Below, piece after piece: positions 1 through 64,000 of a stretch of 64,000 nt of DNA. The translations under genes and the position numbers were made by a program. The number at the start of each line of letters is the position of its first letter. Position 1 is the first letter of the stretch. Origin of the DNA: an uncultured Gemmatimonadales bacterium (GTDB lineage Bacteria; Gemmatimonadota; Gemmatimonadetes; Gemmatimonadales; GWC2-71-9); contig CAWGSK010000030.1 in NCBI GenBank assembly GCA_963825055.1, forward strand, positions 75,208-139,207, in the 5' to 3' direction. The notes under the pieces are model-generated. The model worked only from the letters and a program-made list of their open reading frames with translations, ran no database searches and was not told the DNA's origin.

Positions 1-489
1 GACCCGGGCGGCAACGCCATCGGAGCCCCAACCCGGTTCGTGATCGGGGTCGGGGTCAACCCGGCGGCCGTCGACGCTGAGCGCGAACTCCGGCGCTTCG
101 CCTGGAAGGTGGATGCCGGGGCCGAGTTCGCGGTCACCCAGCCGGTGTTCGACCTCGACCAGCTCGACCGGTTCCTCGAGAGGGTGGAACCGTTCCGGAT
201 ACCGGTCGTCGCCGGCATCTGGCCTCTCGTTTCCCTCCGGAACGCCGAATTCCTCGCGAATGAGGTACCAGGCGTGTCCGTGCCCGACACGGTGCTGGAG
301 CGGATGCGCAGGGCCAGCAAATCCGGCCGTGAGGCCGCGTTGGCGGAGGGCGTCACGATCGCGCGCGAAATGCTCGACGCGGTCAGGAGCCGGGTTCAGG
401 GTGTCCAGGTGGCAGCCCCCCTCGGGCGCGTGCCCGTGGCGCTGGAGGTGCTGGCGGGCACTGTCGCCCCGCCGCCCGGGGCGCATTGA
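1..489 (+). CDS. yitJ: Bifunctional homocysteine S-methyltransferase/methylenetetrahydrofolate reductase, C-terminal MTHFR part (5' truncated by window)
   Basis: Open frame from base 1 (DPGGNAIGAPTRFVIGVGVNP...); MTHFR-type motifs KVDAGAEFAVTQPVFD, AGIWPL, FLANEVPGV. Confidence 0.85.
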   Translation, partial: DPGGNAIGAPTRFVIGVGVNPAAVDAERELRRFAWKVDAGAEFAVTQPVFDLDQLDRFLERVEPFRIPVVAGIWPLVSLRNAEFLANEVPGVSVPDTVLERMRRASKSGREAALAEGVTIAREMLDAVRSRVQGVQVAAPLGRVPVALEVLAGTVAPPPGAH

Positions 490-552
490 ACCGCGGTGCC
501 GCCGGGGGTATGTTCGACCCCTGACGAACCCCGACACCGAGGCCCTGCCTTC

Positions 553-1713
553 ATGGATACAACCACTGCCGCTCCCGCACTCACGACCCTGTCGGAAGAG
601 GAGGAGCTTTTCCGCGACACCGTCCGCGATTTCGCACAGACCGAGATCGCCCCGCATGTCCACGCCATGGACCAGGAGGCGAAGTTCCGTCCGGATCTCA
701 TCCCGAAGTTTTTCGAACTTGGCCTCATGGGTATCGAGATCCCCGAGCAGTACGGCGGGGCCGGCGGCAACATCTTCCTCGCAACCCTGGCCATCGAGGA
801 GCTCGCCCGGGTTGACGCATCCGCCGCCATTTATGTCGACGTCCACAACACGCTGGTGAACAACTGCGTCCTCCGCTGGGGCAACAAGGAGCAGCACACC
901 CGGTACCTGCCCCGGCTGGCCAGTGGCATGCTGGGCGCCTTCGCCCTCTCCGAGCCCGGGAGCGGAAGTGACGCCTTCGCGCTCGCCACGCGCGCGGAAG
1001 AGCGGGACGACCACTGGGAGCTTACTGGCCGGAAATTCTGGATCACTAACGGCGCCGAGGCGGAGTTCTACATCGTCTTCGCGAACGAAGATCCGGCCAA
1101 GGGGTACAAGGGCATCACCGGTTTCATGGTGGAGCGGGATTTCGAGGGGTTCAGCGTCGGCAAGAGGGAGGACAAGCTGGGCATCCGGGCGTCCAGCACC
1201 ACCGAACTGATCCTGGAGAAGTGCCGGGTACCGAAGGAGAACGTCCTCGGGCCTGTCGGGAAGGGATACAAGGTCAGTATCGAGACGCTGAACGAAGGCC
1301 GTATCGGAATCGGCGCGCAGATGATCGGCGTGGCTACCGGGGCCCTCGAGGCCGCCACGGCCTACGTCCAGGAGCGGGAGCAGTTCGGCCGGAAGATCAG
1401 TGAATTCCAGGCCGTGCAGTTCCAGCTGGCCCAGATGGCCACCGAACTGGAAGCTGCGCGGCTCATGGTCTACAACGCCGCCCGCCTCAAGGATATGGGG
1501 CGCCCGTTCCTCCGCGAGGCCGCGATGGCCAAGCTGTACAGTTCACAGGTGGCCGATCATGTCACCTCCCAGAGCCTCGAGCTCTTCGGCGGCTACGGCT
1601 ACTCGAAGGAGTACCCGGCGGAGAAATACTACCGCGATGCCAAGATCGGGACGATCTACGAAGGCACCAGCAACATGCAGCTCCAGACGATTGCGAAGCT
1701 GATGTTGCGGTAG
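553..1713 (+). CDS. Acyl-CoA dehydrogenase (short/branched-chain type)
   Basis: FALSEPGSGSDA, GRKFWITNG, KLGIRASST, REQFG, KIGTIYEGTSNMQ motifs. Confidence 0.95.
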   Translation: MDTTTAAPALTTLSEEEELFRDTVRDFAQTEIAPHVHAMDQEAKFRPDLIPKFFELGLMGIEIPEQYGGAGGNIFLATLAIEELARVDASAAIYVDVHNTLVNNCVLRWGNKEQHTRYLPRLASGMLGAFALSEPGSGSDAFALATRAEERDDHWELTGRKFWITNGAEAEFYIVFANEDPAKGYKGITGFMVERDFEGFSVGKREDKLGIRASSTTELILEKCRVPKENVLGPVGKGYKVSIETLNEGRIGIGAQMIGVATGALEAATAYVQEREQFGRKISEFQAVQFQLAQMATELEAARLMVYNAARLKDMGRPFLREAAMAKLYSSQVADHVTSQSLELFGGYGYSKEYPAEKYYRDAKIGTIYEGTSNMQLQTIAKLMLR

Positions 1714-1739
1714 CGTAACTCCTGTGGTGGCGCCCCCAC

Positions 1740-1777
1740 GGGGTCGGACGATTTAACCGTCCGGCCCCTTCGCGTTT
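1740..1777 (+). terminator. Probable intrinsic terminator
   Basis: GGGGTCGGACG/CGTCCGGCCCC 11-bp stem followed by TTCGCGTTT, just after the acyl-CoA dehydrogenase stop. Confidence 0.6.
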
Positions 1778-1866
1778 CGCAATTCGTTCGGGGGAATCTC
1801 CGCGAAGTGCGGCGTCCAGGTTGCCGCCTGATAAGGGGTTCCAGGAGGAAGCCAGCGGGGGGCTCC

Positions 1867-1883
1867 TGGGCCTGGATCTTGCT
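1867..1883 (+). promoter_or_regulatory. Candidate sigma54 (-24/-12) promoter for dacB
   Basis: TGGGCCTGGATCTTGCT has GG-N10-GC spacing with TTGCT at -12. Confidence 0.35.
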
Positions 1884-2010
1884 AGCCTGCAGGGTAGGTG
1901 TGAGATTCATCCGTCGGAAGCGGAAAACCGGTTCCGTACGAGGTGAAGGTCCCGCGGGCTCCCCACCGTCGGTCCAACGTAGCAGTCCCGTAGCTGGAGG
2001 CCGGTTCCTG

Positions 2011-3519
2011 GTGAAATCCCGGCGTGTTCTCTCTGTTGCCTTGTTCATGGCGGCCGCATCCGCGGCCGGGCCTCTGCACGCCCAGGTCCTCGGTCCAGAC
2101 ATGCGGGACCGCCTCGCCGACTGGTTTCGGACTTCGCAGCGGGTAGCCCCCGGACAGTGGGGGATCGCCATTGCCGACCAGGACGGGCGGCTCCTCTACG
2201 GAGTAGAGCCGCAGCAGATGCTCGTCCCTGCTTCCACTGTGAAGCTTTTCACCACCGGATACGCCCGAACCGTCCTGGGCAGCGATGCCCGGCTCAGCAC
2301 ACGGGTTCTCGGCCGCGGGATGCTGAATCCCGTCACCGGCACCTGGGAGGGCTCCTGGTCGCTTGAGGTGAACGGGGATCCGTCGCTGGAGAACCCGACC
2401 GGCGACGGGCCCCGTCTGGCCGACCTGGCCCGGCAGCTGGCCGACCGGGGCATCCGGCACTTGCGCGGCCCGCTTTCGGTTGTCAGCCTGGATGGGCTCA
2501 AGGCGGACGCGGAGTACCCCAGCACCTGGTCACCCAGGCATTGGGGCCGCCTCTTCGCCCCGCTGATCGGCCCGCTCACACTGCACGAGAACATCGTGTC
2601 GTTCACGCTCCGCCCCGCCGCCCGGGTCGGTGCCGCGCCGGAGATCGTCTCCGACGAGCCCCACGGGGTACGGAACCTGGTCACGGTAAGAGCCCGCACC
2701 GTGTCGGGTCGCCGCAGTCAGCTGCGCCTGCAGTCGCGGGATGATGGCGGCTGGATCGTCTCCGGAACCATCGGCGCCCACGCCCGCACCCAGTACTTCG
2801 CCGCGGTGGCCTCCAACCCGAAGGCCGTCCTGGCCCGGGCCTGGGCGGCCGCCCTTGAGGAAGCAGGCGTCGAATGGGTCCACACGGACCCGGACGAAGC
2901 CGCACCAGCCAGCTCCGAACCGTACGTCCTGGCCGAGGTTGCATCGCCCGTGTTCGACTCGGTGGCCAGCGAAGTCAATCGGCGGAGCCTGAACCTGGGT
3001 GCGGAACTCCTCCTCCAGTGGGCTGCGGGACGGTCCGGCGGGCCGGCGCTGCTGACCCGTCACGTCAAGGACATCACCGGCGACTCGGCGGTCCACCTGG
3101 TGGACGGCAGCGGGCTCTCCGGTGAGGACCGCGCCTCGCCGATGATGTTCGTGCAGTACCTGGCCAGGCTGCCCCTGACCGAGGGAGGACGGAACTTCCC
3201 CATGCTCCTGCCGGCCAACGGGGTTGGGACGCTCAAGCGGCTCAGCACGGGTCTGCCGGAGCGTGGCGTGGTCCGCGCCAAGACCGGCACCCTGCGGGAC
3301 GTCTCGGCGGTCACCGGATACCTCGGCCGGCCTGACGGCGTCCTCATCATTTCGCTCATGTACAACGGCAACAAGACCTACAACGCGCGCCAGCAGCAGT
3401 GGAGGCTTTTCCGCCTGCTGGGCGCCGACGGCGTCGCAATCCCGCGCGATACGCTCGTACCGGACGACATGCAGTTCGGTGGCGAGGATGAGGGTAGCAC
3501 CGACGCCGTCAGCGACTGA
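2011..3519 (+). CDS. dacB: D-alanyl-D-alanine carboxypeptidase/endopeptidase (PBP4, peptidase S13)
   Basis: PASTVK (SxxK), SLN (SxN), AKTGTL (KTG), DGSGLS; signal peptide; GGAGG upstream of GTG 2011. Confidence 0.9.
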   Translation: MKSRRVLSVALFMAAASAAGPLHAQVLGPDMRDRLADWFRTSQRVAPGQWGIAIADQDGRLLYGVEPQQMLVPASTVKLFTTGYARTVLGSDARLSTRVLGRGMLNPVTGTWEGSWSLEVNGDPSLENPTGDGPRLADLARQLADRGIRHLRGPLSVVSLDGLKADAEYPSTWSPRHWGRLFAPLIGPLTLHENIVSFTLRPAARVGAAPEIVSDEPHGVRNLVTVRARTVSGRRSQLRLQSRDDGGWIVSGTIGAHARTQYFAAVASNPKAVLARAWAAALEEAGVEWVHTDPDEAAPASSEPYVLAEVASPVFDSVASEVNRRSLNLGAELLLQWAAGRSGGPALLTRHVKDITGDSAVHLVDGSGLSGEDRASPMMFVQYLARLPLTEGGRNFPMLLPANGVGTLKRLSTGLPERGVVRAKTGTLRDVSAVTGYLGRPDGVLIISLMYNGNKTYNARQQQWRLFRLLGADGVAIPRDTLVPDDMQFGGEDEGSTDAVSD

Positions 3520-3548
3520 CCCGCGTCAGGCGCAGATCCCGCTGGAGC

Positions 3549-3622
3549 AGGTCGAAAATCCAAGGTCGAAGGTCAGGGGTCGAATAGCTCTTCGACTTTC
3601 GACCTTCGACCTTCGACTTTCG
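3549..3622. repeat. Inverted array of 7-nt tandem repeats, (AGGTCGA)x5 ... (TCGACYT)x4
   Basis: aggtcga aaatcca aggtcga aggtcag gggtcga - short loop - tcgactt tcgacct tcgacct tcgactt; between convergent stops. Confidence 0.9.
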
Positions 3623-3634
3623 CTTCTCAGCCTC

Positions 3635-4360
3635 TCACAGCATCAGGTGGGCCAGCTCCCGCCCCTCCGGCTTCGGCTGGTCGCCCTCCATCGGCTCCAG
3701 GGTCAGGGCCGCGCCCAGGACGGGCTCGTTGCCGGCGGGCATCCCCATGGTCAGGAGTGCCGGACGCCCCGGTCGGCTGTCGATGGTGGCGCCCCGGACC
3801 ATGCCGTCGGGTCGGATGAACCAGAACTGGTAGACGTGCTCCGGGCCTGCGGGTGGCAGGCCATGCACCACGACGTTCCAGCGGTGGGTGACCGGGTCGG
3901 CGAAGATCAGGAGGCCACCCTGGTGACCATCCATCGTGATCGAGGCCTGCATGACCCGCCCCGCATTTCGCATAATCGAGAGAGTGTCGCGGACCGCGGC
4001 GAGCTCGACCCGCTCCGCCTCGAGATGCTGCTGCAGACGCTGACCCGCCGCCCGCCCACCGAGCCAGGCCCCGCCGGCCAGGAGCAGCCCGGCAACAGCG
4101 GCGGCCGTGGCCATGGCATTCCACCGCCAGCGACTTCCGCCGGCAGCCCGACCGAGAACCGCCGAACGAAACCCGGGAGGTGGTGCAGCGGGCGTGGCGG
4201 CCATGGGCAGCCAGCGCAGGTCACGCTCGATCTCCAGCACGGCCTCGCGACACTCCGCGCATCGCCGGAGATGATCGGCGAAGGTACGTTCGGCCTCGGG
4301 ATCGAGGCTCCGCGTCGCGTAGTCCGTCCGGTGCTCGACAAACCAGTCGTGCGAGTTCAT
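3635..4360 (-). CDS. Anti-sigma factor (zinc-finger HxxxCxxC, TM, RskA-like domain)
   Basis: HLRRCAEC, one TM segment, YQFWFI and ALTLEP as in RskA; overlaps sigma stop (ATGA). Confidence 0.85.
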   Translation of the reverse strand: MNSHDWFVEHRTDYATRSLDPEAERTFADHLRRCAECREAVLEIERDLRWLPMAATPAAPPPGFRSAVLGRAAGGSRWRWNAMATAAAVAGLLLAGGAWLGGRAAGQRLQQHLEAERVELAAVRDTLSIMRNAGRVMQASITMDGHQGGLLIFADPVTHRWNVVVHGLPPAGPEHVYQFWFIRPDGMVRGATIDSRPGRPALLTMGMPAGNEPVLGAALTLEPMEGDQPKPEGRELAHLML

Positions 4361-4989
4361 CTGATCCAGTCCTTCAGGTGTGCCAGCGCCGGGCGCAGTT
4401 TGTCGAACGCCAGGCGCAGGCGGGTCTTGACGGTACCGATCGGCAGGTCGAGCCGTCCGGCGATCTCCGAATGGGTGAGCCCCTCGAAGTAGGAGAGGGC
4501 AACCACCCGCTGTTGCTCAGCGGGCAGGTCGTTCAAGGCAGCGTGGACCGCGTCATGCACGTGCCAGCCCGGCCGGGCGGCCTCGTTCGGCTCGACCGCA
4601 CGATCAAACGGCTCGGTGGAACCGGCCTCCACCCGGACCCGCCGCAGCTTCCGCCGCCAGCGGCCCCGCGCCCGCAGCCGGTCAATGGCACGGTTGCGCG
4701 CCACGCGCATGAGCCAGGGCATGAGACCGTCAGCTTCCGGGTCCAGCAGGTGCGTCCGCCCCCAGAGAGTGACAAACGTGTCCTGCACCACCTCCTCCGC
4801 CTCATGCCGGTCGTGCAGCATTCCCTGCACAAGGCCGAGGAGCCACGGCGCGGCCACATCAATCAGCTCACCCAGCGCGTCTTCGTCGCCCCGCAGCAGC
4901 CGGTCGCGCAGGCCGCGCTCACGCTCGGCTGGTATCAGGCGGATCCCGCCCGCGCCGCTCTCCCGCCTCATGGAACGTCCCATGCCCAT
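4357..4989 (-). CDS. ECF sigma factor (SigK-like); start at 4989, 4983 or 4971
   Basis: AEEVVQDTF, WLMRVARNRAID, YFEGLTHSEIA...GTVKTRLR. Confidence 0.9.
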   Translation of the reverse strand: MGMGRSMRRESGAGGIRLIPAERERGLRDRLLRGDEDALGELIDVAAPWLLGLVQGMLHDRHEAEEVVQDTFVTLWGRTHLLDPEADGLMPWLMRVARNRAIDRLRARGRWRRKLRRVRVEAGSTEPFDRAVEPNEAARPGWHVHDAVHAALNDLPAEQQRVVALSYFEGLTHSEIAGRLDLPIGTVKTRLRLAFDKLRPALAHLKDWIR

Positions 4990-5020
4990 GAAACGAGCCG
5001 GAACCCGCGGGCAGTTTTCC

Positions 5021-6181
5021 TCACGCCGACAGGGGCCCCACGGCGCGCAGCCGTTCTGACGCCTGTTCCAGCAATGGCAGGGTCTTACAGAATGCGAAGC
5101 GAACCATCGATCTCCCGCGCGACTGGTCATGGAAGAAGCTCGAGCCCGGCACCGGGGCCACGCCCACCTCCGACGTAAGCCATCGGCTGAAGGTGGTATC
5201 GTCCTCTGCACTCAACGAGGAAAAGTCGGCCAGGACATAGTAGGCGCCCTCGGGCGGCACCAGATCGAACCCCGCATCGGCCAGGGCGCTGCAGAGCAGG
5301 TCCCGCCGTGCGCGATATCCGGACGCCAGGCCGTCGTAGTATGCCCGGTCCAGCTCTTCCAGGGCCACGGCGACGCCGTCCTGAAGCGGTGCCGGGGCGC
5401 CCACGGTGAGAAAATCGTGGACCTTCCGGATGGCGCCGGTCAGGGCGGGCGGCGCGACAATCCAGCCCACCCGCCAGCCGGTGACACTGAACGTCTTGGA
5501 GGCCCCGCTGATGGTGACGGTCCGCTCCGCCATGCCCGGAAACGTGGCCAGCGGCCGGTGCTCTCCAGTGTACCGGATGTGCTCGTAGATCTCGTCGGTA
5601 AAGGCCAGCAGGTCATGCGTCCGGCAGAGGCTGGCGACGCCCTCCAGCTCGGCCGGGGTGAGCACGCGCCCCGAGGGGTTGCCCGGGGTATTGACGATGA
5701 TCGCTCGCGTGCGCGGGGAGACGCTTTCCTTGAGCCGGTCCAGGTCGAGCGGCCGCCCCGGCTCCAGCGGTACGAACACGGGAGTCGCGCCACAGAGAAT
5801 GGCGTCGGGTCCGTAATTCTCGTAGAACGGCTCCGGCACGATCACCTCGTCGCCCGGATCGACCAGGGCCAGCAGGGTGGACGCCATCGCTTCCGTCGCC
5901 CCGCATGTCACCGTCAGCATCGTCTCCGGGTCGACGGCCATGCCATACCATTCCCCGTAGCGGAGCGCGAGCACCTCGCGCAGCCGCTTGCTCCCCCATG
6001 TGATCGCGTACTGGTTGACATCCGCCCGGATCGCCCGGCAAGCCGCCTCCTTCAGGGAATCCGGGGCGGGAAAGTCGGGGAAGCCCTGCGCCAGGTTGAT
6101 GGCATCGTGCTGGCGCGCCAGGCGGGTCATTCCCCGGATGACGGACTCGTTGAAGGCGTGCGTGCGGCGAGCGGTGCGCAT
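5021..6181 (-). CDS. PLP-dependent aminotransferase class I/II (YbdL/kynurenine aminotransferase-like)
   Basis: INLAQGFPDF, NTPGNPSG, DEIYEH, SKTFSVTGWRVG, VRFAFCK. Confidence 0.93.
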   Translation of the reverse strand: MRTARRTHAFNESVIRGMTRLARQHDAINLAQGFPDFPAPDSLKEAACRAIRADVNQYAITWGSKRLREVLALRYGEWYGMAVDPETMLTVTCGATEAMASTLLALVDPGDEVIVPEPFYENYGPDAILCGATPVFVPLEPGRPLDLDRLKESVSPRTRAIIVNTPGNPSGRVLTPAELEGVASLCRTHDLLAFTDEIYEHIRYTGEHRPLATFPGMAERTVTISGASKTFSVTGWRVGWIVAPPALTGAIRKVHDFLTVGAPAPLQDGVAVALEELDRAYYDGLASGYRARRDLLCSALADAGFDLVPPEGAYYVLADFSSLSAEDDTTFSRWLTSEVGVAPVPGSSFFHDQSRGRSMVRFAFCKTLPLLEQASERLRAVGPLSA

Positions 6182-6268
6182 TGCAGGTCTCGGGGGAAGG
6201 GGGCCCCGGCAAAATGGCCCCCCCGGTCAAGGACCGGGAGGGCCGGATTGATCACTCGCGGGAGGAAG

Positions 6269-6487
6269 TCAGCTGCGGCGGCCCGCCGTGACGAGCAACA
6301 CGATACCACCCACAATGGCGATCCCGCCGATGATCGGGGGAATCGGAACCGTCTTGTTGTGCTCGGTGGTGATTTCCACCGGCCCGAGGTCGGTCGAGTC
6401 CTTGTCCCGGTATGTCACGCCCTGATAGATCAGCGCGAGAATGCCGCCGACAATGAGCACGATTCCGAGGATACCCATGGGCTTCAT
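6269..6487 (-). CDS. Small two-TM membrane protein (DUF3185-like)
   Basis: Two hydrophobic helices flanking DLGPVEIT...TVPIPP; 1-bp overlap with upstream gene. Confidence 0.75.
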   Translation of the reverse strand: MKPMGILGIVLIVGGILALIYQGVTYRDKDSTDLGPVEITTEHNKTVPIPPIIGGIAIVGGIVLLVTAGRRS

Positions 6488-6672
6488 CAGCGGGCTCCGG
6501 AATGGGGCGTGTGGTCCATGCTGTGGAACTCACGGGTCCCCTGGAGCAGACGCACGACCGACAGGATGATGGCCAGAATCAGCAACCCGTGGATCAGGCC
6601 GCCGAAGGTTACCGAGAGTATGAGCCCGGCGAGCCAGAGAACGAGCAACAAGGCAATGACGACACTGAGCAT
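6487..6672 (-). CDS. lmo0937-family small membrane protein
   Basis: LLVLWLAG...GGLIHGLLILA signature; GGAG RBS upstream. Confidence 0.75.
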   Translation of the reverse strand: MLSVVIALLLVLWLAGLILSVTFGGLIHGLLILAIILSVVRLLQGTREFHSMDHTPHSGAR

Positions 6673-6749
6673 GCAATCTCCTGCATTGATGTGACAATGT
6701 GGGCCGAGTCCGGCCTCTGGTCATTGTGCTCCTCTGCGCGTGAAGTAGC

Positions 6750-6765
6750 CGTGACCCATATCACA
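6750..6765. promoter_or_regulatory. Possible CRP/FNR-family binding site
   Basis: CGTGA-CCCATA-TCACA matches TGTGA-N6-TCACA at 9/10 positions, in a divergent intergenic region. Confidence 0.3.
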
Positions 6766-6839
6766 TGCCTCGGATGGCCTGCTTTGCGGTCACCCTGCGG
6801 CCCCCCTTACATTCGGCCACCGCACTCATCGGGGGCCTG

Positions 6840-7037
6840 ATGGCTTCACCTGAACGACCGGCGCCATGGGCGCTGGCGGCGCTCGTGCATCTCGTCCTGC
6901 TGGCCTCGGTGCTCATCATGGCCGGGACCGCCTGGTTCCTGCGCACCTCAGGCATGATGGGGCCCGCCAGCCCCGATGACGGTGCCGGCCTCGGACTCCT
7001 GCTCTTCAGCGCCCCGGCCCGCATCGGACCCGCGTAA
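6840..7037 (+). CDS. Hypothetical small membrane protein
   Basis: 65-aa ORF with a hydrophobic helix, filling the gap before the M42 gene. Confidence 0.4.
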   Translation: MASPERPAPWALAALVHLVLLASVLIMAGTAWFLRTSGMMGPASPDDGAGLGLLLFSAPARIGPA

Positions 7038-7066
7038 CCACACCTTTCCCCTGACCCGGCACGGAA

Positions 7067-8134
7067 ATGCAGAAGACGTCCCTCACCTTTCTCGAACGAC
7101 TGCTCGACAGCCCCGGCCCTTCCGGCTTCGAACGTGCCCCGGCCCGGATCTGGCGCGGCGAGGCGGAATCCATCGCGGACCTGGTCCGGGGCGATGTCGG
7201 CGGGAATTCCTACGCGACACTGAACGCCGAGGGCCGCCCGCGAGTGATGTTCGCGGGGCATATCGACGAGATCGGCATCATGGTGACCTGGATCGACGAG
7301 AACGGTTTCATCTTCTTCGACACGATCGGCGGGTGGGACCACCAGGTGTTCGTGGGACAGCGGATCCAGGTGCTCGGCCGCGACGGGCTCGTGCCGGGTG
7401 TGATCGGCAAGCAGGCGATCCACATGATCGACAAGGACGACCGCGACAAGGTCAGCAAGGCCTCCGATCTCTGGATCGACATCGGGGCACAGGACCGTGC
7501 GGACGCCCAGTCCCGCGTGCGCGTGGGCGACGCGGGCGTGCTCGCGGCGGAGCTCCAGCACCTGCCCGGCGGCCGTCTCGTGAGCCGCAGCCTCGACAAC
7601 CGGGTCGGCGCATTCGTGGTCCTCGAGGCGCTGCGGCTCCTTGCCGATGACCGTCCAGCCGCCGCCGTTACCGCGGTGGCCACGACCCAGGAGGAAATCG
7701 CCTATACCGGCGGAGGGGCGCGAACCTCTGCCACGGGGCTCGAGGCCGAGGTGGCGGTCGTGGTGGATGTCACGCATGCCACCGACTTCCCCGGCGTGGA
7801 GAAGAAGAAGCATGGCGAGGTGTCGCTGGGAGGTGGGCCAGTGCTCTCGCGCGGCTCCGCGGTACACACCGGCGTGTTCGAGGAACTCGTGCGGGTGGCG
7901 GAGGCGGAGAAAATCCCCTTCACCCTGCAGGCGGCGCCCTGCGTCACGGGCACCGACGCCGATGCGATCTTCACCGCGCACCGCGGGGTCGCCACCGGTC
8001 TGGTTTCGGTGCCGCTCCGCTACATGCACAGCCCGAACGAAATGGTGATGCTGGAGGACCTGACCCAGACGGCCCGTCTGCTCGCGGCGTTCGCCCGCGC
8101 GCTCGGCAACCGAACCGACTTCGAGACCCGCTAA
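7067..8134 (+). CDS. M42 family metallo-aminopeptidase
   Basis: GPSGFE, GHIDEIG, LDNRVG, QEEI, GTDADA, RYMHSPNE. Confidence 0.93.
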   Translation: MQKTSLTFLERLLDSPGPSGFERAPARIWRGEAESIADLVRGDVGGNSYATLNAEGRPRVMFAGHIDEIGIMVTWIDENGFIFFDTIGGWDHQVFVGQRIQVLGRDGLVPGVIGKQAIHMIDKDDRDKVSKASDLWIDIGAQDRADAQSRVRVGDAGVLAAELQHLPGGRLVSRSLDNRVGAFVVLEALRLLADDRPAAAVTAVATTQEEIAYTGGGARTSATGLEAEVAVVVDVTHATDFPGVEKKKHGEVSLGGGPVLSRGSAVHTGVFEELVRVAEAEKIPFTLQAAPCVTGTDADAIFTAHRGVATGLVSVPLRYMHSPNEMVMLEDLTQTARLLAAFARALGNRTDFETR

Positions 8135-9633
8135 CCCTCTTCGCGGCGCTCCAGGGCCTCGCGGGCAGCGGCCGCGGCCGTGCGCACCTCATCGTCCCGG
8201 TCGTCCTCGAGGCGTCGGAGCGCCGTGACCGCGGTGCGGCCGCCCGCGGTGCGAAGCCCGGCGACCGCCGCCAGGCGGGCCCCCAGCGGACGGCGCCGGA
8301 AGAGGCGTCGCGCCGGCAGGGCCCGGTCCGCCAGCACCCGCGCCGCATCCTCCGTCCCGATTCGTCCCAGGGCATGCAGCAGTTCGTGCAGGATATCCGC
8401 CTCTTCCTCATGATCGAGCCGCCCCACGATGGCCGGCACGAGGTTCCGGAAGCTGACGCTACCGATCGTCATGGCCACCTGCAGCCGGACGGCGGTGGAT
8501 GGATCGGACAGCGCGCGCCGGAGCGGGTCCATGGCGGCGACGGTGCCGATCTTCCCAAGGGCGCCGGCGGCCGAGCGCCTCACCCGTTCATCACGGTGGT
8601 CCATGGCACGCGCGAGCCCGGGAATGGCCTCGGCGAGGCCCATCTCGCCGCACAGGTCCGCCACGTTCCGGACCACGAACCATTCGTCGTGATCCAGCAT
8701 GTTCACCAGGAGCCCGTGACCCTCCCGCATGTGCAGGATCGCGGAGAAGTACGACCGCCGCTCCCCCACATCCGTCGCCGCCACGAGATGACGCAGCAGC
8801 ACCTCCGTGGCCTCCCCCCCGTACGACCGCAGGATGGCGACGGCCCGCTCCTTGTGGGCTCCGGAGGGGACAAACTCCGCGACCCGCTCCAGGGAGAAGC
8901 GCGGGACGAGGCGGCGGAGAGCAATGCCATAGAGCCGGCGATGCTCGTCATGAGTCGCCCGGTCCTCCAGCTCGGCGAGACGTGCCCCGACGGTCAACAC
9001 GTCGTTCCAGATCTCCGTCTGCGCCGCCATCTCACCGAAGCTCACCACGGCATCCAGCAGTTCCGCGATCTGCGTATCGGTCTCGGCGGCCTCGAGGTCA
9101 GCCAGGAGCTGCTCGGTTTCGCTGCTGGTCTGCCGCTCGACGGACATGAAGTGGATCAGCTCCGGCGTCATCTCGGTCGAGGCCCCGACTCCCAGGGCTT
9201 CGAGCCGGTGATCCGCCGGGGAACTGCTGGCTTCGGGAAGCGGCGGGCGGAAGTCCACTCCCCGTATGCCCTCCGCCGTCAGATGGTCCAGACGTTGCTG
9301 GAGCCGCGGATACTGCTCCGGCGAGGCCACCACGGTTCGGAGCGCGCCGAGTAGCTGGGTGGCGGGCAGCCCGCCGGGGAGATGGACTTCGCCGATGCCT
9401 CGCTTCAGGAGCTCGCTGCGGAGGTGGTCGAGGGCTTCGTCCCCGCCCACCGGGACGGTGACGCCGTTGAACACCAGGGCCCCGAAACGGACGGCCAGGG
9501 CCAGTTCCTGGTCGCCATGCCGCGCAAGAAATGCGCGAAAGGCCGCGCGCTGATCCTCCAGGGGCGCATGCGCGTCCTGCAGGAGGGTGAGAACGCGGGC
9601 CAGGGTGACCAGCGAGACAGAATCAGATTCCAT
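8131..9633 (-). CDS. HEAT-repeat protein
   Basis: Repeated WFVVRNVA, ERVRRSAAGALGKIG, AVRLQVA, EVRTAA helical motifs. Confidence 0.8.
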   Translation of the reverse strand: MESDSVSLVTLARVLTLLQDAHAPLEDQRAAFRAFLARHGDQELALAVRFGALVFNGVTVPVGGDEALDHLRSELLKRGIGEVHLPGGLPATQLLGALRTVVASPEQYPRLQQRLDHLTAEGIRGVDFRPPLPEASSSPADHRLEALGVGASTEMTPELIHFMSVERQTSSETEQLLADLEAAETDTQIAELLDAVVSFGEMAAQTEIWNDVLTVGARLAELEDRATHDEHRRLYGIALRRLVPRFSLERVAEFVPSGAHKERAVAILRSYGGEATEVLLRHLVAATDVGERRSYFSAILHMREGHGLLVNMLDHDEWFVVRNVADLCGEMGLAEAIPGLARAMDHRDERVRRSAAGALGKIGTVAAMDPLRRALSDPSTAVRLQVAMTIGSVSFRNLVPAIVGRLDHEEEADILHELLHALGRIGTEDAARVLADRALPARRLFRRRPLGARLAAVAGLRTAGGRTAVTALRRLEDDRDDEVRTAAAAAREALERREEG

Positions 9634-9761
9634 GCATCATGAGCAGGAATGGGTAGAGGGAGTCCGGCCAAGATACCCCCACACCACCGGCCCGGCAATG
9701 CGCGGAAGCGCTCCCCTGCCGCCGTTGACGCCCCGCTATCCCGGAGGTTTTCTTCCCAGTC

Positions 9762-11033
9762 ATGCGACCTGTCCTGAGCCGGGTTGGTGTTGCGACCCTC
9801 GTGGTGTTCACCCTCGTCGGGCGGGCGCAAGCCCAGACCACGCCCGAAGCCTACCGGATGCTCGACGATATCCGTGTCCTCTCCAGCGATGACCTGGCGG
9901 GGCGCCTGATCGGCTCCCCCGGAGCCGACTCCGCCGCCAATTTCATCGCCGCACGGTTTGCCACCGCCGGCCTCCAGGCGGGGCCTGCGGGCTGGTTCCA
10001 GGTGTTCCAGGTGGCTCGGGATGCCCCGGCGGCGGTCCACGCGCGCCTCGGCGGCGCCATCGGCAGGAATGTCATCGGCGTGCTGCCGGGCACGGATCCT
10101 GATCTGCGCAACCAGATCGTCATCCTGGGCGCACATTACGACCACCTCGGCCCGGGTGGGTTCGGCAGCCTCGACCCTGACAGTACCGGGATCACGCACA
10201 ACGGCGCGGACGACAACGCCTCCGGCACTGCCGCCCTGGTACACATCGCGCGACGACTGGCGGCCGCACCGCCGCGCCGCACGGTGGTGTTCATCGCCTT
10301 CAGCGGTGAGGAGCTCGGGCTGCTCGGCTCGGAGTACTACGCCAGCCACCCGCTCTATCCGCTCGACAAGACCGTTGCGATGGTGAACATGGACATGATC
10401 GGACGGCTCCGGAACCGGCGCCTCATCGTGTACGGCACCGAGACGGCGCGGGAGTTCCCCGCCATGCTCGACTCGCTCAACTGGTATGCCGGGTTCGACC
10501 TGCACAAGCAGGGGGACGGCTACGGTCCGAGTGACCAGTCATCCTTCTACGCCCGCGGCCGACCCGTCCTGCACGTCTTCACGGACCTGCACGAGGACTA
10601 CCACCGGACGACGGACGACTGGCAGAAGATCAATGCTGACGGCCTGGTCCGGGTCGCGGACTTCACCGCGAGCATCGTCCGCGCCCTGGCCGATCGCACG
10701 CCGCCGCTCACCTTCGTAAACCTGCCACCTCCGAAGATGGCCAGCGCGGACAGCGGCAGCAGCTCCGGCTACGGTGCATACCTCGGCAGTATCCCCGACA
10801 TGACCGGGAGCCCCGGGGGCGTGCGGATTACCGGGGTGCGCGCCGGGAGTCCGGCGGACGCGGCGGGGCTCAAGTCCGGCGATGTCATCATTCACCTCGG
10901 TGACATGGAGATCCCGGACCTCCAGGCGCTCGCCGTGGCACTGCGGAAGTACCGGCCCGGTGACGTCGTGAAGCTCGACTGGACCCGCGACGGCGAACGG
11001 CTCAGCACCGACGTCACCCTCGCGAAACGATGA
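9762..11033 (+). CDS. Secreted M28 peptidase with C-terminal PDZ domain
   Basis: Signal peptide; GAHYDHLG, GADDNASG, GEELGLLGS, SDQ, DYH; YLG...GSPADAAGLKSGDVI PDZ. Confidence 0.92.
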   Translation: MRPVLSRVGVATLVVFTLVGRAQAQTTPEAYRMLDDIRVLSSDDLAGRLIGSPGADSAANFIAARFATAGLQAGPAGWFQVFQVARDAPAAVHARLGGAIGRNVIGVLPGTDPDLRNQIVILGAHYDHLGPGGFGSLDPDSTGITHNGADDNASGTAALVHIARRLAAAPPRRTVVFIAFSGEELGLLGSEYYASHPLYPLDKTVAMVNMDMIGRLRNRRLIVYGTETAREFPAMLDSLNWYAGFDLHKQGDGYGPSDQSSFYARGRPVLHVFTDLHEDYHRTTDDWQKINADGLVRVADFTASIVRALADRTPPLTFVNLPPPKMASADSGSSSGYGAYLGSIPDMTGSPGGVRITGVRAGSPADAAGLKSGDVIIHLGDMEIPDLQALAVALRKYRPGDVVKLDWTRDGERLSTDVTLAKR

Positions 11034-11506
11034 GCGGCGAGCGAAAACCCGGCGCGGTGCTGGACGCGACACGCGTTGTGGCGGCCCTGCGCGGGGAATT
11101 CGCCCGCGAGGTGGGGCGCCGGGAATTGCTGCAGTTCGCTGCCGACCGGATCCAGGCGGCGGGACCGCCCTACACGTCGGTCTACCTCTACATGCTCCAT
11201 GGCGACACGCTGGACCTGGAGGCCTTCGCAGGCCGGGAGACGGACCACACCCGCATCGCGGTCGGGCACGGAGTCTGCGGGACCGCCGTGGCGACGGGAG
11301 AAGACCAGAATGTCGGGGACGTCCGCGCGATCGAGAACTACATCGCGTGCAACACGTTCACCCGCTCCGAACTGGTCGTCCTGATCCGGCGTGGCGACAC
11401 GATCCTGGGCCAGATCGACGTCGACAGCGACGTCACCGACCCCTTCACGACGGAGGAGGAAGCGGCCGTCCGCCAGGTAGCCGACGCGCTCGCCGTCCTC
11501 CTGTGA
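11030..11506 (+). CDS. msrC: GAF-domain protein, free methionine-R-sulfoxide reductase-like
   Basis: GHGVCGTA, DV...YIAC...SELVV, GQIDVDS. Confidence 0.75.
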   Translation: MSGERKPGAVLDATRVVAALRGEFAREVGRRELLQFAADRIQAAGPPYTSVYLYMLHGDTLDLEAFAGRETDHTRIAVGHGVCGTAVATGEDQNVGDVRAIENYIACNTFTRSELVVLIRRGDTILGQIDVDSDVTDPFTTEEEAAVRQVADALAVLL

Positions 11507-12417
11507 CCTCGCCCCAGCGGCGGGCCTGGTCCTCCGCCGATTTCGTCATCCCACTCCCGCCGGGCCATCGCTTTCCCGTCGCCAAGTACGAGAAGATCCG
11601 GGACACCGTTGTTTCCCGGGGCATTCTCCCCCGCGCCGCCATTGAGGTCCCGGAGCGGGTCGAGCCGTGGGCCCTCGCCCTGGTGCACGATGCCGGCTGG
11701 GTGGATGCCGTCTGTACCGGCCCGATGCCCCCGACCCTGGAACGGCGCCTCGGGCTGCCCGGCTCCGCCGCCCTCCGCGAACGCTCGCTCCGCACGGTCC
11801 AGGCGACGGTCGAGGCCGCCACCGACGCACTCGATCGCGGCCTCGGAATTTCCCTGGCCGGGGGAACGCACCACGCCTTCCGGGACAGGGGGGAGGGCTT
11901 CTGCGTCTTCAACGACGTGGCGATCGCCACCCGCATGCTGCAGCGCGAGGGCCGGATCCAGCGCGTGGCCGTCCTCGACCTCGACGTGCACCAGGGAAAC
12001 GGAACTGCGAGGATTTTTGCGGGCGACCCCGAGGTATACACGTTCTCGATGCACGGGGCGAGCAATTATCCCTTTCACCGGGAGCAGAGCCGTCTGGATA
12101 TCGAACTTCCGGACGGAACCGGCGACGCGGATTACCTCGCCGTTCTGGACCGGTACCTGCCCGGTATCCTTCAGGACGCCCGGCCGGACCTCGTCTTCTT
12201 CCTTGCCGGATCCGACCCGTACCGGCACGATCGCTTCGGCCGGCTGGGACTCACCATCGAAGGCCTCCGGGCCAGAGATGCCCGGGTGGTCCAGGCCTGC
12301 CGGGCGCGTGACATCCCGCTCGCCATCACCATGGCCGGTGGGTACGCCACCGACCTGGAGGACATTGCCACCATCCACGCGAACACGGTCCAGGAAGCGC
12401 TGGCCGCCTATGGCTGA
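11503..12417 (+). CDS. Histone deacetylase family protein (Zn-dependent)
   Basis: HRFP, GGTHHA, GFCVFND, DLDVHQGNG, GGY; GTGA overlap with upstream stop. Confidence 0.92.
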   Translation: MTSPQRRAWSSADFVIPLPPGHRFPVAKYEKIRDTVVSRGILPRAAIEVPERVEPWALALVHDAGWVDAVCTGPMPPTLERRLGLPGSAALRERSLRTVQATVEAATDALDRGLGISLAGGTHHAFRDRGEGFCVFNDVAIATRMLQREGRIQRVAVLDLDVHQGNGTARIFAGDPEVYTFSMHGASNYPFHREQSRLDIELPDGTGDADYLAVLDRYLPGILQDARPDLVFFLAGSDPYRHDRFGRLGLTIEGLRARDARVVQACRARDIPLAITMAGGYATDLEDIATIHANTVQEALAAYG

Positions 12418-13246
12418 GACGAGGATGCGGGATGTCCGCGGGGTGTCGCTCTTCGAGCGCCGCGCGGGGGAAGGCCCGGAGGTCGTCGTGCTGCATGGCG
12501 GACCGGGAGCGCACCACGACTACCTGCTGCCTGGCTTCGACGCGCTGGCGCGGGAACGCACCCTCATCTACTACGACCAGCGCGGCGGGGGCCGCTCCCC
12601 CGTCGAGCGCGACGTGCCCGTGGGGTGGCGTGAACATGTTGCGGACCTCGAGGCCCTCCGTGAGTCATGGGGCCTCGATCAGCTGACCATCGCCGGGTAT
12701 TCCTGGGGCGGCCTGCTGGCCCTGCTGTACGCCACCACCCACCCAGGCCGGGTCGCCCGTCTGGCCCTGGTCTCGCCTGCTCCGGCCTGGCGCGCGGCCC
12801 GGGAGGAATTCGAGCGCCGTTTCGCCGAGCGGAACCTTGCCCCATGGCTCCAGGAGGCGCGACAGGACCTGCGGGAAAGCGGGATCCGCGAAGCCGACCC
12901 GGAAGCCTATCGCCAGCGGCTGTTCGAGCTGTCCGTGGCCGCGTACTTTCACGATCCCGCCCGTGCCACCGACCTCACGCCCTTCCGGGTCACGGGACGG
13001 ACCCAGACGGAGGTCTGGGAAAGCCTCGGCGACTATGACCTGCGCCCGGTCCTCCCGAACGTCGGCGCCCCCGCCGTGGTCCTCCACGGCGACGACGATC
13101 CCATTCCCGCCGACTCCACCCGCACCACCGCCGGGCTCCTGGAGGCGCCGTTCCACCTTCTTCCCCGCTGTGGCCACGTGCCGTACGTCGAGGCGTTCGA
13201 GGAGTTCGTCAGGGTCCTCGATGCCTTCCTTCCGGCCGCGTCCTGA
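12410..13246 (+). CDS. Alpha/beta hydrolase (proline iminopeptidase-like)
   Basis: HGGPG, YDQRGGG, GYSWGG nucleophile elbow, GDDD, GHVP. Confidence 0.88.
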   Translation: MAETRMRDVRGVSLFERRAGEGPEVVVLHGGPGAHHDYLLPGFDALARERTLIYYDQRGGGRSPVERDVPVGWREHVADLEALRESWGLDQLTIAGYSWGGLLALLYATTHPGRVARLALVSPAPAWRAAREEFERRFAERNLAPWLQEARQDLRESGIREADPEAYRQRLFELSVAAYFHDPARATDLTPFRVTGRTQTEVWESLGDYDLRPVLPNVGAPAVVLHGDDDPIPADSTRTTAGLLEAPFHLLPRCGHVPYVEAFEEFVRVLDAFLPAAS

Positions 13247-13285
13247 GGCCGGCCAGCCGGCCGGGCCTGTTAGTTTCCCACGGAA

Positions 13286-13948
13286 ATGAGTGAACGTCCA
13301 ACCCCGTTCGGCCTCGTGTTCGACGAGCTGTCGCGGTCCAGGTTCCCCGCCCTGCGGGAATCACTGGCCGAGCGCCGTGCGAACCCGCACGACCGTGATG
13401 CTTTCCTGCTGGACCCCGTCGGCATCCAGACCCTCCGCGCCATTGTCCCGGAGGAAGGCGTAGGCGAGGCGATCGACCAGCACGTTGCGATCCTGCACAA
13501 CGCCTATCTCTACTGGCATGATGGCGAGCGCATGGTACGCCTTGCCCGGCCGGAGGCCGAACAGCTGCTCGGCTCCCCTGCGGCTGACGGTGACGGCCCC
13601 TCCCCGGCCTGGTATGTACAAATGCCCGAGCGCCTGCTCTGGGCACGCGTGAACGAAGCGCAGCCTCACGAGCCGCTCGACGGGCTCTTCGTCCATCGCG
13701 ATGGCGGTGACATCCTGCACGTGCTCGCCGTGTTCGGCCTGCACACCGAGCGCCTCGGATTCAGCGTCGTGGAAGCCAGCGGACCGCGCCCGCCAGGCCT
13801 GGTGCGAGAGGATGGAACCCCGCTTTTCTCTTCCGTCATGGAGGGCGGCGATCGCGCCGGTCTCTATTCCATCACCGGCGGCGAAGAACTGCTGGAACTC
13901 GGCGCACGCGCCCTGGCAGCCGCCAACGCCAGCCAGAATACGCCATGA
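13286..13948 (+). CDS. Hypothetical protein (first gene of polX operon)
   Basis: 220-aa ORF with globular composition; ATGA overlap with polX. Confidence 0.75.
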   Translation: MSERPTPFGLVFDELSRSRFPALRESLAERRANPHDRDAFLLDPVGIQTLRAIVPEEGVGEAIDQHVAILHNAYLYWHDGERMVRLARPEAEQLLGSPAADGDGPSPAWYVQMPERLLWARVNEAQPHEPLDGLFVHRDGGDILHVLAVFGLHTERLGFSVVEASGPRPPGLVREDGTPLFSSVMEGGDRAGLYSITGGEELLELGARALAAANASQNTP

Positions 13949-15681
13949 CCCCCCCGATGGGCCGGAAGGCCGTGGCGGGCGTGCTGGAGCAGATCGCGTC
14001 GTTCCTTGAGCTCAAGGGTGAGAACACCTTCCGGGTGCGGGCATTCCGCACTTCCGCCCGCGTGGTCGGCGGGTTGCCCGTGGAGGTCCCGGAGGCGCTG
14101 GCGGACGGCTCGCTTGCCGCCGCGAAGGGCGTCGGACCGGCCACGCTCGAGATCATTACGGAACTCGTACGGACCGGGCGAAGCACCCTCCTCGCCGAGC
14201 TCCGTGAGCAGGTTCCCCCGGGCCTCGTCGAGATGCTCTCCATCTCCGGCCTCGGCGTAAACAAAATCCGCCAGATCCATGAGATGCTCGGCGTGGACTC
14301 ACTTCCCGAGCTGGAAAGCGCTGCGCGCGATGGCCGGCTCGCCGGGCTCCCACGTTTCGGCCCTCGAACCGCCGAGAGCGTGCTGAAGGGCATCGCATTC
14401 CTCCGGCAGACCCGGGGACAGCGGCTGGCGCACCACGCAGCGGAGGAGGCCCAGGCGCTCCGGGAATCGCTGGAACAGCTGCCCGGCGTCCTGCGGGCCG
14501 ACATCGCGGGGGAGGTGCGGCGCCGCTGCGAGGTGGTGCAGGAGATCGTCCTGGTGCTGGTCGCCGAGGCGGCCCCCGCCGAGATATTCAGCCGGCTGGC
14601 GGACCTGCCGGGCGTCCAGGAGTTCGCCGGGCAGGACGAGCGGCGTGTCACGCTCCGCTTCGCCGGGGGATCAGCTGCGCAGATCGTCGTGACGACCACC
14701 GTCAACGCCGGAACGGTCCTCGTGCAGGCAACCGGAAACGACGCGCACCTGGAGGCGCTGGCAGCCCATGCCGAACGCCAGGGGTTTGGCCTTGGCGCGG
14801 CGGCGCTCTGGCGCGGTTCGACGTTCGTCCCCACGCCTGACGAGGACACGTTCTACCGGGTACTCGGGCTGCAGCCTGTCCCGCCGGAACTGCGCGAGGG
14901 GCAGGGCGAGGTCGAGGCGGCGGCGGCCGGTACGCTCCCCGTCCTGCTGGAGAGTGCCGACCTGAAAGGGTTCCTGCACTGCCACACGAATTACTCCGAC
15001 GGGTCAAATACCGTCCTGGAGGTCGGCCGGGCATGCCTGGACGCAGGGTACGCGTATGTGGGAATTACCGACCACAGCGGCAGCGCGGCGTACGCCGGAG
15101 GCCTCAGCAGCGACGACCTCCGTCGCCAGCATGATGAGGTTGTCGCCGCAAACGCATCGCTCAGCGGCATCCGGATCCTGCAGGGCGTCGAGGCCGACAT
15201 CCTCGCTGACGGTTCCCTCGACTATGACGACGACACGCTCGCGCGGCTCGATTTTGTCATTGGCTCCATCCACAGCCGGTTCAGCATGGACCGCGAGGAA
15301 ATGACCGCGAGAGTCCTGACAGCAATGGACAACCCTCACCTGGCGATCATCGGTCATCCCACGGGCCGTCTCCTGCTCGCCCGCAACCCATACGGGCTCG
15401 ACATCGATCGTGTTTTCGAGAAAGCGGCAGCGAACGGTGTCGCCATCGAGATCAATGCCGACCCCCATCGCCTCGACCTGGACTGGCGGCTCGCCCGGCA
15501 GGCCCGCGAAGCCGGAGTGACCCTCAGCATCGGCGCGGACGCCCACAACATCGCCGGCCTGCGTCACGTGGAGCTCGGCGTCGGCGTCGCCCGGAAGGCC
15601 TGGCTCACCGCCGCGGATGTCCTGAATGCCCGGCCACTCGAGGGATTTCTTGCCCATGTCGGGCACCGGAGAAAGGTCTGA
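13945..15681 (+). CDS. polX: DNA polymerase X family/PHP fusion, noncanonical (polymerase DxD motif absent)
   Basis: ELKGENTFRVRAF, HhH GVG/GLG motifs, PPELRE; PHP motifs HCHT, TDHS, GSIH, GHPTGR, DAH. Confidence 0.9.
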   Translation: MTPPMGRKAVAGVLEQIASFLELKGENTFRVRAFRTSARVVGGLPVEVPEALADGSLAAAKGVGPATLEIITELVRTGRSTLLAELREQVPPGLVEMLSISGLGVNKIRQIHEMLGVDSLPELESAARDGRLAGLPRFGPRTAESVLKGIAFLRQTRGQRLAHHAAEEAQALRESLEQLPGVLRADIAGEVRRRCEVVQEIVLVLVAEAAPAEIFSRLADLPGVQEFAGQDERRVTLRFAGGSAAQIVVTTTVNAGTVLVQATGNDAHLEALAAHAERQGFGLGAAALWRGSTFVPTPDEDTFYRVLGLQPVPPELREGQGEVEAAAAGTLPVLLESADLKGFLHCHTNYSDGSNTVLEVGRACLDAGYAYVGITDHSGSAAYAGGLSSDDLRRQHDEVVAANASLSGIRILQGVEADILADGSLDYDDDTLARLDFVIGSIHSRFSMDREEMTARVLTAMDNPHLAIIGHPTGRLLLARNPYGLDIDRVFEKAAANGVAIEINADPHRLDLDWRLARQAREAGVTLSIGADAHNIAGLRHVELGVGVARKAWLTAADVLNARPLEGFLAHVGHRRKV

Positions 15682-16364
15682 TGGCAAAGCCCCCCGCGGT
15701 GACTCCGTCCTCCGTTCGCCGGGAGAGCAGGCCTGCCCGCAGGCGCCGCGCGGGAGCCATCCTGGCGCTCCTCAAGAAGGAGTATCCGGATGCGGCCTGT
15801 GCCCTGGTGCACCACGGGCCGTACCAGCTCCTCGTCGCGACCATTCTCTCCGCGCAGTGTACCGACGCGAGGGTGAACATGGTCACCCCCGCCCTGTTCG
15901 AGCGTTATCCGGAACCGGCGGCCCTCGCCGCCGCGCGCCAGGAGGATGTCGAGGAACTGATCCGCTCCACCGGTTTCTTCCGGAACAAGGCGAAGAACCT
16001 GATTGCGATGGCCCGGGCGCTGGTCGCGGACCATGACGGGCTCATACCTGACGACATGGACGCACTTCGCGCCCTGCCGGGCGTCGGGCGAAAGACCGCC
16101 AACGTTGTCCTGGGAAATGCCTTCGGAATCAACGCCGGCATCACCGTGGACACTCACGTGACCCGGCTCAGCCGCCTGCTTGGCCTGACGACCGAGACCG
16201 ATCCGGAGAAGATCGAGCGGGACCTGATGCAACTGATACCGAAGAAGGACTGGACCCTCGTCTCCCACCTGCTGATCCTGCACGGCCGCGCGGTGTGCAT
16301 CGCCAGGCGGCCGCGCCATGAGATCTGCGCCGTGGCTCACCTCTGCCCGTCCGCGCGAGCCTGA
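15681..16364 (+). CDS. nth: Endonuclease III
   Basis: LLVATILSAQCTD, GFFRNKAK, LPGVGRKTAN, VDTHV; C-terminal Fe-S motif variant. Confidence 0.95.
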   Translation: MAKPPAVTPSSVRRESRPARRRRAGAILALLKKEYPDAACALVHHGPYQLLVATILSAQCTDARVNMVTPALFERYPEPAALAAARQEDVEELIRSTGFFRNKAKNLIAMARALVADHDGLIPDDMDALRALPGVGRKTANVVLGNAFGINAGITVDTHVTRLSRLLGLTTETDPEKIERDLMQLIPKKDWTLVSHLLILHGRAVCIARRPRHEICAVAHLCPSARA

Positions 16365-18475
16365 TGGCCGGTAACCGCCTCGGGCACGCTGCCTCGGCCT
16401 ATCTCCAATCGGCCGCGCACCAGCCCGTGCACTGGTATCCCTGGGGCGCCGAGGCCTTCGCCACCGCCCGCGACCTGGATCGCCCCATCCTGCTGGACAT
16501 CGGTGCGGTCTGGTGCCACTGGTGTCACGTGATGGATGGCGAGTCGTACGAAGACCCGGCGCTTGCGGAGTGGCTCAACACCCGCTTCGTGTGCGTGAAG
16601 GTTGACCGCGACGAACGTCCAGACGTGGACGCCCGCTACCAGCGCGCCGTCCAGTCCTTCACCGGGCAGGGCGGATGGCCGCTGACGGCATTCCTCACGC
16701 CGGCGGGGGACGTTTTCTACGGCGGGACCTACTTCCCTCCCGACGGCAGGTACGGCCGCCCCGGTTTCCGGAGTGTCCTGGAACGGGTGTCCGAGGTATA
16801 CCGCGGGGAACGGGACCGGGTCGAGGCACAGGGCGGAGCGATCCGCCAGATGCTGGCCCGCTCGCTCGACGAGACGGCCCCGGGCGAGGTCACGCCGGCC
16901 GTGCTCGAGGCCGCCGTCGGATCCATGCGCCAGGCCTTCGACGCGGCACACGGTGGCTTCGGGAGCGCGCCCAAGTTCCCCCACCCGGCCGCGATCCGTT
17001 TTCTGCTGGGGTACGCCGCCGACCACGACGACCAGGACGCGGAGGACATGGCGCTCGCCAACCTCACCGCGATGGCGCGCGGGGGCATTCACGACCACCT
17101 CGGTGGCGGCTTCCATCGCTACAGCACCGACGCGCAATGGATCGTCCCGCATTTTGAGAAGATGGCCTACGACAACGCCGGGCTCCTGCAGGCCTACGTG
17201 GAGGGCGTCGCGTGGAGTGGCGACCCGGCGTACGAACGGGCCGCGGCCGGCATCGTGCAGTGGATCCGCGAGGTCCTCGCGCTGCCCGATGACGGGTTCG
17301 GGGCAAGCCAGGACGCTGATGTCGGGCTGGACGACGACGGCGACTACTTCACCTGGACCCTGGCCGAATCCGCCGCAGTGCTGGACGAGCGTGAGCTCGC
17401 CGTGGCGGCCGCGTATTTCGACATTGGCACCGCGGGCGAAATGCACCACAATCCCTCGAAGAATGTCCTCTACGTTGCCGCTTCCATCGAGGAGGTGGCC
17501 GGGCGGACCGGACTCGGGACCGGGCGGGCCCGCGAGCTGCTCGAGTCGGCGCTGACAAAACTCCGCGCTGCAAGGGATGGTCGTGAGTCCCCGTTCGTGG
17601 ACCGTACGCCGTACACCAGCTGGAATGCCATGGTGGCGGCGGCATTGCTCCGCGCGGCGCCAATCCTCGATGACGACGAGGCGGGACGCCTCGGCATACG
17701 CGCACTCGAGCGTATCCGTCGCGAAGCCCCGCGTCCTGACGCGGTGGGGCATACGCCCGGGGCGTCCCCCACCCTGCTGGACGACCAGGTCCAGGTGGCG
17801 CTCGCGGCCCTGGAGGCCGCAGAGTTCACCGGCGAAGCCAGTTGGGCCGACTGGGCCGGTCGGATCATGGCGCGCGCGTGGGACGTGCATGCCGATCCGG
17901 CCGGGGGCCTCTTCGACACGGTTCCCGGCTCGGGCGGCGAGGGCCTGCTCCCGGAGCCGGCCAAGGCGGTGCAGGACGCTCCGACGCCCGGACCCAATGC
18001 GGTCGCCGCGGTGGTCTGCGCCCGTCTCGCGGAGTGGAACGGGGATCTGGTCTGGGCGAAGCGCCGGGATGCGCTGGTCCGCGCCTTCGGCGGCCGTGCC
18101 GCCGAGCTCGGGCTCCATGGCGCGACCCTGCTCTCCGCGGTCGACTGGGCCCTGAACCCCGCCACCCACATGGTGATTACGGGTGCGCCGGATGACCCCG
18201 TCGCCCGGGAGATGTACCGCACGGCGCTCGCCGCCTTTGCCCCGAGGCGCGTGGTCCGGTGGCTCGCGCCGGACGAGGACAGGATGGGCCTGCCCCGCCC
18301 GCTCGTGGCGATGCTGGACGCCACGGCCGGTGGCGTGCGCGGCTACGCCTGCGCCGGCGCGACCTGCCAGGCGCCGGCGGCCTCACTGGAAGAGTGGCGG
18401 GCGGCGCTGCGCAGCGCCGGGGCACGGCTGCCGGCTCGCTGGGGTGAGCCGGAAAACGGGGCTACCTTTCCCTGA
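16364..18475 (+). CDS. yyaL: Thioredoxin-domain protein YyaL/SPATA20 (DUF255) family
   Basis: [48 protein letters not shown]. Confidence 0.92.
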
Positions 18476-18541
18476 CCTGTTCCGGGGCCCGGTCGCGTGG
18501 AACGTCCTCGCGCCGCCGGAAGAACATCAGTTGGGGGAAGC

Positions 18542-18988
18542 ATGAAGCACGCCGTAATCGAGACCAGCCGTGGCACCATCAAGGCCGACCTGTTCGATGA
18601 AGAGACGCCGGGCACGGTCGCCAATTTCGAGAAACTTTCCAACAGCGAGTTCTATGACGGAACCCGCTTTCACCGGGTCATCCCGAACTTCGTCATCCAG
18701 GGCGGCGATCCGCTCTCCCGCGACCCGAACAACCCGCGGGTCGGCACCGGCGGTCCGGGGTACAAGATCAAGTGCGAGACCGACCGGAACACGCACAAAC
18801 ACGTGGCAGGTACGCTCTCCATGGCCCATGCGGGGAAGGACACTGGTGGCAGCCAGTTCTTCATCGCGCACTCGCCCCAGCCCCACCTCGACAAGGTCCA
18901 CACCGTCTTCGGCCAGGTTACCGAAGGCATGGACGTAGTCAACCAGATCCGCCAGGGCGACGTCATCACCTCGATCCGGGTCGACTGA
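18542..18988 (+). CDS. Cyclophilin-type peptidyl-prolyl isomerase
   Basis: [44 protein letters not shown]. Confidence 0.95.
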
Positions 18989-18990
18989 CC

Positions 18991-19404
18991 CTGCAACTCG
19001 ACTTCGCGGTCCTCGCTGACTACGCCCTGATCGACCAGCAGGGCAAGCTGTCGATCCTCGGCATCTTCCAGAATGTGTGGGTCGCGACGTTCCCGACCGT
19101 CCACGCCCGGACCCACCTGGTGGTCCGGGTGCGTGGTCGGCGCACGGAGGTGGGAAGCCACGGTCTCCGGATCCGGTTCGTCGACGACCAGGACACGGAA
19201 TTGCTTGGCGGCCAGGGCACAGTCGAGTTCGGTGAACCGCCGGCCGGCGTGACGGAACTGGAGGCGGGAGCCGTCCTGGTCTTCGACATCCCCCTCCCCC
19301 GGGCCGGGGCGTATGCCTTCGAGATCAGCCTGGACGGAGGGGCAGTCCACCGGGTCCCGCTGGTCGCCGGGCAGCTCCAGGCCCCCGGGAACTACCAGCA
19401 CTAG
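18991..19404 (+). CDS. Conserved hypothetical protein (DUF6941-like), probable CTG start
   Basis: LDFAVLADYA...GKLSILGIF...GAYAFEI beta-sandwich pattern; no nearby in-frame ATG/GTG/TTG. Confidence 0.7.
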   Translation: MQLDFAVLADYALIDQQGKLSILGIFQNVWVATFPTVHARTHLVVRVRGRRTEVGSHGLRIRFVDDQDTELLGGQGTVEFGEPPAGVTELEAGAVLVFDIPLPRAGAYAFEISLDGGAVHRVPLVAGQLQAPGNYQH

Positions 19405-19495
19405 GTCGGCCATCCGCTTGCCAGCCCGGTGACCGAACCCGATATTCCTGACACTATCCGCAACACCACTCCTTACCAGCGCGGAGAAACACACA

Positions 19496-20881
19496 ATGCG
19501 AAGGTTCCCAGCGAGTCTGGCGGCGGGGGCGGCCCTTGCCCTCGTATTTGTCCTGCCGTCTGGCGCCGCAGCGCAGGGGTTCGGCATCTTCGAGCACGGG
19601 GCCTGCGCGATGGCCCGCGCCGGCACCTCGGTCGCGTCCACCTGCGGCGATGGCTCGGCAATCTTCTTCAACCCGGCTGGCCTCACCGGCAGCACGGGTC
19701 AGACCCTGAGCGCGGGAGCGACGCTGATCGCCCCGAGCGGGGGGTTCACCAATGATTACACCGGCATCAAGACGGACCTGAACGACCGGGTCTATCCAGT
19801 GCCGACACTGTTCTATACCCGCCCTGTCAATGACCGCTGGGCGGTCGGCATCGGCGTATTCGCACCCTACGGGCTGGAGACCGACTGGCCCGAGGACTTC
19901 GAGGGCCGCTTCCTCGGGTACAAGAGCCTGGTGCAGTCGTTCTACATCCAGCCCTCGGCCGCGGTGAAGGTCTACGACTGGCTCTCGGTCGGGGGTGGCC
20001 TCGACATCACCTATGTCCGGGTCAAGCTCAACCAGCACCTCGACCTGGCCACCTCGCCCACCACGACGCCCGGTGTCACCTTCGGGAACCTCGGCATCCC
20101 GGTCGGAACTGACTTCGCCGACGCGGAGCTGAGTGGGAATGCGATGAACCTCGGCGCCAACTTCGGCATCATGATCCAGGCGACGGACAGGCTCACGCTG
20201 GGGGCACGGTACATGACCCGCCAGAACGTCGAGATCACCGATGGCGAACTGAAGCTCCAGCAGATCTCCACCAACATCCTGCTCCCACAGGGGAACGCCC
20301 TCGGCCTCCCCGCCGGCACCCCTCTGGACCAGGTGCTGCAGCCCCAGTTCTCCGACCCGGGCCTGCTGACCAACCAGACGGCCTCAACCCGCATCGCACT
20401 GCCGGACCAGATCGTCCTCGGGGCGGCCTTCCAGGCCACGCCGAAGCTGAAGCTGCTCTTCGACTGGCAGCGGACCAACTGGCAGGTGTTCGACGCCCTG
20501 ATCCTCAACTTCGAGAAACTCCCCACGAAGATCATCGCGGAGGATTACCAGCACACGAACGACTGGCGCTTTGGTGGTGAGTACGCCGTCAGCCCCAACA
20601 CGATGCTCCGGGCCGGCTTCCTGACGCATGATGGCGCCGCACCGGACCAGACGGTCACGCCGAACCTTCCGGAAGGCCCCAGGTCGGAATTCACGTTCGG
20701 CCTCGGTACCCGGCTCGGTAACGGCCTCAAGGTGGACCTCGCCTACCAGTACATCGATCAGGCCGACCGCCGGGGCCGGACCACGGACGGCGGGTTCTCC
20801 GCCCCCCCGGTCTCGGTGAACAACGGCCTCTACACCTTCAGCGCACACCTGTTCGGTGCGACGCTCACCTACGCCTTCTGA
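19496..20881 (+). CDS. OmpP1/FadL/TodX outer-membrane long-chain fatty acid transporter
   Basis: Signal peptide, AIFFNPAGL, APYGLETDW, C-terminal aromatic YAF. Confidence 0.9.
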   Translation: MRRFPASLAAGAALALVFVLPSGAAAQGFGIFEHGACAMARAGTSVASTCGDGSAIFFNPAGLTGSTGQTLSAGATLIAPSGGFTNDYTGIKTDLNDRVYPVPTLFYTRPVNDRWAVGIGVFAPYGLETDWPEDFEGRFLGYKSLVQSFYIQPSAAVKVYDWLSVGGGLDITYVRVKLNQHLDLATSPTTTPGVTFGNLGIPVGTDFADAELSGNAMNLGANFGIMIQATDRLTLGARYMTRQNVEITDGELKLQQISTNILLPQGNALGLPAGTPLDQVLQPQFSDPGLLTNQTASTRIALPDQIVLGAAFQATPKLKLLFDWQRTNWQVFDALILNFEKLPTKIIAEDYQHTNDWRFGGEYAVSPNTMLRAGFLTHDGAAPDQTVTPNLPEGPRSEFTFGLGTRLGNGLKVDLAYQYIDQADRRGRTTDGGFSAPPVSVNNGLYTFSAHLFGATLTYAF

Positions 20882-20894
20882 GGGGACGCCTACC

Positions 20895-22145
20895 ATGAAG
20901 TTGTCGCATCTGACCGCCGCCCTCGCGCTGGCGCTGCCCCTGGTGACCGGGTGTCGTTCCGACGATGCCCTCCAGCCGCCCACCCCGAGTGGCGGGGAAC
21001 TGTTTGACCGGTACGTGGCCATGGGCAACAGCATTACGGCCGGCTTCCAGTCCGCCGGCATCAATGACAGCACCCAGCGCCAGAGCTACGCCGTGCTGTT
21101 CGCCAATGCCGCCGGGACCGTCTTCAACATCCCGACCCTGCAGGGCCGCGGGTGCCCGCCGCCGTTCACCAACAACGTGCTGCAGACCCGCGTGGGCGGT
21201 GGATCGGCCAACGACTGCGACCTCCGCGCAGCCACGCCGGCCCCCCCGCTGTTCATCAACAACGTCGCGGTGCCGGGCGCCCGCGTGCAGGAACTGCTGG
21301 ACAATTTCGGCACGCCCGCATCCGCCTCGAACGCCCTGACCCTCTTCATCCTGGGCGGACGCACGCAGCTCGAAGCCATGCAGGAACTGCACCCGACCTT
21401 CGTCTCCCTGTGGATCGGGAACAACGACGTACTCGGCGCGTTGACCAGCGGCACCAACCCGGGCAACCCGGCTCTCGTGACCCCGCTGGCGACGTTCCAG
21501 GCGCAGTACACCGAAATCCTCGACAGCATCACGGCCGAGGGAGCGGGGGCAGTCCTGATCGGGGTGGCCGATGTCAGCGCGATTCCCTACGCATCGCGCG
21601 GGTCGGTCTACTGGTGCCTCAAGACCGGTGCGTGTCCCGGAGTGCCGGCCGCTCCTTTCCCGCCGAACTTCACCGTGGACAACAGCTGCGCCCCCGCAGC
21701 GGCCATTCCGACCGCGATCGGGGACAACACGCTCGTTCCCTGGACAATCGGTGTCGTCCGCATCCTCACTGCGGCGCAGGACGTGGGCAATCCATACACA
21801 GTGGATTGCACAGTGGACAGTGACGTCGTGACCCCCTCCGAACTGGCCAACCTCCAGCAGGCCGTCGCCTCATACAATGCCTTCATCCAGGGCGAGGCCG
21901 CCACGCGTGGGTGGGCCTACGTGGACATCAACGCCCTGCTGGGGCCCGAGATCGGCACCCGGATTCCGCTCTTCCCGGACATCACGGGGGTGGCCACCGG
22001 CGCGCCGGTAGGCTTCGGACCACTCTTCAGCCAGGACGGAGTCCACCCCTCCGGTCTTGCGCATCAGCTCGTTGCCGATGCCATGGCCCAGACGGTGAAC
22101 GCGTTCTACGGAACGGACCTCCCGGTCCTGGTTCCAGTCCCCTGA
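20895..22145 (+). CDS. SGNH/GDSL-family lipolytic lipoprotein
   Basis: Lipobox LVTGC; GNSITAG, WIGNND, DGVHP. Confidence 0.87.
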   Translation: MKLSHLTAALALALPLVTGCRSDDALQPPTPSGGELFDRYVAMGNSITAGFQSAGINDSTQRQSYAVLFANAAGTVFNIPTLQGRGCPPPFTNNVLQTRVGGGSANDCDLRAATPAPPLFINNVAVPGARVQELLDNFGTPASASNALTLFILGGRTQLEAMQELHPTFVSLWIGNNDVLGALTSGTNPGNPALVTPLATFQAQYTEILDSITAEGAGAVLIGVADVSAIPYASRGSVYWCLKTGACPGVPAAPFPPNFTVDNSCAPAAAIPTAIGDNTLVPWTIGVVRILTAAQDVGNPYTVDCTVDSDVVTPSELANLQQAVASYNAFIQGEAATRGWAYVDINALLGPEIGTRIPLFPDITGVATGAPVGFGPLFSQDGVHPSGLAHQLVADAMAQTVNAFYGTDLPVLVPVP

Positions 22146-22170
22146 ACGCACCTGGTCCAGTCGCAGGACA

Positions 22171-22210
22171 GGGCGGGTGGGAGCTCCGGCTCCCACCCGC
22201 CCATTGCATT
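22171..22210 (+). terminator. Intrinsic terminator-like hairpin
   Basis: Perfect 14-bp stem GGGCGGGTGGGAGC-TCCG-GCTCCCACCCGCCC, then ATTGCATT. Confidence 0.7.
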
Positions 22211-22304
22211 GCCCATGGAGTCGGCCGGTTCGGCCTCCAGTAGCATCGGCAGCCCACCCCCCACGACAACTCAGCCGATGGTCTCTCGACTGGGGTCGAC
22301 GCTA

Positions 22305-22384
22305 AACCACGGAGACACGAAGGGCGCGGAGTCACCCGTTGGGTTCCTCCGTGGAGACTCTGTGTTCTTCGTGTCTCCGTGGTT
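22305..22384. repeat. 9-nt-unit inverted repeat element, copy 1
   Basis: AACCACGGAGACACGAAGGGCGCGGAG (22305-22331) pairs with CTCTGTGTTCTTCGTGTCTCCGTGGTT (22358-22384): 23 Watson-Crick plus 4 G-T pairs. Confidence 0.9.
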
Positions 22385-22420
22385 CAGCAGGCCTTCGGAG
22401 CGACCACAGCAAGACAGCGA

Positions 22421-22807
22421 CTACAGCAGCAGACGGCGCACCCCCCGGGTCAGGAGAGGCACGTTGAAGTTGATTAGCAGCCCGGCGGATATGCCGCTCA
22501 AACGCATATAGGTCATCAACTGGGCGGAGTGGACCGGGAGGAGACGCTCGAGCGCTTTGAGTTCGACGATCAGAACATCCTCAATCCGGAAGTCGATCGT
22601 GAAACAGTGCTGGATGTGCGTGCCTTTGTACTGCACCGGCAGAGGGACCTCGCACCTGTGATGCAGGCCCCGTAAGGTGAGTTCGTGGGACAGGCAGCGG
22701 CGGTAGGCGCTTTCCAGAAGTCCCGGACCCAGATGGCGGTGGACTTCAATCGCTGCGCCGAGCGTTCGCTCGCTGACAGTATTCGTCGGATGCTGGACCA
22801 GTCCCAT
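22421..22807 (-). CDS. GxxExxY protein (PD-(D/E)XK nuclease-like)
   Basis: 128 aa; GPGLLESAY, IDF...IVELKA, QLMTY, GLLINFN; GGAGGG RBS upstream of ATG 22807. Confidence 0.92.
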   Translation of the reverse strand: MGLVQHPTNTVSERTLGAAIEVHRHLGPGLLESAYRRCLSHELTLRGLHHRCEVPLPVQYKGTHIQHCFTIDFRIEDVLIVELKALERLLPVHSAQLMTYMRLSGISAGLLINFNVPLLTRGVRRLLL

Positions 22808-22948
22808 CTTCCCTCCGCAGCCTGCAGCATTACGCCGGTGGGAGCTAACCCCGTCACCCTCATGCTGCGGGACGGCACGATTCCGTGCACGGCCCAACTT
22901 CAGCAGCCGCACCTTGTTAGCTTTGGAAACCACTTCCGGCGAGGATGC

Positions 22949-23536
22949 ATGGCCTGGACCCGTGATCGCGCAGAGGAACTGATGCTCGAGTACACCGCGT
23001 CGGAATCGCTGCGGAACCACATGTACTGCGTGGAACAGGCGATGCGGGCCATGGCCCGGCGGGCCGGTGCCGATGAAGAGGCATGGGGCATCGTCGGCCT
23101 CCTGCACGACTACGACTACGAACGCTTCCCCAACGATGCGCGTGCTCCCGACCGTGATCACCCGGGCGAGGGGGTCCGCCGCCTGGCCGCGGAAGGTTTC
23201 CCCGAGGAATGGCAGCAGGCGATCCTGGGCCATGCCGATTACACCGGTGTACCGCGCACGACCCCCATGGCCCATGCCCTCTTCGGCGTGGATGAGCTCT
23301 GCGGGTTCCTGGTCGCGTGCGCGCTGGTGCGTCCCTCCAGGAGCCTGGCGGATCTCGAAGTCAGGAGCGTGAAAAAGAAGCTCAAGGACAAGGCCTTCGC
23401 CCGCGGCGTCAATCGGGATGATGTCCGGCGCGGCGCCGAGGAACTGGGCGTGGACCTCGACGCGCACATCGCTTTCCTGCTGGATGCCCTCCGGCCCCAC
23501 GAGGCACGGTTTGGACTCGGCCATCCGGCACCCTGA
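22949..23536 (+). CDS. HD-domain (HDIG-like) predicted hydrolase
   Basis: LRNHM, GLLHDYDYE, AILGH, DELCG, KKKLKDKAFARGVNR. Confidence 0.88.
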   Translation: MAWTRDRAEELMLEYTASESLRNHMYCVEQAMRAMARRAGADEEAWGIVGLLHDYDYERFPNDARAPDRDHPGEGVRRLAAEGFPEEWQQAILGHADYTGVPRTTPMAHALFGVDELCGFLVACALVRPSRSLADLEVRSVKKKLKDKAFARGVNRDDVRRGAEELGVDLDAHIAFLLDALRPHEARFGLGHPAP

Positions 23537-24965
23537 GGTCGTCGCACGAGGCAGCCGGAGCCTCACGGGCTCCGATTACCTGGAGCGGGCCCTCGACCGG
23601 GCCGCAGGCTCGCGGACAATCGAGGGCAATCGTGTCCAGCTGCTGATCGACGGACCGGCCGCCTATGAGGCCATGTTCGAGGCGATCGCGAACGCCCGCC
23701 GGACCATTCATTTCGAGAACTACATCATCCGCAGTGACGGAACCGGGCGGCGCTTCGCCGAGGCGCTGGCCGCGCGCGCGCGCGAGGGCCTCGAGGTCAG
23801 GGTCACGTACGACTGGCTGGGATCGATCGCCACCCGGTCCCGGTTCTGGCGCGCCCTGCGTGACGCGGGAGTGGAGGTACGGGCGTTCAACACGCCCAAG
23901 CTGTTCGCGGCCTTCGCCAACATCTCCCGGGACCATCGGAAACTGGTGGTGGTGGACAGGGCCCGTGCGATCATCGGCGGGCTCTGCATCGGGGACGAGT
24001 GGGTGGGGCATCCTGATCGGGGCATCAAGCCGTGGCGGGATACCGCCATCGATATCCACGGTCCGGCCGCCGCGAGCCTGGACGATGCCTTCGGGGTAAC
24101 CTGGCACGACGCGAAGAAACTGCCGGACACCCTGGACCACGACTCTGGCCGGTTCCCGGTGGCGGACCAGCCGCACGGCGAGGCCGGCGAGGCCCGGCTC
24201 CGGGTCATCGCCGGCCGGCCCGGACGGGAACGAGCCTACAAGGTCCTGGAAATCCTGGCCGCCGCGGCAGTCGAGCGCCTGTGGATCACCGACGCCTACA
24301 CCGTCCCCCCTCCCCGGCTCTTCCAGGCCTTCATTGACGCCGCCAGAGACGGCGTGGACATCCGGCTCCTCGTGCCGGGTTCCAGTGACGTCGGGGTCGT
24401 CCGGAACCTGACCCGGATCGGATACCGTGACCTGCTGCGTGCCGGCGTCCGGATCTACGAATGGCTCGGCCCGATGCTCCATGCCAAGACCCTCGTGGTC
24501 GACGGCCGGTGGGCCCGGGTCGGCACCAGCAACCTGAACGCATCCAGCCTGCTCGGAAATTACGAGCTGGACGTCATCGTGGACGACCGCCAACTCGCCC
24601 ACCGGATGGAGGACCAGTTCCGACGGGATATCGCGCGCAGCTCCGAGATCGTACGACACCAGCCCGGTCCCCCGCAGCTCCACCGGGTCCTGCCCACCCG
24701 TCTCGCCCGCCAGGTTCCGGAAGAGACCCCGGAAGGCCACCGCCGGACCCGTCGGGAGGCCCGTCGCCGGGCTGTCGTCGTCCTGTGGACCGTGGTGGTC
24801 GGCGCCCGCCGGTCCATCTACGGCCCGATCGCCCTTGTCCTGATTGCCCTGGCCGGCCTCTTCCTTGGACTCCCCCGTATCACCGCCTACCTCTTCGGCG
24901 CGATCTGCGTCTGGCTCGGCGTGGCCGCCGCCAGGGAATCGCTGCGCCGGCGGGGCCTCGACTAG
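23511..24965 (+). CDS. cls: Cardiolipin synthase / phospholipase D
   Basis: Two HxKxxxxD motifs (HRKLVVVD, HAKTLVVD), GN.V.LL, WRDT, C-terminal TMs; TTG start with GAGG. Confidence 0.88.
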   Translation: MDSAIRHPEVVARGSRSLTGSDYLERALDRAAGSRTIEGNRVQLLIDGPAAYEAMFEAIANARRTIHFENYIIRSDGTGRRFAEALAARAREGLEVRVTYDWLGSIATRSRFWRALRDAGVEVRAFNTPKLFAAFANISRDHRKLVVVDRARAIIGGLCIGDEWVGHPDRGIKPWRDTAIDIHGPAAASLDDAFGVTWHDAKKLPDTLDHDSGRFPVADQPHGEAGEARLRVIAGRPGRERAYKVLEILAAAAVERLWITDAYTVPPPRLFQAFIDAARDGVDIRLLVPGSSDVGVVRNLTRIGYRDLLRAGVRIYEWLGPMLHAKTLVVDGRWARVGTSNLNASSLLGNYELDVIVDDRQLAHRMEDQFRRDIARSSEIVRHQPGPPQLHRVLPTRLARQVPEETPEGHRRTRREARRRAVVVLWTVVVGARRSIYGPIALVLIALAGLFLGLPRITAYLFGAICVWLGVAAARESLRRRGLD

Positions 24966-24980
24966 GCCCGGGTGGCCCGG

Positions 24981-25008
24981 TTCAACGCCAGGCCCTGCTG
25001 ATGCGTAA
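24981..25008 (+). promoter_or_regulatory. Candidate ECF autoregulatory promoter
   Basis: TTCAAC-N17-CGTAA immediately at the ECF gene start. Confidence 0.4.
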
Positions 25009-25555
25009 CTCCCACGTGGACGATGCCGATCTTGCCACCCGTGCCGCCGGTGGGGACGGTGACGCGTTTGGGGAGCTGGTGGCACGGCACGCCCCGGCCG
25101 TCCGTCGGGTCGCCCGCGCCGCGCTCCAGAACGAGGCCGACGCCGATGACGCGGCGCAGGAGGCGTTCCTGAAGGCGTGGCAGCACCTGGATCGCTACGA
25201 CCCGTCCCGGCCGTTCGGCCCCTGGCTGATGCGGATCGTGGTCAACGCGGCGGCGGACCTGCGCCGGCGCCGCCGGGTCCGCCAGGGAGACGAACTGCCG
25301 GAATCGCTTGCCGGTGGCGGGGCTTCACCCGCACAGGATACGGAGCGGGCGATCCTGCGGGCCAGGCTGGACCAGGCCCTGAAGACCTTGCCGGAGCGGC
25401 AGCGGATCGCCGTCACGATGTTCGATGCCGAGGGCTACTCACACGCGGACATCGCGGAGGCGCTCGAAATCCCTGAAGGCACGGTTCGCTCCGACGTCTT
25501 TCACGGCCGGCGCGCCCTGCGCGGACACTTGAGCATGTACCGGGAGGAAGGATGA
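25001..25555 (+). CDS. ECF sigma factor (start ATG 25001 or GTG 25016)
   Basis: DADDAAQEAFLKAW, FGPWLMRIVVN, EGYSHADIA...GTVRS. Confidence 0.92.
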   Translation: MRNSHVDDADLATRAAGGDGDAFGELVARHAPAVRRVARAALQNEADADDAAQEAFLKAWQHLDRYDPSRPFGPWLMRIVVNAAADLRRRRRVRQGDELPESLAGGGASPAQDTERAILRARLDQALKTLPERQRIAVTMFDAEGYSHADIAEALEIPEGTVRSDVFHGRRALRGHLSMYREEG

Positions 25556-25896
25556 CCAACCCGTTCGGCGCGGAACGCGACGAGGCCCTGGGGCGGATGC
25601 TCAGGGAGCATTACACGGCGGGGGACCACGAGGCCTTCGTGGACAGCGTGCTTGCCCTTACCCGGGGGCAGCCCGCGTCGGCGTTCGAAGTGCTTGCCGG
25701 CTGGATCCGCCCCTGGGTGGCTGTCGCGGCCCTGCTGACGCTGGTGGTCCTGGGATGGTCCCTCTCCCGTAACCAGGCCGCGGATCTGGTCCGGCTCGAC
25801 GAAGTTGTCCGGCCGGGCGATGCCCCGGCCAGCCTCTTCGCCTCGGAAAGCCTGGACCAGGACGGTGTTCTCGCCGTCGCCCTGGGCGAGCCATGA
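25552..25896 (+). CDS. Putative anti-sigma membrane protein
   Basis: ATGA-coupled to the sigma gene; single TM. Confidence 0.65.
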   Translation: MTNPFGAERDEALGRMLREHYTAGDHEAFVDSVLALTRGQPASAFEVLAGWIRPWVAVAALLTLVVLGWSLSRNQAADLVRLDEVVRPGDAPASLFASESLDQDGVLAVALGEP

Positions 25897-25933
25897 TGGC
25901 CGCCCGTGAACGCAGGAAAGGATCGACTCCCGT

Positions 25934-26326
25934 ATGACCGGATCCACCTGGCGCGCCGCGGCCCTGCTGCTGCTCGTCTTCATCCTCGGTGGCGTGGCCG
26001 GCTCGGCCGTCACGGCGACCGTCGAACGCGGCCGGCGTCCATCCGGAGATCACCCGGAGCGGCGGGAGCGCCGCGGCTCCTATATCGACATGCTCGCCCA
26101 CGAGCTGGACCTGACCACGGTGCAGCGCGACAGCGTGCGTGTCATCCTCGATCGGTACCGCCCGGCCATGGATTCGCTGTGGCACGCAACCCGGCCACGC
26201 TTTGAAACTTTGCAGGAGCGGATTCGTTCGGACATCCGCTCACAGCTCACGCCTGAACAGGTCACCGAGTACAACGACATGCTCCGCCGCTTCGATGCCG
26301 AGCGGCGCGCCAGGGAATCCCGCTGA
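25934..26326 (+). CDS. Periplasmic Spy/CpxP-like helical protein
   Basis: N-terminal TM (LLLVFILGGVAG); LDLTTVQ and LTPEQ motifs. Confidence 0.75.
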   Translation: MTGSTWRAAALLLLVFILGGVAGSAVTATVERGRRPSGDHPERRERRGSYIDMLAHELDLTTVQRDSVRVILDRYRPAMDSLWHATRPRFETLQERIRSDIRSQLTPEQVTEYNDMLRRFDAERRARESR

Positions 26327-27630
26327 TGCGTTACCTTCGCCCGCTGTTTCTGTCGCTTGTCCTGACCCTGCCCGCCAGCCTCCCGGCGCAGCAGGCTGTC
26401 CCCTCCGTGACCCTGGAAGAGGCCATCCAGATGGCCGAGCGTGTCCAGCCGTCGGTCGTGCAGGCCCAGGGCAGTATCCGCAATGCCGAGGCGGGAGTGC
26501 GTGCCTCGTGGGGAGCCTACCTTCCGAACGTCACCGCCAATTCGAGCGGATCGCAGAACTTCAGCGAGTTCGCCCGGCCCGACCCGGTCACCGGTGAGAT
26601 CAACAGCGGGAACTCCAGCACCCGCAGCGTGAACATGGGGCTCTCCGCCAGCGTGGATCTCTTTACGGGGTTCCAGCGTGGCGCCGACCTGCGCGCCGCA
26701 CGCGCCACCACGACCGCCGCCGAGGCGAACCTCGTGGACGCCCGGTTCCAGACCAGGCTCAGCGTGACCCAGGAGTATTTCAACGCGCTCTCGAACCTCC
26801 AGCTCGTGGCCGTGCGCGAGGCGAGTGTCCGCCGGGCCGAGGAGCAGCTCAAGATCTCGGTCGCCAAGCTCGCCTCGGGGAGCGCCACCCGGTCCGACTC
26901 GTTGCGGTCCCTGGTGACGCTCGGCAACGCCAGGCTCCAGCTGGTGAACAACCAGGCCGCACTCGCCCAGGCCGAGGCCAACCTTGGCCGGCTGGTCGGC
27001 ATGGACGGGCGGGTCGCCCCGGTAGAGGACTCCACGCGCTATGCGGAGGTCACCCTTGCGGATACCGTGGCGCTGATCGCCGAGGCGACGGCCCAGTCCC
27101 CGCGGGTGCAGAGCGCGGAAGCGAGCGCGGACGCGGCCGCGGCCCAGCTCAAGGCGGCTAAGTCCGACTACTGGCCGTCGCTTACGCTGAGCGGGAATTA
27201 CAACTACAGCGGCAGCAACACCAGCGATTACCACCTCTTCAACTCGCGAAACGTCACGCTTCGGCTGTCGTGGCCGCTCTTCAATGGGTTCAACCGCGAG
27301 CGGTCCATCGTGGTTCAGGCCAGCAATGCCGAGACGGCCAACGCCCAGGCCGCGGATGCGCGCCGCCAGATTCGCGCGGCCCTGACGGCCCAGTTGGCCA
27401 ACCTCGACGCGGCCCGTCTCCGGATCGAGATCACCGGTACGAGCGTCCGGGCAGCCGAGGAGGACCTCCGGGTCCAGCGCGAGCGGTACCGGCTCGGCGC
27501 GGCCACCATCGTGGAGGTGCTGACGTCGCAGGAAGCGCTCGACCAGGCGGAAGCCGACGTCGTGAGCGCGCGGTTCGACTACCTCCAGGCGAAAGCCCAG
27601 ATCGAAGCCCTCATCGGAAGGCCGTTATGA
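26326..27630 (+). CDS. TolC-family outer-membrane efflux protein
   Basis: Signal peptide, [25 protein letters not shown]. Confidence 0.92.
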
Positions 27631-28382
27631 CCGCCGGAATCGAAACGACCGCCGAACGCATGGCGGCGCTGCCGCCCGACGTTCCGCGTGACGCCGTCAT
27701 TGTCACCAGGAACCTGATGCGCCACTACGTGATGGGCAGCGAGGTCGTGCGCGCCCTGAACGGCGTTGACATTGCCATCCGCAAGAACGAATTCGTGGCC
27801 ATCATGGGCCCGTCAGGCTCGGGCAAGTCGACCCTGATGAACCTGATCGGTTGCCTGGACACGCCCACCGAGGGCGAATACTGGCTGAACGGGTACCGGG
27901 TCTCCGAGCTCAAGGATGACGACCTGGCCCGGATCCGGAACCGCGAGATCGGGTTCGTCTTCCAGACGTTCAACCTGCTGCCCCGGGCTACCGCCCTCCA
28001 CAATGTGGAACTGCCGCTCATCTATGCCGGCACCGGCAGCCGTGAGCGTCGGGCGCAGGCCGAGAGCGCCCTGACCCGGGTGGGCCTGGGAGACCGGATG
28101 CACCACCGGCCCAACGAACTGTCAGGCGGGCAGCGGCAGCGCGTGGCCATCGCCCGCGCCCTCGTGAACGAGCCGAGTATCCTGCTGGCCGACGAGCCGA
28201 CGGGCAACCTGGACTCCGCCACGGGCGTGGAGATCATGGCGCTCTTCGAGGCGCTGCACGACGAGGGACAGACGATCATCATCGTCACCCATGAGCATGA
28301 CATTGCCGAGCACGCCCGCCGCCAGGTTCACATTCTGGACGGGCGGGTCGAGCGTGACTTCCTGACGGAGCGCCCGGCGTAG
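27627..28382 (+). CDS. ABC transporter ATP-binding protein (MacB/LolD type)
   Basis: [37 protein letters not shown]. Confidence 0.95.
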
Positions 28383-28414
28383 GCCGGGCTTCACGGAGAG
28401 AAACGAGCATCAAC

Positions 28415-29908
28415 ATGCAGAACCGCTACCTCATCGCCTCCCTGCTGCTCCTCGTCGCCTGCGACAAGCCGGAGCCGCTGCCGGTCTACCAGGCCGTGCC
28501 CGTCACCAACCGTGACATCATCGTCTCGGTCCAGGCCGCCGGCGTGATCCAGCCGGATACGACCGTCGAGGTGAAGTCCAAGGCCTCGGGCGAGATCCTG
28601 GACATGCTGGTCGAAACCGGTGCCCAGGTGAAGCGCGGCGACCTCATGGTTCGCGTCGACCCGCGGGTCCCGCGGAATAACATGGCGCAGGCCCAGGCAC
28701 AACTTGACGTGGCCAAGGCACGCCTCCAGAACGCGGAGTCCCAGAAGCGCCGGGCCGACGAGCTCTTCAAGAGCCAGTCGATCACGGAGACGGAGCACGA
28801 GGGCGCCCAGCTCGACTACGCCAACGCCAGGGCCGCGGTCATCCAGGCCGAGGTCCAGGTCGAGACGGCCCGGATCGAGCTCGAGGACACCGACGTCCGC
28901 GCCCCGATCACGGGCACCGTGATTGAGAAGAGCGTCGAGCGCGGGCAGGTCATCTCGTCCCCAACGCGTGACGTGGGGGGTGGCACCGTGCTCCTGCGCA
29001 TGGCCGACCTGGAGCTGGTCCAGGTCCGGACCCTGGTGGACGAGACCGACATCGGCAAGATCCAGAAGGGCCTCGAGGCCAGCGTCACGGTGGACGCGTA
29101 CCCGAACCAGCCGTTCCGGGGAGAGGTCCTGAAAATCGAGCCGCTGGCCGAGACCCAGCAGAACGTCACGATGTTCCCAGTCCTGGTCAGGATCCAGAAC
29201 CGCCAGGGCCTGCTGCGCCCCGGCATGAATGCCGAAGTGGAGATCCACGTCGGCAACCGGCAGGACGTGCTTGCCGTCCCGAACGCGGCGCTCCGCACCC
29301 GCCAGGATGTCGCGTCCGCCGCCCAGGTTCTCGGCCTTGACCCGGCCGATGTCCAGAAGGAACTGGCCGAGGCGAGCCAGCCGGCCTCCCTGGGAGCGCG
29401 GAACGCCGGCGACAGCACCGTGAAGGATTCGACCGCCGCGGCACCGAAGGGCAATACGATGACCATGCCGAACGGCACGACGGTCACGCTGCCCGAGGGC
29501 GTCGCCGAAGCTGACGTGCGCAAGGCATTCGAGAAGCTGCGGAGCGGCCAGGAGCTCACCGCCGCCGAGCGGGGGGTCATGCAGAAGATGCGTTCGGCGT
29601 TCGGGAGCGGCGGCGGCGGCCGCCGGTCGTCCGCCGGCGCCAACAACTACCAGTTCGGCGGCAGCTATATCGTCTTCGTCCTGCGGAACGACCGGCCCAC
29701 CCCGGTCAGCGTGCGGACGGGCCTCACCGACCTGGACTACAGCGAGGTGGTCAGCGGACTCACGGCCAGTGACTCGGTGCTGGTGCTGCCGTCAGCCAGC
29801 CTGGTCCAGAGCCAGCAGGAATTCCAGGAGCGCATCAACCGCGTGACCGGTGGCGCCACTGGAGGCCTCCGGAACAGCAACAGCAGTACGTCGGGAGGGA
29901 ATCGCTGA
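28415..29908 (+). CDS. Efflux periplasmic adaptor (MacA-like) lipoprotein
   Basis: Lipobox LVAC; VKSKASG, VRAPITG, VDETDIG, LRPGMNA, EVVSGL. Confidence 0.9.
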   Translation: MQNRYLIASLLLLVACDKPEPLPVYQAVPVTNRDIIVSVQAAGVIQPDTTVEVKSKASGEILDMLVETGAQVKRGDLMVRVDPRVPRNNMAQAQAQLDVAKARLQNAESQKRRADELFKSQSITETEHEGAQLDYANARAAVIQAEVQVETARIELEDTDVRAPITGTVIEKSVERGQVISSPTRDVGGGTVLLRMADLELVQVRTLVDETDIGKIQKGLEASVTVDAYPNQPFRGEVLKIEPLAETQQNVTMFPVLVRIQNRQGLLRPGMNAEVEIHVGNRQDVLAVPNAALRTRQDVASAAQVLGLDPADVQKELAEASQPASLGARNAGDSTVKDSTAAAPKGNTMTMPNGTTVTLPEGVAEADVRKAFEKLRSGQELTAAERGVMQKMRSAFGSGGGGRRSSAGANNYQFGGSYIVFVLRNDRPTPVSVRTGLTDLDYSEVVSGLTASDSVLVLPSASLVQSQQEFQERINRVTGGATGGLRNSNSSTSGGNR

Positions 29909-31125
29909 TGGTCCCAGTCATCGAAACGGTCGCGGTGGCATTCCAGTCCATCCGCGCCAACAAGCTGCGCTCCGTGCTGACGATGCTGGGTATCATCATT
30001 GGCGTCGCCGCCGTCATCACCATGGTGGCTCTCGGCACGGGCGCCCAGAAGGCCGTCGAGGAGCAGATTGCGAACATGGGCGCCCGCCTCCTCACCGTCT
30101 ACCCGGGCCAGATGTTCTCCCGGGGGGTGGCGAGCGGGAACCGTGTCAGCCTCACTACGGATGACTACGAAGCGCTCAAGCAGGGCGCCACCATGCTCGA
30201 CGCCGTGATCCCCGAAATGCAGTCCAACCTGCAGCTCAAGTACGGGAACAAGAACCTGAACAGCACCATCATCGGGACTACCGCCGAGTACGTCCCGGTA
30301 CAGAACTACACCATCGCCTACGGCCGCAACTTCACGGCAGGCGACGACGAGGCCCGGAAGAGGTACGCCGTCCTTGGCGCGGACGTGCCGGAACAGCTCG
30401 AGATCAACCCGGCCGCCCTCATCGGCCAGACCATCCTCATCCGCGCGATTCCCTTCGAGGTGATCGGCGTGATGGAGCCGAAGGGCTCCCAGGGATCGTG
30501 GTCCAATCCTGACGAGAACATCCTGATCCCGCTGCAGACCGCAAAGTACCGGATCTTCGGCAGTGACCGGCTCCGCTCGCTGACCGTGCAGGTGGCGGAA
30601 ACCGTCCCGTTCGAGCAGGGCATGGTGGACATGGAGCGGGTGCTCCGGCGCGAGCACAAGATCCGCCCGGGCGGCGCCAATGACTTCATGATCCGCAACC
30701 GCCAGGAACTCCTCGCCACCCAGCAGGAAGCCACACAGGTCTTCACCTCGCTGCTGGCCGGCATCGCGGCCGTCAGCCTCCTGGTCGGCGGCATCGGGAT
30801 CATGAACATCATGCTCGTGTCGGTCACGGAGCGGACCCGGGAAATCGGCGTGCGCAAGGCGCTCGGCGCCACCCGCCTCAACATCATGCTCCAGTTCCTG
30901 ATCGAGGCGCTGGTGCTATGCCTCAGTGGCGGTTTGCTCGGAATCCTGCTCGGCTGGGGGGCGAGCGCCATCATGGCCAATTCCTTCGGCTGGAACACGA
31001 TGATCTCCCCGGACGCCGTGGCCCTGGCGTTCGGTTTCAGCGCGGCGATCGGCCTCATCTTCGGCATCTGGCCCGCCCGCCGCGCCGCGGGACTCGACCC
31101 GATCATCGCGCTGCGCTACGAATAG
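29908..31125 (+). CDS. ABC transporter permease (MacB/FtsX-like)
   Basis: NKLRSVLTMLGIIIG, GGIGIMNIMLVSVTERTREIG, PARRAA.LDPI.ALRYE. Confidence 0.95.
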   Translation: MVPVIETVAVAFQSIRANKLRSVLTMLGIIIGVAAVITMVALGTGAQKAVEEQIANMGARLLTVYPGQMFSRGVASGNRVSLTTDDYEALKQGATMLDAVIPEMQSNLQLKYGNKNLNSTIIGTTAEYVPVQNYTIAYGRNFTAGDDEARKRYAVLGADVPEQLEINPAALIGQTILIRAIPFEVIGVMEPKGSQGSWSNPDENILIPLQTAKYRIFGSDRLRSLTVQVAETVPFEQGMVDMERVLRREHKIRPGGANDFMIRNRQELLATQQEATQVFTSLLAGIAAVSLLVGGIGIMNIMLVSVTERTREIGVRKALGATRLNIMLQFLIEALVLCLSGGLLGILLGWGASAIMANSFGWNTMISPDAVALAFGFSAAIGLIFGIWPARRAAGLDPIIALRYE

Positions 31126-31139
31126 CATCACCTGACCGG

Positions 31140-31177
31140 CCCCCTCCGCCGCGCCATGGCGCGGCGGAGGGGGTTTT
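31140..31177 (+). terminator. Intrinsic terminator
   Basis: Perfect 34-bp palindrome CCCCCTCCGCCGCGCCATGGCGCGGCGGAGGGGG followed by TTTT. Confidence 0.75.
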
Positions 31178-31258
31178 GCCGTGCATCCCCTGCGGTTACT
31201 CTGCCCTCGTCCGCCCTGGCCCCGCCGGGGCCTCCCCCAGTCGCTGGAGTCCGGAAAC

Positions 31259-33535
31259 GTGCTGTTGCTCGCCTTCGCCCTGCTGACCCAGGCCCAGGCC
31301 CCCGATACCCTCGCCTACAACGGGAAGGGCGGCCCGGCCGTCCCGATCCCCCGCATCGATACCAGCGCCGTCGTCGATGGCCGAATGGACGAGGCCGTCT
31401 GGGACAGGGCCGCGCTGCTCACGGGGTTCTCCCAGTACGAGCCGGTGGACGGACGTCCCGCCGAGGAGCGAACCGAGGTCCGGGTCTGGTACTCACCTTC
31501 CGCGATCTACTTCGGCGTGATCGCCTATGACCGGCAGCCCGGCACCATCCGGGCCACGAGGGCCGATCGCGACAACATCGACAATGACGACCAGGTCACG
31601 ATCTACCTGGACACCTTCCATGACCGGCGCCGCGCATTCTTTTTCGCGGTCAACCCGCTCGGGATCCAGCAGGACGGCGTCCGGAGCGAGGGCGCCCAGA
31701 GCGCGGGGAACCTCTTCGGCGGCACCATCGACCGGAACCCCGACTACGCCTGGGATTCCCGGGGGCAGGTGACCGACAGCGGGTATGTCGTCGAGATCCG
31801 GATCCCCTTCAAGAGCCTGCGCTATCCCTCCGGGGGGCCGCAGACCTGGGGCCTCAATGTCCTGCGGCGCAACCAGCGGACCGGGTACAACGACACCTGG
31901 ACCGACGTGCGCCGCGCGAACGCCAGCTTTCTCGTCCAGGGCGGCACCCTGACTGGAATGCACGACCTGCACCGCGGCGTCGTCCTTGAGGCACAGCCGT
32001 TCGTCACCGCCACCTCCAACGGCTCCCGCGATGCGGCAGGCAACTTCGACCGTAGCGCCATTGACGGCGACGCGGGCGCCAACTTCCGGGTCGGCCTCAC
32101 CAACCTGAGCCTCGACGGGACCATCAATCCCGATTTCAGCCAGGTGGAATCGGACGCGGGCCAGATCTCGCTGAACGAACGGTTCGCCCTGTTCTTCCCG
32201 GAGAAGCGCCCCTTCTTCCTGGAGGGAATCGAGCTGTTCTCCACCCCGAGCCAGCTGGTCTACACCCGGCAGATCGCCAACCCGTCCGCGGGAGTGAAGC
32301 TGACCGGGAAGTTTGGCCGGCTCGGCGTCGCACACCTGACCGCGGTCGATGAATTCCCCGATGCCGACGATGCCCTCTTCAACATTACGCGCATCCGCTC
32401 GGACTTCGGGTCAAACTCCGTGGCCGGAGTCACGGTGACCGACCGCAGCGTGCTCGGCACCAGCGACTACAACCGGGTCGTGGCGGGAGACGTTCGCTAC
32501 GTCTTCGCCAAGCTCTACTTCATCGAAACCCAGCTCGGCAATTCCTGGACCCGCGAGGGTGGCTCCACCAGGGACGGCCTGATCTGGAAGGCGGAATTCG
32601 ACCGGACCGGGCGGAGCTGGGGCTTCAACTACCGGATGGACGCCGTCGACAGGAACTTCGAGACCCGCTCGGGCTTCGTCAACCGCACGGGGATCGTGAG
32701 CGCGCACGTCTTCAACCGTCTCACATGGTACGGCGCGCGAGGCGCGCTGGTGGAAAACTTCACCACTTTCTTCGGCCCCACGCGGATCTGGCGCTACGGC
32801 GACATCGGCGGCAATGCCATCGAGGGCGGCGAGTCACTCAACCTGAACCTGACCCTCCGGGGCGGCTGGCAGCTGCGCAGCGAGATCTCGCGCGACTTCG
32901 TCGACTTTGATCCCGCCGACTACGCCACCTACACGGTGGACCGCGGGGGCGGCCCCGTCCCGTTCGTGCCCGCCGAGGGAGTGGCGGGGCCCGACGTGTC
33001 GCTCAACGTGAGCACGCCGGTCTACCGGAAGTTCGACGCTTCCGCCCGGATCGAATACGCGGAAGGCGCGCTTTTCCCCGAGGCATCCCGGGGCCGGGGC
33101 TTTTTCCTGTCCGGGTCCCTCGGTCTCCGGCCTTCGGACCCGGTCCGGATCACCTTCACCAACAGCCTGCAGTGGCTCTACCGTGAGGACGGCTCGAGCT
33201 TCGCCCGCACGATCATTCCGCGCCTCAAGATGGAGTACCAGGCAACCCGGTCGCTCTTCTTCCGGCTGATCGGCGAGTACCGATCGGAGCGCCGGGACAT
33301 CCTGCTTGACCCCGAGACAGGTGTGCCGTTGCTGGTCAATGGCGTTCCGGCGCCCATGACGGAAACCAATGGCCTCCGGGTGGACGCGCTCGTGTCCCTC
33401 GAGCCGACGCCGGGCACCGTGGCCTTCTTCGGCTATGGCAGCCAGCTCGAAACCCCGTCCGGCTTCGGGTTCCGCGACCTCCGCCGGCTCCGGGACGGGT
33501 TCTTCCTCAAGCTGGCATACCAGTTCCGCCGCTAG
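31259..33535 (+). CDS. CBM9-like/DUF5916 outer-membrane protein
   Basis: DG.MDE.VW, LDTFHD, EIRIPFKSLRY, NPDFSQVESD, EKRPFFLEG, terminal KLAYQF. Confidence 0.85.
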   Translation: MLLLAFALLTQAQAPDTLAYNGKGGPAVPIPRIDTSAVVDGRMDEAVWDRAALLTGFSQYEPVDGRPAEERTEVRVWYSPSAIYFGVIAYDRQPGTIRATRADRDNIDNDDQVTIYLDTFHDRRRAFFFAVNPLGIQQDGVRSEGAQSAGNLFGGTIDRNPDYAWDSRGQVTDSGYVVEIRIPFKSLRYPSGGPQTWGLNVLRRNQRTGYNDTWTDVRRANASFLVQGGTLTGMHDLHRGVVLEAQPFVTATSNGSRDAAGNFDRSAIDGDAGANFRVGLTNLSLDGTINPDFSQVESDAGQISLNERFALFFPEKRPFFLEGIELFSTPSQLVYTRQIANPSAGVKLTGKFGRLGVAHLTAVDEFPDADDALFNITRIRSDFGSNSVAGVTVTDRSVLGTSDYNRVVAGDVRYVFAKLYFIETQLGNSWTREGGSTRDGLIWKAEFDRTGRSWGFNYRMDAVDRNFETRSGFVNRTGIVSAHVFNRLTWYGARGALVENFTTFFGPTRIWRYGDIGGNAIEGGESLNLNLTLRGGWQLRSEISRDFVDFDPADYATYTVDRGGGPVPFVPAEGVAGPDVSLNVSTPVYRKFDASARIEYAEGALFPEASRGRGFFLSGSLGLRPSDPVRITFTNSLQWLYREDGSSFARTIIPRLKMEYQATRSLFFRLIGEYRSERRDILLDPETGVPLLVNGVPAPMTETNGLRVDALVSLEPTPGTVAFFGYGSQLETPSGFGFRDLRRLRDGFFLKLAYQFRR

Positions 33536-33581
33536 CCGGCCAGGTCGTGTGCTGGGATGGTCCCGGCGGTGAACCGTGGCG

Positions 33582-33665
33582 TTGAACACGGAGGGCGCGG
33601 AATTCACGGAGGTCGCGCGGAAGAACAGGCAGGCATTCCGTGTCTTTCGTGTCTTCCGTGGTGAA
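33582..33665. repeat. 9-nt-unit inverted repeat element, copy 2
   Basis: cacggaggg cgcggaatt cacggaggt ... ttccgtgtc tttcgtgtc ttccgtggt. Confidence 0.85.
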
Positions 33666-33781
33666 TCGGCCGGGGACTGCCAGTCAGAACCGTCTGGTGC
33701 CACCCCACCTGGCGCCCGAACCTCGACAGAACTGATTCGTCGTCCCCATCGTGTCTGAAGGAAGACCCGAAAGGACCGGCC

Positions 33782-34495
33782 ATGGAAACCGAAGCACAGA
33801 CCCCCCCTGCAACGCCAGCCGTCGAGACACGACGTGGCGCCTACCGCCATCACTGGCTGGTGCGGCTCTGCCACTGGGCCAACGCGGCCCTGCTGGTGGG
33901 GATGATCGCCAGCGGGCTCCAGATCTATCTGGCGTACCGCCATTTCGGCAAACGCGGCGGCCCGTACCTCGGGCCCAATCCCTTCGACGGCTACGTCTTT
34001 CCCGAATGGGCTCGCCTGGGTGGGTGGCTCGCCGGTGGACTCAACTGGCACTTCGCCCTCGCCTGGCCATTCGTCATCACGGGGCTCGCCTACGTCGGCT
34101 ATCTGATCGTGTCGGGCGAATGGCGCGCCCTCGTCTTCCGCCCCCGCGACATCCGCCCCGCCTTCGAGATGCAGAAGTACTACCTGCGCCTCCGGCAGGA
34201 CCACCCCCCGCAGGGCAAGCACAACGCGCTGCAGAAGGGAGCGTACACCTTCATCGTCCTGGTGGGCGCGATCGCCGTGTTTTCGGGGTTCGCCATCTAC
34301 AAACCGGTCCAGCTCTCGTGGCTGACCACCCTCTTCGGGGGATACGAGCTGGCGCGCTACTGGCACTTCGTGAGCGTGTGGGTCTTCGTGGCCTTCACCC
34401 TGGTGCACGTCATTCTCGTGTTCACGGCCGACCCTGCATCATTCCGGGCCATCATCACGGGAAGGTACCGCGGGAGGTACGTGAGCCATGACTGA
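33782..34495 (+). CDS. Cytochrome b/b6-domain membrane subunit (YdhU/PhsC-like)
   Basis: VRLCHW, SGLQI, NWHF, HNALQK.AY, ARYWHF, LVHV heme-ligand histidines. Confidence 0.88.
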   Translation: METEAQTPPATPAVETRRGAYRHHWLVRLCHWANAALLVGMIASGLQIYLAYRHFGKRGGPYLGPNPFDGYVFPEWARLGGWLAGGLNWHFALAWPFVITGLAYVGYLIVSGEWRALVFRPRDIRPAFEMQKYYLRLRQDHPPQGKHNALQKGAYTFIVLVGAIAVFSGFAIYKPVQLSWLTTLFGGYELARYWHFVSVWVFVAFTLVHVILVFTADPASFRAIITGRYRGRYVSHD

Positions 34496-35207
34496 CCATC
34501 ACCTGACACGACGCACGTTCATGCGGCTCGGCCTCACGGCTGGGTCCACCGGATTGCTCGCCGCGTGCGGATGGGATGGGGGACAGGTGCTCCAGCCGGC
34601 CCTGGGCGCGGTTTCCAGGGTCAACGACTGGGTCGGGGAGCACATCATCCACTCCAACGCACGGCTCGCCCGCGAGTATCCGGCGTCGCTCCGCACGGGT
34701 GCCACCTTTCCGGCCTACTTCGTGAGCCCACGCATGCCGGTCCTGGCCGACCCGGGCGCCTGGGCCCTGGAGGTGGGAGGGGAGGTCGAGAAGCCGATGC
34801 GGCTCACGCTGGAGATGCTGCAGGGGCTCCCCCGACTTACCTACACCGTCAAGCACCACTGCGTGGAAGGCTGGACGGCGATCGCCACCTGGTCCGGCGT
34901 CCCGTTCCATGCCCTCGCCACCCTCGTCACGCCCACATCACGAGCCCGGTTTGTCCGGTTCGATTCGTTCGACGCGGACTACTACAACGGCTGGGACATG
35001 ACCAGTGCCATGCATCCCCAGACCATCCTGGCCTGGGCCTATAACGACCGGCCCCTCATGGCGGACCATGGCGCTCCGCTCAGGCTCTACTCCCCGGTCA
35101 AACTGGGCTACAAGCTCACCAAGTACCTGACCCGCGTAACGTTCACCCGCGAACGGCCCGGCGGGTACTGGGAAGACCGCGGCTACCCCTGGCTCGGCGG
35201 CGTTTGA
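34488..35207 (+). CDS. Molybdopterin-dependent oxidoreductase, sulfite-oxidase/MsrP-like, Tat lipoprotein
   Basis: TRRTFM Tat motif, LAAC lipobox, HHCVEGW, WSGV, HGAPLRL, GYKLTKY, GYWEDRGY. Confidence 0.88.
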   Translation: MTDHHLTRRTFMRLGLTAGSTGLLAACGWDGGQVLQPALGAVSRVNDWVGEHIIHSNARLAREYPASLRTGATFPAYFVSPRMPVLADPGAWALEVGGEVEKPMRLTLEMLQGLPRLTYTVKHHCVEGWTAIATWSGVPFHALATLVTPTSRARFVRFDSFDADYYNGWDMTSAMHPQTILAWAYNDRPLMADHGAPLRLYSPVKLGYKLTKYLTRVTFTRERPGGYWEDRGYPWLGGV

Positions 35208-35284
35208 AGCGCACCGGGCAAACGGGTATCATTCGTGGCACTCACCATCCAGTCATCCCGGGGAACCACCATGCCGACACGCGC

Positions 35285-36238
35285 GTGAGCAATCCGTCCA
35301 CGCGGGGACACCACCTCGCCGGTTATCTCTTCGGGCTCGGGGCAGGCGCCATCTGGGGTACCACGGGCCCGCTCAGCACTGCCCTTTACGGCGCAGGCGC
35401 CGAACTGACCGGCATCGGGTTCTGGCGGATCGGGATCGCGACGGCAGGACTGCTGGCCTACGGCCTCCTCCACCCCGGGTTCTTCCGGCTCGACCGCAAG
35501 GCCGTCCTCGTGGTGGGCCTCGGGGGCGGGCTGCTGGTGGCGCTGTTCGAGGTGGCCTACCAGTTCGGGATCGCCGGGGCAGGCGTGGCGGGTGCGTCCG
35601 CCCTCCTCTACCTCGCGCCCGTGATGGTCGCCATCCTGGCACGCCTGCTCCTGGGCGAAGCCCTGACATCACTGCGCCTGCTGCTGGCGGTGGTCGTGAT
35701 GGTAGGGGCGGCGCTCACCGTGGCCGGCGGGTCACAAGGTGGAATGGGGAATGTCGCGCTGCCGTCGCTGCTGCAGGGGGTCGCGGGCGGCGTGCTCGCC
35801 GCAATCAGCTACGCCGGCACCACCATCCTGGCCCGCTGGGCCGTCCCCCGCTATGGTGCCGTGCGCGTGCTGTTCCTCGAGATCGGCGGGGGCACTCTGG
35901 TCCTCGGCATCGTGCTGCCGCTGGCCGGAGCGCCGCCGGTCGCCCCGACAGCAATCGGACCCTGGGTTTTCCTGGCCGCGCTCGCCCTGGGGCCAGTCCT
36001 CGCCGCCAACTTCCTGTTCTTCGCCGCGGTCCGGCGCATTGACGCGGCCCCGACCGCGGTCGCGGCCACCATTGAACCGGTCGTGGGCACCCTGCTCGCA
36101 CTGGCCCTGTTCAGCCAGGGGCTGACCCCGCTGGGCTGGCTCGGACTCGCGATGGTCGTGGGAGGGGTTGCGGCGGGTTACCTGCGGGAGGGACGGGAGG
36201 CACCACCACCGCTCGCGGAACGCGCGGCGGAGGTCTGA
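35285..36238 (+). CDS. DMT/EamA family transporter
   Basis: About 10 TMs, AIWGT, FWR, TIEPV; start codon uncertain. Confidence 0.85.
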   Translation: MSNPSTRGHHLAGYLFGLGAGAIWGTTGPLSTALYGAGAELTGIGFWRIGIATAGLLAYGLLHPGFFRLDRKAVLVVGLGGGLLVALFEVAYQFGIAGAGVAGASALLYLAPVMVAILARLLLGEALTSLRLLLAVVVMVGAALTVAGGSQGGMGNVALPSLLQGVAGGVLAAISYAGTTILARWAVPRYGAVRVLFLEIGGGTLVLGIVLPLAGAPPVAPTAIGPWVFLAALALGPVLAANFLFFAAVRRIDAAPTAVAATIEPVVGTLLALALFSQGLTPLGWLGLAMVVGGVAAGYLREGREAPPPLAERAAEV

Positions 36239-36253
36239 TGCCACCCTCGCGAA

Positions 36254-36493
36254 CTACTCGTCCTCGCGCTCGACGCCGATCTCGGCTGAGCCGTCAGCCT
36301 GGTACGCGACCGTCAGCCGCCACGGCCGACAGCAGACCGGGCAGTCCTCCACGTACTCCTGCAGCGTCCCGCTGCCGGGATCGAGCGTGATCTCGCATAC
36401 CTCGCCGCAGTGCGGGCAGGTGACTTCACCCTCCTCGGCGGCATCCCCATCGCCGAGCGTGAAATCCTCGTCCAGAGATTCTTCGTCCATCAT
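36254..36493 (-). CDS. CPXCG-motif cysteine-rich protein
   Basis: CPHCGE...YVEDCPVCCRP. Confidence 0.88.
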   Translation of the reverse strand: MMDEESLDEDFTLGDGDAAEEGEVTCPHCGEVCEITLDPGSGTLQEYVEDCPVCCRPWRLTVAYQADGSAEIGVEREDE

Positions 36494-36631
36494 TGGTTCC
36501 TCGAGCCAGCCGACCCCGCTGCCGGGCACGACACCGGACACCATGCCACGATGCCGGACCGGACGGGGCCGGAATTCTGCAGTGCGCCCAACATATACGG
36601 CGGCCTCCAGACCCGCAAAGGGGAGCTGAGC

Positions 36632-37897
36632 ATGCCGCCACCGCGCTCCCGCGGACCGTTCCTCCTTGCCACCGCGGCGACGCTCCTGCTCCTGACCGCG
36701 TGGGCTACGGGCGTGCCGCCCCTGTCGAACCCCACGGGGCTGCCGCTGCCGGAGGGGCTCGCGCTCCACAGCCCTCCCCTCGTCATCCTGCTCGCCCCGC
36801 TGTTCGACCTGTGGGACGGCACGAGCATGCTCAGCATGAGCCGCCTCACCGGCTGGCTCGCCGGCATCCTGCTGCTCTACCTCGCCTGGCGTCTCATCGC
36901 GTGGGCCGGGCGGAGACGGCGGAAGACCCACTCGCCGTGGTGGGAGCGGGCGGGCCGGGAGGTCCTCGTGGCAGTGTTCGCGCTGGTGGGGCTGGTGGCC
37001 TTCCTCGCGGCCGGGGCGCTGTGGCACCGGCCCATGGTCTCGCTCGCCGGGGCCGGACCGGACCGCATGGTCGTGGACCTGCATTCCCACACGAATGCAT
37101 CCCACGACGTGAAACACACACTGATGGGGGGCTTCGACGCGGCCGCCCTGCAACGCTGGCATCGCCGGGCGGGATTCGACGCGGCGTTCATCACGGACCA
37201 CAACACGGTCGAGGGCCTGCCCCCCGCCGGCGCGGATACGATGCTGCCTGCGCTGTGTCCCGGCACCGAGGTCAGCGGCTGGCGGGCGCATATCGTGCTC
37301 CTGGGAACGCGCCAGCGTATGGAGCGGTCTCCGTACGCGGACTCCCTGGCCGGCCTGCTCACCCTCTTTCCTGATGCCCGCCGGGCCGGAGCCGTCTCGA
37401 TCGCCTCACTCCCGGAATATTCCCGGAATCACTGGGAGAACCTCGACCGGTTCGTCCGGGCCGGCGTTGACGGATTCGAGATCGTGAATGCCTCACCCAA
37501 GGCAAGTGAATTCACCCGCGCACGCAGGGACAGCGTGATCGCCCTCGCGCGGGAGAATGATCTCATGGTGGTCGGAGTGAGCGACAGTCACGGCTGGGGT
37601 GCCACCAGCATGGCCTGGAATCTCGTGTCCCTGCCGCGGTGGAGGCAGGCAACCACCGCCCCCTGCCACATCCTCCTCCAGCGGCTCCGCAAGGGTGGGT
37701 TCGACGCGGTGCAGGTCGTGGAGCGCCATCATCTCCGGCCGGACGACTGGTGGCCCGCGTGGCTCACGCCGGTGGGAATGGTGTGGGAGACGTGGCGCGC
37801 CATGGACTGGCGTCACCTCCTGGCGTGGCTGGCCTGGATCTGGATCGTGGCTGGTCTCCGGATCCGGTGGACCGCGGTCAGGCCCCGCAGGGGGTAA
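36632..37897 (+). CDS. Membrane-anchored PHP-domain phosphoesterase-like protein
   Basis: N-terminal TMs, DLHSHT, ITDHN, GTE, FEIVN, SDSHG; C-terminal TM. Confidence 0.8.
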   Translation: MPPPRSRGPFLLATAATLLLLTAWATGVPPLSNPTGLPLPEGLALHSPPLVILLAPLFDLWDGTSMLSMSRLTGWLAGILLLYLAWRLIAWAGRRRRKTHSPWWERAGREVLVAVFALVGLVAFLAAGALWHRPMVSLAGAGPDRMVVDLHSHTNASHDVKHTLMGGFDAAALQRWHRRAGFDAAFITDHNTVEGLPPAGADTMLPALCPGTEVSGWRAHIVLLGTRQRMERSPYADSLAGLLTLFPDARRAGAVSIASLPEYSRNHWENLDRFVRAGVDGFEIVNASPKASEFTRARRDSVIALARENDLMVVGVSDSHGWGATSMAWNLVSLPRWRQATTAPCHILLQRLRKGGFDAVQVVERHHLRPDDWWPAWLTPVGMVWETWRAMDWRHLLAWLAWIWIVAGLRIRWTAVRPRRG

Positions 37898-38582
37898 CCG
37901 TGGCAGGATCGGGCAGCCCGGCCGGCGGCTCGAAGACAAGGAGGTAGGCCCCTCCCTGGAGTGGAATCTCCTCCCGGGACCGGTAGCCCAGCCGGCCTAG
38001 CTCGCAGCGAATCAGCTCCGGAGAAGCGGCCTGTGACAGGATGGGGCCGTCATATTCGATGATCCCGACCCGGGCGCCGGGCGCCAGCGACGAGTACAGA
38101 CGGGCGAAGTAGGCAAACGGGTTGGGGATTGTGTGATAGGCGTATGCGAGGATGGCGACGTCGATCATCGAGGGCGGCAGCCCCGGGTCGTCCGGGTCTC
38201 CCTGGACCACCTGAACGGTTGCAAGGCCGGACCGGTCCAGGCGGGAGCGGAGGTGTGCCAGTATGTCGGGCCGGCTATCCACCGCCCAGACGGTGCCGCC
38301 CGCCCCCACCTGCCCGGCCGCCCGGACCGTGTAATATCCGTAGCCGGCCAGCAGGTCAGCGACCCTCGTCCCGGACCCGACGCGCAGCCAGTCGAACACC
38401 GTGGCCGCCTCGCGGAGCCGGTCCCGGACGCTTTCGTCGCCCTGGCTGGCATAAATGAGTCGCGCGACCGGACGCTCCGGCGAGGGCCAGTCCGGGGTTC
38501 CGGTCTGGGCCCGGACCGGCGCCGGCCAGCAGAGGAGACCACCAACCAGCGCTGCCAGCACGAACGCCGTCAGCCGTGACAC
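37878..38582 (-). CDS. Class I SAM-dependent methyltransferase with signal peptide
   Basis: VADLLAGYGYY motif I, VWAVD, AYH; N-terminal hydrophobic stretch ending VRA-Q. Confidence 0.8.
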   Translation of the reverse strand: MSRLTAFVLAALVGGLLCWPAPVRAQTGTPDWPSPERPVARLIYASQGDESVRDRLREAATVFDWLRVGSGTRVADLLAGYGYYTVRAAGQVGAGGTVWAVDSRPDILAHLRSRLDRSGLATVQVVQGDPDDPGLPPSMIDVAILAYAYHTIPNPFAYFARLYSSLAPGARVGIIEYDGPILSQAASPELIRCELGRLGYRSREEIPLQGGAYLLVFEPPAGLPDPATVTPCGA

Positions 38583-38605
38583 GCCGGATTCACCGTGGAG
38601 AGTGC

Positions 38606-39601
38606 ATGCAGAGATCCCGTATGCTGGGGACTGGGTTCGCCGTGCCGGAGCGGGTCGTCACCAATGACGAACTGGCCGCGCGGATGGACACGTCCGATGA
38701 ATGGATACGGACCCGCACGGGCATTGAGGAGCGTCACTGGGTTACCGAAGGCGAGACCGGCGCGGGGCTGGCCCGACAAGCCTCCCTCCGGGCGATCGAG
38801 GCTGCCGGCCTCCGACCCGCCGACATCGACGCCATCGTCTACGCCACCAGCACGCCGGATCACTTCGCCCCCGGGGGCGGGGTCTACCTCCAGCGCCTGC
38901 TCGATCTGCCCGGCATTCCCTCCGTCGACATTCGCACGCAGTGCAGCGGCTTCATCTACAGCCTGGCCGTGGCCGACAGCTGGATTCGGACGGGGCTGTT
39001 CCGTCATATCCTCGTAGTCGGCGCCGAGATCCAGAGCACCGGGATGGACGTCAGCACCGCCGGCCGCAACACGGCGGTGATCTTCGCCGACGGTTCCGGC
39101 GCGGCCGTGCTCGCCCCCTCGGAGGATCCGGAACGCGGTTTTCTCGCCTTCGACCTCCACGGCGACGGTCAGCACGCCGAAATGCTCTGGGTGGACAGTC
39201 CCGGCAGCATGTACCATCCCAGGATCAGCGCGGCCCACATCGAGGAAGGTCGGCATTTCCTCTCGATGGATGGTCGGGAGGTCTTCCGACATGCCGTCAC
39301 CCGGATGCCCGAGTCGGTGAGGGCCGTGCTGGACAAGGCCGGGTATCAGGCGGATGAGCTCACGCTGCTGATTCCACATCAGGCCAACCTCCGCATCTCC
39401 GAAGCCGTGCAGAAGACGCTTGGCCTCCGCGACGAACAGGTCTACAACAACATCCAGCGCTACGGCAATACGACCGCAGCCACGATTCCCATCGCCCTCG
39501 ATGAATGCATCCGGGCGGGGCGCATCCCGGATGGCTCCCTCGTGGCGTTGACTGCGTTTGGTTCGGGTTTTCTTTGGGGTAGCGCCCTGCTCAGGTGGTG
39601 A
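38606..39601 (+). CDS. fabH: 3-oxoacyl-ACP synthase III
   Basis: DTSDEWIRTRTGI, QCSGF, PHQAN.RI, YGNT, AFGSG. Confidence 0.93.
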   Translation: MQRSRMLGTGFAVPERVVTNDELAARMDTSDEWIRTRTGIEERHWVTEGETGAGLARQASLRAIEAAGLRPADIDAIVYATSTPDHFAPGGGVYLQRLLDLPGIPSVDIRTQCSGFIYSLAVADSWIRTGLFRHILVVGAEIQSTGMDVSTAGRNTAVIFADGSGAAVLAPSEDPERGFLAFDLHGDGQHAEMLWVDSPGSMYHPRISAAHIEEGRHFLSMDGREVFRHAVTRMPESVRAVLDKAGYQADELTLLIPHQANLRISEAVQKTLGLRDEQVYNNIQRYGNTTAATIPIALDECIRAGRIPDGSLVALTAFGSGFLWGSALLRW

Positions 39602-39604
39602 ATC

Positions 39605-39631
39605 TGAATCTTCCCATAAGGTGTTCCGTAC
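39605..39631 (+). promoter_or_regulatory. Candidate ECF-type promoter
   Basis: TGAATC-N16-CGTAC upstream of ATG 39673. Confidence 0.35.
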
Positions 39632-39672
39632 TGAAACAGAGAAACCCCGTTCACTCTGACCAGGTCTGACAC

Positions 39673-39939
39673 ATGTTTGGATGGCTCGCTCTCGCGGCAA
39701 CCGTGGCCGCCACTGTCGGCGGATTTCTCGTCGCCCGGAATTTCGTCCGGCGCCGCCTCCGCTTCGTTGACGCGGCCTACTCGCCGGTCGCACCCTTCCT
39801 GGCCGGTCTCCTGGCGGCGATGATCGCGTGGCCGGTGGCGATCCTGCCGATCATCACCACGACCACCAGTGCGCTGTTCGGCATCGGGGTCGGCCTCGGC
39901 ACGGCCAGCGGCGTCAAAGCCCTCAAACGGGGTACCTGA
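39673..39939 (+). CDS. Hypothetical small membrane protein
   Basis: 88 aa with 3 hydrophobic segments and FVRRRLRFVDA. Confidence 0.7.
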   Translation: MFGWLALAATVAATVGGFLVARNFVRRRLRFVDAAYSPVAPFLAGLLAAMIAWPVAILPIITTTTSALFGIGVGLGTASGVKALKRGT

Positions 39940-39947
39940 CAGGCCGA

Positions 39948-39977
39948 CCGCCTTGTCCGTCCTGTCCGTCCGTGCCG
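39948..39977. repeat. Short CCGTCCTGT-type tandem repeat
   Basis: ccgccttgt ccgtcctgt ccgtccgtg between convergent stops. Confidence 0.55.
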
Positions 39978-39978
39978 A

Positions 39979-40236
39979 TCAGGCGGTGGGCAACTCTCCA
40001 CCGCCCGGCTCCTCAAACAGGAATCGCTCCATGTTCCCGTACAGGAACTGCTTGGCTTCCGGGTCCCGGACGTCGAGCGCGTAGTGGTTGATCAGTTGTT
40101 TCTGGAGGTTGAGCCATTCGGCCCAGCAGACCTGGCAGATCGAGGCATAGACACGCCGGCCGAGGTCATTCTGGAACGGCTGGAACCCCATCTGGTCGCG
40201 GTCCTGGCCGCATCGACTGCAGGAAATGGTTGCCAT
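39979..40236 (-). CDS. yggX: Fe(II)-trafficking/oxidative damage protection protein
   Basis: CSRCG, PF.NDLG.R, ICQVCW.EW...Q.QLINH. Confidence 0.88.
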   Translation of the reverse strand: MATISCSRCGQDRDQMGFQPFQNDLGRRVYASICQVCWAEWLNLQKQLINHYALDVRDPEAKQFLYGNMERFLFEEPGGGELPTA

Positions 40237-40249
40237 GGTGGAAAGATAG

Positions 40250-41248
40250 CTACCACGTGGTGCCGAGCCGGAAGATGGCATCGATCCCCGGGCCGGTCGG
40301 TGAGACGTCCTCGGTCATCCCCACCCGCCATTGCCGCCCACCCTTCGTCCTGAGTATCCAGCCGAAATCGAGCGAGATCTGCCGGCGGTCAAGTTCCGCG
40401 AAACCGGTGCCCTCGTAGACCGGCGTGTGATAGTAGAAGGTACCGAACGCCGAGAGCCTGCCCACCAGAGTGAACCGAAGCCCGGTCGTCACCTGCCCGA
40501 ACCATTCCCGCTGGTATGCCTGCAGGTCTCCGTGCCCCGGGCTCCAGCCGGCTCCCACGCTGGATTCCCATAACGCCCCGCTTCCGAGCGGCACGCGCGC
40601 GACGTTCACCAGAGCCAGCCCGACCGTACCCCGCCCGTAGCCGTCGGGGCCGGTATGGCTGGGCACGGTCGCTGTCAGGGTGCTCTGGAGCCGGTCGGAG
40701 TGCCGCCGGGTCGCTGAGAGGCGGGCATCGCCCAGGGCAAGGTCGACGGGCTGGCGGTCGATGCTCGAGCCATCAGGGAACTGACCAGTCCAGGCAAAGG
40801 CATCCCTGGGCCGACGGTCCCGGGCCGGAATCGAGAACCCGAAGAGATCGTGATACCAGTTGAAGAACCCGTCCATCCAGCCGGCATAGGCGCCTTCCAG
40901 CGCGGCAGAGGCCTCCAGGTGGTACCGCCGGCCGATGTCATGCCCCGCGCTGAAATCCACACGGAGAAGTTCGGCATCGAGGAGATACTCGCGGGAGCCG
41001 GCGCGATCCGACTCGATGGCGCTCGCGTAGTCGAGCCCCAGCGACCACGTCCAGTGCGGCGACCCATCGCTCCATGCCGCAAACCCAAGCGGGCTTCGAC
41101 TCGCCACTGCCGGGTTGATCGGACGGAATGCGGGCAGGCCGGACTGGGCCTCGACCCGTCCTGCCGGGAGCAGCACGAACCACAGCAGTGCCGCCGCGCG
41201 ACAGGTGCGCGACGGCCACGCGCGATGAAGCACAACAACCTCGTTCAT
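40250..41248 (-). CDS. DUF3187-like outer-membrane protein
   Basis: Signal-like N-terminus, LDAE, GWMDGFFNWYHDLFG, MTED...D, terminal W. Confidence 0.7.
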   Translation of the reverse strand: MNEVVVLHRAWPSRTCRAAALLWFVLLPAGRVEAQSGLPAFRPINPAVASRSPLGFAAWSDGSPHWTWSLGLDYASAIESDRAGSREYLLDAELLRVDFSAGHDIGRRYHLEASAALEGAYAGWMDGFFNWYHDLFGFSIPARDRRPRDAFAWTGQFPDGSSIDRQPVDLALGDARLSATRRHSDRLQSTLTATVPSHTGPDGYGRGTVGLALVNVARVPLGSGALWESSVGAGWSPGHGDLQAYQREWFGQVTTGLRFTLVGRLSAFGTFYYHTPVYEGTGFAELDRRQISLDFGWILRTKGGRQWRVGMTEDVSPTGPGIDAIFRLGTTW

Positions 41249-41278
41249 GAGCCGGGATGGTCAGGCAGGATAAACGAC

Positions 41279-41306
41279 GGGCGCCGGGAGTGGAATCCCG
41301 GCGCCC
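41279..41306 (-). terminator. Hairpin, probable terminator of the ECF-PDZ operon
   Basis: GGGCGCCGGGA-N6-TCCCGGCGCCC perfect 11-bp stem. Confidence 0.55.
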
Positions 41307-41348
41307 AGGTGATCTGGTGTGTCGCGTGAAGGCATGACTCGGAGTCGG

Positions 41349-41382
41349 CCGTCCTGTCCGCCAGTCCGTCTTGTCGCCTGTT
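41349..41382. repeat. Short CCGTCCTGT-type tandem repeat, second copy
   Basis: ccgtcctgt ccgccagt ccgtcttgt cgcctgtt, immediately after the PDZ gene stop. Confidence 0.55.
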
Positions 41383-41384
41383 GC

Positions 41385-42233
41385 TCAGGGATTGACGGTA
41401 ATCGAGTGGCGCTTGTGCATCCGCATGATGTCCAGGCGGATCGGCTCGCCGGGCTGGTAGCTGCGGAGAATCCGGAGGAGGTGCCCGGGACTGGTCGGCT
41501 CACGGCCGTCCACCGACAGGACGACGTCCCCCGGTTCGAGGTCGAGGCGCGAGCGCTCCGGAACGCGGATCACGAGCACGCCATCCCGGACGCCGAAGTA
41601 GCGCCCCAGGCCGGGGTTCATCGGTGCCAGTTCGAGATCGCTGACACCGAAGCGGTAGACGGAGAGCTGGCCGAAGGGCGCGCCGGGATCGTCGCGCATG
41701 AACGGCGCGCCCACGCGATCCCGGACCTCCATCGACGGCGAAAAGACGCTGGAGTCGGTGTTGACCGTATAGCCGTATGCCAGCTCCGGCGATTCGTCCG
41801 CCACGAGACGGGCCGTATGACGGGCGGTCCCGCGGCGATAGACCAGCGATACCGTATCACCGGGCTCGATGCGGGCGGCGAGTTCGATGAGCTGCATGCC
41901 TGGCGTGGAGGCACCACCGGGAAGCCGCTGCGCCCGCGTGAGCACGGCACCGTTCATCGCCGTGATAATGTCGCCCGAGCGTATCCCGGCACGCGCTGCC
42001 GGCCCGCCCGGCGTCACTGCCGAGACCAGGGCGCCCGTCGAGTCGGCCGCCTGGGTATCAATGATGACTCCGATGCGGCCGCGGCGGCTGACGAACCACT
42101 CGATCACCTGCTGGGGGCCGGGGGTTGCCACGTATTGCCGGACCCGGGTGCTGTCCCGCACCTGTCCGTGGCCTGCGGAGGGAATGATCAACGCCAGGGC
42201 CACCAGTCCCGTGGCCAGCATGCCGAACCGCAT
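41385..42233 (-). CDS. Secreted two-PDZ-domain protein
   Basis: Signal peptide; RIGV..., GGPAARAGIRSGDII, LEPGDVVLSVDG; no protease domain visible. Confidence 0.85.
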   Translation of the reverse strand: MRFGMLATGLVALALIIPSAGHGQVRDSTRVRQYVATPGPQQVIEWFVSRRGRIGVIIDTQAADSTGALVSAVTPGGPAARAGIRSGDIITAMNGAVLTRAQRLPGGASTPGMQLIELAARIEPGDTVSLVYRRGTARHTARLVADESPELAYGYTVNTDSSVFSPSMEVRDRVGAPFMRDDPGAPFGQLSVYRFGVSDLELAPMNPGLGRYFGVRDGVLVIRVPERSRLDLEPGDVVLSVDGREPTSPGHLLRILRSYQPGEPIRLDIMRMHKRHSITVNP

Positions 42234-42841
42234 CAGAGCCCCACCGCGCTCGCCTTGGTCACGTGGACATCGACCAGGGCATCCAGCAGGCCCACGCGCT
42301 CGCGCCACAGCCGCAGCAGTTCCTCGTCGCGGCGGCTGTCCCGCTGAAGCTGGGCGGCTTCCAGCCGCCGGTCCAGCACCGAGATCCGTCCTTCGAGCTC
42401 GTCGGCCATCCGGGCCGTATGACCGTCCAGGACCCTCCGCTCCGGCCCGTAGCGCCTGATCGCGTCTTCCAGCGTGGCCGACTCGGCCTGCGCCTGGCTG
42501 ATGGCCCGCGTCATGGCGGTCTCGGCCACCGGAGCATTCCCCGAACCGCCGATGAGCACGGCCAGCACGAGCGAAGCCGCCAGCGCGAAACTGGCCACGG
42601 CGCCCCACCGTGCATGCCGGATACGGCGGTCGGCCTGGAGGCGGGCACGAACCGCGGGCCAGCGGTCGCGCGGCGGCCGCAGCGCTGGAAGCGCCTTCAG
42701 CCGCGCCACGCGCTGGTGCAGTCGCTCGAGCTCGACCCGGCAGGCCGCGCACGTGGCGAGGTGCGCCTGGATATCCGCGCGACCGGGCCCCGCAAAGGGC
42801 TCCCGAGCCTCGACGAGCTGGTCCATGGTGAGGTGGGTCAT
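42233..42841 (-). CDS. Zinc-finger anti-sigma factor
   Basis: HLATCAAC, one TM, LW.ERV.LL helical tail; coupled to sigma gene. Confidence 0.8.
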   Translation of the reverse strand: MTHLTMDQLVEAREPFAGPGRADIQAHLATCAACRVELERLHQRVARLKALPALRPPRDRWPAVRARLQADRRIRHARWGAVASFALAASLVLAVLIGGSGNAPVAETAMTRAISQAQAESATLEDAIRRYGPERRVLDGHTARMADELEGRISVLDRRLEAAQLQRDSRRDEELLRLWRERVGLLDALVDVHVTKASAVGL

Positions 42842-43377
42842 ACGTCCTGCTCCTCCCCCAGCCAGCGCCGGAGCCGGGCATGCGCTCGCGCCAGCTGGGA
42901 CTTCGAAAAACTCACGGTCTTGCCCATCATGTCGCCGATTTCTTCATGCGTATATCCCTCGACGTCATGCAGCCATACCACGGCGCGCGACGTCTCGGGG
43001 AGCCGCTCGAGGGCGGCTTCCAGATCCATCCGGAGCAGGCCGTCCTCACGCCGCCCCGGATGCAGTTCGTCCTGCAGTTCATCCGTGTCCCGGTACCGGT
43101 TGCGCCGCAACCGCATCAGGGCCTTGCTGCTGGCGATCGTCCGGATCCATGACCAGAGGCTTCCCTGACCCCTGAACTGGTGCAGGCTGCGGCAGACCTC
43201 GAAGAAGGTCTCCTGCAGCACGTCCTCCGCATCCTCGGCGGTGCGACAGATGCGCCGCGCGATGGCGTAGACTGGCGCCTCATAGGCCCGGAATACCTGC
43301 TCGAGCGCCTCGGGGTCCCCTTTCCGGGCCCGGGCCAGTACGGCTTCCGCATTCGCGATCGCGTAGACAGTGGTCAT
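42838..43377 (-). CDS. ECF sigma factor
   Basis: DAEDVLQETF, WIRTIA, LHDVEGYTHEEIG, SKSQLARA. Confidence 0.92.
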   Translation of the reverse strand: MTTVYAIANAEAVLARARKGDPEALEQVFRAYEAPVYAIARRICRTAEDAEDVLQETFFEVCRSLHQFRGQGSLWSWIRTIASSKALMRLRRNRYRDTDELQDELHPGRREDGLLRMDLEAALERLPETSRAVVWLHDVEGYTHEEIGDMMGKTVSFSKSQLARAHARLRRWLGEEQDV

Positions 43378-43385
43378 CGCCTTAA

Positions 43386-43413
43386 AGATGCGCTGGTCAG
43401 CCGCAGCGTTGCA
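43386..43413 (-). promoter_or_regulatory. Candidate ECF autoregulatory promoter
   Basis: Minus strand TGCAAC-N17-CATCT, 8 nt before ATG 43377. Confidence 0.4.
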
Positions 43414-43433
43414 GGGGCAGGAGGACCGGTAGC

Positions 43434-43448
43434 GTTTCATTATGAAAC
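43434..43448. promoter_or_regulatory. AT-rich 7-1-7 palindrome, candidate operator
   Basis: GTTTCAT-T-ATGAAAC between the divergent ECF and VIT1 genes. Confidence 0.45.
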
Positions 43449-43512
43449 CTATGCGCAGCCACCCATCCTCCCCTGGAGCCACCAGCGAGGGCCGACGGTT
43501 ACATTGCGCCGC

Positions 43513-44628
43513 ATGTCAGACGCCCCATCGGATTGGGTGCACCACCTCGAGGACGAGGCGGACGCAGCCTTCATGTATCGCGAACTCGCCGTGATCGAGG
43601 AAGATCCGAAGCGGGCCGGTATTTTCCGCCGTCTCGCCGAGGTGGAAGACCGGCACGTCGTCCTGTGGCGAAAGCTGCTTGAGGAGCAGGGGCACAGGGT
43701 CCCGGACCATTCGCCGGGCCTCCGTGCCCGGGGGATGGTCTGGGTCGCAAAACGGTTCGGCGCCGGCACCGTCCTGCCGATGCTGCTTGAGGAGGAGGGT
43801 CGCGAGGTCAAGGGTTACCTGGACCTTTATCGTGACGCCCCCGATGGCGCGACCGGGCCCACGGCCCTTCGCCTTGCCCGGGAATCAGCCGAGCACGCCG
43901 AGTCCCTCGCCCGGATTCAGGGGTCCAGCAGCGAGCCCTGGCACAAGACCGGGGCGGGCGGCTTCCTGCGGAACGTGGTCTACGGGTTCAATGATGGCCT
44001 GACGGCCAACTTCGGCCTTGTCGCCGGGATGATCGGCGCGCAGTCCAGCTTCGGGACCGCCGCTCACGCAGTCCTCGTCGCCGGACTCGCGGGCATGGTG
44101 GCCGACGCACTCTCGATGGGCAGTTCGGGCTATCTCGCGGCCAAGAGCGAGCGCGAAGTGTTCGAGCACGAGATCGCGATGGAGAAGGAGGAGATCCGGC
44201 TGATGCCTGAAGTGGAGCGCGAGGAACTGTCGCTGCTCTACCAGGCGAAGGGAATCCCGGAGGAGCAGGCGGACGCCATCGCGACCCAGGTCATGCTGGA
44301 CCCGGAACGCGCTTTGGAGGAGAAGGTCCGCGAGGAGCTCAAGATCGGTGAGGCGACCACCACCCCACTGCGCGAGGGCTGGATCACCGGCAGCGCAACC
44401 ATGGTTGGCGCCCTGATCCCCGTCGCCCCGTTCCTCTTCCTGCACGGCGCTGCGGCCATCTGGACGGCCTTCGTCGCGGCCATGCTCTCCCACTTCCTCG
44501 TTGGCGCGGCCCGGAGCTTCTTCACCGGCCGTGGCATCTTCCGCAGCGGGTTCGACATGTTCGTGGTCGGGCTCGGCGTGGCGGGCGCGGGGTATCTGGT
44601 CGGGGAGATGATCGTCAGGATGCTGTGA
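43513..44628 (+). CDS. VIT1/CCC1 transporter with N-terminal ferritin/rubrerythrin-like domain
   Basis: E..AA..Y, LAEVEDRH, ESAEH; VYGFNDGL, ALSMGSSGYL. Confidence 0.9.
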   Translation: MSDAPSDWVHHLEDEADAAFMYRELAVIEEDPKRAGIFRRLAEVEDRHVVLWRKLLEEQGHRVPDHSPGLRARGMVWVAKRFGAGTVLPMLLEEEGREVKGYLDLYRDAPDGATGPTALRLARESAEHAESLARIQGSSSEPWHKTGAGGFLRNVVYGFNDGLTANFGLVAGMIGAQSSFGTAAHAVLVAGLAGMVADALSMGSSGYLAAKSEREVFEHEIAMEKEEIRLMPEVEREELSLLYQAKGIPEEQADAIATQVMLDPERALEEKVREELKIGEATTTPLREGWITGSATMVGALIPVAPFLFLHGAAAIWTAFVAAMLSHFLVGAARSFFTGRGIFRSGFDMFVVGLGVAGAGYLVGEMIVRML

Positions 44629-44630
44629 AC

Positions 44631-44710
44631 AGCAGTGATTAGTGTTTCCGGGCCGGCTCCCACCCTGAAGCACTACGCACTACTCACTACTCACTACGCA
44701 CTATTCACTG
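44631..44710. repeat. 7-nt tandem repeat (CACTACT) inverted array
   Basis: agcagtg attagtg ... cactacg cactact cactact cactacg cactatt cactg, between convergent stops. Confidence 0.85.
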
Positions 44711-45612
44711 CCCCTCACCACCTTCACCCCCCTCCGCCGCTTCACCAGTTCTGCTCCGCTGATACAGGCCGCGAGCCATACCGTGCCGGCGGCGAAACCC
44801 GCGACGACGTCACTGAAGTAGTGCACCCCCAGGTACATCCGGCTGAACCCGATGAAAATGGTCCAGACGATCGCGGCGACGATAACGGTGTTACGGGTTC
44901 CGCGCCCCGGCACCAGGGAAATGATGACGTAGGCCAGCATGCCGGATGCAATCAGGGTGGACATGGAATGTCCGCTCGGGAAACTCCAGCTTCCGGCCGT
45001 GATGAACGGATTGGGGAAGACCGGCCGGGGGCGCTCGAACATGGACTTGAGCCCGTAGTTCAGGACCCCTCCCCCCACCATCGCGACCGTCCAGGCGATG
45101 GCCAGGATGCGCTCCTTCCGGGCCAGGAGCGTGACCAGGACCACGACACCCAGGATGCCGAGCGCCGTGCCCGACCCGAGATTGGTGAGCGCCCGGAGGG
45201 CGTTCACGCCCCCCTCGGTCGCGGCTCCATGCAGTGCATTGGCCAGGGCCAGGTCGAACCGGACCATCGCGGCGCGGCCGGTGACGGCTGCCGCCAGCCG
45301 CACGAAGCCGATGGCCGCGAGGCTCGCCACCAGGCCGACCGCCAGGTGGGCCAGCAGGTACTCGGAGGGAGTCAGGCGGTGCAGGAATCGCCGCAGGCGG
45401 GGGGCCCGGCCGGCGGTGTAGCTGAGGGGAGGATGGGTCACGGCCCAGCGCCATCCGCGAACCGCCGCGGACCAGAGACGTCCGCGGTTGCCTATTACCA
45501 CGCTGCCGAGCACGAGCGCGGCGAGCGAGGTCATCGCGAGAATGACGGCAACCAGCCCGAGGACGAGGAACGGATGCGACCCGATCCGGGTGGCCAGTTC
45601 CTCCAGCGTCAC
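44701..45612 (-). CDS. PAP2-family phosphatase
   Basis: K.MFERPRP, SFPSGHS, SRMYLGVHYFSDV. Confidence 0.92.
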   Translation of the reverse strand: MTLEELATRIGSHPFLVLGLVAVILAMTSLAALVLGSVVIGNRGRLWSAAVRGWRWAVTHPPLSYTAGRAPRLRRFLHRLTPSEYLLAHLAVGLVASLAAIGFVRLAAAVTGRAAMVRFDLALANALHGAATEGGVNALRALTNLGSGTALGILGVVVLVTLLARKERILAIAWTVAMVGGGVLNYGLKSMFERPRPVFPNPFITAGSWSFPSGHSMSTLIASGMLAYVIISLVPGRGTRNTVIVAAIVWTIFIGFSRMYLGVHYFSDVVAGFAAGTVWLAACISGAELVKRRRGVKVVRGSE

Positions 45613-45624
45613 GGCGCCCCCCGC

Positions 45625-48003
45625 TCAGCCCACGACGAGATTGAGCAGCCGGTTGGGCACGAGGATCTTCTTCCGGACCGACTGTCCCTCGACGAACCGC
45701 TGAATCGTGTGGTCGTCAAGAGCTGCGCGGACCACGGCATCCTCTCCCGCGTCCCGTGCCACGGTCACGCGCGAGCGCGTCTTGCCATTCACCTGGATCA
45801 CCACCTCCACCTCGTCCTCGACCAGTGCGGCCGGGTCGTGCACCGGCCACACCCCGCCGAAGACGCTGGGCGTTTCCCCGAGTCGCTGCCAGCACTCCTC
45901 GGCGAAGTGCGGGGCAAAGGGGGCGAGCAGGACGACCAGGTCCCGCACCACCGGCCGCGGCGCCTGGCTGTGCTCCCGCAGCACGTTTACCAGTTCCATC
46001 ATCGCGGCAATCGCGGTGTTGTAGTGCAGGGATTCGATGTCCTCGGTCACCTTGCGGATGGTCTGGTGCCACTTGGTCCGGACCGGGGCCACCATCGCCC
46101 CGTCCTCGCCCGCAGCCTCGCCGACCAGCGCCCAGACCTTGTCCAGGAAGCGCCGGATACCACTGATGCCAGCGTCGCGAAAGTCCCCGCCCTCGAGAAA
46201 CGGCCCGAGAAACATGAGGTACATGCGGAACGTGTCCGCACCCCATGCCTCGATGTAGTCGTCGGGCACCACCACGTTCCCCCGCGACTTGGACATCTTG
46301 GCCCCGTCCTTCACGATGAGGCCATGGGCGCGGAACCGGGTGAACGGCTCCTCGAACTCGAGCAGCCCCCTGTCATGCAGCACCATCGTAATGAAGCGGG
46401 AATAGAGCATGTGGAGAACCGCATGCTCGTTGCCGCCGATGTAGCTGTCGACCGGGAGCCAGGTCCGGGTCAGCGCTCCATCGAATGCGACATCGTCACG
46501 GTCACTCGATGGGTAGCGCAGGAAATACCACGCCGAGTCGAGGAACGTGTCGCTGACGTCCGTCTCCCGCCGTGCCCGGCCGCCGCAGGTGGGGCAGTCG
46601 ACGTAGTACCACTCCTCATGCCGCGCCAGCGGCGAGACCCCCGAATCGTCCGGGCGGAAGTCCTCGATGGCCGGGAGGAGCACGGGAAGATCCGACTCCG
46701 GCACGGGCACCGTCCCGCACGCATCGCAGTAGATGATCGGGATGGGGGGTCCCCAGTACCGCTGCCGGGAGATGCACCAGTCGTGCAGGCGGTACTGCAC
46801 CCGGGGCGTCGCGGCCCCGCGCTCCGCCAGCCAGGCCAGAATGGCGGGGATGGCGTCCGCGGCCGGCATCCCGTCGAACGCACCGGAATGGACGAGCCGC
46901 CCGTCCTCGCCTATCACCTGCACCACGGGCAGGTCGTGGACCCCGGCGAATTCGAGGTCGCGCTCGTCGTGTGCGGGCACGGCCATGATGGCGCCGGTGC
47001 CGTATTCCATCAGCACGTAATCGGCAATCCAGACGGGGACGCGCTCGCCCGTGGCCGGGTTGATCGCGTAGCCTCCGGTGAAGACGCCGGTCTTGGCCCG
47101 GTCGCCGATCTTCCGGGAGACCAGGTCGCGTGACGCGACCTCGGCCCGGTACGCCTCGACCGCGGCGCGCTGTTCGTCCGTGGTGAGTTCATCCACCCGC
47201 GGGTGTTCCGGCGCCAGCACCATGAAGGTGGCCCCGAACGTCGTGTCGGGCCGCGTCGTGAAGACCCGGATCGGCCCGGCGCCCTCGACCGCGAAGTCCA
47301 CCTCACCGCCCTCGGAGCGCCCGATCCAGTTGCGCTGGGCGGTGCGGGTCGTGTCGGACCAGTCCAGCGTATCCAGGTTGTCGAGCAGCCGGCCGGCGTA
47401 TTCGGTGATGCGGAAAAACCACTGCTCCAGCGAGCGCTGCTCCACCAGGGTCTCAGGATGGCGTTCGCAGTAGCCCGCGATCACCTGCTCGTTGGCGAGG
47501 ACGGTCTTGCACTCCGGGCACCAGTTGACCGCGGCCTTCTTACGGTAGGCCTTCCCTGCCTTGTAGAGCTGGAGGAAGAGCCACTGGGTCCAGCGATAGT
47601 ACTCCGGGTCCGTCGTCGAGAGGGCGTGACGCCAGTCGAACATGCCGCCGATGCGCGTGAGCTGGCGGCGGAAGGTCGCAATGTTCCGGGGGATGAGTTC
47701 GCCGGGATGGACCCCGAGCTTGATGGCAAAGTTCTCGCTGTGGATGCCGAAGGCGTCGAAGCCGATCGGCTCGAAGACGTCCCAGCCCTGCAGCCGGCGG
47801 AACCGGCCGAAGATGTCCGCCCCCGTGAATGCGAACATGTTGCCCACGTGCAGCCCCTCGGCCGACGGGTAGGGGAACATCATGAGGTTGTAGAACGGCC
47901 GGGAGGCATGATCGAGGTCCGGCTCGTTCACGTGGTGGTCGGCCCACCAGGCCTGCCAGCGCAGTTCGATCGCCGAGGGATCGTAGGACGTGGTCTCGCT
48001 CAT
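45625..48003 (-). CDS. leuS: Leucine--tRNA ligase
   Basis: MFPYPS, HVGN (HIGH), [34 protein letters not shown]. Confidence 0.97.
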
Positions 48004-48124
48004 GGCGGTCAATCTAGTCCGGGGCGAAACCCGCCCCAACCCCGCCCCGGGGCGCTTGCCCGCCCTCCGACCGGCCCCTAACTTTGCCAGGCCCCCTCCT
48101 CACCGGTCTCTGCTCCGGAGCTCC

Positions 48125-49786
48125 ATGCCTCGCACGCGTTTCAGGCTCACGCGCCTCATCTGGACCCTGAGCGCGGCCGCCACCCTTCTCCTGCTGGCCC
48201 TGAGCGGCTTCTTCATGGCCCGTGGGACCATCCTCATGGTGCGGTCCCGCACGGACGGCATGCTCGAGGAATACGCCGCCCGCACCACAGACCTGATCAA
48301 TCTTCGTCTGGCTTCCCTCGCACCCGGCAGCCTGACGGCCGATGCGGTGCCCCTGGTACTCCGCCTCCCCCCCACCAGGGACATCCAGGTGCAGGTGACC
48401 GATCCCGGCCATGCCGTGGCCCTCACCACCGACCCGGCCCTGACCAATCGTACACTGCCGGACGATGTCTACGCCCGCACTGGCGTCGCCGTGCATCGCA
48501 GGGCCTCCAGCGGCCTCGAGTCGATCGTGACCATGCCCCTCTCGGTACCAGGCTGGCATCTGGTCGCGCGGCAACCGCTGCGGAGCCCGGCGATGTTCAT
48601 GATGGACCTCGCCAGGCAGGTCTGGATTGAGTCCGTGGTGCTGCTCGCCCTGGCGGCCCTGGTCATGGCTTTCCTCGTCCGCTTCCTGCAACGGGCCGTT
48701 GTCGCGCCGCTGGCAGGGCTCGAAAACGTCGTGACCCGGGTGGCCCAGGGAGACCTCTCGGTCCAGTTGAACGATGACTTGAACTCCTCCCACGAGGTCT
48801 CCCAGCTCGTGCGGGGGGTCGGCTTCATGGTGGTGGAGTTGCGTACCCTCGCCCAGTCGATCCAGTCCGCGTCCACCGATGCGGCTACCCTCGCCATGCA
48901 GATCTCGGCGTCCACCCAGCAGATGTCCGCGTCAACGGAGGAAGTCGCCGGCACCTGCGGCGACCTGACCGATCGTGCCAACCGGCAGGCAGCGCTGGTT
49001 CGCGCCACCGCCGACGATGCTTCTCGCATTCTCGCCATTGCCAAGGAACTGGCACAGGGTGCCCAGGAGGCCGCCGAGCGCAACGCGGCGCTTGCCCGGC
49101 TGGCCCGGTCACACAAGGAACAGCTCGACGCAAGCTCCGCTCAGCTGGACCGTCTTGCGGGGGAGATCGAGCTCGGGGCCGACGAAGCCGAGGCTCTGAC
49201 CACGGCGTCGGAGGAGATCGAGAAGTTCGTGATCCAGACAAAGGCCATTGCCCGGCAGACGCACATGCTCGCACTGAATGCGGGTATCGAGGCAGCCCGG
49301 GCAGGGGCGGAAGGACGGGGATTCGCCGTGGTCGCGGAAGAGGTCCGCAAGCTGTCAGGCCAGGCCGCGCAATCGGCGACGAACACCAGCCAGACCGTCG
49401 AGGTGGTGCAAAGCCGCGTGCGGACCGCGCGCGAGCGACTGCTGCGACTGGCCCAGGGAGGGGTGGCCGCGCGGGACGCCGCGACGACGGCCGCACAGGG
49501 CCTCGGACGGGTAGCAAGCGAGGCCGAGGCCAACGACAGCTGGACCCAGTCCATTTCGGGCTCGGCGGGCGAAGTGAGCTCGCTCGTGGAAGGCATCGCC
49601 GACCGGATGGGGGCTATCACCGAGGGGACTGAGGAGTTTGCCGCGGCCGCCCAGGAAATCGCGGCCTCGGCGGAAGAGTTGAGTGCCTCGACGGTTGAGA
49701 TTGCCCACTCGGCGACCCAGCTCTCCGAGGCCTCCGGCCAGTTGACCGGCGCGGTCCGGCGCTTCCGGGTACGCGACGGGGACTAG
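48125..49786 (+). CDS. Methyl-accepting chemotaxis protein
   Basis: Two TMs, HAMP domain, [13 protein letters not shown]...[12 protein letters not shown]. Confidence 0.92.
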
Positions 49787-50928
49787 CCCCGGGACGCTGA
49801 CCCGGCAAGAACGTCGGAGAGTTCCCCCAGCAACGCGTCGACATGCGGGACCTCAAGGTCACCCATGTGTCCGATGCGCAGCAGTTTGGGAGCCATCTCG
49901 TCCAGGCCGGTCCCGAGGGTCCAGCCGCGTTCGCGAAGCGCCTTCGCGATCTCCGTCGCCGGCGCGCCGCCCGTCACCTCCAGGGCCGATACAGCCCACG
50001 AGCGCCGTCCTTCCCGCGCGAAGAAGCGCACCTGCGGCTCCTCCACCTGCCAGCGCTCCACGGCCAGCTGCATCTCGTGGTGCCTTCTCCAGCGTGCCTC
50101 GACACCCCCCTCGGCGGAGATCCGCTCGAGCTGGCGGTGCAGGGCGAAGAACTGCGGCATGGCTGGCGTCTGCGTCGGCTGGTTCCGGCGGGCCGCGACG
50201 TCATGAAGCAGGACATCGAGGTACCAGCCGCGCGCGGCCACCTGGCGCGCGCGTTCGCGCATCCGCTCGCTGGCCACGGCCAGGGCGATCCCTGGCGGCA
50301 CCGCCAGCGCCTTCTGGCTTCCGGTGAAGATGAAGTCCAGGCCCCATGCGTCGGTCTCGACTGGTGAGGCACCGAGCGACGTCACCGCGTCGACCAGGAT
50401 GAGGGCATCGGACCGCGCCCGGATGACGCGGGCGAGGTCGTCCAGCGGGGCCAGCGCACCGGTGGAGGTCTCCGAGTGCACGATGGTGACCGCATCCACC
50501 TCCGGCCCGTCGAGGAACTGCTCGAGCGACTCGGGTTCGATCGTCTCGCCGGGATGCACCGAAACCCGCACGACTTCCTTGCCACAGGCCATCGCCACTT
50601 TGGCGAACCGGTCGCCGAAGTAGCCGCCGTCCACCACCAGCACGCGTTCGCGCACACCGCAGCGCACCGCGGCTTCCATGAACCCGGTCGCCGAGCTGGT
50701 GGCCAGCAGGACCGGCTGTTCCGTCCGGAAGAGCGCCCGGAGGGGCTCCTGCATCCCGCCAAGCATCGCCTCCATGCCGGGGCTCCGGTGGGACATCACC
50801 GGATGGTCCATCGCCGCCACTACGTCAGGGTGCACCTCCGTCGGGCCAGGGAGAAAGAAGCGCCCGAACGGCTGGCGTTCCCGGGAGGTACTGGCTGGAG
50901 GGCGGGGACCTGCGGTGGGGTGTGGCAT
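49783..50928 (-). CDS. Class V aminotransferase (alanine-glyoxylate/serine-pyruvate type)
   Basis: FLPGPT, SHR, HSETSTG, DAVTS, GSQKAL, RIGHMG. Confidence 0.92.
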
Positions 50929-51599
50929 CAGCCGACCACCTTTTCCTTCAGGTAACCGTCCAGCACGCCGTCCTCGATGATCTCGTCTGCCGTGACCAGC
51001 CGCACGCCCTCTTCCCCCCAGGCCTTGAGCAGGTGCTCGGCCTGGTCGGGCACGATGGCCCGGGCTGCATCCTTCACGAAGTAGAGCCGCGTGTGCGGGC
51101 GGTGCTGGATCAGGCCTTCCACGGCGTACCGGTCGCAAACGTCGAGTGCCACGCCGTAGAGCACGATCGCTTCCGGATTCATGGCATGGACCGCGGGGAG
51201 CACGTTGGGGTTCGAGAAGACATCGAAGCGGTGCTTGTGAAATAGGATGTCGCCGCTGTGCGCCAAAACCTGCCCGGCGATCTCCTGCGGATCCTGCAGG
51301 TCAGGCTCGATGACCAGCGGGTTCTCCAGCCTGGTGGCCTCGATCTTCCGCTGGCCCGGAGTTCCCCGCAGGCAGTGCGGCGGAAACGTCTCCCGGAAAT
51401 CCGGCGTGTCGCTCAACTCATCGTGACCGGCCACGTGGTCATCCGCGCTCGCGACAATGCGGATGTTCCGCTCGTGTGCCCACTGCGTCAGCCGCCGCAG
51501 GACCGGGATGAGGGATTCGCTGTCCGGCACATACAGCAGGCCGTCGGGCATCATGAAATCGTACTGGGTGTCCACGTCCCAGAAGATCAGCTGTCCCAT
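50928..51599 (-). CDS. pncA: Nicotinamidase/isochorismatase-family cysteine hydrolase
   Basis: DTQYDF, D.H, FPPHC, K, GVALDVC; adjacent to NAPRTase. Confidence 0.85.
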   Translation of the reverse strand: MGQLIFWDVDTQYDFMMPDGLLYVPDSESLIPVLRRLTQWAHERNIRIVASADDHVAGHDELSDTPDFRETFPPHCLRGTPGQRKIEATRLENPLVIEPDLQDPQEIAGQVLAHSGDILFHKHRFDVFSNPNVLPAVHAMNPEAIVLYGVALDVCDRYAVEGLIQHRPHTRLYFVKDAARAIVPDQAEHLLKAWGEEGVRLVTADEIIEDGVLDGYLKEKVVG

Positions 51600-51618
51600 C
51601 AACACCTCCTGTCAGCCA

Positions 51619-52674
51619 TCAGTCCACCCGGGAAAGCCGGGGGTTCGGGCGGAACTCCCGCCCGACCTTGGCACACGGCTCGCCCTCGCGGAGCACGACG
51701 TCGGCGGTGAAATCGAAGCGACCCTGGAAGAGCGACGACCCGACGCCATAGGCATCAACGGGCACGCCCTCGAGTTCGAAGGCACGGATCTTCTCCGCGT
51801 TGAACCCGCCGGACACCACGATACGCACGTGCTGGAAACCCTCGGCGTCCAGGGCGCGGCGCACGTTCCAGACGAGCTGTGGGCAGACTCCCGTCGGCTT
51901 GAAGCGCCCCATCTGCGGCACGACGGAACGATCCACCAGCATCTCGCTGGTGTCGATCCGGACGCCGTAGAGCCGTGAGCCCATGGCGCGCGCGCAGGCC
52001 AGCGAGGTGCCGACGCAGTCGTTCTCGAAGTCCACCAGGGTGACGAGCATGACGTCATCCGGAATGTACTCGGCGAATTTGCGGGTGGCGAGCACGGTGT
52101 CTCCCCCATACGCGGCGATCAGGGCATGCGGGACGGTTCCCACACCCTCGCTGCCCCACCATGAGGCCTGCGCGTCCGTGGACACCCCGATGGCGCCGGC
52201 AATGTGCGCGGCATAGCCATCGCCCGTCTGGACCATCCAGTGGTCATGCCGGGCAGGAAAGAACATCACCTGCCTTGGCGCGGCGGCATCCACCACCCGG
52301 CGGGTGTTGGTCCCCACCCTGGTCCGGCGGGCAAGGACACCGAGGTACAGCGTCTCGAGGTGGGCGAAGGCGTCGTACGGGCCCTCGATGAGCATGACCG
52401 TTTCCCAGGGGGCGATCTCGTCGCCTTCATGCAGGGCATGCACGGCGAGTTCATCCCACCCGATGGAGCACAGCTTGAGGATGGCAACCGCCTCGTCAAT
52501 CCCGCCGAGGTATGCGGCAGACTTGCCGAAGACCTGCATGGTCACCCGCGGGCGGGCGCCATCTCCCAGCAGGATTTCCCGGGCCCGCACGAAATATTTA
52601 TCGGAGTAGTAGCCTGCGGTCATCTTCTCGACCGGCAGGTTGAAGATGGCCGGGTCGAGGCGCTTCCGGCCCAT
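51619..52674 (-). CDS. pncB: Nicotinate phosphoribosyltransferase (QPRTase-like fold)
   Basis: SDKYF, FPARH, GTVPHAL, LVDF, VRIDTS, VSGG, YGVGS. Confidence 0.8.
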   Translation of the reverse strand: MGRKRLDPAIFNLPVEKMTAGYYSDKYFVRAREILLGDGARPRVTMQVFGKSAAYLGGIDEAVAILKLCSIGWDELAVHALHEGDEIAPWETVMLIEGPYDAFAHLETLYLGVLARRTRVGTNTRRVVDAAAPRQVMFFPARHDHWMVQTGDGYAAHIAGAIGVSTDAQASWWGSEGVGTVPHALIAAYGGDTVLATRKFAEYIPDDVMLVTLVDFENDCVGTSLACARAMGSRLYGVRIDTSEMLVDRSVVPQMGRFKPTGVCPQLVWNVRRALDAEGFQHVRIVVSGGFNAEKIRAFELEGVPVDAYGVGSSLFQGRFDFTADVVLREGEPCAKVGREFRPNPRLSRVD

Positions 52675-52869
52675 CAGCTCCCTCCCGTGAGGGGGCGAGA
52701 TACCATGGAATCTCCGGGTTTCTCCGGCCGGTGGTGCCCGCGGTGCCATGGCGGCCGGGTCCGGAAGTTACGGGCGAGCGGGGAGCGGGACAAGTTGACA
52801 ACCCTGCGCGACTCCGCCTAAATCCCCTTTCCGAAGCGGTTCCGTCCACCCCCCTGCCGGAGCTAGCCC

Positions 52870-53922
52870 GTGTCTGATCAAGTCTCGCGGCGTCACTTCC
52901 TCGGAGCCACCGGGGCCGCCATGGTTGCCGGTACTCTTCCCCTCTCCATTGCTGATGCTTCACGCTTCCCCGCGCCCGCGGTCCTGCGCCGTCCACCGGC
53001 GAACCCGGTTGCCGTGGCCTCCGCGAACGGCATCAGGGGCGTCGCGCGCGCCGTGGACCTGATGGCCCAGGGCACCGATACGCTGGACGCGGCGGTGGAG
53101 GGCGTGAAGATCCAGGAACTCGACCCGAATGACATGTCGGTGGGATACGGAGGGCTTCCCAACGAGGAGGGCATCGTGCAGCTCGATGCCTCGTGCATGC
53201 ACGGCCCCACGCGTCGCGCGGGGGCGGTCGCCGCGCTCGAGGGGATCAAGACTCCGAGCGAGGTCGCCAAGCTCGTCCTCAAGTACACCGACCACATCAT
53301 GCTCGTCGGGGAGGGTGCCAGGCGATTCGCCCTGAGCTACGGCTTCAAGGAGGAGGACCTGATGACCCCGGAGTCACGCCAGCGCTGGCTCATCTGGCGG
53401 GCAAACCGGGGCAAGGATGACGACTGGCTCGATGTCCCCGACAACGAACCGCTTGTCGTCCGCCCCACCGGGACCATCAACATGAATGTCGTCAATTCGA
53501 AGGGGGACGTGTCCTCCGTCACTACCACCAGCGGCCTGGCGTGGAAGATTCCGGGGCGGGCCGGGGATTCCCCCATCATCGGGGCCGGCCAGTATACCGA
53601 CAACGAAGTGGGCGCGGCGGGCAGTACCGGACGGGGGGAATCCAACATCATGGTGTGCGGGGCGTTTCTGACAGTCGAGTTCATGCGGCAGGGCAAGTCG
53701 CCCACCGACGCCGCCCTCGAGACATTGCGCCGGGTAATGGCCATGACCCCGCCCCGCCTGCTCCGGCCCGACGGGCGTCCGGATTTCTCGCTCAACTTCT
53801 ACGCCGTCAACAAGAAGGGCGAGTTCGGGGCCGCCTCCCTGTACCCCTCCCGCTATGCCGTGCATGACGGGCGTGAGGCGCGCACCCTGGATACGGCTTC
53901 ACTGTACGAGAGGAATCGCTGA
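52870..53922 (+). CDS. Glycosylasparaginase/isoaspartyl peptidase (Ntn hydrolase), Tat-exported
   Basis: SRRHFL Tat motif, SVGYGGLP, QLDASCM, GTIN nucleophile, KIPGRAGDSPIIGAG, STGRGE. Confidence 0.9.
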   Translation: MSDQVSRRHFLGATGAAMVAGTLPLSIADASRFPAPAVLRRPPANPVAVASANGIRGVARAVDLMAQGTDTLDAAVEGVKIQELDPNDMSVGYGGLPNEEGIVQLDASCMHGPTRRAGAVAALEGIKTPSEVAKLVLKYTDHIMLVGEGARRFALSYGFKEEDLMTPESRQRWLIWRANRGKDDDWLDVPDNEPLVVRPTGTINMNVVNSKGDVSSVTTTSGLAWKIPGRAGDSPIIGAGQYTDNEVGAAGSTGRGESNIMVCGAFLTVEFMRQGKSPTDAALETLRRVMAMTPPRLLRPDGRPDFSLNFYAVNKKGEFGAASLYPSRYAVHDGREARTLDTASLYERNR

Positions 53923-55052
53923 TGCACCCTCGCCGCCTTCTCTGCACGGCACTGCTCGCCCTTGGCTTCCTGCCCGGGGCCGCCGCCGCCCAGGACTGGC
54001 GGACCTGGTACTTCCCCTACCTGGCCTCCTCAGCCAACGATTTCCCGATGTACTCGGCACGGTTCAACGTCATCCAGCGCGAGCCGGACTACTTCTCCCC
54101 CCTGCCCAACCGCGCCATCCTGACGGTGGACGCGGGGGCCACGGCCAAGGGAAGCCGCCGGGCCATGGTGCGCTTCAAGGCGCCCGGCCTCCTGGAGGGG
54201 TGGCGGTTCGTGGGCGCCATCGCCGCCGAGCGCGAGGCGCGATTCGGCTACTACGGGCTGGGAAACGACACGGAATTCGACGAGGACCTGGCGAACGACA
54301 CCCAGCCGTTCATCTACCGGGTACGGCGCACCCGGTACCGGGCCTATGGCGAGGTCACCCGCTGGCTGGTACCGCACGTCGGGATCGCAGTGGCCGGGGG
54401 CGTCGAAAAGACCCGGTTCACCGACCTGCCCGGGCCCAGCATCTTCACTTCCAGCTACGGCTCGGAGCTCGAGGACGACGATGCGACCGGACGCGCCACG
54501 CTTGTGTACGACAGTCGGGACAACGAGTTCGACACCCATCGGGGCCTGCTGCTGGAAGCCGGCGTCCTGGGAGGAACGGGCGGCGACGGATACAGCCGGG
54601 TGCATGCCATCCTGCGGGGCTACATCCCCGTCCGTGAGGGGACCATTCTCGCCGCCCGCATTGGCGGAGCCAGCCTGTCAGGCTCACCACCGCTGAACGC
54701 GCTCTTCGAACTGCCGGTCTGGGAAGACGAACTGTCGGCACTGGGAGGCAACACGACATTCCGAGCCCTGGATGAGGGCCGGTTCGCGGGCCGGGGGACA
54801 CTTTTCGCGAACGTGGAAGTCCGGCATCATATCCTGGACGCCGGTGGTTACGGTGGCTTGACGGCGATCGCCTTCCTGGATGCCGGACGTGTCTTCGACA
54901 GCACCGACTTCACCATCACGACCAAAGACGTGAAGGTGGGCGGTGGACTGGGCCTGGCCCTCAGGATCCTCCGCAGCACCATCTTCACCTTCAACCTCGG
55001 CCGCGGCCCGGACGGAACCGAGTTCACCGTCGGCAGCGGCTGGATGTTCTAG
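53922..55052 (+). CDS. Omp85/BamA-TamA-like beta-barrel protein without obvious POTRA domains
   Basis: Signal peptide, YDSRDN, LGGNTTFRA...GRF, FLDAGRV, G.GLGL, terminal F. Confidence 0.8.
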   Translation: MHPRRLLCTALLALGFLPGAAAAQDWRTWYFPYLASSANDFPMYSARFNVIQREPDYFSPLPNRAILTVDAGATAKGSRRAMVRFKAPGLLEGWRFVGAIAAEREARFGYYGLGNDTEFDEDLANDTQPFIYRVRRTRYRAYGEVTRWLVPHVGIAVAGGVEKTRFTDLPGPSIFTSSYGSELEDDDATGRATLVYDSRDNEFDTHRGLLLEAGVLGGTGGDGYSRVHAILRGYIPVREGTILAARIGGASLSGSPPLNALFELPVWEDELSALGGNTTFRALDEGRFAGRGTLFANVEVRHHILDAGGYGGLTAIAFLDAGRVFDSTDFTITTKDVKVGGGLGLALRILRSTIFTFNLGRGPDGTEFTVGSGWMF

Positions 55053-55056
55053 CGGA

Positions 55057-55593
55057 TCAGGATGCCGCGCGATCCTGCCGCGGTGACAGCGGCCCCGCCA
55101 GCGCCAGAACTTCCCGCAATGTGGTTTCCCCGTGGTCACGGGCGTACCACCGCCGGACCAGCGGGTAGCGCTCCGCCTTGTCCATCGTATCCTGGCTGTT
55201 CATGACCCAGGCCTGCAGTTCCGCGGGGCGAGGGCCCCAGTGGCCCAGTTCCTGGAACGCGTCATCAAGCACGACCACGATTGGGATGGACCTGCTGCGG
55301 TCGGTGAGGTAGCGGTTCATCACCTCGGGGTGCTCATCCCGCCGCAGCAGGCGCAGCTCAACCCCTTCGGTTTCGTCCGCATAGCGCACGAGGTGGGGCA
55401 CAGTGTTCACCGCATCCCCACACCAGTCCTCGGCCAGCACCAGCAGTCGGAGCCGGTGGACGGGGGCGCCGGCCCAGGCCGGCAACCGGGAGAGCCGAAA
55501 GACCCCCTCCCAGAGCGGAATGTTCTTCGTGCTGCCCGCGAGGAACTGCTCGAATGTCAGCGCCTCATCCCAGAGGCGGCGAAAATCCAGCAT
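55057..55593 (-). CDS. Thioredoxin-like protein (WCGD type)
   Basis: AEDWCGDA, RDEH, RSIP, WGPRP. Confidence 0.88.
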   Translation of the reverse strand: MLDFRRLWDEALTFEQFLAGSTKNIPLWEGVFRLSRLPAWAGAPVHRLRLLVLAEDWCGDAVNTVPHLVRYADETEGVELRLLRRDEHPEVMNRYLTDRSRSIPIVVVLDDAFQELGHWGPRPAELQAWVMNSQDTMDKAERYPLVRRWYARDHGETTLREVLALAGPLSPRQDRAAS

Positions 55594-55691
55594 CACACTT
55601 CCCTGTAAGAACCACCATCAGAACCGTCGGCCCCCTCACGCGGTTCCCGGACGCGGGAAGAGCCGGAGCTGAACACCACGGCCCCGGCTCA

Positions 55692-55718
55692 CACTCGCTA
55701 CTCACTACTCACCACCAT
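55692..55718. repeat. 7-nt CACTACT-type repeat, single arm
   Basis: cact cgctact cactact caccacc directly after the stop at 55719 (minus strand). Confidence 0.55.
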
Positions 55719-56861
55719 TCACGTCTCCTTCACCTCGACCCCTCTTGCCTTCAGCTCGGCGACGTACGGACCGAATGGCATCGCCTCATCCGGCGTGTGG
55801 ACCCCACGGGCAGTCACGCGGCCGTCCGCCTGCATCAGGCCCGTGATGGCAAGGCTGTATCCGGTGGTGCGCATCATGGCGCTGATTCCGTGCTCTTCGT
55901 CGTAGAAGTCGAGCACCTGGAAGCCCGCCCGGGCCGGCTTGCCGTCCTTCTCGCCGGAAACCTCGACGCGGAGGGCCACGAGATCGTGCCCCTCCGGCTT
56001 GTACAGTTTGGGCTGGACCGCCGCGATGAAGGCATCCCGGGGCACCACCTTGTGCCCCTTGACCTCCACGGGCGTCTGGGAGAGCAGGCCGAGTTCGCGG
56101 ATGGAGTGCATGATGTCGGCGTGGCCGGGATAGCGGAGCGTCTTGTACTCCATGACGTCCACCTTCCCCTCGAACTCCCACGGCATGGTGCTGATGCCCC
56201 CTCCGGTGTGGAACGCCTCGAGCGTGCCGGCAGGCTGGGGGAACTCGATGTTCTCCAGTTCGCTCAGCGCCTCGACCTGCTTCCGCTTGCCTCCACGGAG
56301 GATCCAGGACGGTGTCGTGTAGTAGTCGAGCGCACCTTCCAGGCTGTAGACGATCTGGTAGTTGAGCGGCGGCTCGGGGTGCTGCGGAAGCCCCCCGACG
56401 TACACCTTGACCTTCCCGGTCCGGTCCAGCCGGCGGATGCCTTCCATGGCCAGGATATTCACCATCCCGGGCGCAAGGCCGCAGTCGGGAATGACCGAGA
56501 GGTCGCGTTCCACCGCTTCCTCATGCAACTTCTTCTGCTCGAAGACGATCTCGGTATTGCCCCCGAGGTCACAGTAGTGGATCCCAACCTCGACCGCGGC
56601 CTTCGCCATCTCGCCGTTGAAGTAGTATGGGATCGCGCTCATGGCAGTGACGTGCCCCGCCATGAGGGCCTTGAGCATCTCCCCCTGGGTCACATCGACC
56701 TGGGCGAGCGTGAGCTTCTTGCCGATATAGGGCTCGAGGAAGCGGGCGGGGCGGTCGACGTTCAGGTCTGCCAGGGTCACGGCATCGACATCGGCCGAAC
56801 GGCACAGATCGAACGCACAGGCCGATCCCTGCAGCCCCGCACCCAACACCAGAAAACGCAT
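55719..56861 (-). CDS. Saccharopine dehydrogenase family / lysine 6-dehydrogenase-like
   Basis: LGAGLQG, YCDLGG, DCGLAPG, VGGLP, YKTLRYPGH, SAMMRTTG. Confidence 0.9.
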   Translation of the reverse strand: MRFLVLGAGLQGSACAFDLCRSADVDAVTLADLNVDRPARFLEPYIGKKLTLAQVDVTQGEMLKALMAGHVTAMSAIPYYFNGEMAKAAVEVGIHYCDLGGNTEIVFEQKKLHEEAVERDLSVIPDCGLAPGMVNILAMEGIRRLDRTGKVKVYVGGLPQHPEPPLNYQIVYSLEGALDYYTTPSWILRGGKRKQVEALSELENIEFPQPAGTLEAFHTGGGISTMPWEFEGKVDVMEYKTLRYPGHADIMHSIRELGLLSQTPVEVKGHKVVPRDAFIAAVQPKLYKPEGHDLVALRVEVSGEKDGKPARAGFQVLDFYDEEHGISAMMRTTGYSLAITGLMQADGRVTARGVHTPDEAMPFGPYVAELKARGVEVKET

Positions 56862-56986
56862 GGACTTACCTCAAGGGAAAGGAAGGCGATTACGTGAGCG
56901 GGGGCAATCTACCCCGGAAGGCCGGGAGGATTCAACCAGCCCCGGTCGGCAGTCACCGCTTGTCCGGTCCGTTATAGATTGTTCCC

Positions 56987-57670
56987 ATGACGACTACTTC
57001 CCAGGGCGGACCCACGCCCGCAGCCCCGGCGGCCCCGGCCCCTCCGAAGCGGGACGGAGAGGCTACGCGCCAGCGGCTGATCCGCGCCGCGCTCGAGCTC
57101 TATACCGATGCAGGGTTTCTCGGGACCACCACACCGATGCTGGCCCAGCGGGCCGGGGTGGCCGAGGGTACAATCTACCGGCATTTCACGAGCAAGGAAC
57201 ACCTCCTCAACGAGACGTATCGCGGCGTCCAGCGGTGGGGAACCCGGCTGGTTCGAGAAGTCGAGGAAGACCGGAGCGCGAGCCCCCAGATCAGGCTCCG
57301 CCGGGCCGGGGTCCGGCTGCTGGAGTCGGCTGAGCGGGACCCGGCCGTGCTCCGGATGCTCTTCTTCCCTCCCCAGCACGCCCACCTGGACGAGCGCAGT
57401 CGCGACGCCTCCCGTGAATTCAGGGGAGCCATCCAGCAGGTCATCGCCATGGGCAAGTCCGACGGGGTCATCCGGGCGGGGCCGGCGGAACTCTGGGCCG
57501 CCCTGTGGCTCACCCTCGTGGAGTATGCGGTCCAGCGGGTCGGCACCAGGGAATGGACGCCCTCGCACCCGCAGGCCGTGCAGACGCTGGATGCCGCGTG
57601 GGATGCCATCGCGGGCCGCCCCGACACCGCCGTCGTTCCTCCCCCCGCCGATGGAGCCATGCACTCGTGA
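56987..57670 (+). CDS. TetR/AcrR family regulator
   Basis: TRQRLIRAALELY...AGVAEGTIYRHFTSKEHL. Confidence 0.92.
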   Translation: MTTTSQGGPTPAAPAAPAPPKRDGEATRQRLIRAALELYTDAGFLGTTTPMLAQRAGVAEGTIYRHFTSKEHLLNETYRGVQRWGTRLVREVEEDRSASPQIRLRRAGVRLLESAERDPAVLRMLFFPPQHAHLDERSRDASREFRGAIQQVIAMGKSDGVIRAGPAELWAALWLTLVEYAVQRVGTREWTPSHPQAVQTLDAAWDAIAGRPDTAVVPPPADGAMHS

Positions 57671-58416
57671 CACCCTGGGTCCTCCGCCTGATCCTCGCCA
57701 ACGTCTTCATGTTCATCCTCGCTCCGCCGGGCAGCCACATGCAGGCGGAGCTGATGCTGGTCCCCGCGGACATCGTGTCTCATCCGTGGACTCCCATCAC
57801 CTACATGTTCCTGCACGGGGGCCTGGGGCACATCTTCTTCAACATGCTCGCCCTGTTCTTCTTCGGCCCCAGGCTGGAGCTGCGCCTCGGCAGCCGGCAC
57901 TTCCTTGGCCTGTATTTCGTGAGCGGCCTGATGGGCGCGGCACTGTCGTTCCTGCTGGCGCCGCAGTCGGCCGTCATCGGCGCAAGCGGAGCCGTGTTCG
58001 GCGTCCTCGTGGCCTTCGCCAGATACTGGCCACGGGAGCGCATCTACATCTGGGCCATCCTGCCGATCGAGGCACGATGGCTGGTGGTCATCATGACCGG
58101 GATGGCCCTTTTTGCGGGCTTCAGCCCGGGACGCAGCACGATTGCCCACTTTGCCCACCTTGGGGGGTTCGCCGGCGGGCTGCTCTATATCCTGTGGATG
58201 GAGCGGAGTTCCCCGGGCCGCAGGTTCAAGAAGAAGACCGCGCCCCCGGCGGTCCGGGCCATCCGGCCCGAGCGATGGTCACGGATCAACCGTGATTCTA
58301 TGCACGAGGTCAATCGTGACGAACTCGATCGCATCCTGGACAAGATCAGCGGGTCCGGCCTCTCGAGCCTGACTCCGGGGGAACGGGAATTCCTCGACCG
58401 GTTCAGCCCCGACTGA
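57667..58416 (+). CDS. Rhomboid intramembrane serine protease with C-terminal DUF6576-like tail
   Basis: TYMFLH, HIFFNM, GASG, AHFAHLGG; LDRILDKISGSGLSSLT.GEREFL. Confidence 0.92.
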   Translation: MTPWVLRLILANVFMFILAPPGSHMQAELMLVPADIVSHPWTPITYMFLHGGLGHIFFNMLALFFFGPRLELRLGSRHFLGLYFVSGLMGAALSFLLAPQSAVIGASGAVFGVLVAFARYWPRERIYIWAILPIEARWLVVIMTGMALFAGFSPGRSTIAHFAHLGGFAGGLLYILWMERSSPGRRFKKKTAPPAVRAIRPERWSRINRDSMHEVNRDELDRILDKISGSGLSSLTPGEREFLDRFSPD

Positions 58417-58425
58417 CCGCAGGCC

Positions 58426-58451
58426 TGAAACGGACCTGCCCACGGGACGTA
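58426..58451 (+). promoter_or_regulatory. ECF (SigW-like) promoter candidate
   Basis: Exact TGAAAC-N16-CGTA, 45 nt upstream of ATG 58497. Confidence 0.5.
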
Positions 58452-58496
58452 GGTGTACGCACGACCGTCCCGTCCCCCGACATTCCGGAGCTTGCC

Positions 58497-59261
58497 ATGA
58501 CCCGCCGGCTATGGTCCGTGTTTCTCCTGTTTCTCCTCGCGCTGCCGGAGGCGGCCGGGGCGCAGATCCCCGACACTTACACCAATCTCAAGGTTCTTCC
58601 CCAGGACATCACCCGGGACCAGCTGGTCCAGACGATGCGCGGGTTCGCGATCGGGCTCGGGGTCCGATGCCACTTCTGCCACATGGGCGAGGAGGGGCAG
58701 CCATTCTCCGAATGGGACTTCGCCAGCGACGAGAAGCCGAACAAGCAGACGGCTCGCGTGATGCTTCGGATGGTCCAGGCGATCAACGGTGAGTACCTGC
58801 CCCAGATCGCTCACCAGAGCCATGGGGAGGCCGCCGAGCATGAGCATGAACACCTGCACGTGATGTGTGTAACCTGCCACCGCGGGCAGTCCCGCCCGTT
58901 CATGCTCGAACAGGTCCTGACCGAGGCGCTTGACCATGGCGGGGCCGACAGCGCGGTCGCCACCTACCACAGGTTGCGGGAGGAATACTACGGCGGGTTC
59001 ACGTACGACTTCCGGCAGGGCGTTCTGGCCGGCCTGGCCGTGAGCCTGGTCGCTGACTCCAACCCATCGGCCGCACTGCGAATGGCCGACCTCAACCTGG
59101 AGTTCTACCCCGAGTCCGCGAACACCTGGTATGCCCGTGGCACCGCCCACGAGGCCCTGGGGGACATCGCGGCCGCCCGCCAGGACTACGAACGGGCCCT
59201 GTCCATCGATCCGCGTCATCAGGGAGCCAGCCGACGGCTCTCGGCGCTCCCCGCCTCGTAA
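58497..59261 (+). CDS. Periplasmic diheme c-type cytochrome with TPR tail
   Basis: Signal peptide, NLKVL, LGVRCHFCH, ARVMLRM, CVTCHRG, C-terminal TPR. Confidence 0.85.
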   Translation: MTRRLWSVFLLFLLALPEAAGAQIPDTYTNLKVLPQDITRDQLVQTMRGFAIGLGVRCHFCHMGEEGQPFSEWDFASDEKPNKQTARVMLRMVQAINGEYLPQIAHQSHGEAAEHEHEHLHVMCVTCHRGQSRPFMLEQVLTEALDHGGADSAVATYHRLREEYYGGFTYDFRQGVLAGLAVSLVADSNPSAALRMADLNLEFYPESANTWYARGTAHEALGDIAAARQDYERALSIDPRHQGASRRLSALPAS

Positions 59262-59361
59262 CGGGCGCGGCACCGGATGTGACCGGGATCTTTGCGCGCA
59301 CACCCCGCCCCTGCCTACCATGGAGGCCGTATCCGGCCTCCACCCTCGGGATCAGGTCGTC

Positions 59362-60729
59362 ATGACCATCACCAGCGTCAATCCAGCCACGGGAGCAGAG
59401 CTCTCCACCTACGACACCCTCTCCGCCGGGCAGGTCGCGGAAACGGTCGTCGCCTGTCACGGAGCCCAGCGCGCCTGGGCCACCACGGCGATGGCTTCCC
59501 GTGCCTCGCCGGCGAGTCGTGCTGCCGGAGTCCTGCGCGAGGGCCAGGAGCGTCTCGCCCGGCTCATGGCGCAGGAAATGGGGAAGCCTGTCGCGCAGGG
59601 CCGCTCAGAGGTGGAGAAATGCGCCTGGCTCTGCGAATATTTCGCGGAGCAGGCCGAGGGATTCCTGGCGCCGGAGGAGGTGGCAACAGACGCGTCGCAC
59701 AGTTTCGTCACCTTCGCCCCGCTCGGGGTAATTCTCGCGGTCATGCCGTGGAACTTCCCGCTCTGGCAGGTATTCCGGGCCGCCATCCCCGCGCTCCTGG
59801 CCGGAAACGGCATGGTGCTCAAGCACGCCAGCAACGTCCCCGGGTGCGCCCTCGCCTGTGAGGATATCCTGAACCGCGCCGGCTTCCCCGAGGGCCTGTT
59901 CCGGACGCTGCTGATCGGCAGCGACATGGTCAACGGCGTTATCGACCACGCGCATGTGCGCGGCGTGACGGTGACCGGGTCGGTGGCGGCCGGGCGCGCG
60001 GTCGCGGAGCGGGCGGGCCGGCAGCTCAAGAAGACCGTCCTCGAGCTTGGCGGAAGCGATGCCTACATTGTCCTGGAGGATGCCGACGTCGAGGCTGCCG
60101 CAGCCACCTGCGTGAAAAGCCGGCTCATCAACAGCGGACAGAGCTGCATCGCGGCCAAGCGATTCATCGTCATGGAAACCGTCCGGGAGGAGTTCGAGCG
60201 CCGGATAGTGGATGGCATGGCGGCAGCCGTGATGGGCGACCCGCTGGAGGAGGCCACGGACATCGGGCCCCAGGCGCGGACCGACCTGCGGGACGAACTC
60301 CACCGGCAGGTTGAGGTCTCCGTGCAGGCGGGTGCCCGGCTGCTCGAGGGTGGCACCGTACCGGATGCCCCGGGTGCGTGGTACCCGCCGACCGTGCTGA
60401 CGGACGTGAAACCCGGCATGCCGGCCTGCGACGAGGAGCTTTTCGGCCCGGTCGCAGCGATTATTCCGGTGGAAACGGAAGACCAGGCGATCACTGTCGC
60501 CAACGACAGCGTCTTCGGACTGGGCGCCGCCGTGTTCACCAGTGATGTCGCGCGCGGCGAGGAGATCGCCGCGCGCCGCCTGGAGGCGGGCTCCTGCTTC
60601 GTCAATGCGCTCGTCCGCTCCGATCCCCGCCTGCCGTTCGGCGGCATCAAGGATTCCGGCTACGGCCGGGAACTCGGCAGGTTCGGCATCCGCGAATTCG
60701 TGAACATCAAGACAGTCTATGCCAGCTGA
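59362..60729 (+). CDS. NAD(P)-dependent succinate-semialdehyde dehydrogenase
   Basis: SVNPATG, MPWNFP, LKHASN, TGS, LELGGSD, GQSCIAAKR, EELFGP, PFGGIKDSGYGRE. Confidence 0.92.
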   Translation: MTITSVNPATGAELSTYDTLSAGQVAETVVACHGAQRAWATTAMASRASPASRAAGVLREGQERLARLMAQEMGKPVAQGRSEVEKCAWLCEYFAEQAEGFLAPEEVATDASHSFVTFAPLGVILAVMPWNFPLWQVFRAAIPALLAGNGMVLKHASNVPGCALACEDILNRAGFPEGLFRTLLIGSDMVNGVIDHAHVRGVTVTGSVAAGRAVAERAGRQLKKTVLELGGSDAYIVLEDADVEAAAATCVKSRLINSGQSCIAAKRFIVMETVREEFERRIVDGMAAAVMGDPLEEATDIGPQARTDLRDELHRQVEVSVQAGARLLEGGTVPDAPGAWYPPTVLTDVKPGMPACDEELFGPVAAIIPVETEDQAITVANDSVFGLGAAVFTSDVARGEEIAARRLEAGSCFVNALVRSDPRLPFGGIKDSGYGRELGRFGIREFVNIKTVYAS

Positions 60730-60764
60730 ACCATATGTCTGACCCTGAACCGGGGGAGATCCCC

Positions 60765-61919
60765 ATGCGTACGACCATCACCATCGGTAGTTCCCTGCTC
60801 CTGCTCGCACTCGTGGCGCCACCGGCCGCCGCCCAGTCGGGGGCGTTTGTCACCAGACTCGGCAACGATACCGTCGGTATCGAGCGATACACCCGGACCG
60901 GCAACCGGATCGAAGGCGATCTGGTTGTCCGCGCGCCGCGGACCCGCCATGTGCATTACGTGGCCACGTATGACGGTTCCCAAATCAGTACCTTCGAGGT
61001 GAGGGACGTGCCTGCCGGCGGCACCGGGGAAGGCCAGGCCACCACGATGACCTTTTCGCCGGTCAGCATCACCCAGCGGGTCACGCGTGGCGACTCTACC
61101 CGGACCGTCACGGTCAAGGCCGATGGTGAGCGGGCCCCGCTCATCTTCGTCGGATACCCCTGGGCGCTGTATGAACAGGCCATCCGGACCGCCCTCGCCG
61201 GCGGGCGGGACAGCGCAACGGTGCAGGTCATCTTCCCGGGCGCCTCGCGGGTGGCGGCGATTCCGATCGTCCGGCATGGCGGCGATTCGGTCATGGTGGA
61301 TTTCTTCGGCGATCCGGGCTGGGCGACGGTGGACGGGCAGGGCCGGATCACGCGCTATGATGGCAGCCAGACGACCAACAAGGTCCTGGTCCAACGCGTG
61401 ACCGAGGTCCCCCTCGAGCAGCTGGCGAGTGACTTTGCGGCCCGGGACACGCACGGCCAGGCGGTCGGGCAACTCTCGCCGCGGGACACCGTCCGGGGAA
61501 CGGTGGGCGGCGCCCACCTGATGGTGGACTACGGCCGCCCCGGCATGCGGGGCCGCACCGTGTTCGGCGGGATCGTGCCGTGGGGGGCAGTGTGGAGGAC
61601 CGGGGCCAACGCGGCAACCCAGTTCGAGACGGACCGAGACCTCGAGATCGGCGGCAAGGCCGTCCCGGCTGGCAGGTACACCCTCTGGACCGTGCCCACA
61701 GAGAATAGCGCCACGCTGATCATCAACAGCCAGACGGGGCAGTGGGGGACGGACTACGACGCCTCAAAGGACTTCGTGAAGGTGCCCCTTACGGTGAAGC
61801 CCACGTCACAGCCGGTGGAGCGCTTCACCATCGCCGTCGAACCGAGCCAGGGGAACCAGGGCACGCTGTCGTTTTCCTGGGCGGACCGGCGCATGGAGGC
61901 TCCCATCGCGGTGAAGTAA
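60765..61919 (+). CDS. Secreted DUF2911-domain protein
   Basis: Signal peptide; LSP, YGRP..RGR.VFG..VP, VWRTGANAAT, GRYTLWTVP, QWGT.Y. Confidence 0.88.
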   Translation: MRTTITIGSSLLLLALVAPPAAAQSGAFVTRLGNDTVGIERYTRTGNRIEGDLVVRAPRTRHVHYVATYDGSQISTFEVRDVPAGGTGEGQATTMTFSPVSITQRVTRGDSTRTVTVKADGERAPLIFVGYPWALYEQAIRTALAGGRDSATVQVIFPGASRVAAIPIVRHGGDSVMVDFFGDPGWATVDGQGRITRYDGSQTTNKVLVQRVTEVPLEQLASDFAARDTHGQAVGQLSPRDTVRGTVGGAHLMVDYGRPGMRGRTVFGGIVPWGAVWRTGANAATQFETDRDLEIGGKAVPAGRYTLWTVPTENSATLIINSQTGQWGTDYDASKDFVKVPLTVKPTSQPVERFTIAVEPSQGNQGTLSFSWADRRMEAPIAVK

Positions 61920-61949
61920 CCACCGGAACGGGCCGGCTGGACCAGCGGT

Positions 61950-62040
61950 TGAACCACGGAAATACGAAATCCACGGAATGCATTTGAGCGTCTTGCCTGT
62001 GTTCCGTGTGTTCCGTGTGTTCCGTGACTTCCGTGGTTCA
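61950..62040. repeat. 9-nt-unit inverted repeat element, copy 3
   Basis: Perfect 12-bp terminal IR TGAACCACGGAA/TTCCGTGGTTCA; right arm ttccgtgtg ttccgtgtg ttccgtgac ttccgtggt. Confidence 0.9.
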
Positions 62041-62044
62041 GTGC

Positions 62045-62788
62045 CTATGGAGCGGGAATAAGAAAGACCGTCGGCTGCCGGGGGTGTGGCGGGGCATCCC
62101 GCCAGGGAACCAGGCGGACCCGGCCGCCAGCCAGTGGTCGCACGTACAGTTCATCCTTCACGAAGTAGGCCAGGGAATCCCCGCCCCAGCGAAGCGGGTC
62201 CCGGGCGGGCCGGGCGAGCGTGTCGAGCCCATCTTCGCCCGGCAGGCACAGTGCGTTCTCACCACACGGCGTGACCGCAACGCCCGGCAGGACGCCCGCA
62301 CGCGTCTCCAGCCCGAAGCGCGCATCGGGCCCACCATCAACTACCGTGTCATCGCCCGTCGCGTACACGAGTGAACGGTCGGTCGTCGCGATGAACAGCC
62401 GGGTACCGTCGGCATTCCAGGCGAGGCGCACGGGCTGCGCCCCGCCGGGCAGTGCCGGGACTTCGTGCTCCGCCCCGTCGTCCAGGTTCATGATCCAGAT
62501 GGCCCGGTCGGTGGTATCCGCCGCGCGGCGGGCGCGGGTGAAGGCGAGCCGACGCCCGTCGGGCGACAGCGCCGGATGCCCTTCCGCCACCCTGCTGTAG
62601 GTAACCTGGTAGACGACCCCCCCGCCCGTGCTCACCGCGAAGAGGTCGCCCTGGCCGTTCTCGCCGTCCCCGACGAACACGAGGTACGACTCCTCACCAA
62701 CGGCCAGGCGATTCTTCAGTGGGGAGATAAAGCCGCCGCACGCCGCCGCCAGGGTGGCGGTGAACAGCGCCAGCCGGGCGCGTCGCAC
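62045..62788 (-). CDS. TolB-like/PD40 beta-propeller lipoprotein
   Basis: Lipobox AAAC, PALSPDGRRLAF, IWIMNLD, AWNADG; TAGTG overlap with M1 gene. Confidence 0.75.
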   Translation of the reverse strand: MRRARLALFTATLAAACGGFISPLKNRLAVGEESYLVFVGDGENGQGDLFAVSTGGGVVYQVTYSRVAEGHPALSPDGRRLAFTRARRAADTTDRAIWIMNLDDGAEHEVPALPGGAQPVRLAWNADGTRLFIATTDRSLVYATGDDTVVDGGPDARFGLETRAGVLPGVAVTPCGENALCLPGEDGLDTLARPARDPLRWGGDSLAYFVKDELYVRPLAGGRVRLVPWRDAPPHPRQPTVFLIPAP

Positions 62789-64000
62789 TAGCGGCCGCCC
62801 GCCGTATCCAGGAGCCACCAGTGGTCAGGGTCGACCTGGATCGACGCAGGCGGCGGACCCTGCCACGGGATAACGCGCCGGGTCTCGCGGCTGTTCACAT
62901 CCAGGGTGACGAGGGTGCTGTCGAGGCGGACGCCGAGCGACGGCAGCCGGAACGCGCCCCAGGAGGTGTCCTGCACCTGCCGCACGGTGACCGCCAGGCG
63001 CCCCGCCCCTTCCGGCTTCACGCCCACCGACAGGACCGGATATCCCGGCTGGTGGAGGGCCTGGCGGAAGTACCAGTCCAGTCGCTGGCCGCTGGCCCGC
63101 TCCATGACCGCCTCGAGATCATCCGACAGGGCGGTGCTGTCCCGGTAGGTCCGGTACCAGTCGCGGATCCCGCGAAAGAATGCCGAGTCGCCCACCAGCC
63201 CGCGCAGCGAATGCAGGACCCAGGCGCCCTTCTGGTAATTGTTGCTGTTGAGCAACCGGAGCAGGTTGTCGGCGGTGTCGACGACGGGCCGCTCGGTCGC
63301 CGGGGATTCCCGTACTGTGCGCGCCGCGGCCTGCATGCCCGCCCGGAAGGCGCTGTCCCCGTGCCGGTGGCCGGCCCAGAGCGACGCGAAATAGGTGGCG
63401 AAGCCTTCCGAGAGCCAGAGGTGGCTCCAGTCCCGCTCGGTGACGGCGTCGCCGAACCACTGGTGCGCCGTCTCGTGCGCGACCGTGCCCTCGCCCAGTC
63501 GCTGGGTCGCGTAGGCCTTCTCGTCATAGAAGATGGCGGTGGCGTTCTCCATGCCGCCGAAGATGGTGCTCGACTGCACATGCGCGAGCGATGGATATGG
63601 GAACGGGCCGACCAGCCCGGAGAAGTAGTCCACCATGTCCACGGCGTCGTGGAAGGGTCCGTCCACCGCCCACGCGGAATCGGCGCCATAGGTCCAGACT
63701 GACACCGGCACGCAGCGGGACGCACAGTCCGCATCGCCCATGGGGGTTACCGCGAATCGCGCGGCGCCAAGGACCATGGTATAGACCGGCACGGGCACGT
63801 TGAGTTCATACTGCCAGCGGGTCCGGCCTTCGCCCAGCGTATCAACCCCGGCGAGCGTTCCGTTGGCGATGACCGCCAGCCCGCGGGGTGCCACGACCGA
63901 GAATGACACCGTGGCCTTGTCCGAAGGATGGTCCTGTGAGGGGAACCACCGGTGCGCCCGGTTGGGCCAGTTGTCCGCGAAGAACGCGCGCCCCCTGCCC
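62788..64000 (-). CDS. M1 family aminopeptidase (5' truncated by window)
   Basis: GGMEN, HETAHQWFG, WLSEGFATY, YQKGAWVLH. Confidence 0.93.
   Translation of the reverse strand, partial: GRGRAFFADNWPNRAHRWFPSQDHPSDKATVSFSVVAPRGLAVIANGTLAGVDTLGEGRTRWQYELNVPVPVYTMVLGAARFAVTPMGDADCASRCVPVSVWTYGADSAWAVDGPFHDAVDMVDYFSGLVGPFPYPSLAHVQSSTIFGGMENATAIFYDEKAYATQRLGEGTVAHETAHQWFGDAVTERDWSHLWLSEGFATYFASLWAGHRHGDSAFRAGMQAAARTVRESPATERPVVDTADNLLRLLNSNNYQKGAWVLHSLRGLVGDSAFFRGIRDWYRTYRDSTALSDDLEAVMERASGQRLDWYFRQALHQPGYPVLSVGVKPEGAGRLAVTVRQVQDTSWGAFRLPSLGVRLDSTLVTLDVNSRETRRVIPWQGPPPASIQVDPDHWWLLDTAGGR

Follow-up and report, generated by a model that had tools for sequence, protein, structure and literature searches.

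GxxExxY genes between inverted arrays of short boxes: a candidate nuclease-repeat cassette in an uncultured Gemmatimonadales bacterium

Two independent nuclease folds, HUH and GIY-YIG, have been paired with dispersed bacterial repeats. In the Ssn/NTS systems (SRM), as far as the accessible part of PMC11893778 describes them, a small single-domain gene for a GIY-YIG nuclease of single-stranded DNA sits in a repeat-gene-repeat arrangement; the repeat, a local palindrome of 20-50 nt, is dispersed in many copies over gene-bearing genomes, and its variants are paired with variants of the protein. In the REP/REPIN-RAYT systems, according to the accessible text of PMC3337134, a repeat-flanked gene encodes an HUH/Y1 transposase, while palindromic REPs with pairing spacers form inverted repeats around a variable spacer that are dispersed between genes and are of a type specific to the protein. 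Inverted pairs of heptamer repeats are also found in the intergenic space of Xanthomonas and Nostoc, where the accessible text of PMC4692102 links them to no four-helix-bundle gene.

By analogy, the GxxExxY cassette described here may work like RAYT/REP or Ssn/NTS, yet it belongs to neither. It shares with the Ssn/NTS systems the small single-domain nuclease gene, the repeat-gene-repeat layout, the abundance of dispersed repeats and the pairing of repeat and protein variants, with the RAYT systems the flanked gene, the dispersed inverted repeats around a variable spacer and the protein-specific repeat type, and with the Xanthomonas and Nostoc heptamers the gene-less inverted pairs. It differs from the first in a predicted PD-(D/E)XK fold and in direct arrays of 7-nt boxes with no selected pairing seen, and from the second in non-palindromic boxes, in protein groups that mix phyla and in the absence of an HUH protein. 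Ssn/NTS proper was rejected on the missing GIY-YIG domain, and REP/RAYT proper on the missing HUH/Y1 gene, the direct-repeat boxes, linkers without co-variation and no wobble bias. Literature searches limited to main texts outside subscription journals found no published account of GxxExxY/PF13366 with flanking repeats.

The window is the whole stretch of 64,000 nucleotides that was analysed. Within a run of plus-strand genes, its minus strand holds an intact open reading frame of 128 codons plus TAG at 22421-22807, with a ribosome-binding-site-like GGAGG (22812-22816, minus strand) 4 nt 5' of the ATG. The product matches TIGR04256 (E 3e-39, 133.9 bits against a curated cut-off of 35) and PF13366 (E 2e-38, 131.5 bits, cut-off 22) and no other profile, HUH/Y1 transposase and GIY-YIG domains being absent. 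Both the reading frame and the family given in a preliminary description of this DNA are thus confirmed, as are the plus-strand flanks, an SGNH/GDSL lipase gene on the left (20895-22145) and an HD-domain gene on the right (22949-23536). The slightly weaker GC bias noted there also holds: the gene has a GC content of 0.61 and a GC3 of 0.76, against a GC3 of 0.79-0.88 in three neighbours. FadL, lipase, HD and cardiolipin synthase genes make up the neighbourhood, which contains neither cas genes nor a CRISPR array.

GxxExxY/PDDEXK_3 is listed as 'Unknown' in the accessible part of a survey of PD-(D/E)XK proteins (PMC3424549). For the window protein we predict a PD-(D/E)XK nuclease fold of the RecB/Cas4 type. 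The top structural match of the predicted structure (pLDDT 94.8) is Cas4 SSO0001 (4ic1; rmsd 3.1 over 97 aligned residues), with a Z of 7.9 that falls in the middling range of the tool, and the other leading matches are PD-(D/E)XK enzymes. The active-site residues of this type, E32, D72, E82-x-K84 and Q96-xxx-Y100, are all retained; across 66 sequences E32, D72, E82 and Q96 are invariant, and K84 and Y100 nearly so. Mapped by order onto the motifs in the accessible part of PMC8610317, the succession of E, D, ExK and QxxxY would correspond to that of Cas4/RecB nucleases. Cas4 differs in its four-cysteine iron-sulfur staple, its length of about 200 aa and its CRISPR-cas context, whereas the GxxExxY protein has 128 aa and neither of the other two; none of the invariant or nearly invariant columns in the 66 sequences is a cysteine, and Cas4 proper was rejected on the lack of conserved cysteines and of CRISPR-cas neighbours. 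A sequence search of solved structures gave 0 matches, a Foldseek search with the model none at E 0.001, and the PADLOC anti-phage models (2023 library) 0 families at E 0.1.

The repeats beside the gene are built from boxes of the consensus C[AG]C[AG][AG]A (CRCRRA). Two downstream arms make up an 80-nt hairpin at 22305-22384, which lies 36 nt from the GxxExxY stop, as first described, and has 18 perfect outer pairs. Its far arm (22305-22331, plus strand) has three boxes with spacings of 8-9 and is inverted relative to the near arm (22348-22384, minus strand), which has four boxes with spacings of 8-9-11. This near arm bears the spacing signature of the protein clade of the window gene, since 8-9-11 occurs in 20 of 54 flanks of that clade versus 5 of 376 other flanks. 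The palindromic 9-nt unit of the preliminary description has to be revised: the unit is repeated, but at spacings of 8, 9 and 11 rather than strictly every 9 nt, and the boxes are direct repeats, not palindromes. Upstream of the gene, a lone CACGGA box stands at 22882-22887 (minus strand). Two further hairpins, described earlier as nuclease-free, are indeed present and appear to be dispersed pairs without a gene, likewise of the CACGGA type, one at 33585-33662, 49 nt past the stop of a DUF5916 gene and before a cytochrome b561 gene, and one at 61950-62040, between a convergent DUF2911 gene and a PD40-repeat gene; a stable fold is found for the latter (z -5.3) but not for the former, which at 33575-33665 folds no better than shuffles (z -0.7).

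Comparison across prokaryotes reveals the canonical element as a GxxExxY gene between inverted arms of 2-4 boxes with a period of 8-11, a forward arm upstream and an inverted one downstream. This arm>gene<arm layout occurs at 44 of 75 GTDB-wide loci (from the best 80 of 451 matches to the window protein, hence its own part of the family), which span many bacterial phyla and an archaeon, at 22 of 42 loci of the same family or order and at 22 of 56 metagenome loci. Distal control windows 1 kb away from the gene show it at 0/64 (GTDB) and 0/35 (family/order), and HD genes, taken as a further control, have any arm at 1 of 28 loci. The expected enrichment of the repeat near GxxExxY genes is therefore found, and flanking on both sides (59% among the best 80 of 451 in GTDB, 52% in the family/order set) compares with 42% of Ssn genes in the accessible part of PMC11893778. 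Left out of the flank counts were 8 own, fragmentary or duplicate loci, the locus L026, which had no match, and loci with less than 250 nt of flank. A backwards pattern proved unclean as a flank control (any match at 8/42 and 21/75), probably through the reversed word within the arms themselves; the comparison therefore relies on the distal windows and the HD genes. The two arms of a full cassette lie 400-550 nt from each other.

The same repeat is scattered over the source genome (G000; 3.5 Mb, 87% complete), with 45 arms at 30 loci, far above chance: the same search, which merged three patterns and included period-8 arms such as those in the window, returned 0 arms both when the genome was reversed and when it was complemented. 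A rough split of the loci gives 12 of the CACGGA type, 12 of the CACAAA/CACGAA type and 6 others. Both GxxExxY genes of this genome have an arm within 200 bp, versus 48 of 4876 roughly called ORFs, and the second of them (C13:290845-291385) lies between a forward and an inverted arm 541 bp apart. Separate from these, a CACAAA/CACGAA-type pair at C4:33332-33935 surrounds some 540 bp resembling an internal fragment of a transposase, which we take to be of the IS3 family: the end of orfA, an A-rich frameshift motif and the start of orfB, fused directly to one arm and without IS ends. Similar gene-less pairs with a related spacer, at C13:76-178 and C13:1283-1386, flank a 987-bp gene that by eye reads as an aldo/keto reductase, an arrangement resembling a composite cassette. 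Identical arms and flanks on separate contigs (C8:78505 and C14:17446) are possibly an assembly or binning duplicate.

Gene and repeat also go together between genomes. Among 120 genomes of the same family, in which kin are not independent, the number of three-box arrays correlates with that of gene matches (Spearman 0.59; rho 0.07 for the backwards pattern), and at least six arrays occur in 21 of the 45 gene-bearing genomes but in 3 of the 75 that lack it. The suggested dependence of element number on gene number thus has its counterpart in this family; elements are generally scarcer where the gene is lacking, but three such genomes, G050 (98% complete), G066 (83%) and G107 (97%), have 15-29 array matches and yielded no gene in a search as permissive as E 1. 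Of the 45 gene-bearing genomes, 14 have no more than one strict array. Eight congeneric pairs discordant for the gene gave five differences in the expected direction, two ties and one opposite. Contig C7 of G107, a 97% complete assembly in 7 contigs in which no GxxExxY gene was found, carries box runs of up to about 11 with uniform linkers.

On a tree of 130 proteins, 94 of them labelled by box type and 36 with fewer than four box matches left out, the box type changes 27 times, against means of 48.5 when labels are shuffled freely and 46.8 when shuffled within phyla, and none of 300 shuffles reaches 27. Kin share box labels, so this result alone does not show co-evolution, and shared descent could suffice. 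One CACGAAG-armed protein group spans five phyla, however, which indicates that arms travel with the gene; four of its rows have 97/93 support on a 42-row tree. The phylum label of the window protein's relatives, Gemmatimonadota, is taken from their nearest matches. Dispersed arrays carry the box type of a resident gene in G133 and G085; G081, whose gene is broken, is an exception. The gene itself is under purifying selection, with dN/dS of 0.03-0.24 in 13 close pairs.

From these sequence comparisons we favour, with about even confidence, a reading in which the window holds an old resident copy of a widespread cassette. Its small Cas4/RecB-fold protein would recognise the inverted arms of 7-base boxes as iterated sequence sites and nick or cut the DNA near them, and repair by the host would insert copies of the cassettes, and of arm pairs without a gene, between genes. 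A very widespread family, GxxExxY/PDDEXK_3, would in this way gain a candidate substrate that can be read from the DNA beside each gene; the same reasoning had led to the Ssn nucleases of single-stranded DNA. Should the protein prove to act on these boxes, its fold would join HUH and GIY-YIG as the third to be independently paired with a repeat dispersed in bacterial genomes, and the family would be a source of sequence-specific nucleases of very small size.

A bolder version, which we put forward tentatively as possible rather than probable, regards GxxExxY cassettes as minimal self-mobilising elements of about 450-550 bp. The 128-aa Cas4-like enzyme would load on the end boxes, cut, and move or replace the cassette without transposase, integrase or target-site duplication, each clade reading its own box. 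If true, nature would offer a large collection of tiny nucleases with sequence specificity, and one class of intergenic repeats, of 8-9 bases and present in bacteria as well as archaea, would be explained. For the favoured reading, mobility of the GxxExxY family is indicated by the trpE-trpG junction of a betaproteobacterial family, where 5 of 23 scored genomes have a cassette (L160, L166, L167, L175, L187), with 7 of 30 trpG loci left unscored for want of trpE in view. Between L160 and L167, trpG is 97% identical (dS 0.51) and GxxExxY only 59% (dS saturated). A single clade for the five cassettes is rejected with an AU p of 0.028, a soft value in that the 42-row subset was picked after the first tree; with four rows the AU test gave p 0.057 and missed significance. 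The contrast between L160 and L167, together with the rejected clade, suggests that cassettes replace each other or land repeatedly. The junction is a general insertion hot spot, with other inserts in seven unscored loci (L170, L173, L174, L185, L186, L188, L190).

Some details of this junction deserve mention in their own right. Four dissimilar GxxExxY cassettes occur there, with a right end directly adjoining the ribosome-binding site of trpG, and several of the other inserts end in a shared motif just before trpG that resembles an integration site. The left arm in L167 and L175 is translated as the N-terminus of the GxxExxY protein.

At the site of the window copy, the empty alleles that had been predicted for relatives do occur: SGNH and HD genes are adjacent, 9-267 nt apart, at 18 of the 29 best HD loci, none of which (0/29) has a GxxExxY gene, and the contig X1 bridges the site with the insert absent. 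The spacer upstream of the HD gene has been colonised repeatedly by different repeat families, other short-period (7/8-mer) arrays often filling it (L032, L034, L037, L040, L045, L050, L053, L055). The nearest empty alleles are too diverged for element ends to be mapped; inspection by eye of the flanks of 40 elements showed no target-site duplication, and no sharp boundary between empty and filled sites was seen. On plasmids, GxxExxY genes were matched in 8 of 72,556 records, all below 60% identity, and in phages none was found.

The spacers of gene-less pairs differ between genomes. In the source genome, 0 of 28 spacer pairs reach at least 80% identity, versus 35 of 120 in G044; the median identity is 0.38-0.48 in G000, G081 and G133, whose spacers are unrelated, and 0.78 in G044. 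Both relics and replicating derivatives therefore seem to exist. A MITE or DDE insertion sequence was rejected on the same figures, as clonal internal sequence is absent from the source genome and present only in G044. The G044 family (L382-L389, L062) is a clonal arm-spacer-arm unit of about 188 bp, both dispersed and in BIME-like tandem arrays, one of which begins some 100 nt past a GxxExxY gene; such tandem arrays close to the gene are a further likeness to REP/REPIN-RAYT.

This G044 family, with its shared spacers and its array close to a gene, is an argument for an alternative in which an Ssn- or RAYT-like enzyme acts on the folded, single-stranded two-arm hairpin, the gene-less hairpins being non-autonomous REPIN-like replicators. 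We consider this unlikely. Some Cas4-type enzymes do act on single-stranded DNA, and the nearest folds of the window protein include enzymes of this type. Arms nearly always come as inverted pairs, and the window hairpin is very stable on the plus strand (z -8.1), the only mismatches of its outer stem being four G-T pairs. The diversity of spacers elsewhere is no obstacle either, as those of REPINs are likewise diverse in the accessible text of PMC3337134. Selected base-pairing, however, is not apparent in the set as a whole. The linkers of partner arms match at 0.459, versus 0.465 for random arms of the same genome (49 pairs, p 0.62). G-T against A-C pairs count 154:171 on the gene strand of the cassettes (29:48 per cassette; of the 103 pairings some 8 are spurious). 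For the sense strand of the host the ratio is 17:17, and wobble pairs show no one-sidedness (p 0.63); the window hairpin, with its four G-T pairs on the plus strand, is the exception to this absent strand bias. Seven gene-bearing cassettes have a linker match of 0.54 versus 0.35 in a cross-genome shuffle (p 0.03), a null that ignores the genome consensus; this excess allows some pairing or homogenisation. The arms of full cassettes are, moreover, some 400-550 nt apart, and one of the window copies folds no better than shuffles. Given the absence of linker co-variation and of any G-T preference for one strand, iterated sites for a protein describe the boxes better than a REP hairpin does, and the earlier idea of the hairpin as substrate is not borne out.

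The gene might also be a mere passenger. Here the arm pairs would be moved or generated by another enzyme or by host recombination together with various small cargoes, gene-less pairs would be deletion relics, and GxxExxY would be kept for an unrelated host or addiction function. The genes of four-helix-bundle proteins (23S_rRNA_IVP, PF05635) make this conceivable, as they too are small genes between inverted arrays of 7- or 8-mers. To our knowledge, no nuclease fold occurs in these proteins, so the layout alone is no proof of catalysis. Eight PF05635 genes are present in the source genome (for example C13:112759, C13:276166 and C9:7481), with inverted 7- or 8-mer arrays that mostly have their own word. 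Other cargo is found as well: one arm pair of the source genome encloses the IS3 fragment, and in L196 an arm found at the same galE site adjoins a different cargo. The mutually unrelated spacers of G000, G081 and G133, the arrays that persist in three genomes without the gene, and a window copy that has been kept under selection despite its lost left arm point in the same direction. We nevertheless judge this alternative, too, improbable. IVP genes encode other proteins and their repeat words vary from gene to gene, whereas GxxExxY arms share one core across phyla, and none of the eight IVP genes of the source genome has GxxExxY boxes, which speaks for a box specific to the family; in relatives the count is 3 of 24, all look-alike 8-mers. 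Likewise, the box type tracks the GxxExxY tree and crosses phyla with the gene, and the dispersed arrays match the resident gene in G133 and G085, if not in G081.

A role of the arms as RNA devices is very unlikely. Pairing within a transcript would loop out or excise the gene as in an rRNA intervening sequence, or gene-less pairs would serve as terminators or stabilisers. A composition classifier, checked on just 6 genes of the window, does place 63 of 104 cassettes in the orientation of both neighbours and 20 in the opposite one; arms frequently adjoin a stop codon or a ribosome-binding site, and in the window hairpin the G-T pairs lie on the sense strand of the host. In the full set, however, there is no G-U bias on the sense strand of either gene or host and linkers are unpaired, while both copies of the source genome, the C13 copy and the window copy that is among the 20, are antisense to both neighbours. 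The window element contains no Rfam family, and a promoter and terminator scan was empty. An rRNA intervening sequence proper was rejected on the intergenic position between protein genes, the lack of an Rfam family and the lack of G-U bias. Finally, the idea that an ordinary hypothetical gene and a simple-sequence repeat are neighbours by accident, for which one might cite the quarter to a third of GxxExxY loci that have no arm under the pattern (18/75 from the best 80 of 451, 11/42 in the family/order set, 19/56 in metagenomes, some of them with variant boxes), is refuted by the flank enrichment, and the genome correlation, the tree test and the layout conserved in L215 make it next to negligible.

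Returning to the favoured reading of an old resident copy of a box-binding cassette, the history of the window locus can be traced through the metagenome locus L215. This is an orthologue (HD 91%, SGNH 78% and GxxExxY 71% amino acid identity) that is oriented alike, with a single box on the upstream side and a complete pair of arms on the downstream side; a GC-rich host hairpin that follows the lipase gene in the window (22171-22202) is also kept there. Between the two, GxxExxY has a dN/dS of 0.17 (0.205/1.21), and the partial flanking genes have dS of 0.66 and 0.97. A diverged GxxExxY piece on the contig X6 has the same place and spacing as the window site, and together with the layout of L215 this argues for an old and inherited insertion. 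The lone box lies 125 nt before codon 17, that of L215 at 127, and the innermost left-arm boxes of L088, L089, L230 and L238 at 127-128. Standing at the clade position of the innermost left-arm box, it suggests that the left arm of the window cassette has eroded to this one box.

The preliminary description had taken the window copy as the autonomous form, which does not fit: the canonical form is arm>gene<arm, and the window copy has mostly lost its left arm, in a layout shared with its orthologue. It is better described as a resident helper or relic with a gene still under selection, and the locus illustrates that a gene can stay selected at one site after arm loss, as a domesticated helper would. 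The hairpin at 22305-22384 is probably the gene-less remnant of a tandem duplicate, judging from its clade-type 8-9-11 spacing, from L222 and L224, where the gene's own left arm is repeated directly downstream of it, and from the pile-ups in G044 and G085. The latter genome has 12 gene matches and 64 arrays, and its region C3:1488300-1507200 (L391, L392) contains GxxExxY copies, some whole and some 5'-truncated, piled up in tandem together with their arms.
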